This document shows positions 1-64,000 of a stretch of 64,000 nucleotides of DNA, piece by piece. The notes beneath the pieces were generated by a model. That model had not been told where the DNA came from. It ran no database searches and was given only the letters and a program-made list of their open reading frames with translations. The position numbers and the translations under genes were made by a program. The stretch's first letter is position 1. Each line of letters begins with the position of its first letter. The DNA is taken from assembly GCA_048939595.1 (NCBI GenBank), contig JBHLPI010000003.1:2366-66365 (forward strand), read 5' to 3'. The DNA comes from Promethearchaeota archaeon. Lineage in GTDB: Archaea > Asgardarchaeota > Hermodarchaeia > Hermodarchaeales > Hermodarchaeaceae.

Positions 1-1105
1 GACGTCCTCGTTTCCCAGTCCCGATTCCTTCTACCACTTTGCCAATGATGCCTAACGTTACAAGCGCATCAATAGTTTTTCGAAAAGTAGGAAGAGCCTG
101 TTTCTTTACTCCAAATTCTTCACAAATGATTTGATATCGATCGTATACTTTCACGATAGTGGTTGAACTGGATTTGTTAGCTTTCAATTCGCGGGTAAGT
201 GCAGCGAGCACGAGGATTTCTTGGTCACGGAGACCATAGAGGACATCAGACCGTAATTCTGAGTAGACCTCTTGTTTTGCTCTACGAATCAGGTCTGGTG
301 TGATTGGACGTACATTAAACCGATCTGCAGCCTTTCCAGCTAGATACATCATTTCAATACCATGTCGCGCATTTTGTGTTGATGCGGCGATGTTAGCAAC
401 CATGCGAACAATCTCATCTGGAACGACGTTTTTGTGGAAGGCTAATTCTGTTCGGTATTTGAATATTTTATAAAGTTCTTCTTGGTCATATGCGGGCATA
501 TCAATACGGTCATGAAGCCGACCTGAAAGGGGAAAACTAAGTGTGTTTTGCCAATCGACAATACGACATGCTATCAGAGTAGAGATGAATGCTTCTCCGT
601 GTTTAGCCACTTCACTCGCGTGAATAATACTGAGTAAGTCTTGCCCGAGTAAATAGGCTTCATCGAGACATAAGACTAATCTTATGTTTTCACGAGAAAG
701 CCGTCGGTTAATCATTGTCGTGATTTCTTCATCAGAAAATCCACGACTTGTGACTTTGAAACGCTCTGTGAGTAGGTCCCGAAGAATTGCACTTTTTGTC
801 CGAAACATAAAGCAATCATAGTATTCGAACCTAATTTTGATACCACGTTTTGCCGCTGCTTTTTCGAGTCCCCTCCCGAAATAACGGATTGAGACAGTTT
901 TTCCTGTTCCTGGCTTACCAACAACAGCGACGTTTACTGCATAAGCACCATCTTTGTTGAGTAAGGGCTTGAATGTATGACTCAACCGGACTATCTGATT
1001 TTCACGATTTGGGAGTTCAGGAGGGACAAATGCAGGGTGAAGGGTTTCCTCATTTTTAAACACTGAAGCACCCAATAATGCCTTTTCGATGATATTCTCG
1101 CCCAC
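1..1105 (-). CDS. cdc6: Orc1/Cdc6 replication initiator (AAA+), C-terminus cut by window edge
   Basis: Open at the window edge, so absent from the ORF track. Minus-strand translation from GTG at 1103-1105 gives MGENIIEKALLGASVFKNEETLHPAFVPPELPNRENQ...VVGKPGTGKT (Walker A), then LVLCLDEA (Walker B). An in-frame TAG lies a few codons upstream of the GTG. Confidence 0.85.
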   Translation of the reverse strand, partial: MGENIIEKALLGASVFKNEETLHPAFVPPELPNRENQIVRLSHTFKPLLNKDGAYAVNVAVVGKPGTGKTVSIRYFGRGLEKAAAKRGIKIRFEYYDCFMFRTKSAILRDLLTERFKVTSRGFSDEEITTMINRRLSRENIRLVLCLDEAYLLGQDLLSIIHASEVAKHGEAFISTLIACRIVDWQNTLSFPLSGRLHDRIDMPAYDQEELYKIFKYRTELAFHKNVVPDEIVRMVANIAASTQNARHGIEMMYLAGKAADRFNVRPITPDLIRRAKQEVYSELRSDVLYGLRDQEILVLAALTRELKANKSSSTTIVKVYDRYQIICEEFGVKKQALPTFRKTIDALVTLGIIGKVVEGIGTGKRGR

Positions 1106-1234
1106 GTGCGCACCCTCGAAACAGTCAATCAGGGAAGACTAGCCGATTCACTGCACGAACAGAAGTTGCCGCCCATAAAAGGATTTTCCACCCTCACGTA
1201 AAACTAACTCAGCGAGGAGCACGTAGAAGTTGAA

Positions 1235-1504
1235 TTACTTCTTTTGTTTTTCTTTTCCTTTCTTTCCGAGCCACCAATCAAGATAGTCACGACGTCGTTG
1301 AGACTTTTCTCTTTCCGTATCATCTTTTCGAAAAGAGGAACGCTGTTCATCCCAAAGTCGGTCGAGCTCTGCGCGGGATACAGCAAGTCCACATCGTTGG
1401 CATACTTGACGGCTGCTCTTGGGATCGTATTTCATCGTCCCTGCGCATTCTGGGCATCGAGCCAAATCTTTACACCTAATATTGTGGTATTGTGAACTAA
1501 CCAA
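1235..1504 (-). CDS. small TFIIB-type zinc-ribbon protein with basic tail
   Basis: CPEC-x15-CQRC spacing typical of TFIIB/TFS-type zinc ribbons, followed by a Lys/Arg/Glu-rich tail. TTG start. Confidence 0.5.
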   Translation of the reverse strand: MVSSQYHNIRCKDLARCPECAGTMKYDPKSSRQVCQRCGLAVSRAELDRLWDEQRSSFRKDDTEREKSQRRRDYLDWWLGKKGKEKQKK

Positions 1505-1526
1505 CGTGATGCTTTAACTCTTTGTG

Positions 1527-3359
1527 TCAAAGGACAGTAACAGCTTTGGCTAGATTTCGCGGTTGGTCTGGGTTGTGTCCTCGTAAGATTGCGGCGTAGT
1601 AGGCTAGTAGTTGGAGTGGTACAACATAGCTTATTGGTGAGAAGAAGAGGGAGGGGAGAGTAGGTAGTGTTATGGCATGGTCGCTTAGGGTGATGAGTTC
1701 CTGATCATCTTCTGGGCATAGGGTAATGATTTGTGCGTCTCTAGCCTTCATTTCCATAATATTTCCTTCAAGGCGCCGACGAGTTGCATCATTCGGGGCA
1801 ATGAACACAATGGGAAAACCGGTTTCAACAAGAGCAATGGGACCATGTTTAGATTCCCCAGCAGGATACCCTTCTGCATGAACATAGGCAATTTCTTTGA
1901 TTTTCAGTGCACCTTCCATCGCTGTAGGTGTGCTTATACCTCGTCCAAGAAAGAAGAAATTTGATTTTGTGATGTACTCCTGAGCGGTTTCCTTAATCAT
2001 ACTTTCTTGATTTCGAATAACAGATTCTATTTGATTGGGAAATTGATTGAGTGCCGCCTTTAATTCTTGGCTTTCTTTTTTCCTTTGGGCACCAGTCATG
2101 ACGCCTAAAGATATTGACAAAAGTGCGAGTGTTGCTAATTGAGTCGCAAATGTTTTTGTTGCTGCGACTCCGATTTCGGGACCTGCTTGGGTATAGAGAA
2201 CAGAGTCGGAAAGTCGAGTAATGGAGCTACCGACTGTGTTTGTGATTGCTAGGATTTTCGCTCCTTGTTTCTTGAGGTGTTTGACAGCATGGATTGTGTC
2301 AATCGTTTCGCCTGATTGTGTGACTGCCACTACAGCAGTCTCCTCACCTAAGCTTTTTGCTGCTGTATCTGATCCTTCAGAAGCGATAACTCCGTGGATA
2401 AGCCGATTGGCTATTTGCGAGAACATATACTTTGCAGCTAGCGTTGCATGGAATGATGTTCCTGCGGCGATTGTAATGATGTTCTTGTGATTGTTTAGGA
2501 GATTTGCGAAAGCTTCAAGGTCATCCTGTCGGATCCGAAGAGTATCACTAAGTGCTCGTGGTTGCTCGTGAATTTCTTTTAGCATAAAATGGGGATAACC
2601 GCCTTTTTGAGCCATGTCAATTGTCCAGTCAACGATAGTTGGCGGCCGAAGAGGAAGTTGTGTGAGTGAACCGGTTTCATCTAATCGGCTGACCATTGCG
2701 CCTTTTGTGGTTAGATGAGCGAGTTCATTATCTTCGAGAATGATGGTTTTTCGGGTCATGGGCAGGAATGCGGGAACATCTGATGCACAATAGACACCGT
2801 TTGAACCAAGCCCAACAACCAGTGGGCTTTCTTTTCTAGTACAAATTAGTTCCTTGCCATTTGAAGCTAACACAACGATTGCAAAACTTCCTTCTAAATT
2901 AGGAATTATTTGTGCAACAGCTTTGCTAAGATTCTTTGTTCGGGATAATGCATCTTCAATCAGGTGGGGGATAACTTCAGTATCAGTTTGAGAGCGAAAA
3001 AGGTGCCCGTTTGATATTAGATCTTCTCGTAATTCTTGGTAATTTTCAATAATCCCATTATGAACCACTGCAATTTGATTATTACAATCTGTGTGGGGGT
3101 GTGCGTTGACTTTGGAAGGAGCACCATGAGTCGCCCATCTAGTATGACCGATACCAATGCGGCCAGGCAAATTATCAAAATTCAGACGGTGGTGGATCTC
3201 GTCGATTTTTCCTCTATCTTTCTTAATGAATAAAGTGCCTTCAGAAACGGTGGCAATTCCACTAGAATCATAACCCCGATATTCTAGTCGTTTTAATGAT
3301 TGACGCAGTATGGAAGAGATATTCCCTTTCAAGTGAATTGCGCCAATGATTCCGCACAA
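1527..3359 (-). CDS. glmS: glutamine--fructose-6-phosphate aminotransferase
   Basis: N-terminal MCGIIG (Cys1 nucleophile), two SIS domains, C-terminal ...LAKAVTVL; 610 aa. Confidence 0.95.
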   Translation of the reverse strand: MCGIIGAIHLKGNISSILRQSLKRLEYRGYDSSGIATVSEGTLFIKKDRGKIDEIHHRLNFDNLPGRIGIGHTRWATHGAPSKVNAHPHTDCNNQIAVVHNGIIENYQELREDLISNGHLFRSQTDTEVIPHLIEDALSRTKNLSKAVAQIIPNLEGSFAIVVLASNGKELICTRKESPLVVGLGSNGVYCASDVPAFLPMTRKTIILEDNELAHLTTKGAMVSRLDETGSLTQLPLRPPTIVDWTIDMAQKGGYPHFMLKEIHEQPRALSDTLRIRQDDLEAFANLLNNHKNIITIAAGTSFHATLAAKYMFSQIANRLIHGVIASEGSDTAAKSLGEETAVVAVTQSGETIDTIHAVKHLKKQGAKILAITNTVGSSITRLSDSVLYTQAGPEIGVAATKTFATQLATLALLSISLGVMTGAQRKKESQELKAALNQFPNQIESVIRNQESMIKETAQEYITKSNFFFLGRGISTPTAMEGALKIKEIAYVHAEGYPAGESKHGPIALVETGFPIVFIAPNDATRRRLEGNIMEMKARDAQIITLCPEDDQELITLSDHAITLPTLPSLFFSPISYVVPLQLLAYYAAILRGHNPDQPRNLAKAVTVL

Positions 3360-3419
3360 GTTGATTTGCCCCTATGAAACACTCCTTGCAGTTAGCATAA
3401 ACTTTCCCGTTTAGGTATT

Positions 3420-5015
3420 TTACAGAATTTTGGTCATGTATGGACCATCATGGCGATAGCCATGACGAAGATAGTATTCTCTTGCTCCAACACCGCTAGT
3501 GCATACAATGCGTTTCCGGCCATATTTTTGTGTAAGTTCGTCTGCCGCAGCAAGGAGTTGAGTACCGACCCCACGGTGTTGCCACGCATCTTCTTGGGTT
3601 TCTCCAAGGCTAAGAGATTGACCATAGACATGTAATTCCCGCAGAAGGGCTGCGTCCTTGGATTTTATTTCAGGGCGATGAGCCATCTGACTTGGAATTC
3701 GTAGCCGTAAATATCCAACTAATGAGTCCCGGTTTGGGTTTTCATAAGCAAGAAATATTTCGGTCCCTTTTGAAGCAGAATATTCATCAACTCGAAGTTT
3801 CAATACCTCGGTATCGATTTCATCTTGTTCTCTTAGATTTTGAGACCGCTGTTTATACCCAACCTCACGATATCTGATAGTGTGTATCATGTAGCCTTTT
3901 TCTTCAGCCCTTTGAAAAACTAGCTGAGTAAGGTTCCCGGCATTGGGACCAGCTACGATCAGCTTTTTGGGAATGTCACGTTGCATTCGTTGAATTCGAA
4001 CCCAATGGGGAATTATTGGCATGATTTCAGCGATAAGATCAATTACTTCTTCGGTCGAATAGGGCGAGTACTCACCTTTACGCCAGATTTCAAATAAATC
4101 ACTACCCCGTAGTACTAGGCACGGGTATATTTTGAGTAAATCAGGTTGAAACGCCTCTTTAGAAAAAATATCTTTGAAGAGTTGTTGATCTCGTTTCTTT
4201 GATGACCCTGGCAAACCAGGCATGATATGATAACATACCTTTAGTCCAGCATCTTTAGCGAGTTGGGTTGCATTTATGACCTCTGAAACTGTGTGACCTC
4301 GGCACACTGTTTGATAGATGTCATCGTAAATGGTTTGTACACCCAATTCAACTCTGGTTGTGCCTAAGTTGAGCATCTTATTGACATGCATTTGTTTACA
4401 GTAGTCTGGCCGAGTTTCTATTGTTATTCCAACAGGACGAATTGATGCTTTTTCTGCTAAGTGTAACGCTTCATCGATATTCTTTGCCTCACAACCGTTC
4501 ATTGCATCCAAACAGCGTTTCATAAATTCCTGTTGATAGTTATCTGAAGCGGATAGAAAGGTTCCGCCCATCACAATTAATTCCACTTTGTCTGTGGTGT
4601 GGCCCATGGCTTGTAGCTGATTTAGTCGACTCGTTACTTGGAGATATGGATCGTATTGATTTTGTCTTGCTCTTAGCGTGGCAGGCTCATCACCTAAATA
4701 GGCTTTAGGAGCAGTTGGGATATTAGTGGGGCAGTAAATACACTTCCCTGGACATTCCATTGGTTCAGTCATTACCGCAACGACAACAACACCTGACAGA
4801 GTTCGGGTTGGTTTTTTTCTAAGTATGTGGCTGACTTGGGCTTTTTCTTTCTCTGTAGCAAAACTGAGAATTTCGACATCAGAAGGAAAACGGGTAAGAT
4901 TGTGTTTTTTACTTAATTTTCGTTTCAGCTTCTGTAAGTCATTCTTACTTTGGACTTTACCTGTTAAGGCGGCTTGAAGAATTTCTTGGGCTACGCGCTC
5001 CAACCTATTTTCCAC
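3420..5015 (-). CDS. elp3: Elp3-type radical SAM/GNAT tRNA modification enzyme
   Basis: Radical SAM cysteine motif CPGKCIYCP, and a C-terminal GNAT segment (QHRGVGTQLL); 531 aa, typical archaeal Elp3 architecture. Confidence 0.9.
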   Translation of the reverse strand: MENRLERVAQEILQAALTGKVQSKNDLQKLKRKLSKKHNLTRFPSDVEILSFATEKEKAQVSHILRKKPTRTLSGVVVVAVMTEPMECPGKCIYCPTNIPTAPKAYLGDEPATLRARQNQYDPYLQVTSRLNQLQAMGHTTDKVELIVMGGTFLSASDNYQQEFMKRCLDAMNGCEAKNIDEALHLAEKASIRPVGITIETRPDYCKQMHVNKMLNLGTTRVELGVQTIYDDIYQTVCRGHTVSEVINATQLAKDAGLKVCYHIMPGLPGSSKKRDQQLFKDIFSKEAFQPDLLKIYPCLVLRGSDLFEIWRKGEYSPYSTEEVIDLIAEIMPIIPHWVRIQRMQRDIPKKLIVAGPNAGNLTQLVFQRAEEKGYMIHTIRYREVGYKQRSQNLREQDEIDTEVLKLRVDEYSASKGTEIFLAYENPNRDSLVGYLRLRIPSQMAHRPEIKSKDAALLRELHVYGQSLSLGETQEDAWQHRGVGTQLLAAADELTQKYGRKRIVCTSGVGAREYYLRHGYRHDGPYMTKIL

Positions 5016-5080
5016 CTGAAGTATATCGGCATATGAAACGAAAAGCGTATGAAGAAGAGCTAGATTTGGTAAATCTAAGC

Positions 5081-5254
5081 TTATCGCCGTACAGCTTTTG
5101 GCTGTCCAGCAGGGGTTTGATTCAGGATGCGTTTTGTATAGATTCTACGATTGCGCAGACGAGGAATCGGAGTAACCCGTACTTTACCTTCAACTTTCGG
5201 TGTTTGACTCCGAACTTTACCAGCTTTAGTTAGACTTCCGTGAGAACCAGGCAT
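5081..5254 (-). CDS. rps30e: ribosomal protein eS30
   Basis: 57-aa ORF below the track cutoff: MPGSHGSLTKAGKVRSQTPKVEGKVRVTPIPRLRNRRIYTKRILNQTPAGQPKAVRR. It carries the eS30 signature HGSL.KAGKVR.QTPKV. The 5033-5233 (+) track ORF is its antisense shadow. Confidence 0.8.
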   Translation of the reverse strand: MPGSHGSLTKAGKVRSQTPKVEGKVRVTPIPRLRNRRIYTKRILNQTPAGQPKAVRR

Positions 5255-5404
5255 TTTTCTATCACTGACTCGGTGTTTGCATCTTAGGCTTTAAGGATTT
5301 CCGTTTGCCGTGAGTAGATTTGGGGATTCTGGAAGCAGTTTGGTATCAGGAATCTTTTTACAGGCGCTTGAACTGGTAGGCTAAACACAAACAGGTGAAA
5401 GAAC

Positions 5405-6643
5405 GTGGATGGGTATCTTGTCTTTGGCGTCGGTAAACTCTATTGCATTAACGATCAGCTGTCGGTCATTTCTGAACTAGATTTAGGTCAAACGCCAGAA
5501 GAAATCAGCAATGTATACACTCGAATTCGCCATGGTACCGATGATCCTCGGCTTAGAGAATTCTTCAATACCTTGCAATCAAAGAAGGTGGAGCGCATCT
5601 TTGTTGAATCGCAAGGATTTGCTGAAGAACTTTCAAGATTATATGACGTGCGAGGGCAACTGTATGAGGACGTGCGGTTTTGGCGCCGAGTTCGGCTGGA
5701 TTTTCTTAGCAAAAATATTGCTTCTACGAATGGGGAAATGCTCCATGAGATTGCCGTTGAGGTTTCACGTTTAGCAATTCGTACTGCTTCTGAACAAAGT
5801 GACCAACTAATTATCCAAGCAATGAATTCTTTAGATGATGTCGAAAAAGCTCAAAACTTGATGGTTTCCCGACTTCGTGAATGGTTTGGTTTACACTTTC
5901 CTGAAGCAGCTCATGCGATAGAAAACGGACAATCTCTAGCTCGTATTGTAGCTGAAGGGGGAACGAGGGAGCAGATAAGCAACAAACCTGAATTAGTCCA
6001 ACTTATTTCAGAATCAAGAATAAAGCCAGAATTACTAGAGCAGTCAATGGGAGCGGAGGTTTCTGAACAGGATATGATGATGATTCAGGCATTGGCGAAA
6101 CAGATTCTTGGGCTAAATGATTTCAGAGAACACCTTGAAAAGTACCTTGATGACTCGATGTTAACAGTTGCTCCGAACCTACGTGGATTGATAGGTCCTG
6201 TAATTGGTGCAAGATTAATTGGACTAGCGGGAGGAATTGAAAAGCTGGCCCGTTTTCCTGCAAGCACCATTCAAGTACTTGGGGCTGAACAAGCACTGTT
6301 CCGAGCCTTGAAGACCGGCGCAAAGCCTCCAAAACATGGGGTAATTTTCCAGCACACCCTAATTCACTCAGCGCCTTGGTGGCAACGAGGGAAAATCGCG
6401 CGTATTCTTGCTGGGAAGATCGCTATTGCAGCTCGAATAGATTTGTATTCAGGCCAATATGTAGCAGACGAATTAAAACAAAATGTTCTTTCACGAGTTG
6501 CAGAAGTAAAGCGAAAATATCCTACCGCTCCAAAAAAACCTCCCTCAAAGCCACAGAGACACCACCTGAAACGGAAACGGTATGGAAAACGGACAAAACC
6601 ACATGCCCCGAACAAAAGAAGTAGCAAAACAAAGAGGAAATGA
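5405..6643 (+). CDS. nop5: Nop56/58 (Nop5) C/D box snoRNP core protein
   Basis: NOSIC/Nop domain motifs (AEQALFRALKTGAKPPKHGVIFQH) and a basic KKx C-terminal tail. AGGTGA lies 8 nt upstream of the GTG start. Overlaps fibrillarin by 4 nt. Confidence 0.9.
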   Translation: MDGYLVFGVGKLYCINDQLSVISELDLGQTPEEISNVYTRIRHGTDDPRLREFFNTLQSKKVERIFVESQGFAEELSRLYDVRGQLYEDVRFWRRVRLDFLSKNIASTNGEMLHEIAVEVSRLAIRTASEQSDQLIIQAMNSLDDVEKAQNLMVSRLREWFGLHFPEAAHAIENGQSLARIVAEGGTREQISNKPELVQLISESRIKPELLEQSMGAEVSEQDMMMIQALAKQILGLNDFREHLEKYLDDSMLTVAPNLRGLIGPVIGARLIGLAGGIEKLARFPASTIQVLGAEQALFRALKTGAKPPKHGVIFQHTLIHSAPWWQRGKIARILAGKIAIAARIDLYSGQYVADELKQNVLSRVAEVKRKYPTAPKKPPSKPQRHHLKRKRYGKRTKPHAPNKRSSKTKRK

Positions 6644-7341
6644 ATATGACAACTATTAGAGAAGATGAACAGCGACCAGGTTTATTTTGGGCATTACTAG
6701 AGTCAGGAACAAGGCGTCCTGCTACTAAGAACTTGTCCCCAGGGACCACAGTGTATAACGAACAGAAGGTTTCAGTGAAAGCGAATGAATACCGTATTTG
6801 GGATCCTTATCGAAGCAAACTATCTGCCGCTATTCTTCGAGGGATGGAGGCTTATGCTTTTGCACCCAAGCTGTCTGTGCTATATCTCGGTGCATCCTCA
6901 GGAACGACGGCCAGTCATGTTTCGGATCTCATAGGCGCTGATGGCCGTGTCTATTGCATTGAATTTGCACCCCGTGTCATGCGTGATCTCGTTCAAATTT
7001 CTGCTACACGAAAGAACATGATACCGATAATGGCAGATGCAAGATATCCTGAATCATATGTGCAAATTCCCGAGTTGGTAGATATTATATACCAAGATGT
7101 TGCGCAACCCAACCAAGCGAAAATTCTTGTTCAAAACGCTAAGCGATTTCTTCGAGCTGGTGGTACTGCTTATGTTGCCATTAAGGCCCGAAGTATTGAC
7201 GTTGCTGCTAAGCCATCACGAGTATTTGAACGCGAGGAAAAGACATTAGCTCAATCTGGGTTTACTATGGTTGATCGTGTATCATTAGACCCCTTTTCAG
7301 CCGACCATATTTTTCTAAGCGCAGTTTATGGAGAACAATAG
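6640..7341 (+). CDS. flpA: fibrillarin rRNA/tRNA 2'-O-methyltransferase
   Basis: VLYLGASSGTTASHVSD SAM-binding motif; conserved nop5-flpA gene pair. Confidence 0.95.
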   Translation: MNMTTIREDEQRPGLFWALLESGTRRPATKNLSPGTTVYNEQKVSVKANEYRIWDPYRSKLSAAILRGMEAYAFAPKLSVLYLGASSGTTASHVSDLIGADGRVYCIEFAPRVMRDLVQISATRKNMIPIMADARYPESYVQIPELVDIIYQDVAQPNQAKILVQNAKRFLRAGGTAYVAIKARSIDVAAKPSRVFEREEKTLAQSGFTMVDRVSLDPFSADHIFLSAVYGEQ

Positions 7342-7343
7342 GG

Positions 7344-7778
7344 ATGAAAAAATATTCGAGATTTCTCTCTGGTCTTGAGCGCGAAATAGCCCAGTTAAAT
7401 GACCACATGCCTAAAACTAAGAAAGCCCTTTCTGAATTACTAAAAGAAAGTTCCCCGAGTTTCACCACTCGTGATGGGCAGCGGAGTGCTATTCGTTTAG
7501 AGGAATTAAGAAAATTAGCGGAGATCATTCCCTCTGAGTTTCATAGCCAAATTATGCTTCCCTTCATCCTTTTGAGAAGAACCTCCTTAGGTGCAGGAGC
7601 GCATACAGTTGGGGGATCTAAGCTTGAGCAGTTTGTTGTCTTACACATTCTCGGAAAAATTAACAATCCTTTCGAAGCTTGGCGTTCTGTCGAACTTCCC
7701 CGAATTATTTATTCGCCAGAAGTGGGTCTCTTAAAGCAGAAATTGCCGACTACTTTGACAATAGGATTTGGCAAATAA
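7344..7778 (+). CDS. UPF0216/DUF61 family protein
   Basis: N-terminal pattern LNDHMPKTKKALSELLKE..P.F.TRDG....I..EEL..LAE resembles archaeal UPF0216 proteins, recalled from memory. Confidence 0.6.
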   Translation: MKKYSRFLSGLEREIAQLNDHMPKTKKALSELLKESSPSFTTRDGQRSAIRLEELRKLAEIIPSEFHSQIMLPFILLRRTSLGAGAHTVGGSKLEQFVVLHILGKINNPFEAWRSVELPRIIYSPEVGLLKQKLPTTLTIGFGK

Positions 7779-8739
7779 TATGCAAACGAAACAGAACTAT
7801 CTGGATGATGTGCGTGAGATCCTAGATACATCAGCTCGAGTCCATGCTACTACCTTTAATCCGGAATATTGCTTTGATAGTATTATCGATGAAGGAGATG
7901 TACGGATAGCGGTCAAGGCGAGTATTACAATTGACAATGTTGAGTCACATATCAGAGAAGAATTAATGAAAATCTGTTCAATTCTTCGGTGCATCCCATT
8001 AATCGTTGGAGAACGAACAAGGAAACGACCCTTGCAAGATGGTGTAGTGCATATACGAGGTTCGATTCCAGCAATTAGCCTTGAAACTTTTCGCCGCATG
8101 TTGGAAGAGAAAATATACCCAGTCCTTCTTACCAAAAAAGGTGGAATTTACGTCATCATGAATGGCGAAAAATTAAAGAAAGCACGTGAGGCGTTGAGCC
8201 TTTCTCGGGGTGACATTGCTAATGAACTGGGACTTTCCCGACGTGCAATATACGAGTACGAGAGGGGGTCAATTAGCCCGAAAATCGATATTGCTCTTCG
8301 ATTAGAGGAGCTCCTAAACGCTTCACTCATAGAGCCCCTGAACCTCTTTGAGACTATAACATCCTCAAGCGATTCTCAACGAAGTGAAGAGCTCGTTACA
8401 AAGCAAACACGCCTTACGAAGCGAACGCTAGAAATCCTGTCCCGTTTGGGCTTCAATTCGACCATTGCACATGATGCCCCATTTGACTTATTAACTTCTC
8501 TTCAAAAGCATATTGTGCTCAGCTATTTAGAACAGCGTCTTGAGCGACTTAATGAAGATCGGCTTGAATTTTTAGCCAAACTGGCACAGGTACTCAAGGA
8601 GGAACCTGCAATAATCGCTTCTGACTCTCCCACTGTGGAAGCAATTAGTGGAATTCCCGTGATTTATCTTAAGGAGCTCATTTCGCTTGAGAACCCCAGT
8701 GAGTTTATCATGCTAATTCATAACCGTCGGGGAGCTTGA
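7768..8739 (+). CDS. archaeal HTH (XRE-type) putative transcriptional regulator, COG1395-like
   Basis: Central HTH LKKAREALSLSRGDIANELGLSRRAIYEYERG; about 320 aa as in the archaeal COG1395 family. TTG start; an internal ATG at 7780 is an alternative. Confidence 0.7.
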   Translation: MANNMQTKQNYLDDVREILDTSARVHATTFNPEYCFDSIIDEGDVRIAVKASITIDNVESHIREELMKICSILRCIPLIVGERTRKRPLQDGVVHIRGSIPAISLETFRRMLEEKIYPVLLTKKGGIYVIMNGEKLKKAREALSLSRGDIANELGLSRRAIYEYERGSISPKIDIALRLEELLNASLIEPLNLFETITSSSDSQRSEELVTKQTRLTKRTLEILSRLGFNSTIAHDAPFDLLTSLQKHIVLSYLEQRLERLNEDRLEFLAKLAQVLKEEPAIIASDSPTVEAISGIPVIYLKELISLENPSEFIMLIHNRRGA

Positions 8740-8740
8740 T

Positions 8741-9913
8741 TTGTTCGAGGAGCACAAGGAAGGCGCTATAACCTTTCTGCGTCCACCTTTGCAAAAGGTT
8801 CCGACGACTAGTATGGCTGTGTTTTTCAACCCAAAATCTGAGCTTAATCGTGATATCACTATGGTTGCTTTACAAGTGTTCATTTTTGAACACAGAAAAG
8901 CGAACGTTCGGGTTTGTACACCATTAGCAGGAACCGGTGTTCGCCCTATCCGAATAGCAAAAGAAGTGAACGGAATCGGGAAGATAATTGTCGGTGATTC
9001 GAATCCTCAAGCTATTAAGCTTATTCAGAAAAACAGCGAAATGAATGCCGTTGAAGACATCCTTGAGATTTACAATAAGGAAGCAAATCATCTTTTAACC
9101 GAGTATGATACTTTTGAGAAGAAATTCGATATCATTGATATTGATCCTTTTGGGTCTCCCCGTGAATTCTTCACCTCTGCAATTAGAGCACTAAAACCTC
9201 CTGCCCTTCTTTGTCTTACTGCAACCGATATGCCAGTATTAGTAGGTATTCGTCGACGTACTTGTATCAAACGGTATGCTGCATTCCCTTTGAAAGTCGA
9301 ATATGCTCATGAACTGGCTGTACGGATTCTGATAGGCTCAATCGTTCGAGAAGCGGCCTCGTTGAATATGGGATTAATTCCATTACTTTGTTTTTCAGTA
9401 GACCATTATATTCGGGTTTATTGTTTAGCAAAAGAGGGGGACGCAAAAACGTGGAAGGCAGTTTCGCAGCTTGGGTTCATTCTTCATTGCAACCAATGTG
9501 GGCATCGATCAGCTTCAAAGGGGCTCGTTCCTATGCTGAAAACTTGTCCTCATTGTGGATCAAAAAAGGTTGAACAGGCTGGGCCCCTTTGGATTGGAAA
9601 ATTGGGGGAAGAATCATTTGTAAGAAAAATATTGCACGAACTTGACAGCTTTCAGTTGGGTAAAAAACAAAAAGCTTTGACAATGTTGACAAGAATAAGA
9701 GAAGAACTGAGTGGTCCTCCCACTTATTATGACCTCCATCGTCTGGCTGATAAGTTGAATGTTCCGATTCCGCCGTTTCGCGAAGTGATTAGTAGATTAC
9801 AAAAAAAGGGACTATTTTGTGTTCGAACACATTTTTCCCCCCATGCAATCCGGACTTCAGCGAGTGAGGAAAGCCTCAGTAAGCTACTTCTATCATTTGC
9901 AGGAGAGAAATAA
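8741..9913 (+). CDS. trm1: tRNA (guanine26-N2)-dimethyltransferase
   Basis: DIDPFGSP motif and C-terminal Cys cluster CNQCGH...CPHCG; 390 aa. Confidence 0.9.
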   Translation: MFEEHKEGAITFLRPPLQKVPTTSMAVFFNPKSELNRDITMVALQVFIFEHRKANVRVCTPLAGTGVRPIRIAKEVNGIGKIIVGDSNPQAIKLIQKNSEMNAVEDILEIYNKEANHLLTEYDTFEKKFDIIDIDPFGSPREFFTSAIRALKPPALLCLTATDMPVLVGIRRRTCIKRYAAFPLKVEYAHELAVRILIGSIVREAASLNMGLIPLLCFSVDHYIRVYCLAKEGDAKTWKAVSQLGFILHCNQCGHRSASKGLVPMLKTCPHCGSKKVEQAGPLWIGKLGEESFVRKILHELDSFQLGKKQKALTMLTRIREELSGPPTYYDLHRLADKLNVPIPPFREVISRLQKKGLFCVRTHFSPHAIRTSASEESLSKLLLSFAGEK

Positions 9914-9917
9914 CGAT

Positions 9918-10541
9918 ATGAGCCGATGGAAAAGAGATGAAACTTACCGGAAACGAGCCCAAGAAATGGGTTACCGTTCTCGTGCAGGATTCAAAATTCT
10001 TGAAATGGATAATCGATTTGAGATTTTAAAAAACGCCCATCGGGTCGTAGATTTATGTTGCGCCCCTGGGTCTTGGTTACAAGTTGTCCGTGAACGATGT
10101 GATAATCCTGAATCGGTAATCGTTGGTGTAGATTTAACGTATGTGCGACCGATTCAGGGTGTGAGGATTATCCAAGAGTCTATTGAATCTCCGGATCTCA
10201 TTCAACAGCTTCGTGATACTTTGCAAAAACCAGCTGATGTTGTACTCAGTGATTGTGCACCCAAACTTTCAGGAAGTAAATCTCTTGACCGAGAGCGCCA
10301 ATTATGGCTCGCAAAACTTAGTTTTAAACTTGCTACAGAATTACTAGAGAGAAAGGGAAACTTTGTAACGAAAGTCTTTCAATCTGATGCATTTCGTGAT
10401 TTCACCATCCGAGTGAAAGAGTGCTTCAAATTAGTAAAAACTTACAAGCCAAAGTCATCATTTAAACGAAGTCCTGAGATGTATTTAATTGCAAAGGGGT
10501 ATCGTGGTAGCGAAAATCCTGTTAGTCAAGCCTTTCTTTAA
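9918..10541 (+). CDS. rlmE: rRNA (uridine-2'-O)-methyltransferase RlmE/FtsJ
   Basis: YRSRAGFKILEM... DLCCAPGSWLQV ... DCAPKLSG motifs. I prefer the ATG at 9918, just after the trm1 stop, over the upstream TTG at 9819 that overlaps trm1. Confidence 0.85.
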   Translation: MSRWKRDETYRKRAQEMGYRSRAGFKILEMDNRFEILKNAHRVVDLCCAPGSWLQVVRERCDNPESVIVGVDLTYVRPIQGVRIIQESIESPDLIQQLRDTLQKPADVVLSDCAPKLSGSKSLDRERQLWLAKLSFKLATELLERKGNFVTKVFQSDAFRDFTIRVKECFKLVKTYKPKSSFKRSPEMYLIAKGYRGSENPVSQAFL

Positions 10542-10908
10542 TCCAGGTGTTAAGCTTCTCACAGATCCAAGGACTAGTTGGCTGACCAGCACCACACTGA
10601 TCAATATCTGGACATACAAAGCATGGACATCCTTCTAGTGTATCCCATTCTGATTCTTCTTCATTCTGCCAAAATATTCGAAGGGTTGCTTTTCCATCAT
10701 GACTTTCTTCAACTTTTTTGACTTTTCCATTTTCTGTTAACAAGTCAATAATCTGAAGAAGCTTGGATTCGGACTGCTCTGTTCTTTTAACTAGCTCTGC
10801 AAGAAGAATGCCCTGCTTTCCTGCGTCCTTAAGGACCTCGATAGTACCGGATTCCATGACATCATCTAGGAAGCTGGTCCGATGAATAAAAAAGCTTTCA
10901 AACGCCAA
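10522..10908 (-). CDS. TFE-beta / RPC34-like winged-helix protein with C-terminal 4-Cys motif
   Basis: N-terminal winged helix (ILLAELVKRTEQSESKLLQIIDLLTENGKV) plus GCPCFVCPDIDQCGAGQPTSPWICEKLNTW. The second motif resembles the Fe-S cysteine pattern of RPC34/TFE-beta, recalled from memory. Confidence 0.5.
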   Translation of the reverse strand: MAFESFFIHRTSFLDDVMESGTIEVLKDAGKQGILLAELVKRTEQSESKLLQIIDLLTENGKVKKVEESHDGKATLRIFWQNEEESEWDTLEGCPCFVCPDIDQCGAGQPTSPWICEKLNTWIKERLD

Positions 10909-10955
10909 TGAAAAGAAAGGAAGAAGGGCGAAAGCATTCGCCCTATAAATACCCG

Positions 10956-11822
10956 TTAGAGGGGAACTTCAAGATCCAGTTTTTCAACAAGCTCTTTGTA
11001 ACGGTTGCGCACTGTTACTTCTGTTACGCGGGCGACAGCAGCAACTTCGCGTTGCGTGCGTCGTGAATTTGCCAGAACGCTAGCAACATAGATTGCTGCA
11101 GCGGCTACTCCTGTTGGTCCTCGACCACTAGTTAGCCCCTTGTTAGCAGCCATTTTCAAAATTTGAATCGCTTGCGCTTGTACTTCACCGAGTAATTTCA
11201 GTTCACTGATAAATCGGGGAACATAATCTATGGGAGAGGTTGGGGGGATGGAAAGGCGAAGTTCGCGTGCGATAAATCGATAGCTCCGCCCAATTTCCTT
11301 CTTGCCAACTCTTGAAACCTCCGCAACTTCATCGAGTGTTCGAGGAATGCGTGATTGTCGACAGGCCGCGTAAAGGGCTGCTGCAGCAACCCCTTCAATT
11401 GATCGGCCTCGAATCAAGCGTTGTTCGACAGCTCTACGATAAAGCATTGCAGCGATTTCGCGAACGTTGCGTGGAAGACCTAGACTCGATGCCATACGAT
11501 CCAGTTCAGAAAGAGCATAAGCGAGATTGCGTTCTGTTGCATCGGATACACGAATTCTTCGTTGCCATTTCCGTAGTCGATAGATTTGCGCCCTACGTTT
11601 TGGAGCTAAATCTTTCCCATAACTATCACGATTTCGCCAATCAATCATTGTTGAAAGACCTTTATCGTGGATAGTGAAGGTTAGAGGCGCTCCAACACGT
11701 GCCCGTTTATCACGTTGTTCTTGATCAAAAGCCCTCCATTCGGGGCCTTCATCGATAATTCGGTCGGTGAGTACGAGTCCACAGTTCATGCAAATGATTT
11801 CAGCTCTTGAATAGTCTTTCAC
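10956..11822 (-). CDS. tfb: transcription initiation factor TFB (true start probably upstream, near 11873)
   Basis: Second half of the Zn ribbon (CMNCG), B-reader EGPEWRAF and two cyclin repeats ([17 protein letters not shown]; [16 protein letters not shown]). The first CxxC (HCPDCG, 11838-11852) is in frame but upstream of the GTG used by the ORF track. Confidence 0.9.
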
Positions 11823-11869
11823 TAATCGGGTAGTGCCACAATCAGGACAATGAGCGAGCGTAGATGCAC

Positions 11870-12205
11870 TTACTTCTTTCGTCGTTTCACTACGCCTCCT
11901 TTTGGAGCCTTCTTTAGATAGAGAGTTGTCCCAGGAGGCACCATGGTGTCTGTAAGTCTCGCTTCAGGTTTTAATGCAGCAAACGGTTGAATAGTTGGTC
12001 CAAAGATATCAATCACTTTTCCCACTTGTTGAGAATGAGTTGAAAAAATGCGTGTCCCTAGTCGTACAGCACGATTTAGACGCGCAATGACATTTCCTTG
12101 CGCGGAAATGTGTAGAACGTGACCAATTCCTTGCAGCAGATCGACTCCTGGGAAGGCCAGAATTGCGTCGTGGGGGGGATTAGAAGGTGAGAAATAGACC
12201 GTCAC
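11870..12205 (-). CDS. gar1: H/ACA RNP protein Gar1
   Basis: [19 protein letters not shown] core motif and a basic tail; conserved gar1-tfb neighbourhood. Confidence 0.85.
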
Positions 12206-12328
12206 TTAAAAACGTTTGCCTGCTTTTCTGCGTGAAAGCGTTGACATTTGTAACCCCAAGAGAAAAATCCGAAAATGAGGATTTTTCCAACGGTTGTTGT
12301 TGGCTTTACTGGGTTCGAGAGTTATCTC

Positions 12329-12631
12329 TTATTTCTTGCCCACTTCTTTCAAGGTTTTCATAATTTTAGCTAGTTCCTTTAGAAGTTGGGTTTTGGTTTG
12401 TTTCTCAGGTTTCTTTATCAACACGACACCTGATGTAGCCCACCAACTTGGAGGATAACGAACTTTTGATTCAACGGTATATTGAAGACCCAGTCGTTGG
12501 GCTGCCGCTGCAACCATTGATGTCGTTACTACTGTCAAGGCAAGTTTTTTAGGAACTCGGCGCCCCGAATGGCGACTACGATTCGCTTCGAAATAGGCAG
12601 GGTAGATGTAATAGTTTCCTGATTTCCGCAT
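12329..12631 (-). CDS. srp19: signal recognition particle protein SRP19
   Basis: IYPAYFEANRSRHSGRRVPKKLA motif; 100 aa. Confidence 0.85.
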   Translation of the reverse strand: MRKSGNYYIYPAYFEANRSRHSGRRVPKKLALTVVTTSMVAAAAQRLGLQYTVESKVRYPPSWWATSGVVLIKKPEKQTKTQLLKELAKIMKTLKEVGKK

Positions 12632-12730
12632 TCTAAACCGCCTTCATAGCCCCCATCTAGAGCACATAAGCTTTGCTTTTCTTGTAAGGGAGCAAGGTTC
12701 AAAAGTTTTGAGTAGCTGGATTGAAACGTC

Positions 12731-13108
12731 ATGCACGAGTTTTCTACTGCAGTCAGTATTGTTGAAGCTGTAAAACGGACTGCAAAAAGTCATGGTGCTA
12801 CAAAAGTAGTGAAAATAACTTTACAGATAGGTCAGTTTTCGATGCTGAATCACGATCAGCTTATTTTTGGTATTGAGATAGCTTCTAAGAATTCGATAGT
12901 AGAAGGTGCAGAGATAAGTATTGAGCCCCTTACTACGAGAATTCGATGCCGACAATGCGGTGCTGAATCTGATGTTACTCAAGAGGGTCCATTGTATGAG
13001 ATTTTATCATCTCTGACGTGTTCGAAATGTAATACAAAGGATGTTGAAATTATCCAGGGACGAGAATGCATTATCAAGGATATTCAAGCAGAGGTAGAAC
13101 AAGAATAA
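12731..13108 (+). CDS. hypA: hydrogenase nickel insertion protein HypA
   Basis: N-terminal MHE motif and CRQCG...CSKC zinc site; 125 aa. Confidence 0.85.
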   Translation: MHEFSTAVSIVEAVKRTAKSHGATKVVKITLQIGQFSMLNHDQLIFGIEIASKNSIVEGAEISIEPLTTRIRCRQCGAESDVTQEGPLYEILSSLTCSKCNTKDVEIIQGRECIIKDIQAEVEQE

Positions 13109-13117
13109 CTAAAAGGT

Positions 13118-13498
13118 CTACTCAATTTTTATCGCATCTACTACGCCTGTTTGGCCGGGACGACTCGTTACGATTGCTTTGCCTTTCTCTGTCTCAATTA
13201 TGGTCCCTTTGGTTATTATTCCCCGTCGATCAAAATCGACATTCGCAGGGTTCTGTAGGACTTGAATAATCTTGGCTTTCTCTGAAGTCCCTGAGGGTTT
13301 GTCTGTAACATTAGCGTAAGACACAGCAAGTAAACGATGTTTGATGTTTCCACCGAGGACTCGTTTGATACGGAGCTTTTTATCACCCATGATTGTTTCC
13401 GTGGCTTGACTGCCTCGTTCAAATTTGCGATGCTTCCGTGATGAGCGACGTCTTGCACCACTGTGATACCGTTTTGATTTTCCTTGCCATAAGGGCAT
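13118..13498 (-). CDS. rps8e: ribosomal protein eS8
   Basis: MPLWQGKSKRYHSGARRR...KLRIKRVLGGN pattern. I chose the ATG at 13498 rather than the TTG at 13570. Confidence 0.9.
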   Translation of the reverse strand: MPLWQGKSKRYHSGARRRSSRKHRKFERGSQATETIMGDKKLRIKRVLGGNIKHRLLAVSYANVTDKPSGTSEKAKIIQVLQNPANVDFDRRGIITKGTIIETEKGKAIVTSRPGQTGVVDAIKIE

Positions 13499-13616
13499 TT
13501 CAGTAACCTCGGATTTGACACGAGACACTGACAAAGAGCTATAAACGTTTCGCCAACCCGACAATGGCAAAGAACTTTAGGTTCGTGAGTTTTGAGCTTC
13601 ATATGTCAAGTCGGTA

Positions 13617-14657
13617 GTGATTCTTATGGTTGAAGAGAAAGCCTTTGTTGAATTAGCCCATGGTGCAGGCGGACGGGCTATGGCTCAATTTCTGTCGGAA
13701 GTGGTTTTTCCACATTTTAAACTCAACCGAGTTCAAACCGGAATTGGATTACCTGAGGCAGATGACGGAGCAACGATACCACTTAGAAAGCATGAGGTAG
13801 TAGTTTCCACTGACAGCCATACAGTATCCCCATTATTTTTCCCCGGAGGCGATATTGGAAGGCTTGCAGTGGCGGGTACAATTAATGACGTGGCGATGAT
13901 GGGAGCACAACCATTAGCGATGACCAGTGCATTGGTTATTGAGGAAGGCTTTCCAATTAAAGATCTTGACGCGATTTTGGATTCAATGGCGACAACAGCT
14001 GCAGAAGATCAAGTAGCAATCATTGCAGGGGATACTAAAGTTATGCCAAAAGGAGGACTTGATCAGATGATTATTTGCACAACTGGATTTGGTTTGGTCG
14101 ATAAGGGAAAGGCGATTACTGACGGGGGGATCAAAGTAGGTGATAAGCTAATTATGACAGGAACAATTGGCGATCATGGCATTGCTTTGTTAGCAAGTCG
14201 TGAAGGACTTACCTTTGAAACCAATTTATTATCAGATGTTGCGCCCCTATGGTCCTTGATTCATAAGGCTTTGCAGGTGGGAGGAATTCATTCAATGAAA
14301 GATCCTACGCGTGGAGGACTTTCAGCTGCTTTGAACGAGTTAGCAAAAAAGTCAGGTGTTAGCCTGATAATCAATGAAACCGATCTTCCTTTTCAGCGTG
14401 AAGTTCTTGCTGCAAGCCAAATGCTGGGGCTTGATCCACTTCAGGTAACATGTGAAGGTAAAGCCTTAATTTCTGTAGAAGCTAGCAAAGCTGATGCAGT
14501 TTTACAGTCAATTCGTAACTCAAAATACGGAAAACATGCACAAATTATTGGGGAGGCTACGGATGAACGACCTGGTTTAGTTATTATGAAAACCGAGGTC
14601 GGTGGTTCTCGAGTCATCCAGCACCCATGGGCCGAAGCTATCCCCAGGGTGTGCTAG
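13617..14657 (+). CDS. hypE: hydrogenase maturation protein HypE
   Basis: AIR-synthase-like fold motifs (DDGA, GDTKVM) and the characteristic C-terminal PRVC. Confidence 0.9.
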   Translation: MILMVEEKAFVELAHGAGGRAMAQFLSEVVFPHFKLNRVQTGIGLPEADDGATIPLRKHEVVVSTDSHTVSPLFFPGGDIGRLAVAGTINDVAMMGAQPLAMTSALVIEEGFPIKDLDAILDSMATTAAEDQVAIIAGDTKVMPKGGLDQMIICTTGFGLVDKGKAITDGGIKVGDKLIMTGTIGDHGIALLASREGLTFETNLLSDVAPLWSLIHKALQVGGIHSMKDPTRGGLSAALNELAKKSGVSLIINETDLPFQREVLAASQMLGLDPLQVTCEGKALISVEASKADAVLQSIRNSKYGKHAQIIGEATDERPGLVIMKTEVGGSRVIQHPWAEAIPRVC

Positions 14658-14664
14658 TTTCATA

Positions 14665-15150
14665 CTATATTGCGCAATCTTGTGTAATTCCAAGATTGAT
14701 TTCATAAAGGATCTGTGTAATTTGTTCGTTTAGTTCTGGTGCACAGATTGCAGCAGGTTGAGGAGTGATAAGTCGATCACGGTATTTTGTGAGGAATAGT
14801 TTCATAATCCGTTTTGCGAGTGTTTCGATAATAATTGGATTAGATGTTTTTGTACTACTGATGACCAAAAGCCCGTTTTGTAGTGGATGGAAGGTATACC
14901 TACAAGGCTCAGTTGTAACTGTCTCTATTCGTCCATCTGTTACTTCTTTCGCAAATAGAGATAAGGCAATGAAAAAACCTCCAAGAATTGCTGGATCGGG
15001 GTGATTTTCATGCGAAGTAAAAATTCGATAATAGAATGGACACCCTGACTCTTTCAGAATAAAGAGAGAATTAAGTCCTTCAGGCGGGTTGATTGGCGAA
15101 GCTTTGTCACAGGAGGAAGTAGGTATTGATGTTTGAGGGATTCTTGCCAA
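14665..15150 (-). CDS. longin-like (sedlin/Bet5-type) alpha-beta sandwich domain protein
   Basis: After a low-complexity N-terminus comes LFILKESGCPFYYRIF...ILGGFFIALSLFAKEV..GRIETVTTEPCRYTFHPLQNGLLVISSTK...ETLAKRIMKLFLTKY. This follows the beta-beta-alpha-beta-beta-beta-alpha pattern of longin/TRAPP small subunits. Remote similarity only. Confidence 0.4.
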   Translation of the reverse strand: MARIPQTSIPTSSCDKASPINPPEGLNSLFILKESGCPFYYRIFTSHENHPDPAILGGFFIALSLFAKEVTDGRIETVTTEPCRYTFHPLQNGLLVISSTKTSNPIIIETLAKRIMKLFLTKYRDRLITPQPAAICAPELNEQITQILYEINLGITQDCAI

Positions 15151-15251
15151 ACTTGAAGCCTCGGGATAATTAGCTTTACTTGAGTTTGTAGAACCAGATA
15201 TAAACTAACAAAGTTAGGATGAGATTTTTCAATCAGAGTATGATGGACTGG

Positions 15252-15818
15252 CTATTGCTCAGCCGCTGACGCTAATTCTGATTGTTCTATTCGAATCTGC
15301 TTAATCATTCTTCGTAGTTGACCTTTCAGTTTGTCAGTATCATATTCGAAGCCAAAATAATCTGCAAACATTTCAGTGGTCCTAAGTTCTTTAGTTCGTC
15401 CCGCTGGATTGGATTCTATGAAACCATGTGATTCCAGCATTTTGATGTGCTTATAACTATGCGAACCGCGATATAGTACAACATTCGATTGGAGAATGGG
15501 TTGGGAGAGGGCGATATAGATGAGCGTTTTCAGTTCACCCAGTGATAGTAATCCCTGTGGAGCTAACTCACCCACCTTTTCACTGAGTTCAGGATCTAAT
15601 TGGAGGACAAACCGCTGGCGAGGAAGTCGAACAATTTCTAAAGCCCCTGATCGATTATCATATTCATCTATTAGCTCTTGGACAGATTCTCGTACCTGCT
15701 TCAAGGTTGGTATTTGTGTTGCCTGTTGGATTTCATGAATGGTGAGAGGTCGCCCTGCAATGTAGAGAGCTGCTTCAACTAATCGAGTTGTTTCATCCAC
15801 TGTTGAATCCCTCCTCAC
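15252..15818 (-). CDS. scpB: segregation and condensation protein B
   Basis: EAALYIAGRPLTIHEIQ motif, tandem winged helices; overlaps scpA. Confidence 0.85.
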   Translation of the reverse strand: MRRDSTVDETTRLVEAALYIAGRPLTIHEIQQATQIPTLKQVRESVQELIDEYDNRSGALEIVRLPRQRFVLQLDPELSEKVGELAPQGLLSLGELKTLIYIALSQPILQSNVVLYRGSHSYKHIKMLESHGFIESNPAGRTKELRTTEMFADYFGFEYDTDKLKGQLRRMIKQIRIEQSELASAAEQ

Positions 15819-16482
15819 TGCTTAGTTTTTGGACTAAAATCATGAGGTCTCCATTTTGGAGAGCCTGTGTGAGGCGAATTTTGCCTTCGCCTAATAAGTA
15901 GAGGAGAGTTAGAAAAACTCGAATAATATCAATATGTGACATCCCATGAACAAAGTCGACAAAAGAGATTGGGTTACTTTCAAGACTTACTTCAAGCAAC
16001 TTTGTGTATAATCCCTTCATTGATTTGGTCAGTTCAACTCGTGATCCATCAAATTGGGGGATCGTTGGGAAAGAATCACTATTTTTTGTTTGCTTTCGAA
16101 ACCGCTTCTTAGGCGGAAAGACAATTTCACGGAGTGCTTCAAGAAATTCTGCTGAGGATGTGGGACGAATATTTTGCCGAAATGGGGGGCGAATAGGAGG
16201 TAAGAAGATATCATCTTCGATTACTTTGATTATTTCTTCTTCCTCTCGGCCAAACTCAAGTAAATATTCAGTTTTTAATCGGAGAAGTATCGCCGCAGAA
16301 AGTAGTGCGCGACCACAAATGCGAAAATCGATGTACTCAGCTGTTAGTAGTCGACCAATGAATCCATTGACTAGTTCGGCTAGGTCGAGCTCCCATGGAC
16401 TAATCTTTTGCAATTCTAAGATATCAGTGAGAACTCGCCATGGTTGATGAAACCAGAATGGTTCAGGGCTACTTTCCGTCAA
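15793..16482 (-). CDS. scpA: segregation and condensation protein A (kleisin)
   Basis: Sits between smc and scpB. N-terminal ..PWELDLAELV.. kleisin motif and a C-terminal winged helix. Confidence 0.8.
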   Translation of the reverse strand: MTESSPEPFWFHQPWRVLTDILELQKISPWELDLAELVNGFIGRLLTAEYIDFRICGRALLSAAILLRLKTEYLLEFGREEEEIIKVIEDDIFLPPIRPPFRQNIRPTSSAEFLEALREIVFPPKKRFRKQTKNSDSFPTIPQFDGSRVELTKSMKGLYTKLLEVSLESNPISFVDFVHGMSHIDIIRVFLTLLYLLGEGKIRLTQALQNGDLMILVQKLSSEEGFNSG

Positions 16483-16566
16483 TGAATTATCTTTCTCCAG
16501 TTTCTTAGCAATTTTGTAGTACTTGATAAATGCGTCCTTATAATCTGATGTATTATCTGCTTTTCA

Positions 16567-19500
16567 CTATGTTTTACTTGTGCCTTCAATCATAAGAAGA
16601 CCTTCTTCAAATTGAACTGAAAATACTTGAGATACCCCATCTACTAGTGCAACACCAAGTATTGTTTTAGCCAGTCGGATTGTAATCTCGTTGTGTGAAA
16701 TAATAAGAAATTGTGAATTTTCAGCAAGATTTGCAATTAATCGCGCAACGCGATCGGCATTATTTGGATCTAAGGCTTCGTCGACTTCATCAAGGAAGTA
16801 GAAAGGAGCCGGTTGATGGAGTTGTAAGGCAAACATAAAGGTTAATGCTGTTAGTGCTTTTTCTCCCCCAGAGAGGGCGTCGAGGTATTGAACACGTTTA
16901 CCTGCGGGACGAATTTTCATTCGCATTCCACCTAAGAACGGATTCTCAGGATTCTCTAATTCGAGCTCTCCCTCACCCTGAGTGAGTTGTTGATAAACGT
17001 CAGTAAAATTCTGTGAAATACTATTAAACGCCGCCATAAACACGCGAAACTTCTCTTCTTCTGCTTTCCGCATTGCGTCTAGAATCGCTTCGCGCTCTTC
17101 ACGTATTCGGGTTTCCTTTTCTAATATCTCATCATAAGCATGGCGAATTTCTTCAAAGCGTTCAACAGCCTTTTGATTGATAAGGCCTAATTGTTCCCTC
17201 TCCTGTTGGAGTTCAGAAATTTGTCTGCGTAAGCTGTGTACCTGGACGGGTTCTAACGGTAGCAACGGAGGTTCTAAACCTTGAGTTTTCTCCTTCTGAG
17301 CATCATAACGTTCCTGCCAGTTTTCTATCCGACCTTCAATTTTTGACTGGTTCATTCGTTCTTCATTGATTTTATCGAATAGTTCGTCGATTGTAATTCC
17401 TAATTGTTGTGTTTCTTTTTCACTTTCCCTGATTCTTTCTTCTATTGAGTGAATTTGTTCATTCAGGTTATTAACCTCAGCTTCGAGTGTTTCTATTTTG
17501 TTCTGGTGCTCTTGGATTTGTTCTTGAGTGGTTGCTAATTCTTTTTCATTCTGTTCTAATTCGGCTTTCGCATTAGAGAATTCTTCAGATAATCGTTTAA
17601 TCTCACTCTGTGAGTAACGAGCTTCGCTAACCTTTTCGGTTAGTTTAAGTTGGGTTTCTTGGAGTTGTGATTCGTAGTCATCTAGCTGAGTCCGGAGCCC
17701 AGTGAGATTTGGATCTAAACTGCTTCTTTCTAGTAACGATAAGCTTTCTTGTAGTTCTTTTCGCTTGTCGATGAGCTCATTGATTTCAGATTGATCTGTT
17801 TGGAATTTATCGATTAAGGATTGGTGAGAGTCTTGTTCATCTTTTAGTGATTCACGCAGTTTGGAAATGCTTTCCTTAAAATCAATGAGTTCTTCTTCTT
17901 GAGCAGTGGCAAGCTCATTTGTTTTGTTAAAGTTCGTTTTCACTTCTTCAAGCTGATGTTGTTTCTGGCTAACCTGACTATCTAATTCACTGATTCTATC
18001 AAGCCATTCCTTGTATTCAGCGGCTATTTTGGTTTGAAGTGCGCGCAATTCTTTGAGCTTCTTTTGTAATTCTGGAATTCTTGTCTCTTCTTCCAAAGTA
18101 AAAGATGAGAGTCCTTTATAGAATCCTCCTGTTAGAGTTCGATTAGGTTCGACGACATCACCATCAATTGTAATCTTACGGACACTAGGAGCTGTGATAT
18201 TCCGTGCTGTTTTCAAATCCTTGACGATAAGCGTGCGGCCAAAGACATAGTCGAATGCAGGACGATATTTTTCATCAAAGGTGAGTAAGTCCATCGCATT
18301 TCCGACAACTCCTTTTTGATCACTTTTTTGTGAATAAGGATTTGTCTTAATTGTATCAAGTGGAATAAAGGTCGCACGTCCTATTCGACTCTTTTTCAAA
18401 TGTTCAATGCATTTTGTAGCGGTTTCTTCAGTATCAACAACGATGAAATCTAACCGGCCACCACCTGCAACCTCAAGTGCAGTAGCATGCTTTGTAGATG
18501 TCTTTCCTAGGCTGCCAAGTGTTCCGTATACACCAGAAATTTTGTTCTCTTTCGCAAACTTCAACGTTGCTTCAGTCGCTGCTTTCCTTGTTAACCCATA
18601 CTTCTTGAATTCTCGAATTGTTTTCAATCGTGTTTGAGCTTCAAGGAGTTCTTCTTTTGAGTCTTGGATTAGCGAATTGAGTTCGTCCTGTTTGTCCAAT
18701 TTTTCTTGCATCGACAATTGAAAGGCGTCTTTTTGGTTTAGCAACTCGGCTACTTCAGATTCTAGATTGTGAATCTGGGTTTCGAGATTTTGGCATTCTG
18801 CTTGTGCTTCGTCTCTTGCATATTCTTGCTCTGGAAGAAGTGCATAGCTGTTTTCAATTTGCGTTTTCAGGTCAGAGACACGCTTTTCGGTGACGTGATT
18901 CAGAGCAGATGTTTCCCCAAGTTCACTTTTCTTAGTCTCAATGACTTGGGTTAACTCTAGTATCTGTTCCCTCAGCGAGAGATATTCTGCATCGGGAGAA
19001 ATAGTTTCTTTAGACAGTTCTGAGAGACGAGTTCGAATAGGGGCGATTTGTGCTTTCAATGACGTCTCTTCAGCTTTTAGTGCCTTAATTTCTTCGTTAA
19101 GTTCTGAATATCGCGTCTGTTCTTCTAAGTGTTTAGAGGAAAGATGGTCAACACTTGCCGATAATAACGCTTTTTCTTTGGTTAGTTTGTCAGAGGTAAG
19201 CAAGAGACCCTTCAGAATTTCACGTGTCCGTGTTTCTTCAAGTTCCTTTCCTCGTTGCTTCTGGTCTATTTCTTTGATTTTCTTTTCATCAACGAGAGCG
19301 TGTTGTTCTAATTCGAGTTTCCGCTCTTTCGCCTCTTTGCGTTGAGTTTCTAATTCTTTGATGGCAGAAGAATAGGTTTCGAATTCTTCTTTCATTGCAT
19401 TCAAGCGTTCTTCAACCCTGGCTAGTTCCGCAAAAACTAGATCTCTTTCGAGTTGTGTTAGATTATCTGTTATTTCTCGCCAGCGGAGGGCATCCTTTCG

Positions 19501-20130
19501 GTCCTTTTCTAATCGAGTGTATTCTAGTCGAATTTCTTCAGTACGAAGTTGTACCATATGCAGGTTTCGATCAACTTTAACTAATTCGCCTTCAATTTGC
19601 TGCTTCTTTTCATCAAAGACAGAAATTCCAGCAACTCCCTCAACAACCTGCCGAATTTCTGTTGGGGTCATTGTGATGACATTGGCTAATTCGTTTTGCA
19701 TTACAATATTATGACCTTCGGGGTGTAATCCAGCGACAGCAATTGTGTCAATCATTTCGGTCCGGGTGACCCGTTTACCCCCTATCCTGTAAGCACTAAT
19801 TCCAGTTTCGTCAACTTCGCGACTAATGGTAACTTCATCAGCATCAATAGGAAAATGCCGATCTGCATTATTAAAGACAAGACTAACTCGAGTGAGTTTA
19901 GCAGGAGAATTACTGGTTCCGCCATTGAATAGTAACGAAGCAAAGTTCTCGGCACGAAGAGATTTGCTACTTAGGCGTCCAAGTACAAAGCAAACAGCGT
20001 CCAGAATATTACTTTTGCCACAACCATTTTCACCAACAATTGCGGTGAATCCCCTACTGAGGTCAATTGTGGTTTTTCGTGAACTGAAGCTCTTGAACCC
20101 TTGAATGGTTATTTGTTGTAAATAAGCCAC
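16567..20130 (-). CDS. smc: chromosome segregation ATPase SMC
   Basis: N-terminal Walker A GENGCGKSN, long coiled coils, hinge, signature LSGGEK and Walker B FYFLDEVDEALD; 1187 aa. Confidence 0.95.
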   Translation of the reverse strand: MAYLQQITIQGFKSFSSRKTTIDLSRGFTAIVGENGCGKSNILDAVCFVLGRLSSKSLRAENFASLLFNGGTSNSPAKLTRVSLVFNNADRHFPIDADEVTISREVDETGISAYRIGGKRVTRTEMIDTIAVAGLHPEGHNIVMQNELANVITMTPTEIRQVVEGVAGISVFDEKKQQIEGELVKVDRNLHMVQLRTEEIRLEYTRLEKDRKDALRWREITDNLTQLERDLVFAELARVEERLNAMKEEFETYSSAIKELETQRKEAKERKLELEQHALVDEKKIKEIDQKQRGKELEETRTREILKGLLLTSDKLTKEKALLSASVDHLSSKHLEEQTRYSELNEEIKALKAEETSLKAQIAPIRTRLSELSKETISPDAEYLSLREQILELTQVIETKKSELGETSALNHVTEKRVSDLKTQIENSYALLPEQEYARDEAQAECQNLETQIHNLESEVAELLNQKDAFQLSMQEKLDKQDELNSLIQDSKEELLEAQTRLKTIREFKKYGLTRKAATEATLKFAKENKISGVYGTLGSLGKTSTKHATALEVAGGGRLDFIVVDTEETATKCIEHLKKSRIGRATFIPLDTIKTNPYSQKSDQKGVVGNAMDLLTFDEKYRPAFDYVFGRTLIVKDLKTARNITAPSVRKITIDGDVVEPNRTLTGGFYKGLSSFTLEEETRIPELQKKLKELRALQTKIAAEYKEWLDRISELDSQVSQKQHQLEEVKTNFNKTNELATAQEEELIDFKESISKLRESLKDEQDSHQSLIDKFQTDQSEINELIDKRKELQESLSLLERSSLDPNLTGLRTQLDDYESQLQETQLKLTEKVSEARYSQSEIKRLSEEFSNAKAELEQNEKELATTQEQIQEHQNKIETLEAEVNNLNEQIHSIEERIRESEKETQQLGITIDELFDKINEERMNQSKIEGRIENWQERYDAQKEKTQGLEPPLLPLEPVQVHSLRRQISELQQEREQLGLINQKAVERFEEIRHAYDEILEKETRIREEREAILDAMRKAEEEKFRVFMAAFNSISQNFTDVYQQLTQGEGELELENPENPFLGGMRMKIRPAGKRVQYLDALSGGEKALTALTFMFALQLHQPAPFYFLDEVDEALDPNNADRVARLIANLAENSQFLIISHNEITIRLAKTILGVALVDGVSQVFSVQFEEGLLMIEGTSKT

Positions 20131-20153
20131 GTGAAAAACGCCTACACTCTTAC

Positions 20154-20160
20154 TTTTATA
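20154..20160 (-). promoter_or_regulatory. TATA-like box upstream of smc
   Basis: TATAAAA on the minus strand, 24-30 nt upstream of the smc GTG start. This would give a leaderless or near-leaderless mRNA. Confidence 0.4.
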
Positions 20161-20269
20161 GTTTGGTCAAACGCCCCTGAGAGAGGCATTTCCCATAGAA
20201 AAAGGTCTCGAACCTACTTCTGAATGCGAAATGCGTGAGTATTTATTGAAATCTGTTGCACGTCGGGAT

Positions 20270-20650
20270 TTAGCTGGTACCAATCTTTTCAACCGCAGAG
20301 CGAAGACTCCGAATAATTAAACCTAGACTGGGAGCGGCATCTTTTCCGGCGATGGCAATGACTAGGGTTTTTGACGCAGTGACGGCCACGGTATAACCTT
20401 TGTCTGTTTCCAGATACATCGATTGTACTGGACCTTGATCGACAGCTTTGCTTACAGTTTTTGTTTCCTTCAAGAGAGTAGTGACGCTTGAAGTAATTGC
20501 ACTATGGTCCATATCTCGCAGAGTTTGTCCAGCAATTACCTTACCTGTTTGAGAGGCTGCAATAAGCCCTTCAAGTTCGGGTATAGTGTCCATTATTTCT
20601 GCAAGAATCTGTTCAACTTCTTTCTTTCCGAGCATGAAAGCCACACCCAT
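20270..20650 (-). CDS. Roadblock/LC7/MglB-family protein (RB1)
   Basis: EQILAEIMDTIPELEGLIAASQTGKVIA...VTTLLKETKTVSKAV..GPVQSMYLETDKGYTVAV...TLVIAIAGKDAAPSLGLI; typical Roadblock secondary-structure pattern. Confidence 0.75.
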   Translation of the reverse strand: MGVAFMLGKKEVEQILAEIMDTIPELEGLIAASQTGKVIAGQTLRDMDHSAITSSVTTLLKETKTVSKAVDQGPVQSMYLETDKGYTVAVTASKTLVIAIAGKDAAPSLGLIIRSLRSAVEKIGTS

Positions 20651-20781
20651 CGCCAGAGAATCTTGGCAATATGGTTGCGATAAAAAGAATTGGGTTTCCT
20701 TGGTTTAAAAACTGTCCGTCAGAAAGACAGAAAGAGTAGATTTTTTCAAAACTTCGCCATTATCTCCGAACAAGAGGGAAC

Positions 20782-20789
20782 TTTTATAA
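20782..20789 (+). promoter_or_regulatory. TATA-like box upstream of RB2
   Basis: TTTTATAA about 50 nt upstream of the ATG at 20836, with GGAG 4 nt before the ATG. Confidence 0.35.
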
Positions 20790-20835
20790 CTTCAATAAGA
20801 GACCACTAGTCAGTGGCTAGAGAGTGTGGAGTACA

Positions 20836-21123
20836 ATGATTGGCGGAAAAGCACTAAAAGACTCACTCAAACGCCTCGGCGCTCATGAAGGTGTTCGGGG
20901 TGTGATCATCACAAATATGGAAGGTCTACCAATCAGCTCCAATTTGAACGCAGAAAAAACTGAAGTCATCGCAGCACTGGTTACTTCACTTGTAGGCAAA
21001 GCCAAACGTGTTGTAGATGAACTAGGAGAGGGCGGTATGAATTTTCTCACCATCTCAACACCTCGAGGAGAAGTCATGGTCGCCCCCGAAGAAGACTACA
21101 TTCTCATCGTCATGCGAGGATGA
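20836..21123 (+). CDS. Roadblock/LC7 protein, dynein-LC7/LAMTOR2-like (RB2)
   Basis: [27 protein letters not shown]...[15 protein letters not shown]...[26 protein letters not shown]. It is collinear with my recollection of eukaryotic DYNLRB. The ATG at 20836 is preferred because GGAG precedes it; the track starts at the GTG at 20824. Confidence 0.8.
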
Positions 21124-21203
21124 GGACCCCACGTTCTCCACACAAGAATTAAAAGTCATCTCCCTAAGATAAGCTCGGCTAGCCCCATGGAAAGGGATGA
21201 ACC

Positions 21204-21674
21204 GTGTCCATAACCGTACGACAATTTGATGAAATCCTCTCTGATGTCATCAAATCTGAACCAGGAATCAAAAAAACAATTCTGGTCGACCGAACAGGAT
21301 TAACTATAGCCCACGTTTCCAAATTCTCATACTACCCTGTTGACGTGGACGGCATTGGTGCAATTGCTAGTGCTGTTTTTTGTGCAAGTGAAGAACAGGG
21401 AAAGAGCTTGGATGTAGGTGATTTGACAATCGTGACATCGGAGTTTGGTGATGGTAAGATCTTTGCAGCTGGTGCAGGAAAAGGTGTTTTGTGTGTGATT
21501 ACCGATAAGGAAGTTAATATCGGTATGATACGCCTAACAATGATGAAAGCAGCAGCTGAACTTGCAAAGGTACTTGACGAGTTTATGGCCGAAAAACCCG
21601 CAGTGGCAGCTGGAAAGACAGACGCCGAGCGGGAAGAGCTTAAAGCCGCCTTAGGAGAACTCGAGAAGGGTTAG
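21204..21674 (+). CDS. Roadblock/LC7-family protein with charged C-terminal extension (RB3)
   Basis: FDEILSDVIKSEPGIKKTILVDRTGLTIAHV...IGAIASAVF...LTIVTSEFGDGKIFAAGAGKGVLCVITDKEVNIGMI, plus a helical acidic tail. Confidence 0.7.
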   Translation: MSITVRQFDEILSDVIKSEPGIKKTILVDRTGLTIAHVSKFSYYPVDVDGIGAIASAVFCASEEQGKSLDVGDLTIVTSEFGDGKIFAAGAGKGVLCVITDKEVNIGMIRLTMMKAAAELAKVLDEFMAEKPAVAAGKTDAEREELKAALGELEKG

Positions 21675-21721
21675 TGGGGACGGGATAAGAGCAACGCGAA
21701 CATAGAAGGAGCCGTCCTACT

Positions 21722-22309
21722 TTGAAGAAAGACACACAGGGAAGAATACATTTTAAAATCGTCTTCTGGGGACCCTCGTTATCGGGCAAGACAACAGCGC
21801 TTCGATGGATATATGATAACATTGAAGGGTTAAATAAAGGTGGCTTCACGTCGGTTGCAGATCATACAGGAAGAACTCTCTTTTTTGATTATACACCAAT
21901 GCAGGCAACAGCGCAGGTAGTTTTTGATGTTTACACAGTTGCTGGACAGCGACGTCATCGGGGACAGCGAAAGGTCATCTTAAGCGGTGTTGATGGCATT
22001 ATTTTTGTTGCAGATTCATCTCCGGATCAGATGGAAGCAAACATCGAAAGTATGGCAGAGTTGCGTTCCTTCGTTAGTGAAGATCTTGGGCACTCCATAA
22101 GTCTTGTAGTTATGTTGAATAAGCAGGATTTACCCAGTGCAATGAAAAAGAATGTCATGCTTGCGAAGCTGGGATTGGGAAACGCGCCAAACTTTACCAC
22201 TTGCGCCTTAACAGGTGAAAATGTTAAACGCGCGTTTCGCCAAGTAACTCGCGATATCTTGATGTACCATTTGTATCCTAAGACATCTGCAAAAGCATCC
22301 GCGAGCTAG
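21722..22309 (+). CDS. MglA-type small GTPase
   Basis: P-loop GPSLSGKT, GRTLFFDY (switch I with Arg), YTVAGQ (switch II), VDGIIFVADS, MEANIES and NKQD. AAGGAG lies 10 nt upstream of the TTG start. Confidence 0.8.
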   Translation: MKKDTQGRIHFKIVFWGPSLSGKTTALRWIYDNIEGLNKGGFTSVADHTGRTLFFDYTPMQATAQVVFDVYTVAGQRRHRGQRKVILSGVDGIIFVADSSPDQMEANIESMAELRSFVSEDLGHSISLVVMLNKQDLPSAMKKNVMLAKLGLGNAPNFTTCALTGENVKRAFRQVTRDILMYHLYPKTSAKASAS

Positions 22310-22316
22310 AATAACA

Positions 22317-22700
22317 TTGATGATCCCGAGTTCACCAGAAATTGAGAAAATTTTGGAGAGTCTAACAGACTCGGTTGAGGAGATTGAAGCGGCGGTTGTC
22401 GTTGGTGTCGATGGTTTACCTATAGCAGCAAAACTTCCAGAAGGATATGATGAGACATTGCTAGCTGCGATGAGCGCCGCTTTACTTACAGTTGGTGAAC
22501 GGGCAGCATCTGATTTAGGAAAAGGTGCATTACATCAAGTCTTTGCCCAAGGTGGAACGGGAGCAGTAATTATGGTTGCGGCGGGATCGGATTCAGTTTT
22601 AATGGTTAGCACAAACACTGAATCACTAGCAGGTCTGGGTCTAGTCTTTATCAACATGGAACGTGCCGCAAAAAAAATTGCTCAAAAATTAGACCGATAA
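22317..22700 (+). CDS. Roadblock/LC7/MglB-family protein (RB4)
   Basis: IEKILESLTDSVEEIEAAVVVGVDGLPIAAKL...AAMSAALLTVGERAASDLGKGALHQVFAQGGTGAVIMVAAG; starts 7 nt after the GTPase stop. Confidence 0.75.
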   Translation: MMIPSSPEIEKILESLTDSVEEIEAAVVVGVDGLPIAAKLPEGYDETLLAAMSAALLTVGERAASDLGKGALHQVFAQGGTGAVIMVAAGSDSVLMVSTNTESLAGLGLVFINMERAAKKIAQKLDR

Positions 22701-22768
22701 TTGCTTAGATAGGTTCTGAAAAGAAAGGTTATATATCCTGGTCTTTTGGCTTTAGTCGGAGACTGCTC

Positions 22769-23536
22769 TTGACAAACCTTGTAGGACCAATCTATCATCT
22801 ATATTCATGGTATCTTTGGCGCCAAATTAAAGACAACCCGATGCCAACCCATGTAGGGATAATTTTAGATGGCAATAGACGATTCGCCAAAGAACAAAAC
22901 CAAGACAGTAGTTTTGGGCACACCGCTGGGGCCCAACGAATTGATGAAGTCCTTGACTGGTGTTTTGAAGCAGGCGTAAAGGTTGTTACAATTTACGTAT
23001 TTTCAACTGAGAATTTTTCACGAAAGGAAGAAGAAGTTCAGCATATCATGGATTTAGCACAACAACGATTTGAAACTGTAGCACGATCAGAGGTTGTACA
23101 TCGCCATAAGGTCCGCGTTCGGGCAATAGGTCAGTTAACACTCCTTCCTTCTTCGGTACTAGATGCAATTCAAGAAGCAGAATCAGCAACTGCCAGTTAC
23201 GATAAATTTCAACTGAATGTGGCAATTAGTTATGGTGGACGAACAGAGATAGTCGATGCAGTGAAGAGTATCGCGGAAAAAGTTCGAAGTGGATCTTTAC
23301 ACCCATCAGAAATTACAGATTCCACGATAGAGAAACATCTCTATACCGCAGGGATAGCCGATCCAGAATTAATCATTCGAACATCTGGAGAAGAAAGACT
23401 CTCCGGGTTCTTATTATGGCAATCAGCGTATTCTGAGCTATATTTCGCGGATGTATATTGGCCTGATATCAGGAAAATAGATTTTTGGCGTGCCCTACGT
23501 ACTTATCAGCATAGAGACCGAAGATTCGGTAATTAG
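22769..23536 (+). CDS. uppS: cis-prenyltransferase (undecaprenyl/dehydrodolichyl diphosphate synthase family)
   Basis: HVGIILDGNRRFAK, IRTSGEERLSGFLLWQSAYSELYF motifs. Confidence 0.9.
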   Translation: MTNLVGPIYHLYSWYLWRQIKDNPMPTHVGIILDGNRRFAKEQNQDSSFGHTAGAQRIDEVLDWCFEAGVKVVTIYVFSTENFSRKEEEVQHIMDLAQQRFETVARSEVVHRHKVRVRAIGQLTLLPSSVLDAIQEAESATASYDKFQLNVAISYGGRTEIVDAVKSIAEKVRSGSLHPSEITDSTIEKHLYTAGIADPELIIRTSGEERLSGFLLWQSAYSELYFADVYWPDIRKIDFWRALRTYQHRDRRFGN

Positions 23537-23547
23537 GAGAATACCAA

Positions 23548-23967
23548 ATGAAGCGAAAAAAGAATAACTCATTGGCTGTGTTAGTTGATAGTAGTTTTTC
23601 ATCAGAACTTCCAGAGACTTTAGTCAAACTTCGACCACTATTAAATGAGCTTGGCGACATAAAGGTAGGGAAAGTTATAATTTTACAAAAGCAGGCTGCG
23701 GAATATTCAAAGCTAATAGCCCACGAAGGCTTCATTCCAGTTATTGTTCATGATGATCTCGATATTCATTTCGCCTTAGAGGCAATGGAGTTTATTTATA
23801 ACGAAAAAATCGACACTATTGCCCTCGCGACGGATAATGAAAAACTTCTTCCTCTATTAAGCCGTGCCCGGGAACTTGGAAAAGAAGTGATACTGCTCTT
23901 TTCAGCCGATAGAGTAAATTCAGGATTACAGAATGCCGCAGATGTAGTGCTCTCAATTGCCAATTGA
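23548..23967 (+). CDS. NYN/LabA-like (DUF88) domain protein
   Basis: LAVLVD... DIHFALEAMEF... IDTIALATDNEKLLPLLSRARELGKEVILL pattern of the PIN-like NYN fold. Some acidic positions look substituted. Confidence 0.5.
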   Translation: MKRKKNNSLAVLVDSSFSSELPETLVKLRPLLNELGDIKVGKVIILQKQAAEYSKLIAHEGFIPVIVHDDLDIHFALEAMEFIYNEKIDTIALATDNEKLLPLLSRARELGKEVILLFSADRVNSGLQNAADVVLSIAN

Positions 23968-23972
23968 GTTTC

Positions 23973-24842
23973 CTACAACAATCCCCGTTTCATAAGTAAA
24001 GAAAATTCTTCCATGGTCAGCCGTTCTCCCCTTTTATGTTTCTCGAGAGCAACGGAGGCTTTCTCCTCAAGACGTTCTTCCATGGCCTGAATCTTCTCAA
24101 CGCGTTGTCTTACGCGAAATTCACCCAATTCTTTTCGTAGTCGGCTATTCTCCTGTCTAGCCTCAATATATCGGCGATGTGTCTCATCAGCTTCACGGCG
24201 TGTCTCCAAATACTGGCGATGCGCTTCGTCAGCCCGTTTTCGAAGTGCATCAACTTCTGCATAAGCCTCAATCATAGCTTGGTTCTCTTCTTGAGAAAGG
24301 CGAGCAAATTCAAGAACTGAATTATGATGAGCATTCATCAGTAGTCTAAGATCCTCAATTTCGGTTCGCGCCTTTGCGCTTTCTTTGCGCTTGGCTACTG
24401 CCTCTTCAGCAACTTTCAATTCAGCTTCGAGTTCAGCAATTTGATCTATGATTTCGCGTTCTCGTTTTAAATCTAAAACCTGTGTTTGCAAAGACCAATC
24501 TAGTTCACGGATTTTTCGACGAAGGACATGGGAAGGAGCAGAAGTTTTTTTCTGAATTTCTTCTGCGTCTTCTTCATTTCCTTGTTTTTCATCAACTTTG
24601 TCTTTTAGTTTCGAATATATTTCATCCCGTTTGACTTTGAATTCAGCTACCTTTTGGTTATACTCATCACGTTTTTCACGGTGATCGCGAGCCTTAGAGA
24701 GCCATTCTGCAACTTGTGCATTGAGCTTATCCCTTTCTTTAACTAGCTTTTGAGCCTCGGTATTCAGCTCATCTCTTTTCTCGCGCAACGTAGCAGCTAG
24801 CCGGTTTATTTCGGCTAGCTGAAGAACAGCGTCCTCCGACAC
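23973..24842 (-). CDS. archaeal coiled-coil protein (COG1340-like)
   Basis: Almost entirely heptad-like Glu/Lys/Arg-rich helices; 289 aa, the size class of the conserved archaeal coiled-coil family. Confidence 0.55.
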   Translation of the reverse strand: MSEDAVLQLAEINRLAATLREKRDELNTEAQKLVKERDKLNAQVAEWLSKARDHREKRDEYNQKVAEFKVKRDEIYSKLKDKVDEKQGNEEDAEEIQKKTSAPSHVLRRKIRELDWSLQTQVLDLKREREIIDQIAELEAELKVAEEAVAKRKESAKARTEIEDLRLLMNAHHNSVLEFARLSQEENQAMIEAYAEVDALRKRADEAHRQYLETRREADETHRRYIEARQENSRLRKELGEFRVRQRVEKIQAMEERLEEKASVALEKHKRGERLTMEEFSLLMKRGLL

Positions 24843-25376
24843 TATACCACCTTATGTAAGAAAACGTATCATGGGATTTTGGAGTTAGAGGGAGTATAGA
24901 AGAGGGATTTTTAATCTTTTTGTTATACTTTTCCCTTTTTTCAACGTGGGGAGTAATTATCTGAATAACTATCCGCACCCCTCTCACCTAGAGCCTGAAA
25001 AATCACCGTAAACCCATTTACCCTTAATATGCCTTCGATGCTGCTTACTTACAAAAACCCCATCAAACCCATGAAGGCTCAAGACCCAATCTTATGGGCT
25101 CTCTGAAAAATGTCGTCTTCTCTATAACTTTGCCCTCGCTGAAAAACTAACCTTACAAAGCCAAAAACTGCGTATAAACCCTTTACCGACGTGCAACAAC
25201 AAAATGCCCTTCCAGCTCTTAAAGTTCAGTATCCTGAATACAAGAGGGTCTACTCGAAGGTTCTGCAAATAACTATTCGTCGACTCGATGGAAGCCTCTA
25301 AAGTGATGTAGGGGTAATTCATAACTAACGGAGCTTTAAACCCTAACAAGCATTGCTTCACTAAAGAATAAAGAAT

Positions 25377-26111
25377 CTATTGAGATTTGTCAGGTTCTTC
25401 TAAAATTATTCGGGCATCCACACATTTAGCTCCCTTGGGGTAAGAAAACACGGGATTCAAATCAAGCTGATTGATAACTGGGTAGTCCATTACTAACTTT
25501 GAGATTTGAAGCAAGATATTCATCAACGCTTTAATGTCACGAGGTTCCTGCCCTCGTATGCCAGTAAGTATGGGATACCCCTTGATATCTTGAATCATTT
25601 CTTGAGCATCATATTTGGTGATTGGGGCAACCCGGAAGCTGACATCCTTAAGAACCTCAACAAAAATTCCCCCTAAGCCAAACATGAGAGCAGGACCGAA
25701 TTGGGGATCTTTTAATGCACCTATAATGACTTCTACTCCCTTGGCAGCAAACTCCTCAACAAAAACTCCCAGGATTCTTGCGTCTTTTTTATGCTTCTTA
25801 ACACTAGAGATAATACTCTGATAACCGTCTCGAACTGCATCGGCATCTTTGAGATTAATTAGAACTCCCCCTACGTCACTTTTGTGAATGACATCAGGAC
25901 TTAGAATCTTAAGAACAATTGGATAACCAATTATATTTGCGGCTTTGACAGCGGCGTCTTCAGTTTCAGCAACTTGAAAGATAGTTACAGGTAACTTGTA
26001 GAGTTGCATTATTGTTTTAGATTCGTGTTCGAGGAGATAAGTACGGTTTTCTGAACGAGCAGTTGAGATGATATCATCGACTTTCGACATACAGTTCACC
26101 GGGTAGCTCAT
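25377..26111 (-). CDS. ADP-forming acetyl-CoA synthetase beta subunit (ATP-grasp)
   Basis: LLEHESKTIMQLYKLPV... GYPIVLKILSPDVIHKSDVGGV ... LDLNPV motifs of ACD beta/ATP-grasp_5. Confidence 0.8.
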   Translation of the reverse strand: MSYPVNCMSKVDDIISTARSENRTYLLEHESKTIMQLYKLPVTIFQVAETEDAAVKAANIIGYPIVLKILSPDVIHKSDVGGVLINLKDADAVRDGYQSIISSVKKHKKDARILGVFVEEFAAKGVEVIIGALKDPQFGPALMFGLGGIFVEVLKDVSFRVAPITKYDAQEMIQDIKGYPILTGIRGQEPRDIKALMNILLQISKLVMDYPVINQLDLNPVFSYPKGAKCVDARIILEEPDKSQ

Positions 26112-26153
26112 ACATCAAGCGATGCCAGATTAAAACCTTTTAGTCGAATAACA

Positions 26154-26921
26154 TTATCTAAACACTTCAAACCCCTCTCCCCTTGTTAAGACATTCGAGA
26201 TTTGAGAAAATAGAATGTCTAAATTTTCCATATTCATGGCGGACACAGGAACTACATCTAGCCCAGAAAAGATACGCTGGATCGCACTGATTAAGTCACT
26301 CGAGAGTTCAATTTGCAATTCGTTTCGTGTTTCCTGAAGCGCGAAAATAAGTTGAGCACTATCATCAAGCCAACTCATTAATTGCTCCAAGTCCTCATCA
26401 CTAAGAAGGTCTGCTCTCGATAATACATTAAGCTGAGGCAAATTAAAGCGTACTAAAACAGAGGCAGAAAGTAAAAGCGACGAAACCATTCCAGCGGGAG
26501 TTTTACCTAATGCAGCGTCAACCAGATAAATGAGCATTTTACTCTCTTCAGCAAGACTTGATACGATAATTGGCCCTGTCTCTCGAAAAGCAAATAATTC
26601 AATTTGCCCCGGGGTATCAAATAGCATGAAGTCTACGCCAAGGTCTTTGATTTCCTCTTGAAGATTTTCTAAGTGGGAACTTATTAAATCGATAGAGGCA
26701 ATCAGCCCACCATTGGGACCTAAGTTATATTTTTCCATGATTCCTTGCAGTGAGACGAAATCTCGAACATCGATATCAGGTCCATAAGGAAGTTGTAAAA
26801 CACCCGGATCGAGATTTACCGTACCGACACTGATCTTTGAATCTCTAAGCCATTGAGCGAATTGATTCGTGAGAGTTGATTTCCCAGATCCTGCGGTACC
26901 AACAAAATAGATTGCGTGCAC
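26154..26921 (-). CDS. GPN-loop GTPase
   Basis: P-loop GTAGSGKST, NLDPG and the eponymous LGPNGG motif. Confidence 0.85.
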   Translation of the reverse strand: MHAIYFVGTAGSGKSTLTNQFAQWLRDSKISVGTVNLDPGVLQLPYGPDIDVRDFVSLQGIMEKYNLGPNGGLIASIDLISSHLENLQEEIKDLGVDFMLFDTPGQIELFAFRETGPIIVSSLAEESKMLIYLVDAALGKTPAGMVSSLLLSASVLVRFNLPQLNVLSRADLLSDEDLEQLMSWLDDSAQLIFALQETRNELQIELSSDLISAIQRIFSGLDVVPVSAMNMENLDILFSQISNVLTRGEGFEVFR

Positions 26922-26929
26922 TTTCTATT

Positions 26930-27676
26930 TTACACCCCTGGTTTGAAATTTCGAAGCTTTCTTACCAAGTCTTCGGTTTCCTTGAGAGGAGAGAGATAGA
27001 GAGGGATTTTTTCAACCTCGGCGATTTTGCATGCCACAGGATCTACTTTTTTGGGTCCATGGAGGATGACAACAGAGGGGCGAACGGCGGGACCTAATCC
27101 CATTTGTGATGTTCGAATAGCAACCATTGGTGAGCGACCTGTAGTGACTCGGGTAAAAATTGCTGCACGATGTGGAGTTGCCCCATACAGTTTCAGCATT
27201 TGCTCAGGAGTTAATTGAAGAATTGCTCGGAGACTATCAATTGTTGTGTATCCAAAGATTTCACGATCGTGAACGACATCTTGAACAATCGTTTTGCACT
27301 CGAGGTGATCGGTAAGTAGTTTTACAGGAATCGCAGCAGAAAACTCTCTTATATCTAAAAGAATATCAGAAGGAATCTCCTGGCCGAGTAACCGGATGAA
27401 GGCTTTTACGATTTGGCTTCCTCGGCTTTCATCTATCGATATTAGACTTTCAGCGAATTTTCGAATTGTTTCAACTCGAGGGGATTTCCTCCGACCACTT
27501 TCATAATCACTTATCACTGAAGGAGAAATCCCAAGGTGAGCGGCTAATTCATGCTGAGCGACACCAAACTGTTCGCGCCATTTTCGCATGATTCGCCCAG
27601 GATTCTCGGCTAAAGTAATTTCGCCAGCTATACTTCGGAGTAAATTTTCGCGTGCGCCTTGCTCCATTGTATCCAT
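26930..27676 (-). CDS. archaeal HTH (XRE-type) putative regulator
   Basis: HTH FGVAQHELAAHLGISPSVISDYESGRR. I chose the ATG at 27676, preceded by GGAGGT. The long N-terminal extension in the track ORF overlaps the divergent gene. Confidence 0.7.
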   Translation of the reverse strand: MDTMEQGARENLLRSIAGEITLAENPGRIMRKWREQFGVAQHELAAHLGISPSVISDYESGRRKSPRVETIRKFAESLISIDESRGSQIVKAFIRLLGQEIPSDILLDIREFSAAIPVKLLTDHLECKTIVQDVVHDREIFGYTTIDSLRAILQLTPEQMLKLYGATPHRAAIFTRVTTGRSPMVAIRTSQMGLGPAVRPSVVILHGPKKVDPVACKIAEVEKIPLYLSPLKETEDLVRKLRNFKPGV

Positions 27677-27770
27677 AGAATTACCTCCCACCTTAAAGAA
27701 TCTTTGATGACTCCCTCCCACTATAAATAGTTGAAAGTATAAGACGCGAGGCGAAAGGATTAGGTGGCTT

Positions 27771-28562
27771 ATGATGCAACAGACGTTCCCCACTCTGACT
27801 GATTTGATCGTTCTAGCCATTGCGTTCATATGGGTTATTGGTGTTCTGGGTGTGGGAGAAAGCTTACGAAGATGGCGTAAATACCCTCCTGCAATGACAC
27901 GAAAATTCATTCATCTTTTTGCGGGATTTTCTGTGTTTACAGTTCCCTTTTACACACATGCGTGGGCGGCTATCATCGTGGCAGTTTCTTTTGTAATTCT
28001 TATTTTTCTTGCATCCCCAAAAAGCCCAATTAAGAGTCTTAAAACCATGTTCGAGGTAATGGCGCGTGAAGAGGATTACCTTTCAGGTCATATTTGGGGA
28101 CCTTTTCTTTATGCAATTTCAATAACGATTCTAGTGGCTATTTTCACACTCATTCCTACATTGACTCCTTTATTCGTCCTTGCTGCAATGGCTCTAACTG
28201 CCATGTATCTTGGAGATGGAATTGCCCCCATAATAGGAATGAAGTTTGGCAAACATAAGTATACGATTGGTAAATCCACTCGAAGTGTTGAGGGATCCAT
28301 TGCAGTATTTATTGCATCATTCTTTGGTGCGTGGGTTTGTTGGATCTTTCTAGACTACTTTGCCACGGGTGGTTTCCCAATTTTTAACATCTTCCAGATA
28401 CTCAGTTTAAGCTTCATCTGTGCCTTGTCCGCAACGATAGTTGAAGGTGTTAGTCCCGCTGGTGCCGATAATATTACGGTTCCGCTTCTAACTGCAGTAT
28501 TTGTCTTTGCTTGGATTTTGCTGATTTATCCACCAATTATTTCAATCATTTTGTTTTCATAA
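27771..28562 (+). CDS. dolichol/polyprenol kinase-like CTP-dependent membrane enzyme (CTP_transf_1 family)
   Basis: Polytopic membrane protein with RKFIHLFAG and YLGDGIAPIIG..FGKHKY...KSTRSVEGSIAVF motifs. Confidence 0.6.
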   Translation: MMQQTFPTLTDLIVLAIAFIWVIGVLGVGESLRRWRKYPPAMTRKFIHLFAGFSVFTVPFYTHAWAAIIVAVSFVILIFLASPKSPIKSLKTMFEVMAREEDYLSGHIWGPFLYAISITILVAIFTLIPTLTPLFVLAAMALTAMYLGDGIAPIIGMKFGKHKYTIGKSTRSVEGSIAVFIASFFGAWVCWIFLDYFATGGFPIFNIFQILSLSFICALSATIVEGVSPAGADNITVPLLTAVFVFAWILLIYPPIISIILFS

Positions 28563-29124
28563 TTGTTAAGGCGTGAAAAGCTAATTCCTGTGTGAATTGC
28601 CTAGCCCGCTCCATTGACGATTTATAAGGCTCCGTCGTTCCATATCGTTGAGTTAGTCTCGAAAATCGTTTATTGACTTTATTTAGCCAATCTTGGGGTT
28701 GGTTTATTCCTTCCCAATCGTAAACTCCTAGTTTATCAGCAACGCAAACGATTTTTTCTTCCCATGATTGGGGAATAGAATCACGTTTTGGCAATCCCAA
28801 TGATTCTGCTTCAAATTTTGTAAAACCACCTAAAACGTGTCTTTCAACAATCATTCTAATATCATTAGGATATTGATGTTTGAGTAATAACCGTCCTCCA
28901 ACGTATCCGTGTGTCACGTCATGGCTTTTGGCTCGACCGATATCATGTAGCAGCCCACCAAGTTCTACAAGGCGCGTATCACATCGGATTTTTGCAGCTA
29001 TCATAGAAGCAATTTGAACAGCCTTAACTCGAGTCGCCTCAGAATGTCTGAGTATCTGAGGGGCAGAAATAACTGTATAAAGCAGCTTCCGGGCATCAGC
29101 AAGAGGGGGAATAACAGTTGACAT
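28546..29124 (-). CDS. HD/HDIG-domain metal-dependent phosphohydrolase
   Basis: GGLLHDIGRAKSHDVTHG motif; 192 aa. Confidence 0.7.
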   Translation of the reverse strand: MSTVIPPLADARKLLYTVISAPQILRHSEATRVKAVQIASMIAAKIRCDTRLVELGGLLHDIGRAKSHDVTHGYVGGRLLLKHQYPNDIRMIVERHVLGGFTKFEAESLGLPKRDSIPQSWEEKIVCVADKLGVYDWEGINQPQDWLNKVNKRFSRLTQRYGTTEPYKSSMERARQFTQELAFHALTIMKTK

Positions 29125-29208
29125 TGGTTGCGTTTATAGAGTGTTACCATGATTTAATTTTAGACACTTACTAGTTAACTTGTGCAAATGTAAAAGGGGC
29201 CATCTTCT

Positions 29209-30381
29209 ATGAAATCGATTAAGGAGCTTTGGGCGCTCGATGAGGCGATTCAGAGGATAGCAGATCAGATTCAGATTATTGAAGAAAAAAGAAATTCTTT
29301 TGCATCGATATTACGAGAGGAACGTCTGCATTTGAATCTGCATGAGAATATTCCCATAGCTAAAAAGTATCTATTTGATGATCGACTCGCACACGTCATA
29401 AAACCGATTGATCTTACTGGACTACGCGTAGGGGGAGTTGATGGAGGACTCCTTAAGAAGACTCTCCGAGGGATTGAACTTGTAATTACTCGTGCTTGCG
29501 CTACAATTTTTGAGTTTACACCATCAAATCGTGTCTCAGTGATTTATTTTCCTGAGAAATCCACTTTACCAACCGTCAAAGCAGAATTGAATCCTATCTC
29601 TTGGCGAGAAGCTGATGTAAATGCTTCTCTTGAAAGACTTAGAGCTGAACTTGAACTAGCGATCCGAGTTCAAGACCATCATCCGGTAGAACTCCTTTTG
29701 TTAGATGGGTCACTAAGGCCACATATCAGTGATCGGCCGTCAAATCAATCGGTGTTTTCAGCAAAGTATGAACGAATTGCAGCACTTTTTGATGAGCTTT
29801 ATGAAAAAACTCGTGAAACTGGAACTTTGCTAGCGGGAGTTGTGAAAGATAGTCGAAGCCAACGATTCATTAAGATACTCGGTGAGATTCTCCCACACTT
29901 AATAAAACAGCATGATGGCCTGAAATCCTTGTTACGGATGGACTACCGATCAATATTACGAACCAGTTATGATACGGATTTATTTTTCCGAATACTTGAG
30001 GTTGGTGAGCGATCACCAATAATTCGATTAAATGAATTAAATCTCGATGACTCGTCGCTGGTAGATGCTGAGCATGCCCCAAATAACAGGAATCTTGTTT
30101 GTATTTATCTGCGAACTGCACAATTTGATTATCCTCTAAGAATTGAGATTTTTACTGGTTCTTTCGACCCCGCGCGGATTGTTGAAAAAGTAAGCGCAAT
30201 GCTCTTCCCCATGTCCTCTAACAATGAGGGATTTGCTCTTCCTACTGTGTTAATTGACGCGGATTCACAGGCACGGCTAATTGAACACGATCTTGACTTT
30301 TTATTTACGCAATTAGCAAATCGCATAGGTTATCCTCAGAGCATACTAAAACTCCGCCGGGAAAGGATGCCGTTTCATTAA
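29209..30381 (+). CDS. nurA: NurA-type nuclease
   Basis: VGGVDGG ... LLLDGSLRP acidic motifs of the NurA domain; sits immediately upstream of herA. Confidence 0.7.
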   Translation: MKSIKELWALDEAIQRIADQIQIIEEKRNSFASILREERLHLNLHENIPIAKKYLFDDRLAHVIKPIDLTGLRVGGVDGGLLKKTLRGIELVITRACATIFEFTPSNRVSVIYFPEKSTLPTVKAELNPISWREADVNASLERLRAELELAIRVQDHHPVELLLLDGSLRPHISDRPSNQSVFSAKYERIAALFDELYEKTRETGTLLAGVVKDSRSQRFIKILGEILPHLIKQHDGLKSLLRMDYRSILRTSYDTDLFFRILEVGERSPIIRLNELNLDDSSLVDAEHAPNNRNLVCIYLRTAQFDYPLRIEIFTGSFDPARIVEKVSAMLFPMSSNNEGFALPTVLIDADSQARLIEHDLDFLFTQLANRIGYPQSILKLRRERMPFH

Positions 30382-30398
30382 GATGAGGTGAAAACCGA

Positions 30399-31931
30399 AT
30401 GACCCAAGAAACCCTTGGAACTGTTGTCTGCACCGAAGATGGCCCATCGACCGAAAAAATATCCTTTGTTATCGGGAAACGCGATGAACTTGATAATGAA
30501 AGCAAGATTCCCGTTCATGTGGGGCAGTATGTTTCTGTTGAAACTGAAGAGGGAAGGGTAATTGCCCATGTCGAACAGGTTTTCAAGACAAATCGCTATT
30601 TCTCACAAGTTGATGCCGTGCACGAATTCACACGTCAAGGAAAGCCCTTTGGCGCAATCTTTCCTATCGACCGCTGGGAATATGTATTAGCACAAGCTAG
30701 ACCCTTGGGGATTTTTGATAAGGGACGGATTCAACGAATTACCTACCCACCGTCACCAGGAGCACTTGTTTCTTCACCAGACTCGAAACTGCTATCAGAG
30801 TTCTTGGGATTTTCAAAGGATGGGCTTCATTTAGGTAAGTTACTTTTCCATAATGTTCCTGCTACATTTAATTTAACGAAATTATTTCAGAAACACGTTG
30901 CGCTCTTGGCTATGAGCGGCGCAGGAAAAAGTTATGCTGCTGCTGTTATGCTTGAAGAGCTCTTTTCCAGAAAAGCCAGCCAAGGACGTCCAGCTGTTTT
31001 AGTTATTGATGTTCATGGAGAATATACTGGATTAGCTGACTCTCCGGAGATGAGAGAAAAAGATGCTAAGGATCGATTAGTAGTTATTCGGAGCCCGTTA
31101 GTTGAACTCGCCACACCGACGATGGGCGCGAAGGCCTTTGCGACTTATTCTCCGGATATGGGTACAATCCAAGTTCGAGAATTAACAAGAGTAATTCGAA
31201 GCTTGCGTACCATTCGAAAAGGACAACCCTATGATTTAGGGGATTTAATCACAGCCCTAGAAAAAGATCCCTCAATTAACACTCGTACAAGAGAAGCACT
31301 CCTTGGATGGTTGGATAACCTGCAAAATCTCAATCTCTTCGGAAAGACTTCAACACCTGAATGGAAGAAGCTAATGAAACCGGGTCATGGAGTTATCCTT
31401 GACTTGAGTGAGACCGTCAGCCTGCAAAAGAAACAGATTATCGTCGATGCTATTCTTCGACATTTATTTGACTTACGACGAGATGAAGAAATTCCGCCTA
31501 CAATTGTATTTCTTGAAGAAAGCCATCAATTCTGCCCGGAAGCGCGACGTGCTCTAGCCTTTTCAAAAGGAATTCTCGAAACTATTGCTCGGGAAGGCCG
31601 GAAATACAATCTCTCGTTGTGTGTAATTTCTCAACGCCCTGTTCGACTCTCAACAACGGTTTTGTCACAATGTGGTTCGAACATTTTTCTTCGTATAACC
31701 AACCCCTATGATCTGGACCATATTAGAGCCACTTCAGAAAAGATTACAAAAGCGACTCTAACATCAATTTCGAGTCTCAGTGTAGGCGAAGCCTTAGTAG
31801 TAGGTCAAGCGACCCGATACCCTGTCTTTATTCAAGTCCGTGAACGGAAAACGAAAGAGACTGCTTTCGGTGAAGATTTCGAAACAGTGGCTAAGAAATT
31901 TGAACAGAAGGGAAAAGGCAAAGTCAAATAA
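30399..31931 (+). CDS. herA: HerA-type hexameric ATPase/helicase
   Basis: HVALLAMSGAGKSY Walker A, VFLEESHQF Walker B region, CVISQRP motif; 510 aa. Confidence 0.85.
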   Translation: MTQETLGTVVCTEDGPSTEKISFVIGKRDELDNESKIPVHVGQYVSVETEEGRVIAHVEQVFKTNRYFSQVDAVHEFTRQGKPFGAIFPIDRWEYVLAQARPLGIFDKGRIQRITYPPSPGALVSSPDSKLLSEFLGFSKDGLHLGKLLFHNVPATFNLTKLFQKHVALLAMSGAGKSYAAAVMLEELFSRKASQGRPAVLVIDVHGEYTGLADSPEMREKDAKDRLVVIRSPLVELATPTMGAKAFATYSPDMGTIQVRELTRVIRSLRTIRKGQPYDLGDLITALEKDPSINTRTREALLGWLDNLQNLNLFGKTSTPEWKKLMKPGHGVILDLSETVSLQKKQIIVDAILRHLFDLRRDEEIPPTIVFLEESHQFCPEARRALAFSKGILETIAREGRKYNLSLCVISQRPVRLSTTVLSQCGSNIFLRITNPYDLDHIRATSEKITKATLTSISSLSVGEALVVGQATRYPVFIQVRERKTKETAFGEDFETVAKKFEQKGKGKVK

Positions 31932-31973
31932 GAGTGGTGGGCACGGCGGGATTCAAACCCGCGACCTCCGGCT

Positions 31974-32011
31974 AACCTAGGCTTCGCAAACGAATGTTCG
32001 GAGCGACTCCA
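31974..32011 (-). other. tRNA intron 2 (canonical position 37/38, 38 nt)
   Basis: The outer helix is the anticodon stem. The central helix is CUUA/UAGG, flanked by 3-nt bulges UA|U and UU|A. The inner helix starts GG/CC. Confidence 0.65.
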
Positions 32012-32019
32012 TATAAGGC

Positions 32020-32050
32020 ATACACACTCCACGCGTCAAGCGTGGTAGTT
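32020..32050 (-). other. tRNA intron 1 (non-canonical position 29/30, 31 nt)
   Basis: A 4-bp central helix (GCGC paired with GUGU, two G-C and two G-U) is flanked by 3-nt bulges CG|A and AU|G. The inner helix is ACU(A)CCACGC / GCGUGGAGU. Confidence 0.6.
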
Positions 32051-32127
32051 CGGCGCTCCATCAGGCTAAGCCACGTGCCCTTAAGGAATTTGAGATAATT
32101 AACTGTGGCTTAAATGTGTTGGCACAC

Positions 32128-35106
32128 CTACTCATCTTGCACACGAAATGCAAAAAGAATTCTGTCATCCTCAAATTTGAGTGTGCCTTGACCTTTTCCT
32201 TTTATGCTTGGCAGCTCATCTTTAATTTCGAACGTTGTTGCGCCTACTTTTGAGGCAATTGAATCACTAGTACTTTTGATTGCTCTTTGTAATTCTGTTG
32301 ACTTAGTCGCTACTAGAAGATGAATGCGTTGTGTAACATGCAACCCCTCTTTTTTCCGAGTTGATTGGATTTGTCGAATTAAATCCCTTGCAAGACGCTC
32401 TGCTTTGATTTCCGGAGTTACAGAAATATCAAGATACACTGTGGCAAATGGAAGTTCCTTCTTCAGTAAAGAAGCGCCAGTAACTTTTTTCTGGATTTCA
32501 ACAGTTTTAACATTAGTTTGGCTTGCAACAACATTATCAAAATGATCTAGCTGAAATTCTTTCTTGGAGGGCACAATAACTAACCGTTGGCATGGCCAAC
32601 GGAGTTTTATTCCTGCTTCTTGTCGGGCATACTGAACTGCTTCAACAATTTCAGAAACCCATTCCATTTCTTGACTTAACTGTTCATTTATTAGCTTCTC
32701 ATCTACAATTGGCCAAGAAAGCATGTGAACACTTAGAGGGGCATCTGGCTCAACAGAACGAATTAGTGATTGATACATTTTTTCTGTCAGAAATGGTAAA
32801 ACCGGAGCTAACACAGCAAGGAGAGCTCGCAGGACCTGGTAGAGTGTATTAAACGCAGCTGTTTTGGTTTCATCTTGCGAGCTAACCCAAGTTCGTGGGC
32901 GTATGAGTTTGATATACCATCGACTCAAATCTTGCACAATGAAATCTTCCATGAGTCGGGGGACATATGGCAGCTCATATTTCTCAAGTCGGGTTGTTAC
33001 TTGCTGAATAAGCAAATTTAGTTGGGAAAGAATCCATCGATCTTCGTTTTGTAAATCCTTCAGATTCAGTGGGCGGGATATTGGGCTGTAATTTGCTGCT
33101 TTCATGAATGTGGTTGCGAAAACGTAGACATTCCATAGAATCGATAAGCTTCGTCGTGTATCTTCGATATCTTTCCAAAGAAAATGCATATCTTCTCCTG
33201 GACCAGTACTTTTGATGCTGTAAAGACGAAGAGTTTCTGCTCCAACTTTTTCAACAATTTCTTCAGGGAGCGCTCCAATACCCTTCGATTTGGACATGGG
33301 TCTCCCTTGTTCGTCGGTTGTAAACCCATGCATATACACGTTTTTGTAAGGTGGTCGGTTTGCTACTAGCATTGTTGAATTGAAGAGCGTGTTGAACCAA
33401 TTACTGATTTGATCTTTGCCTTCGATCACAAATTCTGCAGTCTCCCAGTTATCAAAGTCTTTCGTACCATAGGTTGCCCAACGCGTCGCCCAAGGCGCAA
33501 CACCGCTGTCTAACCATACATCAAGAACATCTCGAACTCTTGACATTGTGCCTTTACATTTCGTACAAGTCCAAGTTAACTCATCGACCCAGGGCCGATG
33601 TAGGTTATCCAGCGTTTTATTGGTCTTTTTCGTTAATTCATCTGCGCTACCAATAACCTCTAAGTTGTCGCATTTATCACAGGCCCAGATAGGTAAGGGT
33701 GCACCCCAATAGCGTTGACGAGAAATACACCAATCCCGTAGATTCTGAACCCAATTGCGAAACCAAGTATGGCCAGCCCAATCAGGAACCCATTGGACAG
33801 CCTCGTTCTCTTTGATGATATCATCGCGAAGATCACTAACACGAAGAAACCACTGGTCCGTCGCAAGGTAGACTAGCGGGCTGTGGCATCGCCAGCAATA
33901 GGCATATTCGTGTTCAATTGTTCCCTGATAAACTAAGAGATTCTTACGTCTTAGATCATCAAGAATAACTTCGTTAGCTTTCTGAATCTTCATACCGGCA
34001 TATTTTCCACCTTCATCGGAGAAAGTGCCAGAGAAAGTTACAGGACAAAAAATCGGTATTCCCTCCTTTTCTCCGACTTCGAAGTCTTGGGGGCCGTGCC
34101 CGGGAGCCATGTGAACAAGACCAGTTCCTTGCTCCAATGTTACATATTCATCGCTTAACACAATAGAATGGACTTTCTCTGATTCTTGATGGAATTCAGC
34201 CTGTCGAGGGATTTCCTCTTCCAACGGATGTTTATAACGGAGTCCCTCAAGCTTTGTACCCTTCAACACTTCGAGAATTTCATAATCCTTGCCCAGTAGT
34301 CCCTGAAGAATGATATTCGCTAGGCCTTTAGCCAGCAGCCATATTTCCTCATCAACTCGAACACGAACATAGTCGAATTCTGGATTTACCATTACTCCCA
34401 TATTGGCAGGAATAGTCCAAGGTGTTGTTGTCCAGATGACAATATACTCATTTTTTCGACCAACTATGGGGAACTTAACCCAAATCGAATAATCTTCTAT
34501 GGTGTGGTATTCATGCTCGCGTTTTGCTAGGGCTGTTTCACAACGAATACAACAGTCAATTGATCGTAGTCCGCGATATAAGAAACCCTGCTCATGAGCT
34601 TTTTTCATTAGAAACCAAGTACCTTCTATGTAGGGATTATCGATTGTACGATAAGGATGATTCCAGTCCATCCAGACACCCAATCGTTTGAATTGCGCGG
34701 TCATCCGGTTTAGATTCGAAAGGGCAAAATCCTGACACCGCTGAATGAATTTATCGACACCGATGGTTGTTTCAATATCTAACTTTGATTTCACACCGAG
34801 TTCTTTCTCAACATGAACTTCAATTGGTAAACCGTGCATGTCAAATCCGGGTGTATCAACGACCCGAAACCCTTTCATGCGTTTAAATCGTAGAACAAGG
34901 TCTTTCATAATCTTGTTCCAAGCTGTTCCGAGATGAATTGCACCTGTTGTATATGGTGGACCATCTAGAAACTGGAAAACGGCTTGATCACGAAGCTGAT
35001 CTGTGAGTTTAGCATATACCTGATTCTTCTCCCAGAATTGAAGTATTTCCTCTTCAAGAGAGAGCAGATCAAATTTCTTTGGAAGTTCTGTAACTGGCAT
35101 TGTCAA
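32128..35106 (-). CDS. ileS: isoleucyl-tRNA synthetase
   Basis: HIGH-class motif PYTTGAIHLGTAWNKIMKD, DWCISRQRYWGAPLPIW, PMSKSKG (KMSKS); 992 aa. Confidence 0.95.
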   Translation of the reverse strand: MTMPVTELPKKFDLLSLEEEILQFWEKNQVYAKLTDQLRDQAVFQFLDGPPYTTGAIHLGTAWNKIMKDLVLRFKRMKGFRVVDTPGFDMHGLPIEVHVEKELGVKSKLDIETTIGVDKFIQRCQDFALSNLNRMTAQFKRLGVWMDWNHPYRTIDNPYIEGTWFLMKKAHEQGFLYRGLRSIDCCIRCETALAKREHEYHTIEDYSIWVKFPIVGRKNEYIVIWTTTPWTIPANMGVMVNPEFDYVRVRVDEEIWLLAKGLANIILQGLLGKDYEILEVLKGTKLEGLRYKHPLEEEIPRQAEFHQESEKVHSIVLSDEYVTLEQGTGLVHMAPGHGPQDFEVGEKEGIPIFCPVTFSGTFSDEGGKYAGMKIQKANEVILDDLRRKNLLVYQGTIEHEYAYCWRCHSPLVYLATDQWFLRVSDLRDDIIKENEAVQWVPDWAGHTWFRNWVQNLRDWCISRQRYWGAPLPIWACDKCDNLEVIGSADELTKKTNKTLDNLHRPWVDELTWTCTKCKGTMSRVRDVLDVWLDSGVAPWATRWATYGTKDFDNWETAEFVIEGKDQISNWFNTLFNSTMLVANRPPYKNVYMHGFTTDEQGRPMSKSKGIGALPEEIVEKVGAETLRLYSIKSTGPGEDMHFLWKDIEDTRRSLSILWNVYVFATTFMKAANYSPISRPLNLKDLQNEDRWILSQLNLLIQQVTTRLEKYELPYVPRLMEDFIVQDLSRWYIKLIRPRTWVSSQDETKTAAFNTLYQVLRALLAVLAPVLPFLTEKMYQSLIRSVEPDAPLSVHMLSWPIVDEKLINEQLSQEMEWVSEIVEAVQYARQEAGIKLRWPCQRLVIVPSKKEFQLDHFDNVVASQTNVKTVEIQKKVTGASLLKKELPFATVYLDISVTPEIKAERLARDLIRQIQSTRKKEGLHVTQRIHLLVATKSTELQRAIKSTSDSIASKVGATTFEIKDELPSIKGKGQGTLKFEDDRILFAFRVQDE

Positions 35107-35271
35107 CCTGTGCTCCGATAAGTTCCTAGCGTACGCCTACCAGCCTTCAGCTGCATAAAAATCATTGGGCGAAATTAATTACCCACCCCTAAAAGCCCAT
35201 GATGAACGAAACCAATATATGCTTACAAACGTAAGTCAGACAAACCGAGCTCTCGCTAGGAGCAAGGTTAA

Positions 35272-35787
35272 ATGAGTATGCAACAACGCCAGTATGTTCT
35301 CAAAGTCTGTGTCGTCGGTGATGGTGCTGTAGGAAAAACCAGCCTTATCATCCGCTATACCGAAGGTCACTTTCGAGAATCTTACATCATGACAGTTGGA
35401 ACATCTTTCGCAGTGAAGGAGTTAACTTTTGGTGACACTTTGGTCCGTTTACAACTTTGGGATCTGGCGGGGCAACCACATTTTAGTTCGGTTCGTCCAG
35501 TTTTTTATCGTGGGGCTGCAGGTATTATTTTGGTATATGATGTAACGCGTCGTTCGACATTTGATGCGATTCCGGCATGGTATACTGAGGTTTCACAGGT
35601 TACCGGGAATGTGCCAACTGTGCTGCTGGCGAACAAAGTGGATTTGGTAGACCAAAGCCAAACAACAACAGAGGAAGGTATGGCATACGCTCAACAACTT
35701 GGGTGGGGGTACTTTGAGACTAGTGCGAAGGAAGGTAAAGGTGTTACCGATGCCTTTCGGCAAATCGCCTGGTCATGTATTAGCTAG
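35272..35787 (+). CDS. Rab/Ras-like small GTPase
   Basis: G1 GDGAVGKTS, switch I YIMTVG, G3 WDLAGQ, G4 NKVD, G5 ETSAKEG; 171 aa. Confidence 0.85.
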   Translation: MSMQQRQYVLKVCVVGDGAVGKTSLIIRYTEGHFRESYIMTVGTSFAVKELTFGDTLVRLQLWDLAGQPHFSSVRPVFYRGAAGIILVYDVTRRSTFDAIPAWYTEVSQVTGNVPTVLLANKVDLVDQSQTTTEEGMAYAQQLGWGYFETSAKEGKGVTDAFRQIAWSCIS

Positions 35788-36620
35788 CCTTCGTCTGATT
35801 CCGAATTCATTATGAAATCAGTTAATTTGTGTGAGCTAGTCTGATGCAGATAGATTGCGCATTGTTGTGGTTCAATTTTGCGATATTCCAGACCAAGTTG
35901 TTCTAGGAGTGCAAAAGTGCCTTTAGTAAGACTTGGAGCGACAAGTATTCCTCGGATGCCTGCATTTTCTTCTCCCTGAAAGCTTTTGAGATAACCATGA
36001 AGTTGGTGCACTGCTTCGCTATCTGCTCGTCGGCGCTTTACCTCGATTATCACTAAATGTTCATCACTATCGCGAGCAAATATGTCAATGAACCCAGGCG
36101 CGACTTGTCGTTCCCGAACAATGGTTCGGAGACCAGGCTCAATGAGTTCAGGGTGGGCACTAAGAACCTTTTGCATTTCGTCTTCAGTTAGATACATGGT
36201 GAATTCACCAGGATCATCTAGCAGGCTAGCGCTAAGCATTGTGAGAGAGGAAAATTCAATACGAACAGTTTCACGGGGTTTAGCACGATTAGCATAAAGA
36301 ATGAGTGTATCTTCCTCGCAGGTGACTTTCATTGTTGCGCCAGGTGGCTGCCAATTCAATGGTTCTACCCCACTTTCCTTATGAACTAGTATCGTACCAT
36401 CTCGTTTTAAGAGAACGAGACGTTCTCCTTCAGTGAGAATTGAACGGGCTCGTCCCTGATACTCAACAAAACAGACGCCAATAATTTGTATGAAACGTTT
36501 TTGCGAAATAGCATCTTGGATTAGGATGCTGGCTTCTTCAAGAGATGGAGATTTGAGTAGCCATATCTTGTCATCAATAGAGAACTGGGGTTTAGACAAA
36601 TTCTTTCCCATCGAAGTCAT
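35784..36620 (-). CDS. nucS: endonuclease NucS/EndoMS
   Basis: N-terminal CFVEYQGRARS...KRDGTILVH...PLNWQP, and a C-terminal RecB-like GFIDIFARD...LVIIEVKRRRA...QLHGY. Confidence 0.8.
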   Translation of the reverse strand: MTSMGKNLSKPQFSIDDKIWLLKSPSLEEASILIQDAISQKRFIQIIGVCFVEYQGRARSILTEGERLVLLKRDGTILVHKESGVEPLNWQPPGATMKVTCEEDTLILYANRAKPRETVRIEFSSLTMLSASLLDDPGEFTMYLTEDEMQKVLSAHPELIEPGLRTIVRERQVAPGFIDIFARDSDEHLVIIEVKRRRADSEAVHQLHGYLKSFQGEENAGIRGILVAPSLTKGTFALLEQLGLEYRKIEPQQCAIYLHQTSSHKLTDFIMNSESDEG

Positions 36621-36660
36621 TCCATAATTCTAAATAAGTATTCACTCTAAGTAAGAGGTT

Positions 36661-37194
36661 GTGCGAAAAGTTCGATTGTATGACGAGTCGGCGCCTACTT
36701 ACCATAATCGGTATCTTCACATTCAAAGGCGAAAATATCAAGCAATCGTGCCATTTCTACAAGAAGGCCCAATTATCGATATAGGAGTGGGAACTGGAAT
36801 TGGATTGTCTACATTGTTAGATCTTTCTTTGGTTGTAGGTGTTGATGGGTCAATTGAAATGCTTGGATTGGCTGTTAAACGGGAGAATGAGTGGAAACAC
36901 CTTTCGTTTCTGGTGTGTTTTGTGTGTGCTGTTGCAGAAGCTCTGCCGTTTAGGGCAGGTTGTGTCCCCACTGTGATTAGTATTACAATGCTTCAAAATT
37001 TAGCAAATGTACGTTTGGGTCTTGGAGAGCTAATCCGGATTCTTCAAAAAGAGGGAAAGCTTGCAGTGACAAGCCTTTCGAGAATTCTGCCTCTGCAGAA
37101 AATTGAAGCTGGGCTTAAAGTGAACTATACTCTAGTTAAAAGATTTGAAAGCCTTGCAGAGGAGGATGATGGATTGCTTATACAGTTATCATGA
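36661..37194 (+). CDS. class I SAM-dependent methyltransferase
   Basis: Motif I IIDIGVGTGIG and a post-I acidic residue; 177 aa. Confidence 0.65.
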   Translation: MRKVRLYDESAPTYHNRYLHIQRRKYQAIVPFLQEGPIIDIGVGTGIGLSTLLDLSLVVGVDGSIEMLGLAVKRENEWKHLSFLVCFVCAVAEALPFRAGCVPTVISITMLQNLANVRLGLGELIRILQKEGKLAVTSLSRILPLQKIEAGLKVNYTLVKRFESLAEEDDGLLIQLS

Positions 37195-37279
37195 GTAAAA
37201 TCCTTTTTACTTTAATTGGCTGCCCATATGACCGTTATCTTTAAGTGGCATTCAACAATTAGCAGAACTACTCTCGAGG

Positions 37280-37540
37280 TTGAAAACCGTGGAGAACCAG
37301 CCAATCAAGATTTTACAAAAAGCAGCTAGTAACCTAGTTTTAATCAAACTTAAAGACGGAAAAGAATACCGAGGTCGGCTCAAAGAAATTGACATGTATA
37401 TGAATCTCGTATTGGAAGGGGCCGAGGAATTAATGGATGGAAACCCAACAGCAAAATTTGGTGAGGTTCTCATCCGAGGGAATAATATTCTGTACATAAA
37501 GCCAGATCTGACCCAAATCATTTGGGAAAATAAAGAATAG
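37280..37540 (+). CDS. Sm-like (LSm) archaeal protein
   Basis: Sm1 LVLIKLKDGKEYRGRLKEIDMYMNLVL and Sm2 VLIRGNNILYI motifs. Confidence 0.85.
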   Translation: MKTVENQPIKILQKAASNLVLIKLKDGKEYRGRLKEIDMYMNLVLEGAEELMDGNPTAKFGEVLIRGNNILYIKPDLTQIIWENKE

Positions 37541-37545
37541 CAACT

Positions 37546-39618
37546 CTATTTTCGTTTAGATTCTTGATTTCGTCTCTCTTCGCGGTATTCGTTAATAAGA
37601 CGTTCTAAGGAGTTTGCAGCTTCTTCGTGTTCTGAAATCTTATGGAGTTTTTGCCATCGACTAATTTCTGTTTCCAGCTCCTCAATATTTACCACTGCAA
37701 ACTCATCCACCATAGTGATTCGAAGTTTTGATGCATCGAGAACGGGAATTTGAGCAGATGTAAATTGCTCGAGAGCTAAATGCGACATGATTCCTCTTGA
37801 GATGATAACCTGAACACCAAATTGGATTAATTGATCTGCAGTTGAGCTACCACCCCCACTTGGATCTTGTATCAATACAAGTTTTCGTCTCTTTCTCGTA
37901 TACCGTGTTCTTAACCGTCTAATCTCTTCTTGAGAAAAGTGTGGTAATACTAGGAGTGGTTGAACTTCACCCCGATTTTCAAGTTGCCGCATAAGTTTCA
38001 GATTTGAAATTATTTGTTCAGCTGCGTGTAATCTCGTATTTGTTTTCTGAATTGATGTCTGTAGGCGTGCTATTTCTGAATTCTTTCTTTGAATTAATTC
38101 ATCACGTCGTTGTTCCCGTTGTTCAGCAATAAGTATTCGATTCAATTGACGTTTAGTTTGTTGGTACTCTTTCTCAAGGTCCTTTAACGCTTCTTGGGAT
38201 TGATGCAGCTTTGACTTTTCGAATTCTAGCTGACGCTGAAGAGAGTCGACTTGGCGGCGTAATTGAGAATTTATATTCTGGAGACTTTCAAGCGTTGGTT
38301 CTGTATCTCTTTTTGAAGATGAGTGTATTATTGGCGTTTCTGTGGCTATTTCGTTTTCTGAAATAACTGATTTTTCCAAAGCCTCGCTGATTGATCCGTT
38401 CTGTATGACTATCTTCACCGCTTCTGTCAAATCGCATTTTTGTTCCATGTTAGCAATTCGAGCTTTCAACAAGTCAATTCTTTGCCCATAAACTTGAAAG
38501 GCACTGGCTATTGCCGCTAAAGCATCACGTTGATGAGCGTTTCGAGGTTGTATCTTCGAGTCCTCAGCAAAAGCTTTTGCTAGCTTTCGTTTTTCGACTA
38601 CTGATAACAGTCGTTCAGGGACAAAAAGATGAGTTTGCAGAGTAGTACTTAGCTTCTCAATGAAGCTTGGTGCAGGAGAAACATCAGAAGCTATTAGTAC
38701 TGGTTTTCCGTACTCAACCAGAAGTCTAATAACATCTCCTCTTGATAGCCCCCGACCACTATGAAGCGCAAGTAATCGTCCATTAATATCAGCGATTGCA
38801 ATTCCAACTGTTGTCCCAGCATCCACACCGATTACAAGTAAACGACGAACGTCATATTGGTCCTTCATAAGTTTCTCTTGCTGATACAATATTGTCCGAT
38901 GCTTAACAGGAGAAATTCGAACAGCAACACCTGCGATCCGGTTAATTTCTGGATGTACAATTTTACTCACATTGTCATATGACTCATAAATGTGAATTAG
39001 GCAACGAGAGAGCCCATAGGCTGTACGTGTCTCGAATTGATCATAATCAATGTGGGCTTTCCTGATTTTTTCAATTATACTTCGTGCAACTTGTTGAATT
39101 GCTCCGTGCATTCGTCTTTGAAAACGAGCTTGGGAAAAACCACCAGGACCGATGTTACGAGCCCGTGAAACAGTAACACGTGTTTCTCGTGCTAAGACGG
39201 AAACTTCCGTTCCAATCCCTATCGCAGCGAGTTGAACAATTAACTTCGCTGTTTCTTCAGCCTCCGGGTGACTGTTTACTTTGAGCCCCTGTCTCTTTGC
39301 TAGCTTTGTTAGTGATGTCATGCCATGTATTGGAGATCCTGTTACCTGGATAATTCGGGTTTTTGATGGAATTTTCGAGAGAAAATCAATAACCCCCTTC
39401 TCTGTGGAAGCTAGTTCAAAGAGATTATCAGTAGCAAGTATTTCCGGTTTGATTCGACGAATTTGCTTTAACATTTCGGTGCGAGTTATTGGGCTCTTAA
39501 CCTCTAAACGCCCCTCATTTGAAGCAGCCAAAGCATATCGAGGTGATTTTCGTGCTAAAGAGGAGCTTTGTGGAAGAATGTCGAACCCCATTATTAATGG
39601 CGGATTTGGTTTAGTCAT
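37546..39618 (-). CDS. DUF460/COG2433-family protein (predicted RNase H-fold nuclease with coiled coil)
   Basis: N-terminal IMGFDI..., a second LLVIGVDAGTTVGIAIADINGR segment and a long central coiled coil; size and layout match archaeal DUF460. Confidence 0.65.
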   Translation of the reverse strand: MTKPNPPLIMGFDILPQSSSLARKSPRYALAASNEGRLEVKSPITRTEMLKQIRRIKPEILATDNLFELASTEKGVIDFLSKIPSKTRIIQVTGSPIHGMTSLTKLAKRQGLKVNSHPEAEETAKLIVQLAAIGIGTEVSVLARETRVTVSRARNIGPGGFSQARFQRRMHGAIQQVARSIIEKIRKAHIDYDQFETRTAYGLSRCLIHIYESYDNVSKIVHPEINRIAGVAVRISPVKHRTILYQQEKLMKDQYDVRRLLVIGVDAGTTVGIAIADINGRLLALHSGRGLSRGDVIRLLVEYGKPVLIASDVSPAPSFIEKLSTTLQTHLFVPERLLSVVEKRKLAKAFAEDSKIQPRNAHQRDALAAIASAFQVYGQRIDLLKARIANMEQKCDLTEAVKIVIQNGSISEALEKSVISENEIATETPIIHSSSKRDTEPTLESLQNINSQLRRQVDSLQRQLEFEKSKLHQSQEALKDLEKEYQQTKRQLNRILIAEQREQRRDELIQRKNSEIARLQTSIQKTNTRLHAAEQIISNLKLMRQLENRGEVQPLLVLPHFSQEEIRRLRTRYTRKRRKLVLIQDPSGGGSSTADQLIQFGVQVIISRGIMSHLALEQFTSAQIPVLDASKLRITMVDEFAVVNIEELETEISRWQKLHKISEHEEAANSLERLINEYREERRNQESKRK

Positions 39619-40519
39619 TCTTTCTCTTCCTTCGTGAACTGGCGATTATTGTCTCAAGAATTTCATTAACGTCATATTGAAGACGAAATCTACGTCTGAA
39701 GAAGGTAGCTACATTCGTGATATCACGCTTGAGTAACCATAAAGCGTTGGGATGTGTTAAAGGCTGCCATTGTGGCCAATCGAAGAGAATTATTTGACCT
39801 CCTTCATCGACAAAGATGTTGTATTCACTTAAATCGCCATGAATTATTTCAGCTTCTACGTAGGCAAGTCTTATTTGCTGGACTATCCTTTCGAAAACAT
39901 TCTGTGGTTCTTTGAAGTCCATAATATCTAGGAGTAGGTGACCTGATATCTTTGACATTACGATTACATGGCGGTTAACAGCTAGGGGATTAGGAACCTT
40001 GCCTCCTACGTTCTTAAGTTTCTTAAGGGCTGCAAATTCACGGGTTGCAGCGCGTTTACTCAAATCCATCCACGAATAGGTCGGCTCCTCTTTCATTGTT
40101 CTTAGTCGACGAACACTTCGAAAGCTTGATCGTCCCCACCGGAGAAATTTCACAGCAACTTCGTTATCTTGAGCATCAAGCGCACGGTAAACAGTGGCCT
40201 CTTTACCTTCCCCATAAGGTTGTCCTAAAGAAAGAATGACATCTTTTTGAGCTAGGTCATAAAGTGCTAAAGCATCGTATCCCATTTGAGAGAGCCGGTA
40301 ACCAAGATACCGTTTCTTCCTTCTTTGAACTAAACCTCGTTTATTCAGTTGGCTAAGAATGAACCGTACATCTTCTGCATCAATTGTAATTTTTTTCTGA
40401 ATCTCCTCTGGAGGAACATATTCAAAACGGTGAGCTATCTCTTCAAGTGATTGAAGAACCTGAATTTCTTCCGATTGGATCTCAGGGAGAGTCTTAGCCA
40501 GTCGATGCACATTGATCAC
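39611..40519 (-). CDS. rio2: RIO-type serine kinase Rio2
   Basis: N-terminal winged helix, GEGKEATVY glycine loop, IIHGDLSEYNIFV catalytic loop, LFDWPQ. Confidence 0.85.
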   Translation of the reverse strand: MINVHRLAKTLPEIQSEEIQVLQSLEEIAHRFEYVPPEEIQKKITIDAEDVRFILSQLNKRGLVQRRKKRYLGYRLSQMGYDALALYDLAQKDVILSLGQPYGEGKEATVYRALDAQDNEVAVKFLRWGRSSFRSVRRLRTMKEEPTYSWMDLSKRAATREFAALKKLKNVGGKVPNPLAVNRHVIVMSKISGHLLLDIMDFKEPQNVFERIVQQIRLAYVEAEIIHGDLSEYNIFVDEGGQIILFDWPQWQPLTHPNALWLLKRDITNVATFFRRRFRLQYDVNEILETIIASSRRKRKND

Positions 40520-40758
40520 ATGAAGTTCTTTATTACCACGAAAAAAGCTATTGGCACATTCTGATAAAAAACATGATTCTTTTCAAGCGACTTTAATGAG
40601 CTCCGATAATTCGCATCCGAATCTAATGAAGAAAACTTCGTTAAGGTGATTAAATGTTTAGATAACTCACCGCTTAATTAAATTGGGAAACGTATATTAG
40701 GGAGAGCCTATGAATTGCCTACTGACTCATCAAATCGCTGCGGTGGGAGTCCATTAAA

Positions 40759-41037
40759 TTGAATGAACGATTCGAAGTACCTGATGAAGAGGTGCCACGT
40801 GTGGCCAAAGCGCTTTCCAGCAAAACGAGGTGGAACATCATTTCTCTTCTTCGTGACAAGAGTATGGATGTGAGCCGTATCGCAAAAGCGCTAAAACAGA
40901 CTGAAGCAAATATTTCTGCTCAGGTGAAAATTCTTGAACAGGCTGGACTGATAAAAAGCCACTATGAACCAGGGGAGCATGGAGTCCGGAAGGTCTGCGA
41001 ACCAGCTGTAAAGCAGATTGTTATTACTGCAATCTAG
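40759..41037 (+). CDS. ArsR-family HTH regulator
   Basis: ALSSKTRWNIISLLRDKSMDVSRIAKALKQTEANISAQVKILEQAGLI. Confidence 0.75.
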   Translation: MNERFEVPDEEVPRVAKALSSKTRWNIISLLRDKSMDVSRIAKALKQTEANISAQVKILEQAGLIKSHYEPGEHGVRKVCEPAVKQIVITAI

Positions 41038-41128
41038 AACCACGCTCACATCTTATTTTCGAACAGTTATTTTTCTAGCCGCTGGGCGTACATTTATATG
41101 CTAATCGAAACACTGCTCAACTTCTCCC

Positions 41129-41413
41129 GTGAATGAAAGCACTAAACAAAGAGATGGTGATAGAAGCTTGTCAACAAGTAACTCTCGTTTTCGGATCCTT
41201 CTTAGTCGATTTGGCACGTTATTGGAATCGGTTTTCATCTTTATCTTGTTACTTAGTGGCATCGGCGTTGTCTTTATTGGAAAAATCACGGGCTTTCTTG
41301 AAGCTGGAATAATCCTTCTCACATTTGGACTTGCAGTCCAAGTGGTTGCCTTCATAATTCTTGGATTATATGCATACCTCCGGTTTTTGCGCAGCACAAT
41401 CACCGCACAGTAG
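41129..41413 (+). CDS. hypothetical small membrane protein
   Basis: Two clear hydrophobic helices (VFIFILLLSGIGVVFIG; GIILLTFGLAVQVVAFIILGLYAYL). Preferred over the overlapping minus-strand ORF. Confidence 0.3.
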   Translation: MNESTKQRDGDRSLSTSNSRFRILLSRFGTLLESVFIFILLLSGIGVVFIGKITGFLEAGIILLTFGLAVQVVAFIILGLYAYLRFLRSTITAQ

Positions 41414-41472
41414 TCTATCATTATTTATGAGTAGTTTAAGTAATGAATAAGCAATATGCTTGAGGGTAGCCG

Positions 41473-42051
41473 TTGGACTTCTTTCTTGGAATCACTACAG
41501 CAACTTTCGTTGTTATTCTTCTAGTGATTGCATCTATTCAGGATTACCAAACAAAAGAAGTCACTAATTGGGTTTGGCTCGTTGGACTTTTTGTTTCACC
41601 AATCACGATTATTCGTATAGCGTTCACTGGATTGTGGTTGGTTTATGGGTTTCAGATTTTGATAGCATTTATAATGGTAATATTTGGATTTCGATTTGGA
41701 TTTTTAGGTGGAGCAGATGGGAAAGCGATACTAATGATTTCTTTACTATATCCTTGGATCATTCTCGAGCCACTTTGGCTCTTAGTAGCGCCTTTGAGCA
41801 TTCTACTTGGAGGATTCGTTTTGCTCGGAGTCCACAGCCTATGGCTTATAATGCGAAACTTCTTGGTTTGGAAAAGGTTAGCAAAGTCTAGTACCATACT
41901 TCGTAAACCAGAAAGGAAGACTTATTGGCTGAACCGTTCCCTTTCTGAGCTGCACGCACAAGAAGAACAATGGAACATGGTTGAAGTTCCGTTGATCCTC
42001 TATTTCTGCATAGTATTCGTTAGTTTACTAATTCTGACCACTTTGTTGTGA
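41473..42051 (+). CDS. A24-family prepilin/preflagellin peptidase
   Basis: Polytopic membrane protein with the first Asp in SIQDYQTKEV and the second in GGADGKAILM. Confidence 0.7.
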   Translation: MDFFLGITTATFVVILLVIASIQDYQTKEVTNWVWLVGLFVSPITIIRIAFTGLWLVYGFQILIAFIMVIFGFRFGFLGGADGKAILMISLLYPWIILEPLWLLVAPLSILLGGFVLLGVHSLWLIMRNFLVWKRLAKSSTILRKPERKTYWLNRSLSELHAQEEQWNMVEVPLILYFCIVFVSLLILTTLL

Positions 42052-42066
42052 GTTGGTTCGTAGGGA

Positions 42067-42807
42067 TTAGAGTTCGCCACCAGGCATTACGACTAGCCCA
42101 GAACTACTGATTTCAAAGGGGAACCGTTTTAGGCTATGGCCTGTTTGCCGCATCTTTCGAACAACAAGACTGCGACGTAATTCCCGATCTTGTTCTGTTA
42201 GTGAGAGAATGATAAGGCCTTGAGCAATGAATTCTTCAACCCCATACCTGCTAAATCCAGTTGAGCCTTCTGCTACTTCAGAGGTCATGATTGATGTTGC
42301 CCCCAGCTCGCGTAAAAGACTAGATAACTTGAAAATAGCATTTCTCACTGCAGCTATTCCTTCAAAACGGATACCGAGACCAGATACCGAATCGATGACA
42401 ATGCGTCGTGCATTGATTCGCTTTGTTACTCGATAGATTTCTTGTGCAAGTGCATTGATGTCAAGTCCTGTTCGAATTGCGTGTGGTTCTGTGGTTGGTA
42501 GCCCCGCTTTACTTGAAGCCGCGTCAACGATGATGAGTTTTTCTTCTTCCTGCAATTTCTCAAAGTTCCATCCGAATCGCGTTGCTTCGTGGCGCAACTC
42601 TTTTGGTCGTTCTTCTAAGGTAACAAACACACCGTTGTCACCATATTTCATTGCACCCGAATACAGAAACTGCATGCAGAAGATTGTTTTTCCAGTGCCA
42701 GCCCCTCCTGAGACGAGCACGTTACTTCCAGGGATGAATCCTCCATGCAGGATGCCGTCTAACCCTGGAATTCCAGTCTTCACCCTTTCCGATGTCTCAG
42801 ACATCAT
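42067..42807 (-). CDS. KaiC/RecA-superfamily ATPase (single domain)
   Basis: TGIPGLDGILHGGF, Walker A GGAGTGKT, LIIVDA Walker B. Confidence 0.8.
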   Translation of the reverse strand: MMSETSERVKTGIPGLDGILHGGFIPGSNVLVSGGAGTGKTIFCMQFLYSGAMKYGDNGVFVTLEERPKELRHEATRFGWNFEKLQEEEKLIIVDAASSKAGLPTTEPHAIRTGLDINALAQEIYRVTKRINARRIVIDSVSGLGIRFEGIAAVRNAIFKLSSLLRELGATSIMTSEVAEGSTGFSRYGVEEFIAQGLIILSLTEQDRELRRSLVVRKMRQTGHSLKRFPFEISSSGLVVMPGGEL

Positions 42808-43324
42808 CTTTTTCCTCCGATATGATTATAGGCAAGCCTGTGCCAATTAGGCTATCACCTTTTGTTGGTTGTTTCAAAAACCATAACTTTGCATCGACAA
42901 CATCCGGGTTGTCTTTTAATCTATCAAAAATTTCTTCAAGATCCGTTGTCCGTTTACCGAGAATAATCGTAAAGATTCCGGTTTCTGTTTCATTCAGAGC
43001 AAGAAATATGACGTTCGGTCGGCTTTCAAGTTCTGCTTTAATTTTCTGGGTGTGCTCTATTGTAATATCACGTAAAATATGTCCACCAATTTCAATGAAC
43101 ATTACACCCGAGACAGTATAACCCAGCATCTCTTGATCTATGCTCACAGTGAACCGTTTTATTACTCCAGCTTGCTGGAGTTTTCGAATACGAAATAGAA
43201 TGGTTGTATCTGGGATGTTTTGATTCATCACTTTGGATAAGGTTCTAGCGATTTGTGTATATTTTGCTCGCCCATCATTTTGGAGTAGAGAGAGGATGTG
43301 TAAATCCTTGTCATCCAGTTTCAC
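42797..43324 (-). CDS. Lrp/AsnC-family regulator
   Basis: LDDKDLHILSLLQNDGRAKYTQIARTL HTH plus a C-terminal RAM-like domain; overlaps the KaiC-like gene by 11 nt. Confidence 0.7.
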   Translation of the reverse strand: MKLDDKDLHILSLLQNDGRAKYTQIARTLSKVMNQNIPDTTILFRIRKLQQAGVIKRFTVSIDQEMLGYTVSGVMFIEIGGHILRDITIEHTQKIKAELESRPNVIFLALNETETGIFTIILGKRTTDLEEIFDRLKDNPDVVDAKLWFLKQPTKGDSLIGTGLPIIISEEKDDV

Positions 43325-43428
43325 TTAACTCCCTCGAGGATAAAATGCATAAAACGCCACTAGGAATGGTCACCTATTAAGGTTTCCTCAAAATGCTATG
43401 ATATTTTAGACGAAATCCTTAATGAAAT

Positions 43429-43785
43429 TCAAGGAGGTAACATCGAATAATAATAGGTGAAATTAAATGCCAAGAACCAAATTACCAGGAAAATTAAGGC
43501 ACCAGTTCCCAGACCTTTCATTAGCCCCTTCCCGTGCCCACCGATTTCTTTAGGATCCACGCCAAGAATATAGATTGGAATTAAATAGGACACTACAACC
43601 AAGATGATGCCAACAAGAAAGCCCACCCACCCCAAGAGACCCGAAAGGTTAAAGGCTAAGGCAATTGCTGCACCAATAAGGCCGAAAATGAGCCGGGTAT
43701 AATAAATCAAATCTTCAGGAGTTATGCGATTACGCCAGAATTGGTTCCATGGTAATGGTTCTTCGGGAAGGGACTTTTTAGACAA
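43429..43785 (-). CDS. EMC6/Rab5ip-like small membrane protein
   Basis: YTRLIFGLIGAAIALAFNLSGLLGW and GLGTGALIFLVIWFLAFNFTYYY line up with my recollection of human EMC6 ([25 protein letters not shown] ... [23 protein letters not shown]). Remote similarity, unverified. Confidence 0.45.
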   Translation of the reverse strand: MSKKSLPEEPLPWNQFWRNRITPEDLIYYTRLIFGLIGAAIALAFNLSGLLGWVGFLVGIILVVVSYLIPIYILGVDPKEIGGHGKGLMKGLGTGALIFLVIWFLAFNFTYYYSMLPP

Positions 43786-43797
43786 TGGTGAGCCTCC

Positions 43798-45807
43798 GTG
43801 AATTCGAGTATGTCAGCTTCTGATGTTTTTGTGATGCTTCGTGAAATCAAGGATATATTAATCGGGAGATGGATTCTGAATATTTATCAACTTAACGGTA
43901 CGCTGCTTTTTAAATTCAGTTCTGATTCACCAAATAAAATCTGGTTATTAATTGAGCCTGGAAAGCGAATGCACCTCACTTCACTCACTTATGAGAGGGA
44001 GGCAAAACTCCGCTCGTTTTGTAAAGCACTCCGAACGCAGTTACGTAATCATAAAGTCTCAGACATCGAGCAACACGACTTTGATAGGGTAGTCTATCTT
44101 CGAGCAGGACCCGAAGAAAATCGTTTCACATTAGTCATCGAGCTCTTTGGGGGTGGAAATGCGATATTACTCGATCCCCAGAACAGAATAATTTCAGCAA
44201 TGACCTTTCGCCGTATGAGAGACCGAGATATCGTTCGAGGAGCACCATTTCAGTTTCCACCACTCAGAGCCATGGATCCTCGTGACATTTCAAAGGAAAC
44301 CTTGGATGAGATATTGGACCAATCAGATCATGACTTAATTCGCACATTAGCACGGAACTTGAATATGAGTGGAGTAACCGTTGAAGAAATACTAGCAACT
44401 GCTAAACTTGAACCAACATCAATAGCTTCAGGTCTAAATGCGAAAAAGAGGAAAACTCTCCAAATCGCATTGAAGAGATATTTCCGTACTCTAGCAAAAG
44501 AACCCTTGAGTCCACAAATTATCTTTAACGAAGCTGATGAACCTGTTCGGGTTGTTCCCCTTTCAAGTGCTGTCCATCAAAATGCGAAGACTAAGAAATT
44601 TGATAGTTTTAATGAAGCACTTGATGAGTTTTATTCTTCACACACCGAAGATAATGCGGTTGACCTTGTCGAGAATAAGTATCAACAGGAGTTGGCAAAA
44701 CTCCAACGATTACGAAATCAACAACAAGAACACCTCGATACAATGCAAGCTCGTGCGGCTCAAAGCCGCGAATCTGCTAATGCGATTCACCAAAATCTCC
44801 CAATTGTTGAAGAACTTCTATCAACAATTCAAAAAGCCCGTCGACAGAATATTTCATGGCTTGAGATTTCTGAACGTCTAGAAGAAGGGAGGCGTAAGGA
44901 AATCCCCGCAGCGATGATTTTTCGGAAAGTAGATCAGCATTCAGGACGAGTTCATATTCAATTTGATGAAGTAACTGTAACAATAGATATTCGATTATCT
45001 GCAGCTGATAACGCGAATCAATTATTCCAACGCAGCAAGCAATTGGAGAAGAAAGTCAAAGGTGCAGCAATAGCAATAGAAGACACGGAAACAAAAATCG
45101 CTAAGCTTTACGAGAAACGGCAAGAAGAATTGATACAAGTAGCCACGGAGAAACCAGTTCTCCGGCGAAAGAAGCATTGGTATGAAAAGTTCCGGTGGTT
45201 TCGAACATCAAATGGCACACTCGTTTTGGGAGGCCGCGATGCAGGAAGTAATCAGCAATTAATCCGCAAATATCTTGAAGACTCCGATTTATTTTTCCAC
45301 GCAGATTTTGCGGGAGCTCCTATCGTAATTGTAAAAACTGAAAGGCAAAAAATCACAGAGCTTGAGTTACAGGAGATTGCGTCTTTTGCTGTCAGTTATT
45401 CACGTGCGTGGAAAGCAGGATGGAGTACAGCGGATACATATTGGGTTAGCAGTGACCAAGTCTCTTTAAGCGCACCGTCCGGAGAGTTTCTTCCAAAGGG
45501 TTCGGTTATGGTTCGTGGGGAAAGAAACTATGTTCGGAATGCACCAGTAGGTATTGCCGTGGGCGTTGTGGTTGAAGATGATTTTCCAATTATAATTGCG
45601 GGTCCTGAGTCATCAATTCAAAGGCAGACAGATGTGTTTACGAAGTTGATTCCTGGAAAAATGAAGGTTTCAGATGCCGCGAAGCGTTTACGTAAGCAGT
45701 TTGCGGATCAGGTCTCTGAGTCGATAAAAGCAGAAGTTCAGGCTTTGAGTATTGATGAAATTATCGCTGTATTGCCTCCTGGTTCCGTCGACTTTGTAAG
45801 CGAATAA
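43798..45807 (+). CDS. NFACT-family ribosome quality-control protein (Rqc2/NEMF/RqcH homologue)
   Basis: NFACT-N start, central coiled coil, and NFACT-R/DUF814 motif WFRTSNGTLVLGGRDAGSNQQL...DLFFHADFAGAP. Confidence 0.85.
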   Translation: MNSSMSASDVFVMLREIKDILIGRWILNIYQLNGTLLFKFSSDSPNKIWLLIEPGKRMHLTSLTYEREAKLRSFCKALRTQLRNHKVSDIEQHDFDRVVYLRAGPEENRFTLVIELFGGGNAILLDPQNRIISAMTFRRMRDRDIVRGAPFQFPPLRAMDPRDISKETLDEILDQSDHDLIRTLARNLNMSGVTVEEILATAKLEPTSIASGLNAKKRKTLQIALKRYFRTLAKEPLSPQIIFNEADEPVRVVPLSSAVHQNAKTKKFDSFNEALDEFYSSHTEDNAVDLVENKYQQELAKLQRLRNQQQEHLDTMQARAAQSRESANAIHQNLPIVEELLSTIQKARRQNISWLEISERLEEGRRKEIPAAMIFRKVDQHSGRVHIQFDEVTVTIDIRLSAADNANQLFQRSKQLEKKVKGAAIAIEDTETKIAKLYEKRQEELIQVATEKPVLRRKKHWYEKFRWFRTSNGTLVLGGRDAGSNQQLIRKYLEDSDLFFHADFAGAPIVIVKTERQKITELELQEIASFAVSYSRAWKAGWSTADTYWVSSDQVSLSAPSGEFLPKGSVMVRGERNYVRNAPVGIAVGVVVEDDFPIIIAGPESSIQRQTDVFTKLIPGKMKVSDAAKRLRKQFADQVSESIKAEVQALSIDEIIAVLPPGSVDFVSE

Positions 45808-45888
45808 ATAACCAAATTTATACATCAAATGTAAGAGCCAAACTATTTTGAAGTGAATTATTGAATATAATATTCAAAGGTGAGATAG

Positions 45889-46698
45889 GTGCAAGTAGAG
45901 AAAGTTATGGCTACTCCAGTAAAGACCATCGATAAGGATCAAACAGTACCTGTCGCGTTAGAAATTATGGAGAAATTAGGTATATCCGCGATTCCGGTAA
46001 CCGAAGAAAATAGGCTAATCGGATTAATCACAGAACTGGATATAGTTGATCGATTAGGATCCACACGTGCTGGAAAATTATCACCAGCGAGTATCCACAT
46101 CAGCTCAGTTATGGAGTTAAACCCCGAAGTTGTTGAACCAACAACAGATATGTTTGAAGCAGCTAAGAGGCTCTTCAAGCGTAAGGAGAGAGCCTTAACA
46201 GTGGTAGAAGACAACGAGATTGTTGGAATAATTACAAATACCCATTTCGTTCGGCAATGTCAGGAGATTGACAATATTAGTGTAGGTGATCTCCAACTAG
46301 AAAAACCAATTAGCGTAGCGCTATCTGATCGCGTAGTTCATGCTCGTCAGGTTTTATTAGCTGAGAACTTACCAGGGTTACCTGTTTTTGACGAAGGAAA
46401 TGTAGTAGGATTAGTTACAAAGAAACGTTTAGCCCTTGGATTTGCGGCATTTCGACGCGAAATCCCTGCAAAGTATCAAAGTACGAGATTACGCGATTTT
46501 CTAGTTTCCAACATTCTTACTCGAACTGAGCAAACAACAAGACCTTCCATGAAAGTTAGTGAAGCAGCTGACCTGCTTCTTCGAGAGCACCAACATCTTT
46601 TACCCGTTATGAAAAAAGAACAAATGGAGAATATTCTGATTAGACGTAATCTCGTCCAATTGGTAGCTAATCGATTTATCCCTCAGAATAAAACCTGA
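45889..46698 (+). CDS. CBS-domain protein (four CBS repeats)
   Basis: Repeated V..IM...v.tv......a...m.....i...PV... modules. Confidence 0.8.
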   Translation: MQVEKVMATPVKTIDKDQTVPVALEIMEKLGISAIPVTEENRLIGLITELDIVDRLGSTRAGKLSPASIHISSVMELNPEVVEPTTDMFEAAKRLFKRKERALTVVEDNEIVGIITNTHFVRQCQEIDNISVGDLQLEKPISVALSDRVVHARQVLLAENLPGLPVFDEGNVVGLVTKKRLALGFAAFRREIPAKYQSTRLRDFLVSNILTRTEQTTRPSMKVSEAADLLLREHQHLLPVMKKEQMENILIRRNLVQLVANRFIPQNKT

Positions 46699-46703
46699 GC
46701 CAT

Positions 46704-47369
46704 TTGGAGGCTCATGAATTGTCACGACTACTCAGTTTGGAGGAAGGAATCACCCTTACTCAATTTGCTAGAAGCGTGATTGAAAGCTTTATTCGAACAA
46801 AGCAACCCGCGCCTCTTTCAGAAAATCTAACAGAAACTTTACTTGAACCTCGTGGCGTCTTTGTTACATTAAAAAGGCGTAGGTCAATTAACAAAGCAGA
46901 ATGGGATTTAAGAGGATGTATTGGCCATTTGCAGCCGAGCCCAGGTAGTTACCAACAGTCATTATCACTTATCGAGGCAACTCAACGGGCTGCATTGGGC
47001 TCTGCCTTTGATGACCCAAGGTTCCCTTCTGTTCAGGAGTATGAACTCAACTCAATCTTGGTTGAAGTCAGCGTTCTAACGCAACCTGAAGAAATTATTT
47101 CTGAAGATCGAACAAAACTTTCGAAACATGTTAACGTTGGGAAAGATGGGCTAATCATCCATGGAAAGGGCTGGCATCGAGGGCTGCTTCTTCCGCAAGT
47201 GGCGCCAGAGCAAGGTTGGAATGCTGAGGAGTTTTTACAAGGTTGTTGTCAGAAAGCAGGATTACCACCTTCCTGTTTTCTAGACTTAGATGTTAGAATT
47301 TTCAAGTTTCAAGCACAGATTTTTGCGGAGACCTCACCTAACGGCGAAATCATAGAACGAAAATTGTAG
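46704..47369 (+). CDS. AMMECR1-domain protein
   Basis: RGVFVTLKRR...LRGCIGH motif and the LLPQV segment. Confidence 0.85.
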   Translation: MEAHELSRLLSLEEGITLTQFARSVIESFIRTKQPAPLSENLTETLLEPRGVFVTLKRRRSINKAEWDLRGCIGHLQPSPGSYQQSLSLIEATQRAALGSAFDDPRFPSVQEYELNSILVEVSVLTQPEEIISEDRTKLSKHVNVGKDGLIIHGKGWHRGLLLPQVAPEQGWNAEEFLQGCCQKAGLPPSCFLDLDVRIFKFQAQIFAETSPNGEIIERKL

Positions 47370-47370
47370 A

Positions 47371-47826
47371 TTATTTTGATTCTGATAATAGTGGCGGAGT
47401 GTTGTTGACTTCATCTAAGATCATGAGCGTGTTAATACTCGTGATATCAGAGATTTTTGAAAGTGATTTATGTAAGAGTGTGGTAAAATCAGAAACTCCG
47501 CTTGCTAATAGTCGTACAACCAAATCAACATTACCAGCAGTTTTAGTGATAGACAAAATCTGAGGAATCTTTTGAAGTTGCCTTGTAACAGTTTCAGCTT
47601 TACCATGTTCAGTGCGGATAAGAAGTAAAGATTGGATTGGCCACCCGATTTTTACCCAGTCAAGTTCAGCTCCAAGCTTTGTAATTATCCCTCGGGAAAT
47701 AAGACTGTTAATTCGATTTCGTGCGGCAGTTGCACTAAGACTAACACTACGTCCAAGCTCAGAGAATGATATTCTAGAATTAGATTGAAGAACCTGGAGA
47801 ATCTGTAAATCCACTTCGTCTAACAT
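47371..47826 (-). CDS. Lrp/AsnC-family regulator
   Basis: LDEVDLQILQVLQSNSRISFSELGRSVSLSATAARNRINSL HTH plus a RAM domain. Confidence 0.75.
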   Translation of the reverse strand: MLDEVDLQILQVLQSNSRISFSELGRSVSLSATAARNRINSLISRGIITKLGAELDWVKIGWPIQSLLLIRTEHGKAETVTRQLQKIPQILSITKTAGNVDLVVRLLASGVSDFTTLLHKSLSKISDITSINTLMILDEVNNTPPLLSESK

Positions 47827-47896
47827 GGAGAAGGGCTCCCTTGAAATAGGGCTTAGGCTTCATGACTTAAAAGCCTAGTCGCCAACAAACCAATAG

Positions 47897-49321
47897 ATGT
47901 CTATCCTCGACAAAATTCGCATTCAAAGTCTAGGTCAAATCCGACCAACCAAGTCTGATGTGAAAAAGGCATACACTGTTTTTAATAAAGTGCGTCATAC
48001 TTTACGCCAAGAAACTGAAACAAAGAAAATCGAAGTCACATTTATTGAGCTAGAGGGCTCAGCCGGACGAAAACAAACTCAGCTTAAAGGGCAGAATGAA
48101 CTTGATGTATTCGTAGGATTACCAGTAGCAAATTTATCGAAATCAACAACAAAGAAGAGTTTCCCTAAATCTGTAATCAGAAGATACTTGAAAACAATGG
48201 TAGAGACAATCGCGCTTCCCGCGATGAAACGAATACAACCATCAGAAATTCAGGTCGCATACGCAGAACATCCATACCTTATTTCGCAAATTGGAGATTA
48301 CAGGGTCGACGTTGTGTTCTGTTTCGATTTAACCCAAGAATATATCCTCAAAAATGGCCCAATCACTGCTGTCGATCGTACACCACATCATTCAAAATTC
48401 GTTCAAAAACACCTAACCACAAATCAACGCGATGAAGTACGCCTTCTAAAAGCCTTTTTTCAATCAGTGTTTGCTTATGGAGATTCAAGCCCGGTAGGAA
48501 GAAGTGGATTTACAGGTTTCAGTACAGAAATGCTAATCTTTCACATGAAATCACTTGAATTTGCTTTAGAATACTTAACACACCATATCCCGCAACCGCT
48601 TGATTATTTCAATCGAACGCCTAAAGTTATCCAACAGCAATTTCCACAGGATTTCTTTTTTATCTCAGACCCGATTGATCCTAACCGAAACATCGTATCA
48701 AGTGTTTCACATCGCGCATATCGGTATACAACACAGAGGGCAAAAGAATTTCTCAAAACTCCATCATTGAATGTCTTTGAAAGAAAGCCTGTACCAATTT
48801 TATCAAATACAGAAATGAAGCAGTTTGAACCAAATTACTTCGTAATTGAGTTTGAGGATCTGACAGGGTGGCATTACACAAAGACTCGTGATAAACTTTA
48901 CAGGCTTTTTGCTAAGCTTTCAAAATTCCTAAAAAATGAACCAACAGGAGAACCACGATTTGGAGGAGTAATCTTCGAGGAGCTTTTCCAGAAGAATGTC
49001 TTTGCGGTGGCACTCTTTATTGAGAAAATTCAGATAAGTCAGTCGTATACAAGGGCAGGACCTCCTGAGAACTACGTTGAGGGTTGTAAACAATTTCTAA
49101 AGAGACATCCCCGTGCAATTTTGAAAAACGGTCGTTATTATATAACTGTCAGTAGAGAATTCACGGACGCCGATAAGGCAATCCGCGATTTTCTCCTTAA
49201 GAATCAAATCTCTCCTAGGGTTCGGATTATCGAAATCAGTAGAAATGGATCCTTAAATCTTGGAAAACAGGCTCTATGGATTCTTATTCATGCTGTACAG
49301 CCATTTTCTAAACTTGACTAG
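47897..49321 (+). CDS. cca: archaeal class I CCA-adding tRNA nucleotidyltransferase
   Basis: LEGSAGRKQTQLKGQNELDVFV catalytic motif, size 474 aa. Confidence 0.85.
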   Translation: MSILDKIRIQSLGQIRPTKSDVKKAYTVFNKVRHTLRQETETKKIEVTFIELEGSAGRKQTQLKGQNELDVFVGLPVANLSKSTTKKSFPKSVIRRYLKTMVETIALPAMKRIQPSEIQVAYAEHPYLISQIGDYRVDVVFCFDLTQEYILKNGPITAVDRTPHHSKFVQKHLTTNQRDEVRLLKAFFQSVFAYGDSSPVGRSGFTGFSTEMLIFHMKSLEFALEYLTHHIPQPLDYFNRTPKVIQQQFPQDFFFISDPIDPNRNIVSSVSHRAYRYTTQRAKEFLKTPSLNVFERKPVPILSNTEMKQFEPNYFVIEFEDLTGWHYTKTRDKLYRLFAKLSKFLKNEPTGEPRFGGVIFEELFQKNVFAVALFIEKIQISQSYTRAGPPENYVEGCKQFLKRHPRAILKNGRYYITVSREFTDADKAIRDFLLKNQISPRVRIIEISRNGSLNLGKQALWILIHAVQPFSKLD

Positions 49322-49337
49322 ATTTGCCAATCAAAAA

Positions 49338-49730
49338 TTAAGAACTACTTCGGACTTCAAAAACGTGAATGGTCTGTTCAGTTTTCTTTTGAAGAGGAGC
49401 TTCAAAGAATGCAACCATGTCATCTCCACTTCTTTTCGAAAGCTCCTTGTTATTTAAGGCAACTAGCCTAATAGCACCATATGCATACTCAAAGAGACCC
49501 ATAACCGAAGAGATATGATTATCTGGGCTTATTAACCCGACAACAAAATATTTTGATGGAAGTTTATTAACACCATCGGGAGATTTAACCTGAAATGGCA
49601 CCGTATGAATTTGTGATATCTCCTTCAATTCATTGATGTATCTTGGGCGAATCATTAGTGCTCCAGTTTTATCGAGTACATCACAAAAATGGAGTTCTTT
49701 TGATTTAAGGATAATACGCCATTTGCCCAC
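49338..49730 (-). CDS. hypothetical protein
   Basis: 130-aa ORF that does not overlap any neighbouring gene. I recognise no motif. Confidence 0.4.
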   Translation of the reverse strand: MGKWRIILKSKELHFCDVLDKTGALMIRPRYINELKEISQIHTVPFQVKSPDGVNKLPSKYFVVGLISPDNHISSVMGLFEYAYGAIRLVALNNKELSKRSGDDMVAFFEAPLQKKTEQTIHVFEVRSSS

Positions 49731-49812
49731 TAAACGCCACCCACTTTTTTACTATAAATCAAAAACTGTAAAATAGTGTATTATTGCTCCGTTTAAACGG
49801 TTTGGCAAACCG

Positions 49813-51699
49813 GTGAATTCGATGGATATGGCTGAGATTCTTACAAAAGGCAGTCCCGGAAAACGCTATCTATTATTGGGAAATGAAGCCATTGCACGTG
49901 GTGCAATAGAGGCCGGATTGGAACTTGCAGCAACCTATCCGGGCACTCCTTCATCTGAGATTGGCGATAGTCTTTTTCGTGGAGTCAAAGAAGGCAATTA
50001 TTTCTTTGAATACTGCACCAATGAAAAGGTTGCCATGGAGGTAGCCGGAGCTGCTGCCGTAGCTAACGCACGCGCTCTGGTTATTATGAAACACGTCGGC
50101 CTTAATGTCGCATCTGACGCCTTCATGACTTTGAATTATATCGGCGTTCGAGCAGGACTTGTTATTGTGTCTGCAGATGATCCTGGGTGTTGGAGCTCTC
50201 AAAATGAACAGGATAATCGATTGTACGCTATGTTGGGCGATACAACAATGCTTGAACCCTCAGACCCTCAAGAAGCAAAAGATATGACCATTGCTGCATT
50301 CGAGTTATCAGAAAAGCTTGAACAACCTGTGTTACTCCGAGTAACAACTCGTGTAAGCCATACACGGTCAGGTGTTGAATTAGGAAAAATTCGTCCACCA
50401 CGAAAGAAAGCTAACTTTGAACGTGATCCCCTTCGGTTTGTGACGGTACCAACGGTAGCCAGATTACGTCACCCGATTTTGGTTGAAAAGGTAAAACAGG
50501 CTACTGATATTTCGGAAAAAAGTGAGTGGAACCGTGTAATCGGAGCAGGAAAACTTGGGATCCTTACATCAGGTGTGAGTTTTAACTATGTTATGGAGGC
50601 TCTTGAAACACTCCAACTGAAAGCAGCAGTTTTCAAGTTGGGAATGACTTACCCTCTTCCAAAGAAGAAGATTCAGAAGTTCATCGCCTCTAAAGAGAAG
50701 GTTATTGTTATCGAGGAATTGAAGCCGTACCTTGAGAATCATGTGCGCGCCTTTGCCCAAGAAAATGGGATAGCAACGCTGATAATTGGTAAAAGTCAGG
50801 GATACTTCTCTGAGATAGGCGAGTTTTCTCCAAGAACTGTAATTGAAGGTATCGCGAAAGCTTTGAACAAGGAAATCCCACCTGGCTTTGAAGAAGTTGA
50901 TAATAAACTATCTGAATCAAATATTCAAGTACCCCCACGACCGCCAATTCTATGTGCAGGTTGCCCTCATCGAGCAACCTTTTACGAGGTGGCAATGGCT
51001 ACTGGACGTAAAGGCGTTTATCCAACCGATATTGGATGTTATACATTAGTAATACAACCTCCCCTAGAAATGGCAGATTTACTGCTATGTATGGGTTCGA
51101 GTATCGGAACGTCGTGTGGACTGACAGCAGTCTTAGACAAACCCATTGTGGGAGCAATTGGTGACTCGACGTTTTTCCATTCGGGGATTCCTGGGCTAGT
51201 AAATGCTGTGTACAACCAACATCCGGTAAAAATCATAGTTGTTGACAACCATACCACGGCAATGACAGGGCATCAGCCCCATCCAGGAACCGGATTAACT
51301 GGAATGGGTGTTCAGGGAACCCAAATTGACATCGAAGATGTAGTAAAAGGCGTGGGAGTCGAATATGTTAAGGTAATTGATCCTCTCCAAGTGAAGGAAG
51401 CCATTCGCGCAATCCGAGAAGCAGTAGCCTACGATGGCCCTGCAGTAATTATCTCGCGAAGCCCTTGTGCTCTAATTGAAAGGGCTAGGAAGCGCCGTGA
51501 AGATGAACCTATTATCCCTTATGAAGTAGATCCTGAAATATGTCAGGGCTGCCGTGTTTGCACTGATAAACTAGGCTGTGCTGCAGCTATTTGGACAGGC
51601 GAACATGCGGCAATAGATGCTGATCTTTGCTCAGGTTGTGGTGTCTGTGCAAAAATCTGTCCTTACAAGGCAATACATGAGGTAGAGGTTAATGAATGA
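49813..51699 (+). CDS. iorA: indolepyruvate:ferredoxin oxidoreductase alpha subunit
   Basis: TPP-binding GDSTFFHSG, C-terminal 2x[4Fe-4S] motifs CQGCRVC...C and CSGCGVCAKIC. Confidence 0.9.
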   Translation: MNSMDMAEILTKGSPGKRYLLLGNEAIARGAIEAGLELAATYPGTPSSEIGDSLFRGVKEGNYFFEYCTNEKVAMEVAGAAAVANARALVIMKHVGLNVASDAFMTLNYIGVRAGLVIVSADDPGCWSSQNEQDNRLYAMLGDTTMLEPSDPQEAKDMTIAAFELSEKLEQPVLLRVTTRVSHTRSGVELGKIRPPRKKANFERDPLRFVTVPTVARLRHPILVEKVKQATDISEKSEWNRVIGAGKLGILTSGVSFNYVMEALETLQLKAAVFKLGMTYPLPKKKIQKFIASKEKVIVIEELKPYLENHVRAFAQENGIATLIIGKSQGYFSEIGEFSPRTVIEGIAKALNKEIPPGFEEVDNKLSESNIQVPPRPPILCAGCPHRATFYEVAMATGRKGVYPTDIGCYTLVIQPPLEMADLLLCMGSSIGTSCGLTAVLDKPIVGAIGDSTFFHSGIPGLVNAVYNQHPVKIIVVDNHTTAMTGHQPHPGTGLTGMGVQGTQIDIEDVVKGVGVEYVKVIDPLQVKEAIRAIREAVAYDGPAVIISRSPCALIERARKRREDEPIIPYEVDPEICQGCRVCTDKLGCAAAIWTGEHAAIDADLCSGCGVCAKICPYKAIHEVEVNE

Positions 51700-52300
51700 G
51701 TTCAACATTATGTTTACAGGTGTTGGTGGGACTGGCGTTCTTACTGCAGCCCGAATTATAGCTTCAGCAGCCCTCAGTGAAGGCGAAAACGTTCGAATGG
51801 GAGAAATTCATGGTATGGCACAACGAGGAGGCGCAGTAAATTGCACAGTCAGAATTGGAAATAACGTTCACGGCCCTATAATTCCGACAGGAAAAGCGGA
51901 TTTACTTCTAAGTGTTGAACCCGTTGAAGCGCTCCGTAATGTTGATCGAATAATGCCTTCGGGAACAATTATCGTTGGTGAGTATCGAATAACTCCAACA
52001 GGAGTACTTCTAGGTCGAACAGAATATCCAGACGACGAGAAAATTCTACAGGATTTAGCAAAATTTGCTAAGGTGATTACATTTGATGCTGCGAAACTGG
52101 CGCAAGAATCTGGGGGAATTCTGACGATGAATACTGTACTTATCGGTGCCGTCTTGGGATTAAATCTGCTCCCCATCAAGGAAAAAAGCCTAATTTCAGC
52201 AATTGAGGAGATTTTACCAATTCGTTATCATGAAATGAACATTACTGCTCTCAAGAAAGGAAAAGATGCATCAAAAAGGACAATTACTCTAGCGGTTTAG
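51692..52300 (+). CDS. iorB: indolepyruvate:ferredoxin oxidoreductase beta subunit
   Basis: GVGGTGVLTAARI... GEIHGMAQRGGAV motif; overlaps iorA by 8 nt. Confidence 0.9.
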   Translation: MNEFNIMFTGVGGTGVLTAARIIASAALSEGENVRMGEIHGMAQRGGAVNCTVRIGNNVHGPIIPTGKADLLLSVEPVEALRNVDRIMPSGTIIVGEYRITPTGVLLGRTEYPDDEKILQDLAKFAKVITFDAAKLAQESGGILTMNTVLIGAVLGLNLLPIKEKSLISAIEEILPIRYHEMNITALKKGKDASKRTITLAV

Positions 52301-53212
52301 AGTAATTGATGCATAACCAACTATGGCCTCTGAGCTTCCTCGGATATCATAACTTGTTGCATACTTCAAGCAGGTCCCATTAGTAGCACCCAGTTGTTTT
52401 GCCGCAGTGATTGTTGTAGTAACAGCACTAGCCCCACACATGGTTCGCTCTTCTTTTACAACAGTATCGATGAGAGCTTTCCCATCTAATTGTTCAATTT
52501 TCTGAATTAAGTCACCATCAGTCTTATAGACCCATTCAATTATCTTCTCAACTGGTCCACTGCCAACAGGATCGTAACCATAGAAGTATCGACCATAATG
52601 CGTGAAATCCGTACTAGCAATAATGAAAACGTCTCGCTTCACCTTCTGAACCGCACTCGCGATTGTGTTTCCAACTTTTTCACAAATTGCAAACTTCGGT
52701 GAAGAGATTAGAAGTGGTAAAATTTTGAAGTTGTGATTTTTCCCAAGAAATTGAATAAATGGGAGTTGAACTTCGATTGAATGCTCATCTAGATGAGCTT
52801 CAGAACTTTCTAGAATACAATTTGTACCTGAGTCCTGACTTTGTTTCATGATTCCCTTTGCTAATGACGAATCGATTTGACATTTTCCGAGGGGTGTCTC
52901 CCATTCTCCTTCAGCCATTAAGGCTGCTCCAGAAAAACGCAAAGTTCGGTGTTTTACTCCGATTAATATAAACGTCTCAGGAAACCCGTCCTCAGCAATG
53001 GCTTTGTAAAGATGAGATGCAATTGGACCTGAATATATGAAACCAGCATGAGGAGCAACCCCCGCAATGATTTTCTTACTACGTTTGGAACTAATTTTAG
53101 GAATCTCGCCTGCACCGTGAGAATCGGAAAATGAAGCGCGAATTGAGGCTTCAAGAGATTTCTTCTCTGGCGGATAATATCCGATGGCTATTGGTTTCCG
53201 TAGTAGACCCAT
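52289..53212 (-). CDS. MEMO1-family protein (AmmeMemoRadiSam system protein B-like)
   Basis: GVAPHAGFIYSGP..., EHSIEVQLPF, ASTDFTHYG motifs. I chose the ATG at 53212. Confidence 0.85.
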   Translation of the reverse strand: MGLLRKPIAIGYYPPEKKSLEASIRASFSDSHGAGEIPKISSKRSKKIIAGVAPHAGFIYSGPIASHLYKAIAEDGFPETFILIGVKHRTLRFSGAALMAEGEWETPLGKCQIDSSLAKGIMKQSQDSGTNCILESSEAHLDEHSIEVQLPFIQFLGKNHNFKILPLLISSPKFAICEKVGNTIASAVQKVKRDVFIIASTDFTHYGRYFYGYDPVGSGPVEKIIEWVYKTDGDLIQKIEQLDGKALIDTVVKEERTMCGASAVTTTITAAKQLGATNGTCLKYATSYDIRGSSEAIVGYASITLNR

Positions 53213-53236
53213 GGTTTCACCTGTAGAATAATTCAC

Positions 53237-54055
53237 TTGGTAACCAAAAAGGTTTTTTCGAAGGGTATGGGGTGTCGGTGTGTGGTTAAAATGGGTGAAC
53301 GCCTGGATGAAGGAACCATACGAGCTCTCCGAAGCTTGGGACTAAGCAGCTACGAAGCGCGCGTATATGTTTCATTAGTTAGGAATGGCGCATTAACTGC
53401 CAGTGAGGTTAGTACCCAGTCACGAATTCCCTTTAGTCGCGTTTATGACGTATTAGCAGCACTTGAACAAGGCGGATGGATTACTGTTGAGCAAGGTCGT
53501 CCGAAGCATTACATCCCGAAAAGCCCACGTGAAACAGCTAAAGCGGCTGTTCTTTCTGTGCAAGATCAGCTTGCAGAATGGGAGCAACGAGTAATCGAGA
53601 ATCTCCAACCATTATTTGATTCAAAAACGAAAATTTCAGCTCCTGAAGTGCACATCCTGCATGGTTCGAATAATGTCCGGGCAAAGCTGAATGTAGCTCT
53701 CGGCCAAGCAGAGCGCAGTGTTCTACTTTCTTGGGGTATCATTAGCGAAGAAGATATCGAATTTATTTCTCCAACACTGTTCCATCTCCGTGATCGAGGC
53801 GTTAAGATTCAGATTCTCGTATCTGAACAAACTCTTACAGACAAAGTTCAGAGAGTTATTGCCGCTGTTGGTGAAGGTCGGAAACGTAAAGAAATCTATG
53901 GTGGAGGTGCGATTATCGATGAAAAACAAGCAATAATCATGCTAACGACCCAGCCAGCAGAATCATTAGCTATCTGGACAAGCCACACTGAGCTTGGAGA
54001 GCTAGCTAAAATTTATTTTCTTTATCTTTATCAGTCTGCTGAACCACTGACTTGA
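53237..54055 (+). CDS. TrmB-family transcriptional regulator
   Basis: LRSLGLSSYEARVYVSLVRNGALTASEVSTQSRIPFSRVYDVLAALEQGGWI. The start is uncertain; an internal ATG at 53291 is possible. Confidence 0.8.
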   Translation: MVTKKVFSKGMGCRCVVKMGERLDEGTIRALRSLGLSSYEARVYVSLVRNGALTASEVSTQSRIPFSRVYDVLAALEQGGWITVEQGRPKHYIPKSPRETAKAAVLSVQDQLAEWEQRVIENLQPLFDSKTKISAPEVHILHGSNNVRAKLNVALGQAERSVLLSWGIISEEDIEFISPTLFHLRDRGVKIQILVSEQTLTDKVQRVIAAVGEGRKRKEIYGGGAIIDEKQAIIMLTTQPAESLAIWTSHTELGELAKIYFLYLYQSAEPLT

Positions 54056-54059
54056 AATC

Positions 54060-54404
54060 TTATTGTGTTTCCTTCGATTCACTTCGAAGTTTTTCGAGAA
54101 GAACAATTGCCACGCCCAAAGGTACTCTGAGTTGGATGGATAGTTCCTCAGCAGTTATTGTTGGATGCTTTGGAAGAATACTAGTTCGAGTATAATCGAG
54201 AAGATGAGGATAAAGCACCATTGATTTCACTGTTTCTTCTAGAATAACTGGCCAATTTCGGGCACCGGAAGGATCCCGCTCTAATGCCTCAAGGGTGTCC
54301 TTCTTTTCAGTATCAGTCGTTTTTTTCTTGGTCGGTTTCTTTTCCTTAAAATACTGATCTAAACCAAAGCTCATCGGGATTTCCCTATTGTTGAATGTTA
54401 ACAC
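54060..54404 (-). CDS. hypothetical protein with C-terminal winged-helix-like segment
   Basis: Basic/Thr-rich linker, then ITAEELSIQLRVPLGVAIVLLEKL. No family recognised. Confidence 0.4.
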   Translation of the reverse strand: MLTFNNREIPMSFGLDQYFKEKKPTKKKTTDTEKKDTLEALERDPSGARNWPVILEETVKSMVLYPHLLDYTRTSILPKHPTITAEELSIQLRVPLGVAIVLLEKLRSESKETQ

Positions 54405-54422
54405 GAAAGGCTAATTAGGCTT

Positions 54423-55178
54423 GTGGCAATGGTGGTCTTGATGTTCAGGGAAGGATTTTACATTATTCGCTGTCCAAGGTGTGGACGTTTTACCTATGCT
54501 CCAACTCGCCAAAAGACACGATTATGTGTGTATTGTCAAAGAGTTTTTAAAATCAATCCTTTAAATGCAGTCTTTGTTGAGGATGCACAGACAGCTCAAA
54601 CCCGAGTTAAACTGTATCAAACAGGAAAACATCACAAAGAGTTCATGGACGCCGTCGAAAAATCTCGGGAGAAAATCGAGTCACTACTCCCAAATGAGAA
54701 TGTGGATTTGGAGCAGCTTCAGGATCCTAAACAAAAAATCCAACCGATTTCTGCACGACGACGGGAGTTAGAACGAATTCTGTATCAGCATGCACGCACA
54801 AACACTCTTGATTTACAGATTTTAGAAAAAGAATGTGCAAAGGCAGGAATTCCTTGGAATTGGGCTGCACAACAGATTGAAACTCTCATTCGAACTGGTC
54901 ACCTCATTTCGCCCAAACCTTGGCAGATTCAATTAGTTACTGATGACCTGCAACCAAATGATAGTACAGGAAAAGCGATTTCACCGACCAATCTAGCAAG
55001 AGCGATTAGTGATGTTTTGCGTAAAACACAAACTGCACTGAGTCAGGAAGAGATTATTTCTAAACTTGAAAAGAGAGGAATCGCCAGCGTGGGAATTGAT
55101 GAAGCGTTGAATCGCTTGCGAAACCAAGGGTATATCCTCAAAACTTCAGAGGGTGCCTTTCGATGGACTGACAGCTAG
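54423..55178 (+). CDS. DUF1922-like zinc-ribbon protein fused to two winged-helix-like domains
   Basis: FYIIRCPRCGRFTYAPTRQKTRLCVYCQRVF matches the remembered DUF1922 pattern. C-terminal segments IETLIRTGHLI and ALNRLRNQGYILKTSEGAFRW look like winged-helix wings. Confidence 0.5.
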   Translation: MAMVVLMFREGFYIIRCPRCGRFTYAPTRQKTRLCVYCQRVFKINPLNAVFVEDAQTAQTRVKLYQTGKHHKEFMDAVEKSREKIESLLPNENVDLEQLQDPKQKIQPISARRRELERILYQHARTNTLDLQILEKECAKAGIPWNWAAQQIETLIRTGHLISPKPWQIQLVTDDLQPNDSTGKAISPTNLARAISDVLRKTQTALSQEEIISKLEKRGIASVGIDEALNRLRNQGYILKTSEGAFRWTDS

Positions 55179-55236
55179 TATGAGAGCTGATTGATAAGTT
55201 TTAAACAATCAATATTCTTTATAGGAAACGAGGATA

Positions 55237-55614
55237 TTGCCTGCAGTCTATTATCTTGCTCGTCAACTTCATCGCCAGAAGCCTGGTGAACTGATAGATT
55301 ATATTCTCATTCTGTGGCTCTACTCAAACCCTCATGAAACTCGCCGACGTTCTCTAGCATCGCTAAGACATGTTCTAAAACATATTCCCGAGTTTCAACG
55401 TCCCGATGGAAAACCCAACGTAAATGATGAAGAATTAAACCAAATTATCTTTGCAGCTCTTCAACGGCTAAAGGAAATGGGAGTCGTTACGGTCTTTTCA
55501 AAGACTGAATCAGTAACACAAGTTTCATTGACTGAAAAGGGAATCGAGTTTGTAAAATCTCAATTATCCGTGGAGCAGATGCAGTATCTTGAAGAAGCAG
55601 GTCATATGACATAA
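55237..55614 (+). CDS. hypothetical winged-helix-like protein
   Basis: ALQRLKEMGVVTVFSKTESVTQVSLTEKG resembles a winged-helix recognition helix plus wing. TTG start. Confidence 0.35.
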   Translation: MPAVYYLARQLHRQKPGELIDYILILWLYSNPHETRRRSLASLRHVLKHIPEFQRPDGKPNVNDEELNQIIFAALQRLKEMGVVTVFSKTESVTQVSLTEKGIEFVKSQLSVEQMQYLEEAGHMT

Positions 55615-55665
55615 AAGGGGAAAACGGAACATACCACAGGACCCGCCTAAAGTATTTTTAGGACT

Positions 55666-56376
55666 ATGTTACATACATGGATTAGACATTTCCTACGGAG
55701 ACTTACCATCTTGGCGTCAAGGGCTAGAGTGAATGAAACTGTACGGACAGATTTGGAGGCTCCAGCAATCCATCTGAAGCAAGCGTATCGTCTATATGCG
55801 GCTAAACGAGTCCGTCAGGATCTGATTCTTCCATCCCTCCGCATTCTTGCTAGTCACCTGGGAACACAAGCTATTGGACGTGAACCAGAAGCCCTTTTTG
55901 CAGCTGCGACCTACATCGCCTTCCGCCATCCTAATACGTACCCTAATAATGTTCCACGCAGCTATTTTTCAGCCAAAACCTCGAAGACAACAAAGCGCAA
56001 ACCAGCGGAACCAATTTTCCATGAGTCTTTTTCCGCTAAAGATTCGAGCATCGATTGGTACACAAAATTAATAGTCGAAAAGTTAGGTATCATTGTCCTC
56101 TACGATGAACAAGGACTCCCCTATTTTCTTGAACGCAGTGGACCAATTTATAAGCTAATTGACGGCCTTGCTGAAGAAGCTGCAATTGATGCAGTCTTAA
56201 CCTCACAAATAAACAGTCGCCCAGAGCTTCTCGAACCGGTGATGAGTGCCCTATTAAATCGAATTTTCAAAGTTCTTCGGATTCTTCCGAGTGTGTTCTA
56301 TAACTCGCTGTATGAGCAGTTAGCACCTCATGTAGAATCTTTAATTGAAATTACGAAGTTGGCCCTACGAATTTAA
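55666..56376 (+). CDS. hypothetical protein with a TFIIB-like cyclin-fold segment
   Basis: LRILASHLGTQAIGREPEALFAAATYIAFR parallels the TFB repeat motif (..[17 protein letters not shown]) in the tfb gene of this same window. No zinc ribbon. Confidence 0.4.
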   Translation: MLHTWIRHFLRRLTILASRARVNETVRTDLEAPAIHLKQAYRLYAAKRVRQDLILPSLRILASHLGTQAIGREPEALFAAATYIAFRHPNTYPNNVPRSYFSAKTSKTTKRKPAEPIFHESFSAKDSSIDWYTKLIVEKLGIIVLYDEQGLPYFLERSGPIYKLIDGLAEEAAIDAVLTSQINSRPELLEPVMSALLNRIFKVLRILPSVFYNSLYEQLAPHVESLIEITKLALRI

Positions 56377-56669
56377 CCATTTTCCATATGGGTTTTGACT
56401 TCTTCGACAACTGTGCGTCCAGCGACTACTTGATCGATGGAATGAACGGAAGCACCACAGGCTTCAAGAGCGGCTTTTACCTCCTCAAATCCGAGGTTGT
56501 CACCTTCAACTGTAACCTTAATTGACTCGGTATGCGAGTCGACTTCAACAAGAGCGACGTTGACACCAACGACGCCATCAATCTTACCTACCAATGTGGC
56601 TATATCAACAAGGTTCGGAACATGTGGCTTGAGAACATCGAGAACGAGTCTTTTGATACCCGAAGGCAT
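56373..56669 (-). CDS. DUF211-family protein
   Basis: IKRLVLDVLKPH.P....IA......GV.GVNV.LVE.D..TE.IK.T.EG pattern of archaeal DUF211. Confidence 0.75.
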   Translation of the reverse strand: MPSGIKRLVLDVLKPHVPNLVDIATLVGKIDGVVGVNVALVEVDSHTESIKVTVEGDNLGFEEVKAALEACGASVHSIDQVVAGRTVVEEVKTHMENG

Positions 56670-56771
56670 CTTATGAATACACTCCCAGCAATTGATGAAT
56701 AAATTGCTTAGAATAGCTAAGTTTCTGTGAGTTCTTGAATTTTTCTATTCAACAGTAGTTACTATTACTAT

Positions 56772-56954
56772 ATGAATAGTAAACAACCAATACCACATGG
56801 TGTTTCTAAGATAATTCTAAATCTTTTGAAAAAGAGGAAATCATGTGGAAAAATCGCTGAAACGATTTTTGATGAATATGGTCTTTCTTATGCAAAATGG
56901 AATATCTACTATCGTATAAGAAGAAATGTTGGAAAGATTAGAGCATTCACCTAA
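56772..56954 (+). CDS. possible small HTH-like protein
   Basis: 60-aa ORF in an otherwise empty gap; weak support only. Confidence 0.2.
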   Translation: MNSKQPIPHGVSKIILNLLKKRKSCGKIAETIFDEYGLSYAKWNIYYRIRRNVGKIRAFT

Positions 56955-56979
56955 TTCTTTCCATTTTATTTGAAACGGT

Positions 56980-58164
56980 TTACTCGGTGTGGATCCTAAA
57001 CAAGTCGATGTCGCCTTGCATCTGTGTGAGGAATTCGCGGGTAGATCTTTCGATATCATGGGATTGGGTGATGTAGCGACCGACTACTATGATGTCCGCT
57101 TTTGCCTTAAGAGCAGCATCAATATTATCAGGTCGAATGCCCCCTGCCACGGAAACAAGGAGACGTTTTCCTTTGAATGCGGTTTTAACTGCTTTGACGA
57201 TTTCCCATTTGTGATCGGTACGACCTTCGGTGTCAATTCCCCGATGCATGATGACAACATTTGGTGGCATCTTAAGGCTTTGAAGCTTGGCTATTGGGTC
57301 TTCTACATTCATCATATCTACAAAGGAATAAATGCCCAACCGGTTGGTTTCATAAATGAACTGATCGATGGTATCTACCGAGGCTAATCCAGAAACCACA
57401 ACTGCATCAGCTGACTCATCGAAGGCTAAATCAACTTCAACCTTCCCCACATCAAGTGTCTTAAGATCAGCGACTAAGAACTTGTCCTTGGCAACTTCCC
57501 GAATATCACGGAGGACCTCAGTTCCATAACGTTTGATAAGGGGCGTTCCTGCTTCTAGAATGAGATTATCACTTTTAGGAAGCACTTCGATTATCTTCTT
57601 CGTCTTTTCAAGACTAGGAATATCTAATGCAATCTGTAGGTATGGTGGACGCCATAAGCGTGGAACCCGAAAACCCATAATGGGATGCGTTGCGCGATCT
57701 TTGTCATACATGATTTTATCTACTGGAGGATAGTTGGATAGAGCCCGCTGAATTGAAAGTTTCGTAGCGGCATAATTGTAATGATAAATTCGTCGGTAAT
57801 CTTTTGCATCAGGGTGAATGAAAACGCTGCACAAAATTACCCACTCATCTGCCTTAGCCTTTGGTATTATTCCTTCCTCCAAAGCATCGGCCACAGCTTT
57901 AGCAACAGCGGCTTGCGCTGGACCGAATATTTTCTCTGCATCACCCATGTCTTTTACAGTTACTTTAGGGATAATGAGTGTATGAGGTTTAGGTGGAAGA
58001 TTCGGTCGTATTACAGCTAACAAAGGAGAATGCCCATGAGATACATTGGTCATTCCATGGGCAAAAGCCGTCCCAACCGGACCTGACTTTTCACCAATAA
58101 TCATATCTACATGTGCAATTTCTGCGCCTTTGCCAATGAGGGCTTCACCAACAAGGTATACCAT
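56980..58164 (-). CDS. bifunctional formaldehyde-activating enzyme / 3-hexulose-6-phosphate synthase
   Basis: N-terminal Fae ([20 protein letters not shown]...GHSPLLAV), and a C-terminal HPS/OMPdecase-fold ([10 protein letters not shown]...LEAGTPLIK...VADLKTLD). Confidence 0.9.
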
Positions 58165-58278
58165 TGAACGTCGTCCCCAAGGATAGTTTCAGTTTTCTTA
58201 ACTCCAACATCCGTTATAATAACGTTTTGTGACAATACCGATATTGAAGTGTAGGAAAATAAAAGCAGTTCTTTAACT

Positions 58279-58452
58279 CTACCAGGTTATTTCTCGTTGG
58301 AAGAGGAGATAATGATTAACCCAGTTTGGGTCACCTGTAGCCTGATAAGTGTGAAGTTGCCAACCATCTTTTTGGTATTCGGCAATTGTTCTCGCAATAT
58401 TTTTGTGATGATTAACCTGCACGCAAATATATTCGAAGTCGATATTCTTCAA
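58279..58452 (-). CDS. small conserved protein, DUF4177-like
   Basis: 57-aa ORF below the track cutoff: MKNIDFEYICVQVNHHKNIARTIAEYQKDGWQLHTYQATGDPNWVNHYLLFQREITW. AGGTGA lies 7 nt upstream of the TTG. It follows the pattern YEY..v....(n)..GW.L. Confidence 0.45.
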   Translation of the reverse strand: MKNIDFEYICVQVNHHKNIARTIAEYQKDGWQLHTYQATGDPNWVNHYLLFQREITW

Positions 58453-58639
58453 ATAGGATTCACCTGTTTATTCCTCAAGAAAATTCAAATAAAAGGATTG
58501 GGAGGTTATTGTATATTCGCTTAGAAGAGATTTACAGATAGTCAATTATTTTTAACCAAAACGTTAATACCTTGTGGAATCGTGTTGGGTTTTACTCAAA
58601 GTCCTATGAAAATGGAGGTGTTATGCATGGCAACTGATC

Positions 58640-59026
58640 ATGATGGGGTTGGCTGCGAAATCCTCCATGAAAGACAACTTCTTTGATGATTTGAGTACAC
58701 CACTTCAACTAGAGACCTTCTTTCTTCAACTTGCGACAGCCTTTGCTAAGCTGGCTTACACACGATTAACCAAAAAACAACGATTTCTTTTACTGATGAC
58801 CAACCAAACACTCCAATATCATCCTAAGTTATCACCAACAGCACTAGCCGATTGCCTAGCTCGTAAATTCCATCTCCCGTTGAGCACAACTAAATTCAAC
58901 TTGAATGTTCTCACAAGAGCTGGGCTGTTACAACCTCGTAGGTCTAAAGACCAAGGATCAAGAATATGTCTTTCTTTTGGCGGTTGGCTTCTTACGCAGC
59001 TTCTCTCTGAATCAGACATAGAATAA
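58640..59026 (+). CDS. winged-helix (MarR/ArsR-like) putative regulator
   Basis: LSPTALADCLARKFHLPLSTTKFNLNVLTRAGLL. Confidence 0.5.
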   Translation: MMGLAAKSSMKDNFFDDLSTPLQLETFFLQLATAFAKLAYTRLTKKQRFLLLMTNQTLQYHPKLSPTALADCLARKFHLPLSTTKFNLNVLTRAGLLQPRRSKDQGSRICLSFGGWLLTQLLSESDIE

Positions 59027-59043
59027 GAGGCCCAGAATCAAGT

Positions 59044-59080
59044 ATGAGGACTGCTGTTAGTGGTCCTCATTGTATTTTTT
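59044..59080 (+). terminator. hairpin plus T-tract between convergent genes
   Basis: ATGAGGAC (59044-59051) pairs with GTCCTCAT (59063-59070), followed by TGTATTTTTT. Lies between the 58640-59026 (+) gene and gap (-). Confidence 0.4.
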
Positions 59081-60083
59081 AAAAGCTGGAGGCAACCATT
59101 TGAGTAAGTTCAATTAAACGTGCACTAAACCCTGCTTCGTTATCATACCAAGATACTACGTGTGCGAAATTACCATCAAGAATCTCTGTAAGTTCACTAT
59201 CGAAAATTGAGGAGTGGAGATTGCCGATGATATCTGTTGAAACTATTGGATCTTCATTATATTGTAGGATGCCCTTGAGGTAGGTTTTTGCAGCTTTTCG
59301 GAAGCTTTCGTTGAGTTCATCCTTGGATGTGGCTTTTTCAAGTTCGACACTAAGATCGATAATAGATCCATCTGGGATAGGTACTCGGTAAGCCATTGCT
59401 GCCATCTTTCCTTCCAGTTGTGGAAAGAGACGAATGATTGCTTTGGCAGCACCAGTAGTTGTTGGTATAATGTTAACTCCGGCAGCGCGAGCCCGACGGT
59501 AATCTTTGTGGATTGCATCTAGAAGATTTTGGCCTAAGGTATAACCATGGATTGTTGACATGAATCCGTGTTTTATCCCATAGTTTTCATGGAGGATCTT
59601 GATTACCGGTGCAAAGCAATTAGTTGTACAAGAAGCGTTTGATATGACATGATGATTCTTTGGATCATAGCTGTCATCATTGACACCCATTACAAACATT
59701 GCATCTTCACCCTTTCCAGGAGCCGAGATAATGACCTTGCTTGCTCCTGCTTGAAGATGCAGAGCCGCCTTATCTCGATCTCGAAATACACCTGTAGCTT
59801 CAATAGCGATATCAACCCCAAGCCTTTTCCAAGGGAGTTTTGCAGGGTCTCGCTCTTGAAATAGTTTGATTGTATGATCATCAACATGTAACTCGCCCCT
59901 AGCAGTTTCAATGGTTCCTTGAAATCGCCCGTAAATAGAGTCATATCGTAGAAGATGGGCTAAGATTTCAGGTCCACCTAAATCGTTTGCAGCAACGAGT
60001 TCGACATCTTTTTTATCGATAATGCCACGAAGAAAATTTCGACCGATTCGACCAAGACCGTTGATGGCAACCTTTACAGCCAT
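59079..60083 (-). CDS. gap: type I (bacterial/eukaryotic-type) glyceraldehyde-3-phosphate dehydrogenase
   Basis: INGLGRIGRNFLR, active site SNASCTTNC, WYDNEAGFS. Confidence 0.95.
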   Translation of the reverse strand: MAVKVAINGLGRIGRNFLRGIIDKKDVELVAANDLGGPEILAHLLRYDSIYGRFQGTIETARGELHVDDHTIKLFQERDPAKLPWKRLGVDIAIEATGVFRDRDKAALHLQAGASKVIISAPGKGEDAMFVMGVNDDSYDPKNHHVISNASCTTNCFAPVIKILHENYGIKHGFMSTIHGYTLGQNLLDAIHKDYRRARAAGVNIIPTTTGAAKAIIRLFPQLEGKMAAMAYRVPIPDGSIIDLSVELEKATSKDELNESFRKAAKTYLKGILQYNEDPIVSTDIIGNLHSSIFDSELTEILDGNFAHVVSWYDNEAGFSARLIELTQMVASSF

Positions 60084-60192
60084 AAAGTATCCCTCCGCGG
60101 GAGTGACGTTTCAATATTTTATGGCTATAAGTGTTTCCGCAGCTTCTAGTGCCGTTAATTCAAATCGAATAGCAGTTATACGAGGCACATAT

Positions 60193-60552
60193 TTATGATT
60201 CAAAATTAAGTTGTTCCTTGATGCTTGTGGGTAATGGTTCACGGGTAAGTAAGTAAATTATCGAAAGAAGGAAGAGATCAAAATCTGAAAGGTTATCGAT
60301 ATTTGCCCAGGGCGTTGATTCAAGTGTTACGCAGAGAACGAGCGGTTCTTTGCCTTCTAGCAAGGCATAGACATGCCCCATTTTAAGGTCTACTTCGAAT
60401 GCAGCCTCATCCCGCTGAATAAGAAGGCGGTTTCCCCGGATTTTGAAGCCTTCGGATTGAAGTAATTGTTTTAGTCCTTCGAGGTTACGCTCACGTGTAG
60501 CTTTAGGTTTTCCTGTTACCAGAAGATTACGCCTTCGCCGAAGATCATGCAT
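60193..60552 (-). CDS. hypothetical protein
   Basis: 119-aa ORF, same strand as and downstream of the profilin-like gene. No motif recognised. Confidence 0.4.
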   Translation of the reverse strand: MHDLRRRRNLLVTGKPKATRERNLEGLKQLLQSEGFKIRGNRLLIQRDEAAFEVDLKMGHVYALLEGKEPLVLCVTLESTPWANIDNLSDFDLFLLSIIYLLTREPLPTSIKEQLNFES

Positions 60553-60699
60553 CCATTGGTCGGTGTGTAGTTCCCTGCTAGTTTCCGAATCTGAAGAAGA
60601 TTTCTTTGAACGCGACGACGGATTGATGAAAATGCACTCCCCAATTGGAGAATCGATTTCTTTATCCTTTTCCTTGGATGTGGTGCTTAGAGGAGGATG

Positions 60700-61071
60700 C
60701 TACATGAACCCTCCAATATTAGCTGATGCTTTAGCGATTTCTACATAAGCGCCTTGAACATCGCCTTGAGGAGAGACATAGGCAATGACATAACCCTTGT
60801 CTCGAGCAGCAGCGATAACGATTGATCCTTGACCGCGAACATTGGTTGCTACCAAATGGTGGTCAGTTGCTTGAATCGTACTATATTTGACCCCTTGTAT
60901 TGTGACACTGGGTGGCTTACTTTGAATTGCTGAAAGTATTTCTGCACCCGCGATAGTCCAGTTGGGAGTTGTAAAAAGTACGGTTCCGTCACTTCTGATA
61001 ACCGAAACAGCCATAATTGTACTGTCGACTTGTTGCATGTAGTTAACCCAAGCTTGAATGTTTTCAGACAT
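60700..61071 (-). CDS. profilin-like protein
   Basis: N-terminal W..Y helix (IQAWVNYMQQ), AVSVIRSDGTV strand, and GVKYSTIQATDHHLVATNVRGQGSIVIAAARDKGYVIAYV. The last parallels the profilin G.KY..I......I.G..G.GG......T....I..Y core. A C-terminal helix follows; 123 aa. Confidence 0.7.
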   Translation of the reverse strand: MSENIQAWVNYMQQVDSTIMAVSVIRSDGTVLFTTPNWTIAGAEILSAIQSKPPSVTIQGVKYSTIQATDHHLVATNVRGQGSIVIAAARDKGYVIAYVSPQGDVQGAYVEIAKASANIGGFM

Positions 61072-61159
61072 TTTGTGCCTAAACCTCTCACAGCCAGATT
61101 ACAGTTAATATTATAAGACATTTTTGAAATCGCTTACTAAAAGGTTCTGGCAGATAGTG

Positions 61160-61450
61160 ATGATTGAGCCACATAATAAGGGAACCTTACTTAGAATCCG
61201 CGTGAAGCCGCGTTCAAGAACACAGGCTATTTTTCTAGATGAGGAGTGTTCTGTTCATGTAAAAGCTGCACCAACTCGTGGAGAAGCGAATCTTGAAGTT
61301 CTAAAAGTCATCGCTAGAGCATTAGGAATCCATACTGATCGCGTTCACCTAATCACCGGGAAAACGACCCAAAATAAAATCATCCTAATAGATGAAATGG
61401 ACCCCCAATCAGTTTTGGAGGCGTTGAAGAACTCATCGCTTACTCTTTGA
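61160..61450 (+). CDS. DUF167/YggU-family protein
   Basis: LRIRVKPRSR...VHVKAAPTRGEANLEVLKVIARALG motif. I prefer the ATG at 61160; the track uses the TTG at 61124. Confidence 0.8.
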   Translation: MIEPHNKGTLLRIRVKPRSRTQAIFLDEECSVHVKAAPTRGEANLEVLKVIARALGIHTDRVHLITGKTTQNKIILIDEMDPQSVLEALKNSSLTL

Positions 61451-63215
61451 CTTTTGTTTGCGATTTATAGGCGTTAAGGATAACTTCGGTAGATGTTGCT
61501 TCTTCAGGAGATTTGTCATCGCGCCAAGTTCCATCAAATCGAGGAAAGCGGATAGCCAACCCTTCATTAGGTGCAATTTGGTCATATGCACAGGTGTGCA
61601 CCGGGCTTCGTGTAATTTCATCCCCTACAACTTGAAACACAAGAGCAGGTCTAAACCAAACGTCGGCTTCCATTTTCGAGTCAACTAGAGCATCTTTGTG
61701 TTTAAGCAAATATGGTTTGAAGCGTTCTGGTAATTGCTCAAGTTCTTCATCACTAAAACCTGTCCCGACTTTACATACGGTTTTAAATTCGCCACTCTCT
61801 TCATCGCGAACAGCAGCTAATAAAGCGCCATAGGTTTTAGCGCGGCGCCCTCTACCCCAAAAAGCTCCAACAACTACAAGGTCAACGGGACCGATTGCCT
61901 GGGCCTGGTATGATTCTTTTAACTTCACCCATAACCAGCTTCGCGCCCCTGCACGATAAATAGAATCAGGTTTAGTAGATTTCACAATCAATCCTTCCCC
62001 ACCATTATCAAGAGATTCACGGAACATCTTTTCAATTTCAGAAGAGCTAGATTGAACCTGTGCAGGAACAAGGCGAGCAAAATTATTTTGATCTACGATT
62101 TCTTCCAAATGGTTTCGCCGAGTTAGATATGGTTGGTGTGTAAGATCGGTTCCATTAACGAATAAACAATCAAAGAAAAATATTGCAACCGGAATTTCTT
62201 GAATCATTTCTTCAATCTTATACTTTCTTCTGCGTCGCATTAGTATTTGAAAGGGAAGTAATTTTTGTGGGTCTTGCTTGTCTACCGCAACAGCTTCCCC
62301 CTCTATGATACAATCCTTTGCTTTGATATTTGTCAATATGAGCTGCACAACATCAGGGTACATTGAAGTAATTTGTTCAAGGCGACGAGAGAATATCACA
62401 ATATCGTCACCTCTTTTATGAATCTGCATCCGTTCTCCATCAAGTTTCCATTCACTTGCAAACTTACTTTCTAATTTCTCGCTAATTTCTTGAGGAGTCG
62501 AAAGTTTTTGAGCAGCCATCATACGAATGGGTTTTCCAATCTGGACTTTGACCTTTTCAATACTATCAAGCCCCTCAAAAGCAATTAGACCTGCTATGTA
62601 TCCCAAATCACTTGTAATATTGTAAGCACGCTCAATCTCATCGCGATGTTCTTTGCCACCAGCAAAGGCTTGTGCAAGGGCATCAATAACAGTCATCTCA
62701 GCGATACCAAGACGTAAAGTGCCGGTGACAGTACGCAGCAAATAACGTGCTTCAAGCGGAGTAGATGCATTAATTAGACCAGCTAGAGTGCGAATCTTAA
62801 GGTCAGCACTCCCTGATCCTTGAGCAGAGGCAATTTTCACTAACGCACCATGAACTTGTTGGATTGACAGCGGAGCTTGAAATAAAGCCGTTTGGCGTTT
62901 TGATTCAAGTAACTTTTCAATTGCAGTCCCGATATCTCCAGTTGTGTTCACAGTTTCTGTTACCTTATTATTATTGATTCCAAGGGCAATTGATATTGCG
63001 TTAATTGCCATCTTTTCAGCTATTCCAATTTCTGGTTTTCCAGTCCAATCAGGATAGAGTGTGCCTTGAGTGAGATAGACAACCTGTGCAATAGTTTCAG
63101 CATTGGTCGTATTTTCGAGGTACTTAAGGAGTACAGCAAGTATGTCTGTCATTTCTAACCTTTTTGTTGTATTCTCTAATCGAGAATAATATTGACAAAT
63201 CTCTCGATACTGCAT
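61440..63215 (-). CDS. lig: ATP-dependent DNA ligase
   Basis: Adenylation motif I EWKLDGERMQIH, motifs EGEAVA, EGLIVK and LVVVGAFWGRGRR. I prefer the ATG at 63215; the track starts at 63245. Confidence 0.9.
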   Translation of the reverse strand: MQYREICQYYSRLENTTKRLEMTDILAVLLKYLENTTNAETIAQVVYLTQGTLYPDWTGKPEIGIAEKMAINAISIALGINNNKVTETVNTTGDIGTAIEKLLESKRQTALFQAPLSIQQVHGALVKIASAQGSGSADLKIRTLAGLINASTPLEARYLLRTVTGTLRLGIAEMTVIDALAQAFAGGKEHRDEIERAYNITSDLGYIAGLIAFEGLDSIEKVKVQIGKPIRMMAAQKLSTPQEISEKLESKFASEWKLDGERMQIHKRGDDIVIFSRRLEQITSMYPDVVQLILTNIKAKDCIIEGEAVAVDKQDPQKLLPFQILMRRRRKYKIEEMIQEIPVAIFFFDCLFVNGTDLTHQPYLTRRNHLEEIVDQNNFARLVPAQVQSSSSEIEKMFRESLDNGGEGLIVKSTKPDSIYRAGARSWLWVKLKESYQAQAIGPVDLVVVGAFWGRGRRAKTYGALLAAVRDEESGEFKTVCKVGTGFSDEELEQLPERFKPYLLKHKDALVDSKMEADVWFRPALVFQVVGDEITRSPVHTCAYDQIAPNEGLAIRFPRFDGTWRDDKSPEEATSTEVILNAYKSQTKVKE

Positions 63216-63323
63216 TTCACATCTCTTATAACTCAGATACTTCATCAGAGAAAAAGATAGTCACGCGGTTATCTGATATTAACGGAACTCTTTTGCCTTT
63301 TCGTATATTAGTTGAAAAAGACG

Positions 63324-64000
63324 ATGACTCGATGTCTGATTTGTCAACAAATAGATGGATTAGCCGAAGTTCTTCCTATATGTGCATCTTGTTTGAGAAC
63401 TATGCCAGATGAATCAGATGAAATCATTCAAGCTGCTCATAAATGGCGTTCATACCTATTTGAATTACCTGATATTGTCTTTAAGGGAACAAATGGGATT
63501 CAGTGTAAAGTATGTGCAAATGAGTGTTGTATTCCTGAAGGCGAACAAGGTTATTGTGGTCTCCGAATGAATCAGAAAGGACGACTTGTTCAGAAGGTCT
63601 CCGCTACAAGAGCTTTATTACATTATTATTTGGACCCACACATTACAAATTGTTGTGGATCATATTTCTGTCCCGGAGGAACAGGTGCTGGATATCCAAA
63701 GTGGTCCATGAGGTCCAACTCAGAGTATGGCTTTTCGAATCTTGCGGTGTTTTTCTATGGGTGTAGTTTGGATTGTCTGTTTTGCCAAAATGTATCCCAC
63801 AAACAAATCGCTCAGGGAACAACGATAACATCAGATAAGCTTCTCAATGTCATTGAAAACAACTCGAAGATATCTTGTATATGTTATTTTGGCGGATCAC
63901 CAGAACCTCAACTCCCATTTACAATACGCTTTATGGAAACTTGTAAGAACCATTTTGAACAGCGAATACTCCGTCAATGCGTTGAGATGAATGGTCATGG
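63324..64000 (+). CDS. radical SAM enzyme (PflA-activase-related), 3' end beyond window
   Basis: Open-ended, so absent from the ORF track. Translation gives MTRCLICQQ...CKVCANECCIPEGEQGYCGLR...FFYGCSLDCLFCQN (CxxxCxxC). A TTG at 63312 is an alternative start. Confidence 0.8.
   Translation, partial: MTRCLICQQIDGLAEVLPICASCLRTMPDESDEIIQAAHKWRSYLFELPDIVFKGTNGIQCKVCANECCIPEGEQGYCGLRMNQKGRLVQKVSATRALLHYYLDPHITNCCGSYFCPGGTGAGYPKWSMRSNSEYGFSNLAVFFYGCSLDCLFCQNVSHKQIAQGTTITSDKLLNVIENNSKISCICYFGGSPEPQLPFTIRFMETCKNHFEQRILRQCVEMNGH

Follow-up and report, generated by a model that had tools for sequence, protein, structure and literature searches.

Four Roadblock/LC7 families encoded around one MglA-type GTPase in Asgard archaea: a candidate expanded MglA/MglB switch

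The locus considered here raises the question of what a single MglA-type GTPase would do with four Roadblock/LC7 proteins encoded around it. In the 64-kb stretch of DNA that was analyzed (hereafter, the window), Roadblock matches among the open reading frames (ORFs) were confined to four genes, designated RblA to RblD (A to D), which are clustered with a gene for a small GTPase (G). A first-pass annotation had read this arrangement as a possible Ragulator-like scaffold. Its five ORFs were recovered at the same coordinates and with the same gaps, and its assignment of four of them to the Roadblock/LC7 group was borne out by scores above the Pfam Robl_LC7 cutoff of 23 bits (A, 29.4; B, 71.2; C, 40.9; and D, 57.1 bits).

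The locus and its five proteins

The A gene is transcribed divergently from B, C, G, and D, from which it is separated by 185 nt (counted to the ATG of B at position 20836); the gaps on the plus strand are 80 nt (B to C), 47 nt (C to G), and 7 nt (G to D), and these four genes are presumably cotranscribed. The A-B spacer (20651..20835) is a putative bidirectional promoter region, as judged from its letters: it contains the TATA-like string TTTTATAA on the plus strand (20782-20789, about 47 nt 5' of ATG 20836), as well as TTTAAAAA (20706-20713) and ATAAAAAG (about 20683-20690), whose reverse complements form T/A boxes 5' of A on the minus strand, in agreement with the boxes noted earlier on both strands. 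Leaving aside overlapping ORFs of 57 to 69 aa in antisense orientation or alternate frames, the ORF list shows no genes other than these five between the flanking SMC and UppS genes. Transmembrane-like segments are absent from all five proteins, and no LAMTOR1-like gene was found between SMC and UppS, which agrees with the earlier remark that the cluster encodes no membrane anchor.

G (21722..22309, plus strand) is an MglA-family (MglA1-type) small GTPase of 195 aa, the lone GTPase copy in the cluster, with a single domain and no Rag-type C-terminal Roadblock domain. Searches of the PDB with phmmer returned MglA at E values of roughly 1e-35 to 1e-32 (Thermus, 4.7e-35; Myxococcus, 1e-32) versus 2e-11 for the best Arf match, which makes MglA the nearest Ras superfamily group to G by sequence and upholds the first-pass assignment. 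The motifs GPSLSGKT, GRT, TVAGQ, and NKQD begin at residues 17, 50, 72, and 133, respectively. In the G3 motif, a Thr occupies the Asp position, and TVAGQ (residues 72 to 76) aligns with TVPGQ of the Thermus and Myxococcus MglA proteins; T72, A74, G75, and Q76 are invariant among 19 Asgard orthologs, in which R51 is nearly invariant. This switch I Arg (GRTLFFDY) aligns with that of ERTLFFDF in Thermus and DRTLFFDF in Myxococcus, and Gln76 aligns with the MglA catalytic Gln, the catalytic identity of both residues having been established for MglA (PMC10933270, PMC3199381). The P-loop Lys and the switch I Thr are 29 residues apart, versus 19 in HRAS and 18 in ARF1, and the G1-G2 stretch aligns to Thermus MglA without gaps; an insertion at this point relative to Ras and Arf is a feature of bacterial MglA (PMC4316618). 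The mean column identity of G is 63%. The calculated pI of G is 9.6 (basic) and those of C and D are 4.8 and 4.5 (acidic), complementary charges that we counted for the switch reading set out below. MglA hydrolyzes GTP under stimulation by a Roadblock (MglB) dimer and undergoes a screw movement of its β2 strand upon GTP binding.

C (21204..21674, plus strand; 156 aa) is an MglB-like long Roadblock protein. It matches Thermus MglB by sequence (3.1e-06), its family profile has Myxococcus MglB as the best PDB match, and its AF2 model retrieves Thermus MglB (3t1r; E = 4.9e-10) as the best Foldseek match, followed by MK-D1 Roadblock3 and LAMTOR2. It also exceeds the cutoff of 25 bits for Pfam MAPKK1_Int (LAMTOR3), at 29.6 bits. 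The model has the topology α-β-β-α-β-β-β-α (H6-18, E22-29, E34-39, H48-64, E76-81, E84-91, E94-101, and H106-129), followed by a low-confidence linker (130-139) and a helix predicted at 140-155. The latter is the acidic helical tail that had been ascribed to one paralog; its motif, EELKAALxELEK, follows a variable, Pro-rich linker and is itself kept in different phyla. No other gene of the cluster is as conserved as C (67% mean column identity), in which the α2 region is invariant. Against NCBIfam NF052242 (MglB, Thermus type), C scores 29.2 bits, with a cutoff of 200, a shortfall that we counted against the switch reading; by sequence, C is thus MglB-like but outside the MglB equivalog family. 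MglB works as a homodimer that contacts a single MglA and serves as the GTPase-activating protein (GAP) for it, and the MglB Ct helix contacts MglA in Myxococcus. C is predicted to be the cognate GAP or regulator of G.

B (20836..21123, plus strand; 95 aa) is a short Roadblock protein of the RBLC7 type that lacks a C-terminal helix, stopping right after the last strand. Its start is most likely ATG 20836 rather than that of a longer ORF at 20824, because GGAG lies immediately upstream and the PDB alignment begins at residue 5 of the longer ORF. It aligns over its full length to DYNLRB1/2 and Drosophila roadblock (E, 6e-17 to 1e-14), and its PDB matches are 7f8f (9e-30), Drosophila roadblock 3l7h (5.9e-17), and human DYNLRB1 (3.8e-16); a LAMTOR5 match of 24.6 bits lies below the cutoff of 27. 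The 7f8f structure, probably the Odin-RBLC7 of Tran et al. (2024), is matched at 106 bits, within the 84 to 119 bits seen between B orthologs of different phyla (non-Kari lineages). By sequence, B is the cluster member closest to the eukaryotic dynein light chain roadblock. DYNLRB/LC7 is a dynein motor subunit that binds the intermediate chain, and dynein is not known in archaea. B is similar to this family in sequence, which does not make it a dynein subunit.

The remaining long Roadblock proteins, A (20270..20650, minus strand; 126 aa) and D (22317..22700, plus strand; 127 aa), are related to MK-D1 Roadblock2 and Roadblock3/Thor-RB. The start of A is probably ATG 20635, because the resulting 121 aa fits the lengths of its orthologs, and that of D is probably ATG 22320. 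The AF2 model of A (pLDDT, 91.5; pTM, 0.86) has the topology α1-β1-β2-α2-β3-β4-β5-α3, and its best Foldseek match is the MK-D1 Roadblock2 homodimer (9jq8; 37% identity, TM, 0.80 to 0.87). D matches Thor-RB (7f8m, 1.2e-15), MK-D1 Roadblock3 (9jue, 2.1e-15), and CvnB5 (4.9e-10), the values with its family profile being 9.3e-30, 5.5e-31, and 2.1e-16, respectively.

The first-pass view that the paralogs are not recent duplicates holds. Their pairwise identities are 20 to 29%, and the members of each family score 100 to 295 bits with their own hidden Markov model (HMM) and at most 53 bits with the next (A, 129 to 177 versus at most 44; B, 133 to 156 in most lineages and 100 to 122 in Kari-type loci versus at most 36). 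They are by sequence four distinct orthologous families, anciently diverged, among which the family HMMs place A and D mutually nearest.

Gene order across Asgard lineages

The check on gene order proposed with the first-pass annotation gave a clear outcome, with the arrangement strongly kept in relatives. Of 80 species-level loci, 29 (plus three cut by contig ends) have the full order, A(-)|B C G D(+); they come from Hermod, Thor, Baldr, Borr, and Freyr lineages and one Hod genome, and Atabey loci have B C G D. Since all Roadblock matches of the window lie in the cluster and the arrangement is found again in dozens of genomes, it is not due to chance. Reduced arrangements are C-G in Odin, where it is the sole Roadblock link that G retains, C-G..D in Hodarchaeales, B-G in Heimdallarchaeum-type loci, and B-G..D in Kari-type loci; C-G is among the most persistent adjacencies. 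That G keeps at least one Roadblock gene in varying combinations after rearrangement argues for separate functional links, G-B, G-C, and G-D. The median junctions are 18 nt from B to C and 13 nt from G to D, with minima of 0 and -4, the G-to-D gap not exceeding 17 nt in 30 of 48 loci. We counted these tight junctions for the switch reading. On the other side of the ledger, we entered the insertions of up to 2.3 kb between C and G in Thor, the occurrence of C alone in Hel, and that of G without a Roadblock neighbor in some Heimdall loci. In Thorarchaeota, a Sec23/24-like gene is located within the cluster, so that the earlier statement that the cluster encodes no effector stands for the window studied but not for that lineage.

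The flanks bear on how this conservation is to be read. Downstream of A, and codirectional with it, lie SMC (16567..20130, minus strand; from the ORF list), ScpA (15793-16482; Pfam), and ScpB (15252-15818; Pfam); SMC and A are neighbors in 28 loci, at a median distance of 191 nt (139 nt here). In Baldr (L010) and Hod (L047) loci, A is still found with B-C-G-D, divergently paired with B, and SMC is not nearby, a persistence that we counted for the switch reading. Beyond D lies a UppS-type cis-prenyltransferase gene (22769..23536, plus strand; Pfam Prenyltransf, 280 bits), a neighbor whose membership in the system is unproven; with a TTATATAT box about 35 nt 5' of its start, it is probably a transcription unit separate from D. 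D-UppS adjacency is found in 38 loci and is held in Kari-type loci even where D is apart from G. Since the unrelated flanking SMC, UppS, NYN, and DUF7121 genes are also syntenic across several lineages, the conservation of gene order may in part be inherited synteny rather than selection for coexpression. These syntenic flanks, and the many other Asgard small GTPases that A to D could serve, were also counted against the switch reading.

A proposed expanded switch and the alternatives

The reading that we favor, with moderate confidence, is a conserved Asgard MglA/MglB switch, consisting of G and a C dimer, that was expanded with three more Roadblock proteins, B, D, and A. We infer the following scheme for the GAP activity of C, the dimer composition, the stacking, and the cellular output. 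G, which has its own catalytic Arg and Gln, would, as bacterial MglA does, hydrolyze GTP efficiently solely with a Roadblock dimer docked on its switch regions, C being the likeliest dimeric GAP, with its C-terminal helix probably exerting allosteric control in the manner of the MglB Ct helix. B, D, and A would most likely form further Roadblock dimers whose binding to G or the C dimer depends on the nucleotide state; as platforms or adaptors, they would link the switch to its location or to effectors. Such an arrangement would recall the Myxococcus MglC homodimer stacked on MglB and, at a greater distance, the layered Roadblock subunits of Rag-Ragulator.

The scaffold proposed by the first-pass annotation, in which A to D form one obligate, hetero-oligomeric, Ragulator-like assembly (e.g., two heterodimers) that docks G and acts as a whole as its guanine nucleotide exchange factor or GAP, is unlikely, although its premise of four anciently conserved Roadblock folds adjoining one GTPase in a conserved locus stood. 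Three long and one short Roadblock proteins do recall the long LAMTOR2/3 and short LAMTOR4/5 pairs, with C exceeding the LAMTOR3 threshold and matching LAMTOR2 in structure and B having a subthreshold LAMTOR5 match, but the cluster encodes no LAMTOR1-like wrapping or anchoring subunit and G is not of the Rag type with a C-terminal Roadblock domain. A and D are mutually nearest, as is often so for heterodimer partners; on the other hand, all solved relatives, namely, MglB, MK-D1 Roadblock2 and Roadblock3, Thor-RB, MK-D1-RB, and 7f8f (PMC10933270; PDB matches), are homodimers, a point that is not conclusive since each was expressed alone. The tight B-C and G-D junctions would fit stoichiometric coexpression, but the cluster splits in several lineages, and in those of Odin, Hod, and Heimdall G is left beside a single Roadblock gene or a pair of them, which would not be expected if all four subunits were obligate. 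Among the listed homologs (C, 139 to 173 aa; G, 184 to 208 aa), no fusion of one Roadblock protein to another or to a GTPase was seen either.

We regard as likewise improbable a plain MglA/MglB pair of G and C, with A, B, and D serving other GTPases or unrelated roles and being present through regional synteny. It draws on the persistence of C-G (above all in Odin), the conserved order of the unrelated SMC, UppS, NYN, DUF7121, and ATP-grasp neighbors, the dozens of small GTPases and Roadblock genes per Asgard genome (10.1101/2020.10.19.343400), and the general location of Roadblock and GTPase genes outside operons in MK-D1 (Tran et al., PMC10933270). However, after rearrangement B stays with G in Heimdallarchaeum- and Kari-type loci and D does so in Hod-type loci while the unrelated flanks change, the genes of the B-C and G-D pairs lie very close together or overlap, and the A|B divergent pair outlives the loss of SMC. 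Moreover, that all four Roadblock genes of a 64-kb window should lie side by side is very improbable in the absence of selection.

A bolder extension, which we consider quite unlikely, is that an archaeal prototype of the multi-Roadblock GTPase platforms of eukaryotes survives in this cluster, with G on stacked dimers, an output at membranes or coats, and recruitment of the Sec23/24-like protein in Thorarchaeota. B would then correspond directly, on the archaeal side, to the short Roadblock proteins of the dynein/LAMTOR4-5 type, and C, D, and A would be LAMTOR2/3-like; an MglA-like, rather than Arf-like, GTPase would be the native partner of the Asgard Sec23/24 homolog. Finally, it is highly doubtful that A belongs functionally to the SMC-ScpA-ScpB (condensin) unit that it heads, outside the GTPase module, for in spite of their shared strand, the 139-nt A-SMC gap, and the repeated adjacency, A remains beside B without a nearby SMC in the Baldr locus and one Hod genome, the documented partners of the Roadblock family to which A belongs are NTPase regulators, and we know of no Roadblock-SMC link.

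Comparison with known systems

The MglA-MglB(-MglC) systems share with the cluster a GTPase with a TxxGQ G3 motif, an intrinsic switch I Arg, a catalytic Gln, and the G1-G2 insertion, as well as a Roadblock protein to which C is nearest in both sequence and predicted structure, with a C-terminal helix behind a flexible linker. They differ in encoding one or two Roadblock families rather than four together, one of which is here of the short dynein-LC7 type; in addition, RomR, RomX, and RomY genes are not apparent here, and C lies far under the MglB equivalog threshold. To our knowledge, the Asgard host has no gliding or type IV pilus polarity system. The earlier premise of one MglB dimer as the control on bacterial MglA is outdated: in Myxococcus, an MglC Roadblock homodimer stacks on MglB through a contact controlled by MglA-GTP (PMC10329633), and RomY is used in addition to these stacked homodimers (PMC10329633, PMC9481161). 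The stacking provides a precedent for more than one Roadblock protein around MglA. A catalog of prokaryotic MglA/MglB loci records 1:2 coupling at most (PMC4316618), and our literature searches found no earlier description of a four-Roadblock MglA cluster.

In the actinobacterial conservon (CvnA-D/Mfp), the Roadblock protein CvnB is encoded beside the MglA-family GTPase CvnD, and CvnB5 is the nearest non-Asgard structure to the D family by its profile. There, one Roadblock gene accompanies each GTPase, in contrast to four here, and neither the histidine kinase CvnA nor the DUF742 protein CvnC was found in or beside the cluster. B shares its small size and the lack of a C-terminal helix with DYNLRB/LC7 (E, about 1e-16) and 7f8f but is encoded in an MglA-type cluster, a putative operon, of an archaeal host. 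This setting fits the proposal that NTPase regulation is the ancestral Roadblock/LC7 role (Koonin and Aravind [2000], as cited in PMC10933270); the genomic context of an RBLC7-type gene beside MglA was not reported by Tran et al. (PMC10933270). The LAMTOR1-like/Rab-like GTPase/DENN operon of most Asgard archaea is likewise a neighborhood of Roadblock superfamily and small-GTPase genes (Liu et al., 10.1101/2020.10.19.343400), differing in its Rab-like GTPase, DENN partner, and single Roadblock superfamily gene. The same study, which does not mention an MglA/four-Roadblock cluster, lists three Roadblock/longin and two small-GTPase families among the Asgard-specific core genes; some families of the present cluster may be among them.

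The Ragulator-Rag system also has long and short Roadblock-fold subunits around small GTPases. In it, LAMTOR1-5 associate with RagA/B-RagC/D, and two Roadblock heterodimers are formed by the long LAMTOR2/3 and the short LAMTOR4/5. The resemblance extends to the LAMTOR3 score of C, the superposition of its model on LAMTOR2, and the weak LAMTOR5 match of B. It differs in that G is one MglA-type, single-domain gene instead of a heterodimeric GTPase pair with C-terminal Roadblock domains, the solved relatives of the Roadblock proteins are homodimers, and the lipidated wrapping subunit of the LAMTOR1 type has no gene in the cluster. Set beside these systems, the cluster, conserved in most Asgard lineages, is a testable candidate for an early, eukaryote-like multi-Roadblock GTPase platform.

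The five genes and their families

The interval 20270-22700 holds five adjacent genes, as the first-pass annotation had proposed and as the ORF list bears out: RblA (20270-20650, minus strand; 126 aa), RblB (20824 or 20836 to 21123, plus; 95 aa), RblC (21204-21674, plus; 156 aa), the MglA-type GTPase G (21722-22309, plus; 195 aa), and RblD (22317-22700, plus; 127 aa). The intergenic distances it gave also hold, namely, 185 nt between RblA and RblB (from the ATG at 20836), followed by 80, 47, and 7 nt, as does its placement of all four small proteins in Roadblock/LC7: searches with the Pfam Robl_LC7 profile (gathering score, 23 bits) scored RblA, RblB, RblC, and RblD at 29.4, 71.2, 40.9, and 57.1 bits, respectively, and recovered only these four among the ORFs of the window. 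A GGAG just upstream, TTTTATAA at 20782-20789, and a PDB alignment that leaves out the first four residues of the longer ORF favor the ATG at 20836 over 20824 as the start of RblB; RblD and RblA probably start at the ATGs at 22320 and 20635, respectively. A TTATATAT box about 35 nt ahead of the gene following RblD suggests that this gene has its own promoter, an assignment made, like every promoter statement here, from reading the sequence.

The four paralogs are strongly diverged, again as first noted (pairwise identity, 20 to 29%), and the nearest characterized relative differs for each of them. RblC is a long Roadblock protein with a C-terminal helix that is nearest to bacterial MglB and more weakly related to LAMTOR2/3. 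A single-sequence search recovered Thermus MglB (3.1e-06), the best match of the family profile is Myxococcus MglB, and the protein also exceeds the Pfam threshold for LAMTOR3 (MAPKK1_Int). Its AlphaFold2 model has the full long-Roadblock topology, with a disordered linker (residues 130-139) leading to a separate C-terminal helix (residues 140-155), and its best structural matches with Foldseek are Thermus MglB, MK-D1 Roadblock3, and LAMTOR2. RblB is a short version without the last Roadblock helix; it matches 7f8f (9e-30), which is probably Odin-RBLC7 of Tran et al., and the eukaryotic dynein light chain roadblock proteins (6e-17 to 1e-14), to which it is the nearest member of the cluster, along with a subthreshold Pfam match to LAMTOR5. 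RblD and RblA are long Roadblock proteins. The RblD family profile recovered MK-D1 Roadblock3 (9jue; 5.5e-31), Thor-RB (7f8m; 9.3e-30), and the actinobacterial conservon protein CvnB5 (2.1e-16), and RblA, which was modeled with high confidence (pLDDT, 91.5), best matches the MK-D1 Roadblock2 homodimer (9jq8; 37% identical; TM score, 0.80 to 0.87), the MK-D1 Roadblock2 and Roadblock3 identities being those of the Foldseek descriptions. The homolog search with RblA, which needed shared 5-mers, returned only close relatives of at least 56% identity from Hermod-like genomes. Among the related structures, 7YH1 traces to Tran et al. (PMC10933270), and a literature search by PDB code traced no paper for 9JUE, 9JQ8, 7F8M, or 7F8F.

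With the hidden Markov model of its own family, each Roadblock ortholog scores 100 to 295 bits, and with that of the next family no more than 53 bits, implying that the four families had separated by the time the lineages concerned last shared an ancestor. Mean column identity is highest in the cluster for RblC (67%), followed by G (63%), RblB (53%), RblA (49%), and RblD (47%). All named database homologs of RblC are from Asgard archaea except for one labeled "Deferrimicrobium," which is probably misbinned. In one Hermod-type genome, RblC is present as two ORFs, 5284-5604 and 5655-5954 (L006:5284-5954; coordinates of this and the other loci are local), and this split reflects a frameshift, pseudogenization, or misassembly.

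The identification of G as an MglA-type GTPase was upheld: against PDB sequences it recovers Thermus MglA (4.7e-35) and Myxococcus MglA (~1e-32), versus 2e-11 for the best Arf. Its G3 motif is TVAGQ, with a Thr in the position where other GTPases carry an Asp; in switch I, the Arg of GRTLFFDY occupies the aligned position of the intrinsic arginine finger; a catalytic Gln is present; and 29 residues separate the P-loop from switch I, versus 18 to 19 in Arf and Ras, i.e., about ten extra. These hallmark residues are invariant or nearly so in 19 orthologs from genomes labeled Hermod, Freyr, Jord, Thor, Heimdall, Hod, Baldr, Odin, and Kari. G is basic (pI 9.6), and no transmembrane-like segment or lipidation motif was seen in its 195-aa sequence.

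A paralogous MglA-like family (L076 to L080; e.g., L078:5980-6600), 44 to 48% identical to G and with the same TVAGQ and RTLFFD motifs, occurs on Hel-labeled and unlabeled archaeal contigs; the Roadblock family models detected no Roadblock neighbors of its genes. One of its contigs (L077) and an RblC homolog (P0136) are assigned to the bacterium "Candidatus Deferrimicrobium," apparently through misbinning, and a locus labeled Odinarchaeota (L007) encodes a G that is 95% identical to that of the window. The first-pass annotation had also mentioned Rab-like and longin-like genes. The former exists as a 171-aa Ras-family GTPase (35272-35787, plus; Pfam Ras, 172.9 bits) that lies 13 kb from the cluster, has no adjoining Roadblock gene, and is convergent with a NucS endonuclease gene (35784-36620, minus); the latter was not identified among the window ORFs scanned.

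Gene order and neighbors across Asgard archaea

We collected 80 G-anchored loci, taking a single genome for each species, and classified their ORFs with family models built from those loci, such that a gene missing from a locus is not necessarily missing from the genome. The first-pass annotation had proposed checking the gene order in relatives, and the coencoded set recurs across most Asgard lineages. The full order, RblA (minus) followed by RblB, RblC, G, and RblD (plus), is present in 29 of the 80 loci, with a further 3 cut by contig ends, and spans Hermod, Thor, Baldr, Borr, Freyr-type, and one Hod genome. RblB-RblC-G-RblD is found in 8 loci (5 Thor and 3 Atabey type) and RblC-G-RblD in 10, comprising 8 from Hodarchaeales, with a YhbY-like gene between G and RblD, and 2 from Thor that are truncated at contig ends. 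Heimdallarchaeum-type genomes have RblB-G (12 loci), whereas Kari-type genomes have RblB, G, UppS (a cis-prenyltransferase gene), and RblD in partly rearranged form (4 loci). G lacks a Roadblock neighbor in 11 loci (some Heimdall and the five paralogous MglA-like loci), and single-locus or truncated forms account for the other 3 (L017, L052, and L059). On additional contigs, we found just the RblC-G pair in Odin, RblC alone in Hel, G and RblD on a contig labeled just Promethearchaeota, and the full Thor-type order, for which precomputed Pfam annotation gave independent confirmation. The RblB-RblC gap (median, 18 nt; minimum, 0) and the G-RblD gap (median, 13 nt; minimum, -4) are short; the RblC-G gap has a median of 164 nt and is ≤47 nt in 20 of 51 loci. 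In Thorarchaeota, this last spacer is a hot spot for variable insertions reaching 2.3 kb, such as a 529-aa beta-helix-like secreted protein (L013:3779-5368, plus) and a TetR-like regulator with a methyltransferase (L022:3887-5453), while the other two junctions stay tight.

Part of this conservation may be inherited gene order, as unrelated neighbors are likewise syntenic: SMC upstream (adjacent to RblA in 28 loci) and UppS, a NYN-domain gene, and a DUF7121 coiled-coil gene downstream. Three observations argue for a real functional linkage: where the flanks have been replaced by rearrangement, G yet retains RblB, or RblC, or RblC and RblD beside it; the RblB-RblC and G-RblD junctions are very tight; and RblA is still divergently paired with RblB in Baldr and one Hod genome, at loci with no SMC close by.

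The neighbors themselves show several recurrent arrangements. In the window, RblA heads a codirectional minus-strand series (15252-20650) with SMC (16567-20130), ScpA (15793-16482), and ScpB (15252-15818). After UppS, the NYN-domain gene (window 23548-23967, plus) and the DUF7121 gene (window 23973-24842, minus) follow in Hermod and Atabey loci (the window, L020, L048, and L050), and a DUF7121 homolog lies about 2 kb upstream of RblB-G in Heimdallarchaeum (L065:2537-3592, minus), placing this protein near G in three distant lineages. In Kari-type loci (L057:7294-8655, L058:5573-6881, and L075:8848-10089), RblD directly precedes UppS even where it has parted from G; thus, the two form a conserved pair in their own right. 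A conserved coiled-coil protein of 405 to 443 aa, without a match in Pfam or NCBIfam, adjoins the RblB and G genes in Heimdallarchaeum- and Kari-type loci, often directly upstream of RblB on the same strand (L065:4193-5458, L057:4044-5375, and L075:5600-6844, plus; L060:4149-5372 and L064:4188-5402, minus), and may serve as a partner or effector specific to these lineages. In Heimdall loci where G lacks a Roadblock neighbor, the gene ahead of it encodes a conserved protein of about 500 aa that combines zinc-ribbon motifs at the N terminus with a weak match to bacterial PH (L040:4330-5844, plus; also L042 and L073). Farther upstream on the opposite strand, five such loci (L037, L040, L041, L043, and L045) encode a 586-aa Rab-like GTPase with a long acidic tail (L040:2310-4070, minus).

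In all 24 Thor loci covering the interval between RblA (minus) and RblB (plus), a gene for a Sec23/24-like protein of about 543 aa is inserted, codirectional with RblB-RblC-G-RblD (L013:1070-2701, plus; L012:2896-4530; L022:1078-2706; L085:2834-4519; and 20 further loci). It matches the Pfam domains Sec23_trunk (48.7 bits, above threshold), Sec23_BS (beta-sandwich; 30.4 bits), and zf-Sec23_Sec24 (18.3 bits); no such homolog was recovered with Pfam among the ORFs of the Hermod window. The linkage is weak evidence, since it represents one evolutionary event across the Thor loci, and suggests the MglA-like GTPase as a possible native partner for the Thor Sec23/24 homolog. Asgard Sec23-like proteins have been tested against an Arf-like GTPase only, with weak, nucleotide-independent binding (PMC11914678), and we found no mention of the linkage to the Roadblock/MglA cluster in that study. 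The insertion suggests a testable native GTPase partner for this coat protein homolog.

A proposed MglA/MglB-like switch and its relation to known systems

The catalytic Arg and Gln both come from MglA itself, which the MglB Roadblock homodimer activates (PMC3199381); the C-terminal helix of MglB contributes a further, allosteric layer of control (PMC6785124, PMC13408092). Myxococcus also has MglC, a second Roadblock homodimer that stacks on MglB in a contact broken by MglA-GTP, an arrangement likened by those who described it to the Roadblock layers of Rag/Ragulator (PMC10329633). The premise of the first-pass annotation that a single MglB dimer controls MglA is therefore outdated, given the work on MglB, MglC, and RomY and loci with MglA and MglB in a 1:2 ratio (PMC4316618). 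Beyond the observed folds, MglA hallmarks, and conservation, we infer the activity, dimer composition, and output of the cluster by analogy with Myxococcus MglA/MglB/MglC, leaning on balance toward an MglA/MglB-like switch of G and an RblC dimer that is extended by RblB, RblD, and RblA dimers. The RblC dimer would act as the GAP or regulator of G; the RblB, RblD, and RblA dimers would bind G or RblC according to the nucleotide state and may thus connect the G switch to a location or to effectors.

Roadblock domains pair generically, which would leave predictions from linker-fused chains with poor specificity. The first-pass annotation had read the four Roadblock proteins as a possible Ragulator-like hetero-oligomeric scaffold. 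This is a less likely reading, and what speaks for it is resemblance: the combination of three long Roadblocks with a short one, the LAMTOR2/3-like and LAMTOR5-like signals, and RblA and RblD being mutually nearest families. However, the solved relatives are all homodimers (though each was produced on its own), G does not belong to the Rag GTPases, the cluster has no LAMTOR1-like subunit, and several lineages have just one or two Roadblock genes beside G.

The component families of the proposed MglA/MglB-like switch are not new. Earlier studies describe Asgard MglA1-type GTPases and many Roadblock families (10.1101/2024.02.28.582541; 10.1101/2020.10.19.343400) and count three Roadblock/longin and two GTPase families among the Asgard-specific core genes (10.1101/2020.10.19.343400). 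Asgard Roadblock structures have been published and treated as isolated homodimers (PMC10933270), with further ones deposited, and a 2026 paper modeled one Thor MglA/MglB pair (PMC13408092). Outside Klinger et al. 2016 and the supplementary tables of Liu et al. 2021, we found no description of the conserved five-gene cluster. For MK-D1, Tran et al. state that GTPase and Roadblock genes do not generally share operons and that genome layout was no help in matching GTPases to regulators (PMC10933270). Contrary to that picture, gene layout here pairs one MglA1-type GTPase with four defined Roadblock partners, offering experimentalists a concrete five-protein set.

Eukaryotic membranes are organized by small GTPases docked on Roadblock/longin platforms, such as Rag-Ragulator, TRAPP, and Mon1-Ccz1, and it is on the origin of these multisubunit platforms that the cluster may bear. 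We present it as a candidate intermediate, with the bacterial MglA/MglB(/MglC) switch on one side and the layered Roadblock scaffolds of eukaryotes on the other.

Follow-up and report, generated by a model that had tools for sequence, protein, structure and literature searches.

A probable AUA-reading tRNA-Ile gene with an encoded UAU anticodon and two introns, next to ileS in an Asgard archaeon

The isoleucine codon AUA is read differently in the three domains of life, by means of lysidine, agmatidine, or a tRNA with a UAU or IAU anticodon. The eukaryotic nuclear tRNA-Ile(UAU) gene encodes UAU directly instead of relying on a modified CAU, and always contains an intron at position 37/38; this single intron is cut by the Sen complex, and the gene is not linked to a synthetase gene. 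In yeast, the intron of tRNA-Ile(UAU) is needed for the pseudouridines at positions 34 and 36. Among archaea, the pre-tRNA-Ile(UAU) of ARMAN-2 (Fujishima et al. 2011, PMC3239211) carries an encoded UAU and one 25-nt intron at 37/38 in a strict hBHBh' motif, which is correctly cleaved in vitro by its cognate endonuclease, an epsilon2 enzyme of a DPANN host. Korarchaeum cryptofilum and Nanoarchaeum equitans likewise possess the rare archaeal UAU tRNA-Ile, regarded by the authors as species-specific gains; the Korarchaeum gene, which has a single intron, is similar to the GAU tRNA-Ile of its own genome (PMC6000648). An uncommented entry for Atabeyarchaeia-2, 'Ile TAT, 2 introns, possible pseudo', appears in Supplementary Data 4 of Valentin-Alvarado et al. 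2024 (PMC11291895). A UAU anticodon also replaces the modified-C system in the bacterium Mycoplasma mobile, whose tRNA-Ile2(UAU) has no intron and an unmodified U34, with an IleRS adapted (Arg865) to accept UAU and a block of AUG reading at the level of the ribosome (Taniguchi et al. 2013, PMC3575796).

The gene described here was found in a 64,000-nt stretch of Asgard archaeal DNA (the window). Neither archaeal tRNA-Ile(UAU) nor multi-intron Asgard tRNAs are new, and the published record agrees with the earlier note that the former are rare (PMC6000648, PMC3239211). The present gene shares with ARMAN-2 its archaeal setting, encoded UAU and 37/38 intron, but has two introns instead of one; no ileS link was reported for ARMAN-2, where TiaS and a CAU tRNA-Ile2 were shown to be absent (PMC3239211). 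It also has one intron more than the Korarchaeum gene and, unlike the species-specific gains, is common to whole classes. The Atabeyarchaeia-2 copy, also an Asgard multi-intron tRNA-Ile(UAU), has an orthologous arrangement after ileS, although it is 212 nt long, has more and different inserts and lacks an encoded CCA. Several short, motif-bounded introns at non-canonical positions are familiar from tRNA genes of Thermoproteales and Asgard archaea (PMC11291895, citing Sugahara et al. 2008), which are cut by an (alpha-beta)2 endonuclease with an L1 insert (PMC5829648); our gene does not differ from these in kind and is one more example, with a short middle exon of 8 nt. Given that 92–95% of the tRNA genes in three complete Asgard genomes have introns, over half of these genes having several (PMC11291895), a double interruption is ordinary in Asgard archaea. 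The features of the locus are as follows.

31935..32080, minus strand: whole pre-tRNA-Ile(UAU) gene (Rfam RF00005; spliced form tRNA-Ile(tat) by ARAGORN; conserved in 15 loci)
32080-32051, minus strand: exon 1, 30 nt, with the acceptor 5' strand, D arm and positions 26-29
32053..32056, minus strand: exon strand of the intron-1 central helix, G24 C25 G26 C27, pairing with GUGU at 32025-32022 and invariant in 14/14 sequences
32050-32020, minus strand: intron 1, 31 nt, between tRNA positions 29 and 30
32019-32012, minus strand: exon 2, 8 nt, GCCUUAUA, positions 30-37, invariant in all loci
32015-32013, minus strand: anticodon U34 A35 U36 within exon 2
32011-31974, minus strand: intron 2, 38 nt, at the canonical position 37/38
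31973-31935, minus strand: exon 3, 39 nt including CCA, positions 38-76, with the anticodon-stem 3' strand, variable loop, T arm, acceptor 3' strand, A73 and CCA
31937-31935, minus strand: encoded CCA of the tRNA gene
32108..32122, minus strand: spacer motif CCAACACAUUUAAGC, kept in related loci while the remaining spacer varies
32128..35100, minus strand: ileS, isoleucyl-tRNA synthetase, 990 aa from ATG, immediately upstream of the tRNA on the same strand

This minus-strand layout reproduces the coordinates and sequences of the earlier note, and the joined exons match the 77-nt mature tRNA claimed there letter for letter. The Rfam RF00005 score of 39.6 bits exceeds the gathering score of 29, with E = 7e-5 over the whole window; model positions 1-71 were matched in full, with an 80-nt insert in place of 11 positions of the anticodon arm. 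ARAGORN found no tRNA in the window itself and read the spliced sequence as a clean tRNA-Ile(tat). A permissive-threshold Rfam search of the locus and the whole window gave no second tRNA in the window. In the spliced cloverleaf, the 7-bp acceptor, 4-bp D, 5-bp anticodon and 5-bp T stems are all formed, the stem pairs are kept across 14 sequences, and the 7-nt anticodon loop is CUUAUAA, with U33, A37 and A38. The T loop in exon 3 is UUUGAAU and contains U56; together with A19 it replaces the universal G19 and C56, and as both positions have changed together the tertiary pair would be preserved.

Both introns lie in the archaeal splicing motif (BHB), defined here as a 4-bp central helix and two 3-nt bulges on opposite strands, with the cut after the second bulge base. 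For intron 1 the bulges are C28 G29|A and A U|G30; for intron 2 they are U36 A37|U and U U|A38, flanking a central helix of C32 U33 U34 A35 (32017-32014) with UAGG (31979-31976). Both motifs are present in 14/14 distinct sequences, with an A-G mismatch in the intron-2 central helix of one lineage (L020), and 98% of cells in the motif pairing across the 14 homologues are paired, against 32–48% when the 3' partners are slid by 1–3 columns. When the whole precursor is folded to minimum energy, the intron-1 motif appears without being imposed. The inner helix of intron 1 consists of three pairs and a 6-bp hairpin, with compensatory changes in 6/9 pairs, and that of intron 2 of two G-C pairs and a third pair varying between U-G, C-G and U-A. 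The outer helix of intron 2 is the anticodon stem, itself split by intron 1, and the predicted outer helix of intron 1 has only two G-C pairs and a bulged A, which makes it a relaxed motif; such motifs are reportedly accepted by the Asgard type of endonuclease (PMC5829648). Because the intron-1 central helix never varies, covariation cannot confirm that helix, and since it competes with the D stem an alternative precursor fold would be needed. The splice junctions put forward in the earlier note are supported by the motifs in the sequence, the minimum-energy fold (for intron 1), the conservation in 14 sequences and the compensatory changes in intron 1. Two metatranscriptome contigs from Logan, X5 (181 nt) and X24 (151 nt), carry the unspliced form of relatives, for which DNA carry-over is possible; exon-exon joints looked for in the matching Logan contigs (n = 2) were not seen.

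Other junctions, or a single large intron, would yield another anticodon, and ARAGORN in single-intron mode indeed gives Gly(acc) for the window. However, in this reading the anticodon stem is poor and the variable region too long, and the single-intron result differs by lineage, becoming Ser(gct) in L020; ARAGORN is therefore of no use for this gene. In an exhaustive search, all combinations of up to four introns with the central helix paired at 4/4 were enumerated and their products scored as cloverleaves; the two-intron UAU solution was the unique top, with 21/21 stem pairs, U8, U33 and a purine at 37, while the runners-up scored lower and relied on unconserved sequence. The invariant exon 2 also recurs in the Odin, Hel, Atabeya and DPANN-like loci. 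A different anticodon therefore seems very improbable, and the tRNA-Ile(UAU) identification made in the earlier note appears robust. No more credible is a decaying tRNA pseudogene disrupted by insertions, a reading that can appeal to the failure of ARAGORN on the window, to the 'possible pseudo' label given by tRNAscan-SE to the Atabeyarchaeia homologue and to the atypical U56 and A19. The architecture is common to 15 loci from independent assemblies (14 distinct sequences), in which the exons have 98–100% mean identity, against 46% for the third codon positions of ileS. Exon 1 is identical in 13/14 distinct sequences, and the exception, L020, has a compensatory acceptor change from A5-U68 to C5-G68. 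Moreover, exact and covarying splicing motifs delimit the inserts, the joint change at 19 and 56 keeps the tertiary pair, and the place beside ileS is kept across classes. Fourteen distinct sequences with a shared architecture, conserved exons and compensatory drift in intron 1 do not describe a pseudogene; as far as sequence analysis reaches, the locus is confirmed as a real, strongly conserved Asgard (Hermodarchaeota-type) tRNA gene.

The tRNA might be real and still redundant, if the genome also had TiaS with an agmatidine-modified tRNA-Ile2 CAU, in which case the UAU tRNA would be an additional and perhaps minor reader of AUA. Among Asgard archaea, Heimdallarchaeia and Thorarchaeota have TiaS, Freyarchaeia have an Ile2-CAT gene without UAU (PMC11291895 Supplementary Data 4), and the search of Hermod-related DNA, in which no TiaS was found, covered 346 kb. 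With the A. fulgidus sequence (identical to PDB 4RVZ/3AMT) as query, a first homologue search returned Archaeoglobi only, and a representative search with cluster look-up gave one Asgard TiaS, from Kariarchaeaceae, with neighbours from Heimdall, Thor and Bathyarchaeia. The 120 nearest relatives of the Asgard (Heimdall) TiaS included no named protein from Hermod, Odin, Hel or Atabeya, a weak negative. In Thorarchaeota, tiaS sits between tsr3 and the S11-S4-S13 genes, a region absent from the window. Against redundancy, UAU and TiaS/CAU are mutually exclusive wherever both were checked, namely in ARMAN lineages (PMC3239211) and between Freyarchaeia and Atabeyarchaeia-2, for which UAU is listed and no Ile2-CAT appears in the published table (PMC11291895 Supplementary Data 4), and the complete exon conservation argues for an essential role; we consider a redundant second reader unlikely. 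A code change, in which the AUA-reading tRNA is charged with an amino acid other than Ile, such as the Met of mitochondria, is a formal possibility only and has next to no probability. ATA occurs 14.8 times per 1000 codons and makes up 18.6% of Ile codons, and the 88 codons of related ileS genes opposite the window's ATA codons include 51 for Ile (ATT/ATC/ATA), 21 for Val and one for Met (ATG), an alignment by which ATA is shown to mean Ile; the discriminator A73, A37-A38 and the linkage to ileS speak against a code change as well. The tRNA has A73, C4-G69, U12-A23, A37 and A38, which are identity elements in E. coli, and these, with the conserved place beside ileS, lend only indirect support to the predicted charging with Ile by IleRS.

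The identity of the upstream gene is clear from the TIGR00392 equivalog (902.7 bits; cutoff 621.4) and from the Pfam domains tRNA-synt_1, Anticodon_1 and DUF5915, and a database entry of 990 aa is 100% identical to its product. The ileS stop codon TAG occupies 32130-32128, leaving a 47-nt spacer to the tRNA. The earlier remark on the position after the cognate synthetase thus stands, at 47 nt on the same strand, and the pairing recurs in other classes: in Odinarchaeum, Atabeyarchaeum (36 nt past ileS in CP147780.1), a Helarchaeote and two Undinarchaeota-like (DPANN-like) genomes, ileS is likewise followed by a tRNA that has CUUAUA in its anticodon loop and is interrupted at 37/38. This adjacency could merely be inherited gene order devoid of functional meaning, since the entire neighbourhood is syntenic in the Hermod clade (Ras-like GTPase, NucS, ileS, tRNA, HerA, NurA) and the tRNA seems to have its own promoter. 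Yet the genes flanking the pair are wholly different in the Odin, Atabeya, Hel and DPANN-like loci, where the pair persists, and in the Asgard genomes examined that carry the other IleS type (1045 aa), no tRNA lies beside ileS. Simple inheritance of gene order is somewhat doubtful on this evidence. By analogy with the adapted IleRS of M. mobile, co-evolution of tRNA and synthetase may be a reasonable idea for the linked pair.

The preferred reading is that this Asgard archaeon, a member of the Hermodarchaeum lineage, very probably has at this locus a functional AUA-reading tRNA-Ile gene with a genomic UAU anticodon. Transcription would probably start from the tRNA's own TATA-like promoter in the spacer past ileS; TTTAA (32114-32110), within the spacer motif CCAACACAUUUAAGC, ends 30 nt upstream of the tRNA 5' end, a position that fits an archaeal TATA box, and the motif is probably a BRE/TATA promoter of the tRNA. 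The 146-nt precursor would then be cut after the second base of each 3-nt bulge of its two BHB introns, and the Asgard splicing endonuclease has been reported as a broad-specificity (alpha-beta)2 type with an L1 insert (PMC5829648). Folding and sequence show intron 1 (29/30) in a structure that recruits the 3' strand of the D stem, and intron 2 (37/38) in the canonical anticodon-intron fold. Ligation of the 30-, 8- and 39-nt exons would give a standard 77-nt cloverleaf with the loop CUUAUAA, which may be charged by the IleRS encoded next door and would read AUA as Ile. U34 is probably modified, which would prevent misreading of AUG.

To our knowledge, archaeal UAU tRNAs have so far been treated as isolated oddities of reduced genomes. 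The UAU solution is here fixed in a free-living Asgard class and also seen in three further Asgard lineages, and in the lineages seen the UAU tRNA always has the 37/38 intron and always lies beside ileS. It is conceivable, if rather improbable as a whole, that a co-inherited ileS and tRNA-Ile(UAU) form the AUA system of Hermod, Odin, Hel, Atabeya and Undinarchaeota-like DPANN archaea, replacing TiaS and agmatidine, with the 37/38 intron required for anticodon modification as in eukaryotes. If true, the eukaryotic way of reading AUA would trace to an archaeal ileS-tRNA(UAU) module. The split between UAU and TiaS runs within the archaea most closely related to eukaryotes, so that ordinary comparative genomics and tRNA sequencing can be used to test where the intron-containing tRNA-Ile(UAU) of eukaryotes came from. 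Standard tRNA finders miss such genes or flag them as pseudogenes, and Asgard genomes consequently seem to be without an AUA decoder.

The two introns differ in how they evolve. The hairpin region of intron 1 has 52% mean identity, near the 46% of ileS third codon positions, and its flanks AAC and GUGUGUAU are conserved. The word CGACCACGCT(TT), 10–12 nt, is found both in intron 1 of one relative (L006) and at the start of the Odin and Atabeya 37/38 introns; since shuffles reach at least 10 nt in 3.7% of trials and the region is fast-evolving in the Hermod clade, we treated it as a curiosity and not as a sign of intron transposition. Intron 2 is 91% identical on average and 79% identical when compared with the distant L020 lineage, which far exceeds the neutral level. 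On this comparison it is far more conserved than splicing requires. Permissive-threshold Rfam searches of the locus and window returned nothing that explains this excess, inspection by eye for a C/D box found no RUGAUGA or CUGA in the intron, and an H/ACA guide was rejected because the intron is too short. Structure alone was likewise rejected, as the apical stem is disrupted in L011 and L020, where G13 has become A, and by a deletion in L017, with no compensating changes. A 37/38 intron is paired with the anticodon here and in every related lineage examined, and the conservation of intron 2 would be compatible with intron-dependent pseudouridines at 34 and 36. As a separate observation, a pairing of CGCUCC in intron 2 with GGAGCG of the D arm in exon 1 would agree with the data, but a complement of 6 nt is expected by chance.

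The minus strand from 32080 to 31935 begins with GGGCACG UG GCUU and ends with CGUGCCC ACCA, and it was matched over its full length by the Rfam tRNA model (39.6 bits, gathering score 29; window-wide E = 7e-5), with an 80-nt insert replacing 11 anticodon-arm positions of the model; no second RNA-family match was obtained in the 64-kb window (Rfam, E up to 1). ARAGORN returned zero tRNAs on the window and folded the intron-free 77-nt sequence into a clean cloverleaf designated tRNA-Ile(tat), bearing out the UAU anticodon read in the earlier note. The 77-nt product proposed there was reproduced exactly once the three exons were joined without 32050-32020 and 32011-31974, and has U33, A37, A38 and discriminator A73. 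The ORF upstream encodes an isoleucyl-tRNA synthetase (TIGR00392 at 902.7 bits, cutoff 621.4), whose TAG stop at 32130-32128 sets the spacer to the claimed 47 nt.

Features of the locus
32080-31935, minus strand: tRNA-Ile(UAU) gene
32080-32051, minus strand: exon 1 (30 nt)
32050-32020, minus strand: intron 1 (31 nt, position 29/30)
32019-32012, minus strand: exon 2 (8 nt)
32011-31974, minus strand: intron 2 (38 nt, position 37/38)
31973-31935, minus strand: exon 3 (39 nt including CCA)
32128-35100, minus strand: ileS
30399-31931, plus strand: HerA-like helicase gene, convergent, ending 4 nt from the tRNA 3' end
29209-30381: NurA gene, upstream of the HerA-like gene
35272-35787, plus strand: Ras-family small GTPase (Pfam Ras, 172.9 bits), just upstream of ileS
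35784-36620, minus strand: NucS endonuclease, just upstream of ileS

Given the 4-nt distance to the HerA-like gene, both transcription units must terminate inside one another. The GTPase/NucS/ileS order also occurs at a related locus (L025).

The archaeal splicing endonuclease, on the account of Marck and Grosjean (2003) as cited in PMC11291895, acts on a 4-bp helix between two 3-nt bulges and cuts 3' of the second base of each bulge. Both proposed introns present this motif. In intron 2, C32 U33 U34 A35 pairs with UAGG close to the intron 3' end, flanked by the bulges U36 A37|U and U U|A38, the canonical 37/38 arrangement. In intron 1, G24 C25 G26 C27 pairs with GUGU between the bulges C28 G29|A and A U|G30, with three further pairs and a 6-bp hairpin inside; the minimum free energy fold of the entire 146-nt precursor shows this motif unprompted. 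As it occupies the 3' strand of the D stem, the precursor needs an alternative fold for that cut. When all introns with a four-pair central helix were enumerated, up to four combined, and the products scored as cloverleaves, the two-intron solution of the earlier note was the unique best, with all stem pairs formed and lower-scoring runners-up. Restricted to one intron, ARAGORN read the window gene as Gly(acc) and its counterpart in a related lineage as Ser(gct), and this reading was dismissed because of the changing anticodon and the poor stem in both cases.

Relatives found via the IleS protein comprise ten loci in Asgard metagenome-assembled genomes, including Candidatus Hermodarchaeum yapensis (77-82% IleS identity), and eight loci in metagenomes, of which two belong to a lineage further away (64%). 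The complete tRNA is present in 15 loci (14 distinct sequences), all with the same architecture (exons of 29-30, 8 and 39 nt, separated by introns of 30-32 and 37-38 nt) and a start 45-60 nt past ileS. The proposed structure pairs 98% of alignment cells, against 32-48% with the 3' partners slid by 1-3 columns; both sides changed in six of the nine pairs of the intron-1 inner helix, and the distant lineage has C5-G68 in place of the acceptor pair A5-U68. Mean pairwise identity is 0.98-1.00 for the exons, 0.94 for the strand and bulge at the intron-1 3' end, 0.91 for intron 2 and 0.52 for the intron-1 hairpin, with ileS third codon positions, the neutral yardstick, at 0.46. These comparisons place the tRNA gene under strong selection and show that the motif-forming intron parts are constrained and that the intron-1 hairpin drifts freely provided pairing is kept. 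A pseudogene is thereby excluded, as the exons are conserved far above the ileS yardstick and the splicing-motif parts are constrained.

Intron 2 (31974-32011, minus strand; likewise in related loci L001-L020 and L025) has 91% mean identity, 79% to the distant lineage (L020), and its core GUCGCUCCGAACAUUCGUUUGCGAAGCC is retained even where exons vary; neither the splicing motif nor any consistent inner structure accounts for this conservation. Every locus of this Hermod-type clade also has A19-U56 (32061 and 31955, minus strand) in place of G19-C56, with the D loop AGCCUGAUG and the T loop UUUGAAU; GG and C56 are retained in the Odin, Hel, Atabeya and DPANN-like homologues. G19-C56 is a near-universal tertiary pair and position 56 the usual archaeal Cm56 site, which U56 would abolish. 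NCBI labels within one IleS clade (76-82% identity; loci L001-L011; proteins P0003-P0022, P0098 and P0117) include Thor-, Odin-, Hod-, Hermod- and 'Promethearchaeota', so taxon names of such genomes are not reliable at face value; two 'Hermodarchaeota'-labelled proteins are of another IleS type (1045 aa, 45% identity).

Other lineages were reached through the names on IleS homologues.

Gene following ileS in other lineages, with IleS identity to the window
Odinarchaeum yellowstonii, complete genome CP091871.1 (L024); 51%; tRNA with CCGGC-CUUAUA, start 55 nt past ileS; inserts in the D loop and at 37/38, with a probable third near 43/44; a reading with two introns scores equally well
Second Odin-like contig (L033); 51%; same design as L024; 37/38 central helix UAGG against UGAG versus LCB_4, pairing kept
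Atabeyarchaeum CP147780.1 (L022 6028-6239; record 35441-35652); 54%; 212-nt gene 36 nt past ileS
Helarchaeote (L026); 51%; CUGGC-CUUAUA..GCCAG about 70 nt past ileS, three inserts
Two DPANN-like genomes (L032, L034); 47-48%; tRNA-Ile(UAU) with one 37/38 intron, 126 and 178 nt past ileS
Asgard contigs with the 1045-aa IleS type (L027, L028); 45-46%; next gene 2 nt past ileS, no tRNA behind ileS

The placement after ileS, singled out as notable in the earlier note, thus recurs in Odin, Atabeya, Hel and DPANN-like loci, and, because the flanking genes differ in each tRNA-bearing lineage, the pair persists amid changing surroundings. The 37/38 intron is the sole feature common to these lineages, the other inserts varying in number and place. 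The Atabeyarchaeum gene is the 'Ile TAT, 2 introns, possible pseudo' entry of PMC11291895 Supplementary Data 4; it contains GGCCUUAUA and probably functions as a multi-intron tRNA-Ile(UAU), its introns being only partly resolved by strict-motif search. An IS605 OrfB/Cas12f-like TnpB gene (L022 1253-2584, minus strand) lies just upstream of that ileS. The L032 and L034 synthetases share 62-68% identity with Undinarchaeales and Naiadarchaeales enzymes, and in L032 the tRNA-Ile(UAU) is succeeded by another tRNA at 4972-5046 (Glu, UUC anticodon, 55.9 bits). Both Odin tRNAs (L024 6014-6160; L033 4518-4671) have the T loop UCCGAAU, placing C at position 55, a nearly universal U (pseudouridine); the junction of their probable third insert (about 43/44) is ambiguous over a CCGG repeat. 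Intron 1 of a Hermod-type relative (L006 13057-13086) shares CGACCACGCT with the 5' start of the Odin (L024) and Atabeya (L022) 37/38 introns (12 nt with Atabeya); a word of at least 10 nt was reached in 3.7% of shuffles, and the match might reflect intron transposition or chance.

Transcription would begin from a conserved CCAACACAUUUAAGC element with a TTTAA that stops 30 nt short of the tRNA. Both introns may then be cut by an (alpha-beta)2 endonuclease with an L1 insert, as reported for Asgard archaea (PMC5829648), the 30-, 8- and 39-nt exons would be ligated, and the spliced tRNA would be charged by the IleRS encoded next door, with a putative U34 modification blocking AUG reading. In Mycoplasma mobile, IleRS can require specific adaptation for UAU (PMC3575796), a precedent that makes co-evolution of the linked ileS and tRNA a reasonable idea. 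Contigs of relatives span both introns unspliced in two wetland metatranscriptome assemblies (181 nt, depth 7.8, and 151 nt), possibly from DNA carry-over, and no spliced joint was found in these assemblies, where contigs show presence only.

Archaeal tRNA-Ile(UAU) has precedents in Nanoarchaeum and Korarchaeum (PMC6000648) and in ARMAN, with in vitro cleavage shown for the 37/38 intron (PMC3239211); these papers agree with the claimed rarity. The window gene shares the 37/38 intron with ARMAN but has a further one at 29/30, multi-intron tRNA genes being the rule in Asgard genomes (PMC11291895). The fixation of tRNA-Ile(UAU) across a whole Asgard class and its occurrence in several others, the conserved pairing with ileS, the misreading of the Atabeyarchaeum homologue as a pseudogene and the unexplained conservation of intron 2 all appear to be undescribed.

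ATA accounts for 14.8 per 1000 codons and 18.6% of isoleucine codons in long ORFs of the window. Opposite 11 ileS ATA codons, relatives have Ile in 51 of 88 cases, Val in 21 and ATG in one; aligned with Ile/Val and in use, AUA means isoleucine on this codon evidence and needs a reader. The standard archaeal system for AUA is TiaS acting with a CAU tRNA. With a TiaS query identical to PDB 4RVZ/3AMT, TiaS was absent from the 346 kb of related DNA searched. Asgard archaea do have TiaS, named examples including a Kariarchaeaceae protein, several Heimdallarchaeia proteins (one belonging to the complete genome of Heimdallarchaeum aukensis) and some Thorarchaeota proteins; among the named matches in the 120 nearest relatives of an Asgard TiaS, none belonged to a Hermod, Odin, Hel or Atabeya genome. 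Heimdallarchaeia is the class usually placed closest to eukaryotes; since it has TiaS, the UAU system of the other classes is not obviously a direct forerunner of the eukaryotic one. Published tRNA tables list UAU without Ile2-CAT in Atabeyarchaeia-2 and Ile2-CAT without UAU in Freyarchaeia (PMC11291895 Supplementary Data 4), a split that fits the mutual exclusion of UAU and TiaS/CAU in ARMAN (PMC3239211) and falls short of proof for the window genome. No paper naming Asgard archaea along with TiaS or agmatidine was found in the literature searched. In two Thorarchaeota-labelled genomes, tiaS lies between tsr3 and the S11-S4-S13 ribosomal protein genes (L029 3001-4335; L031 1001-2332), and this interval is a handy spot for checking its presence or loss in other Asgard genomes.
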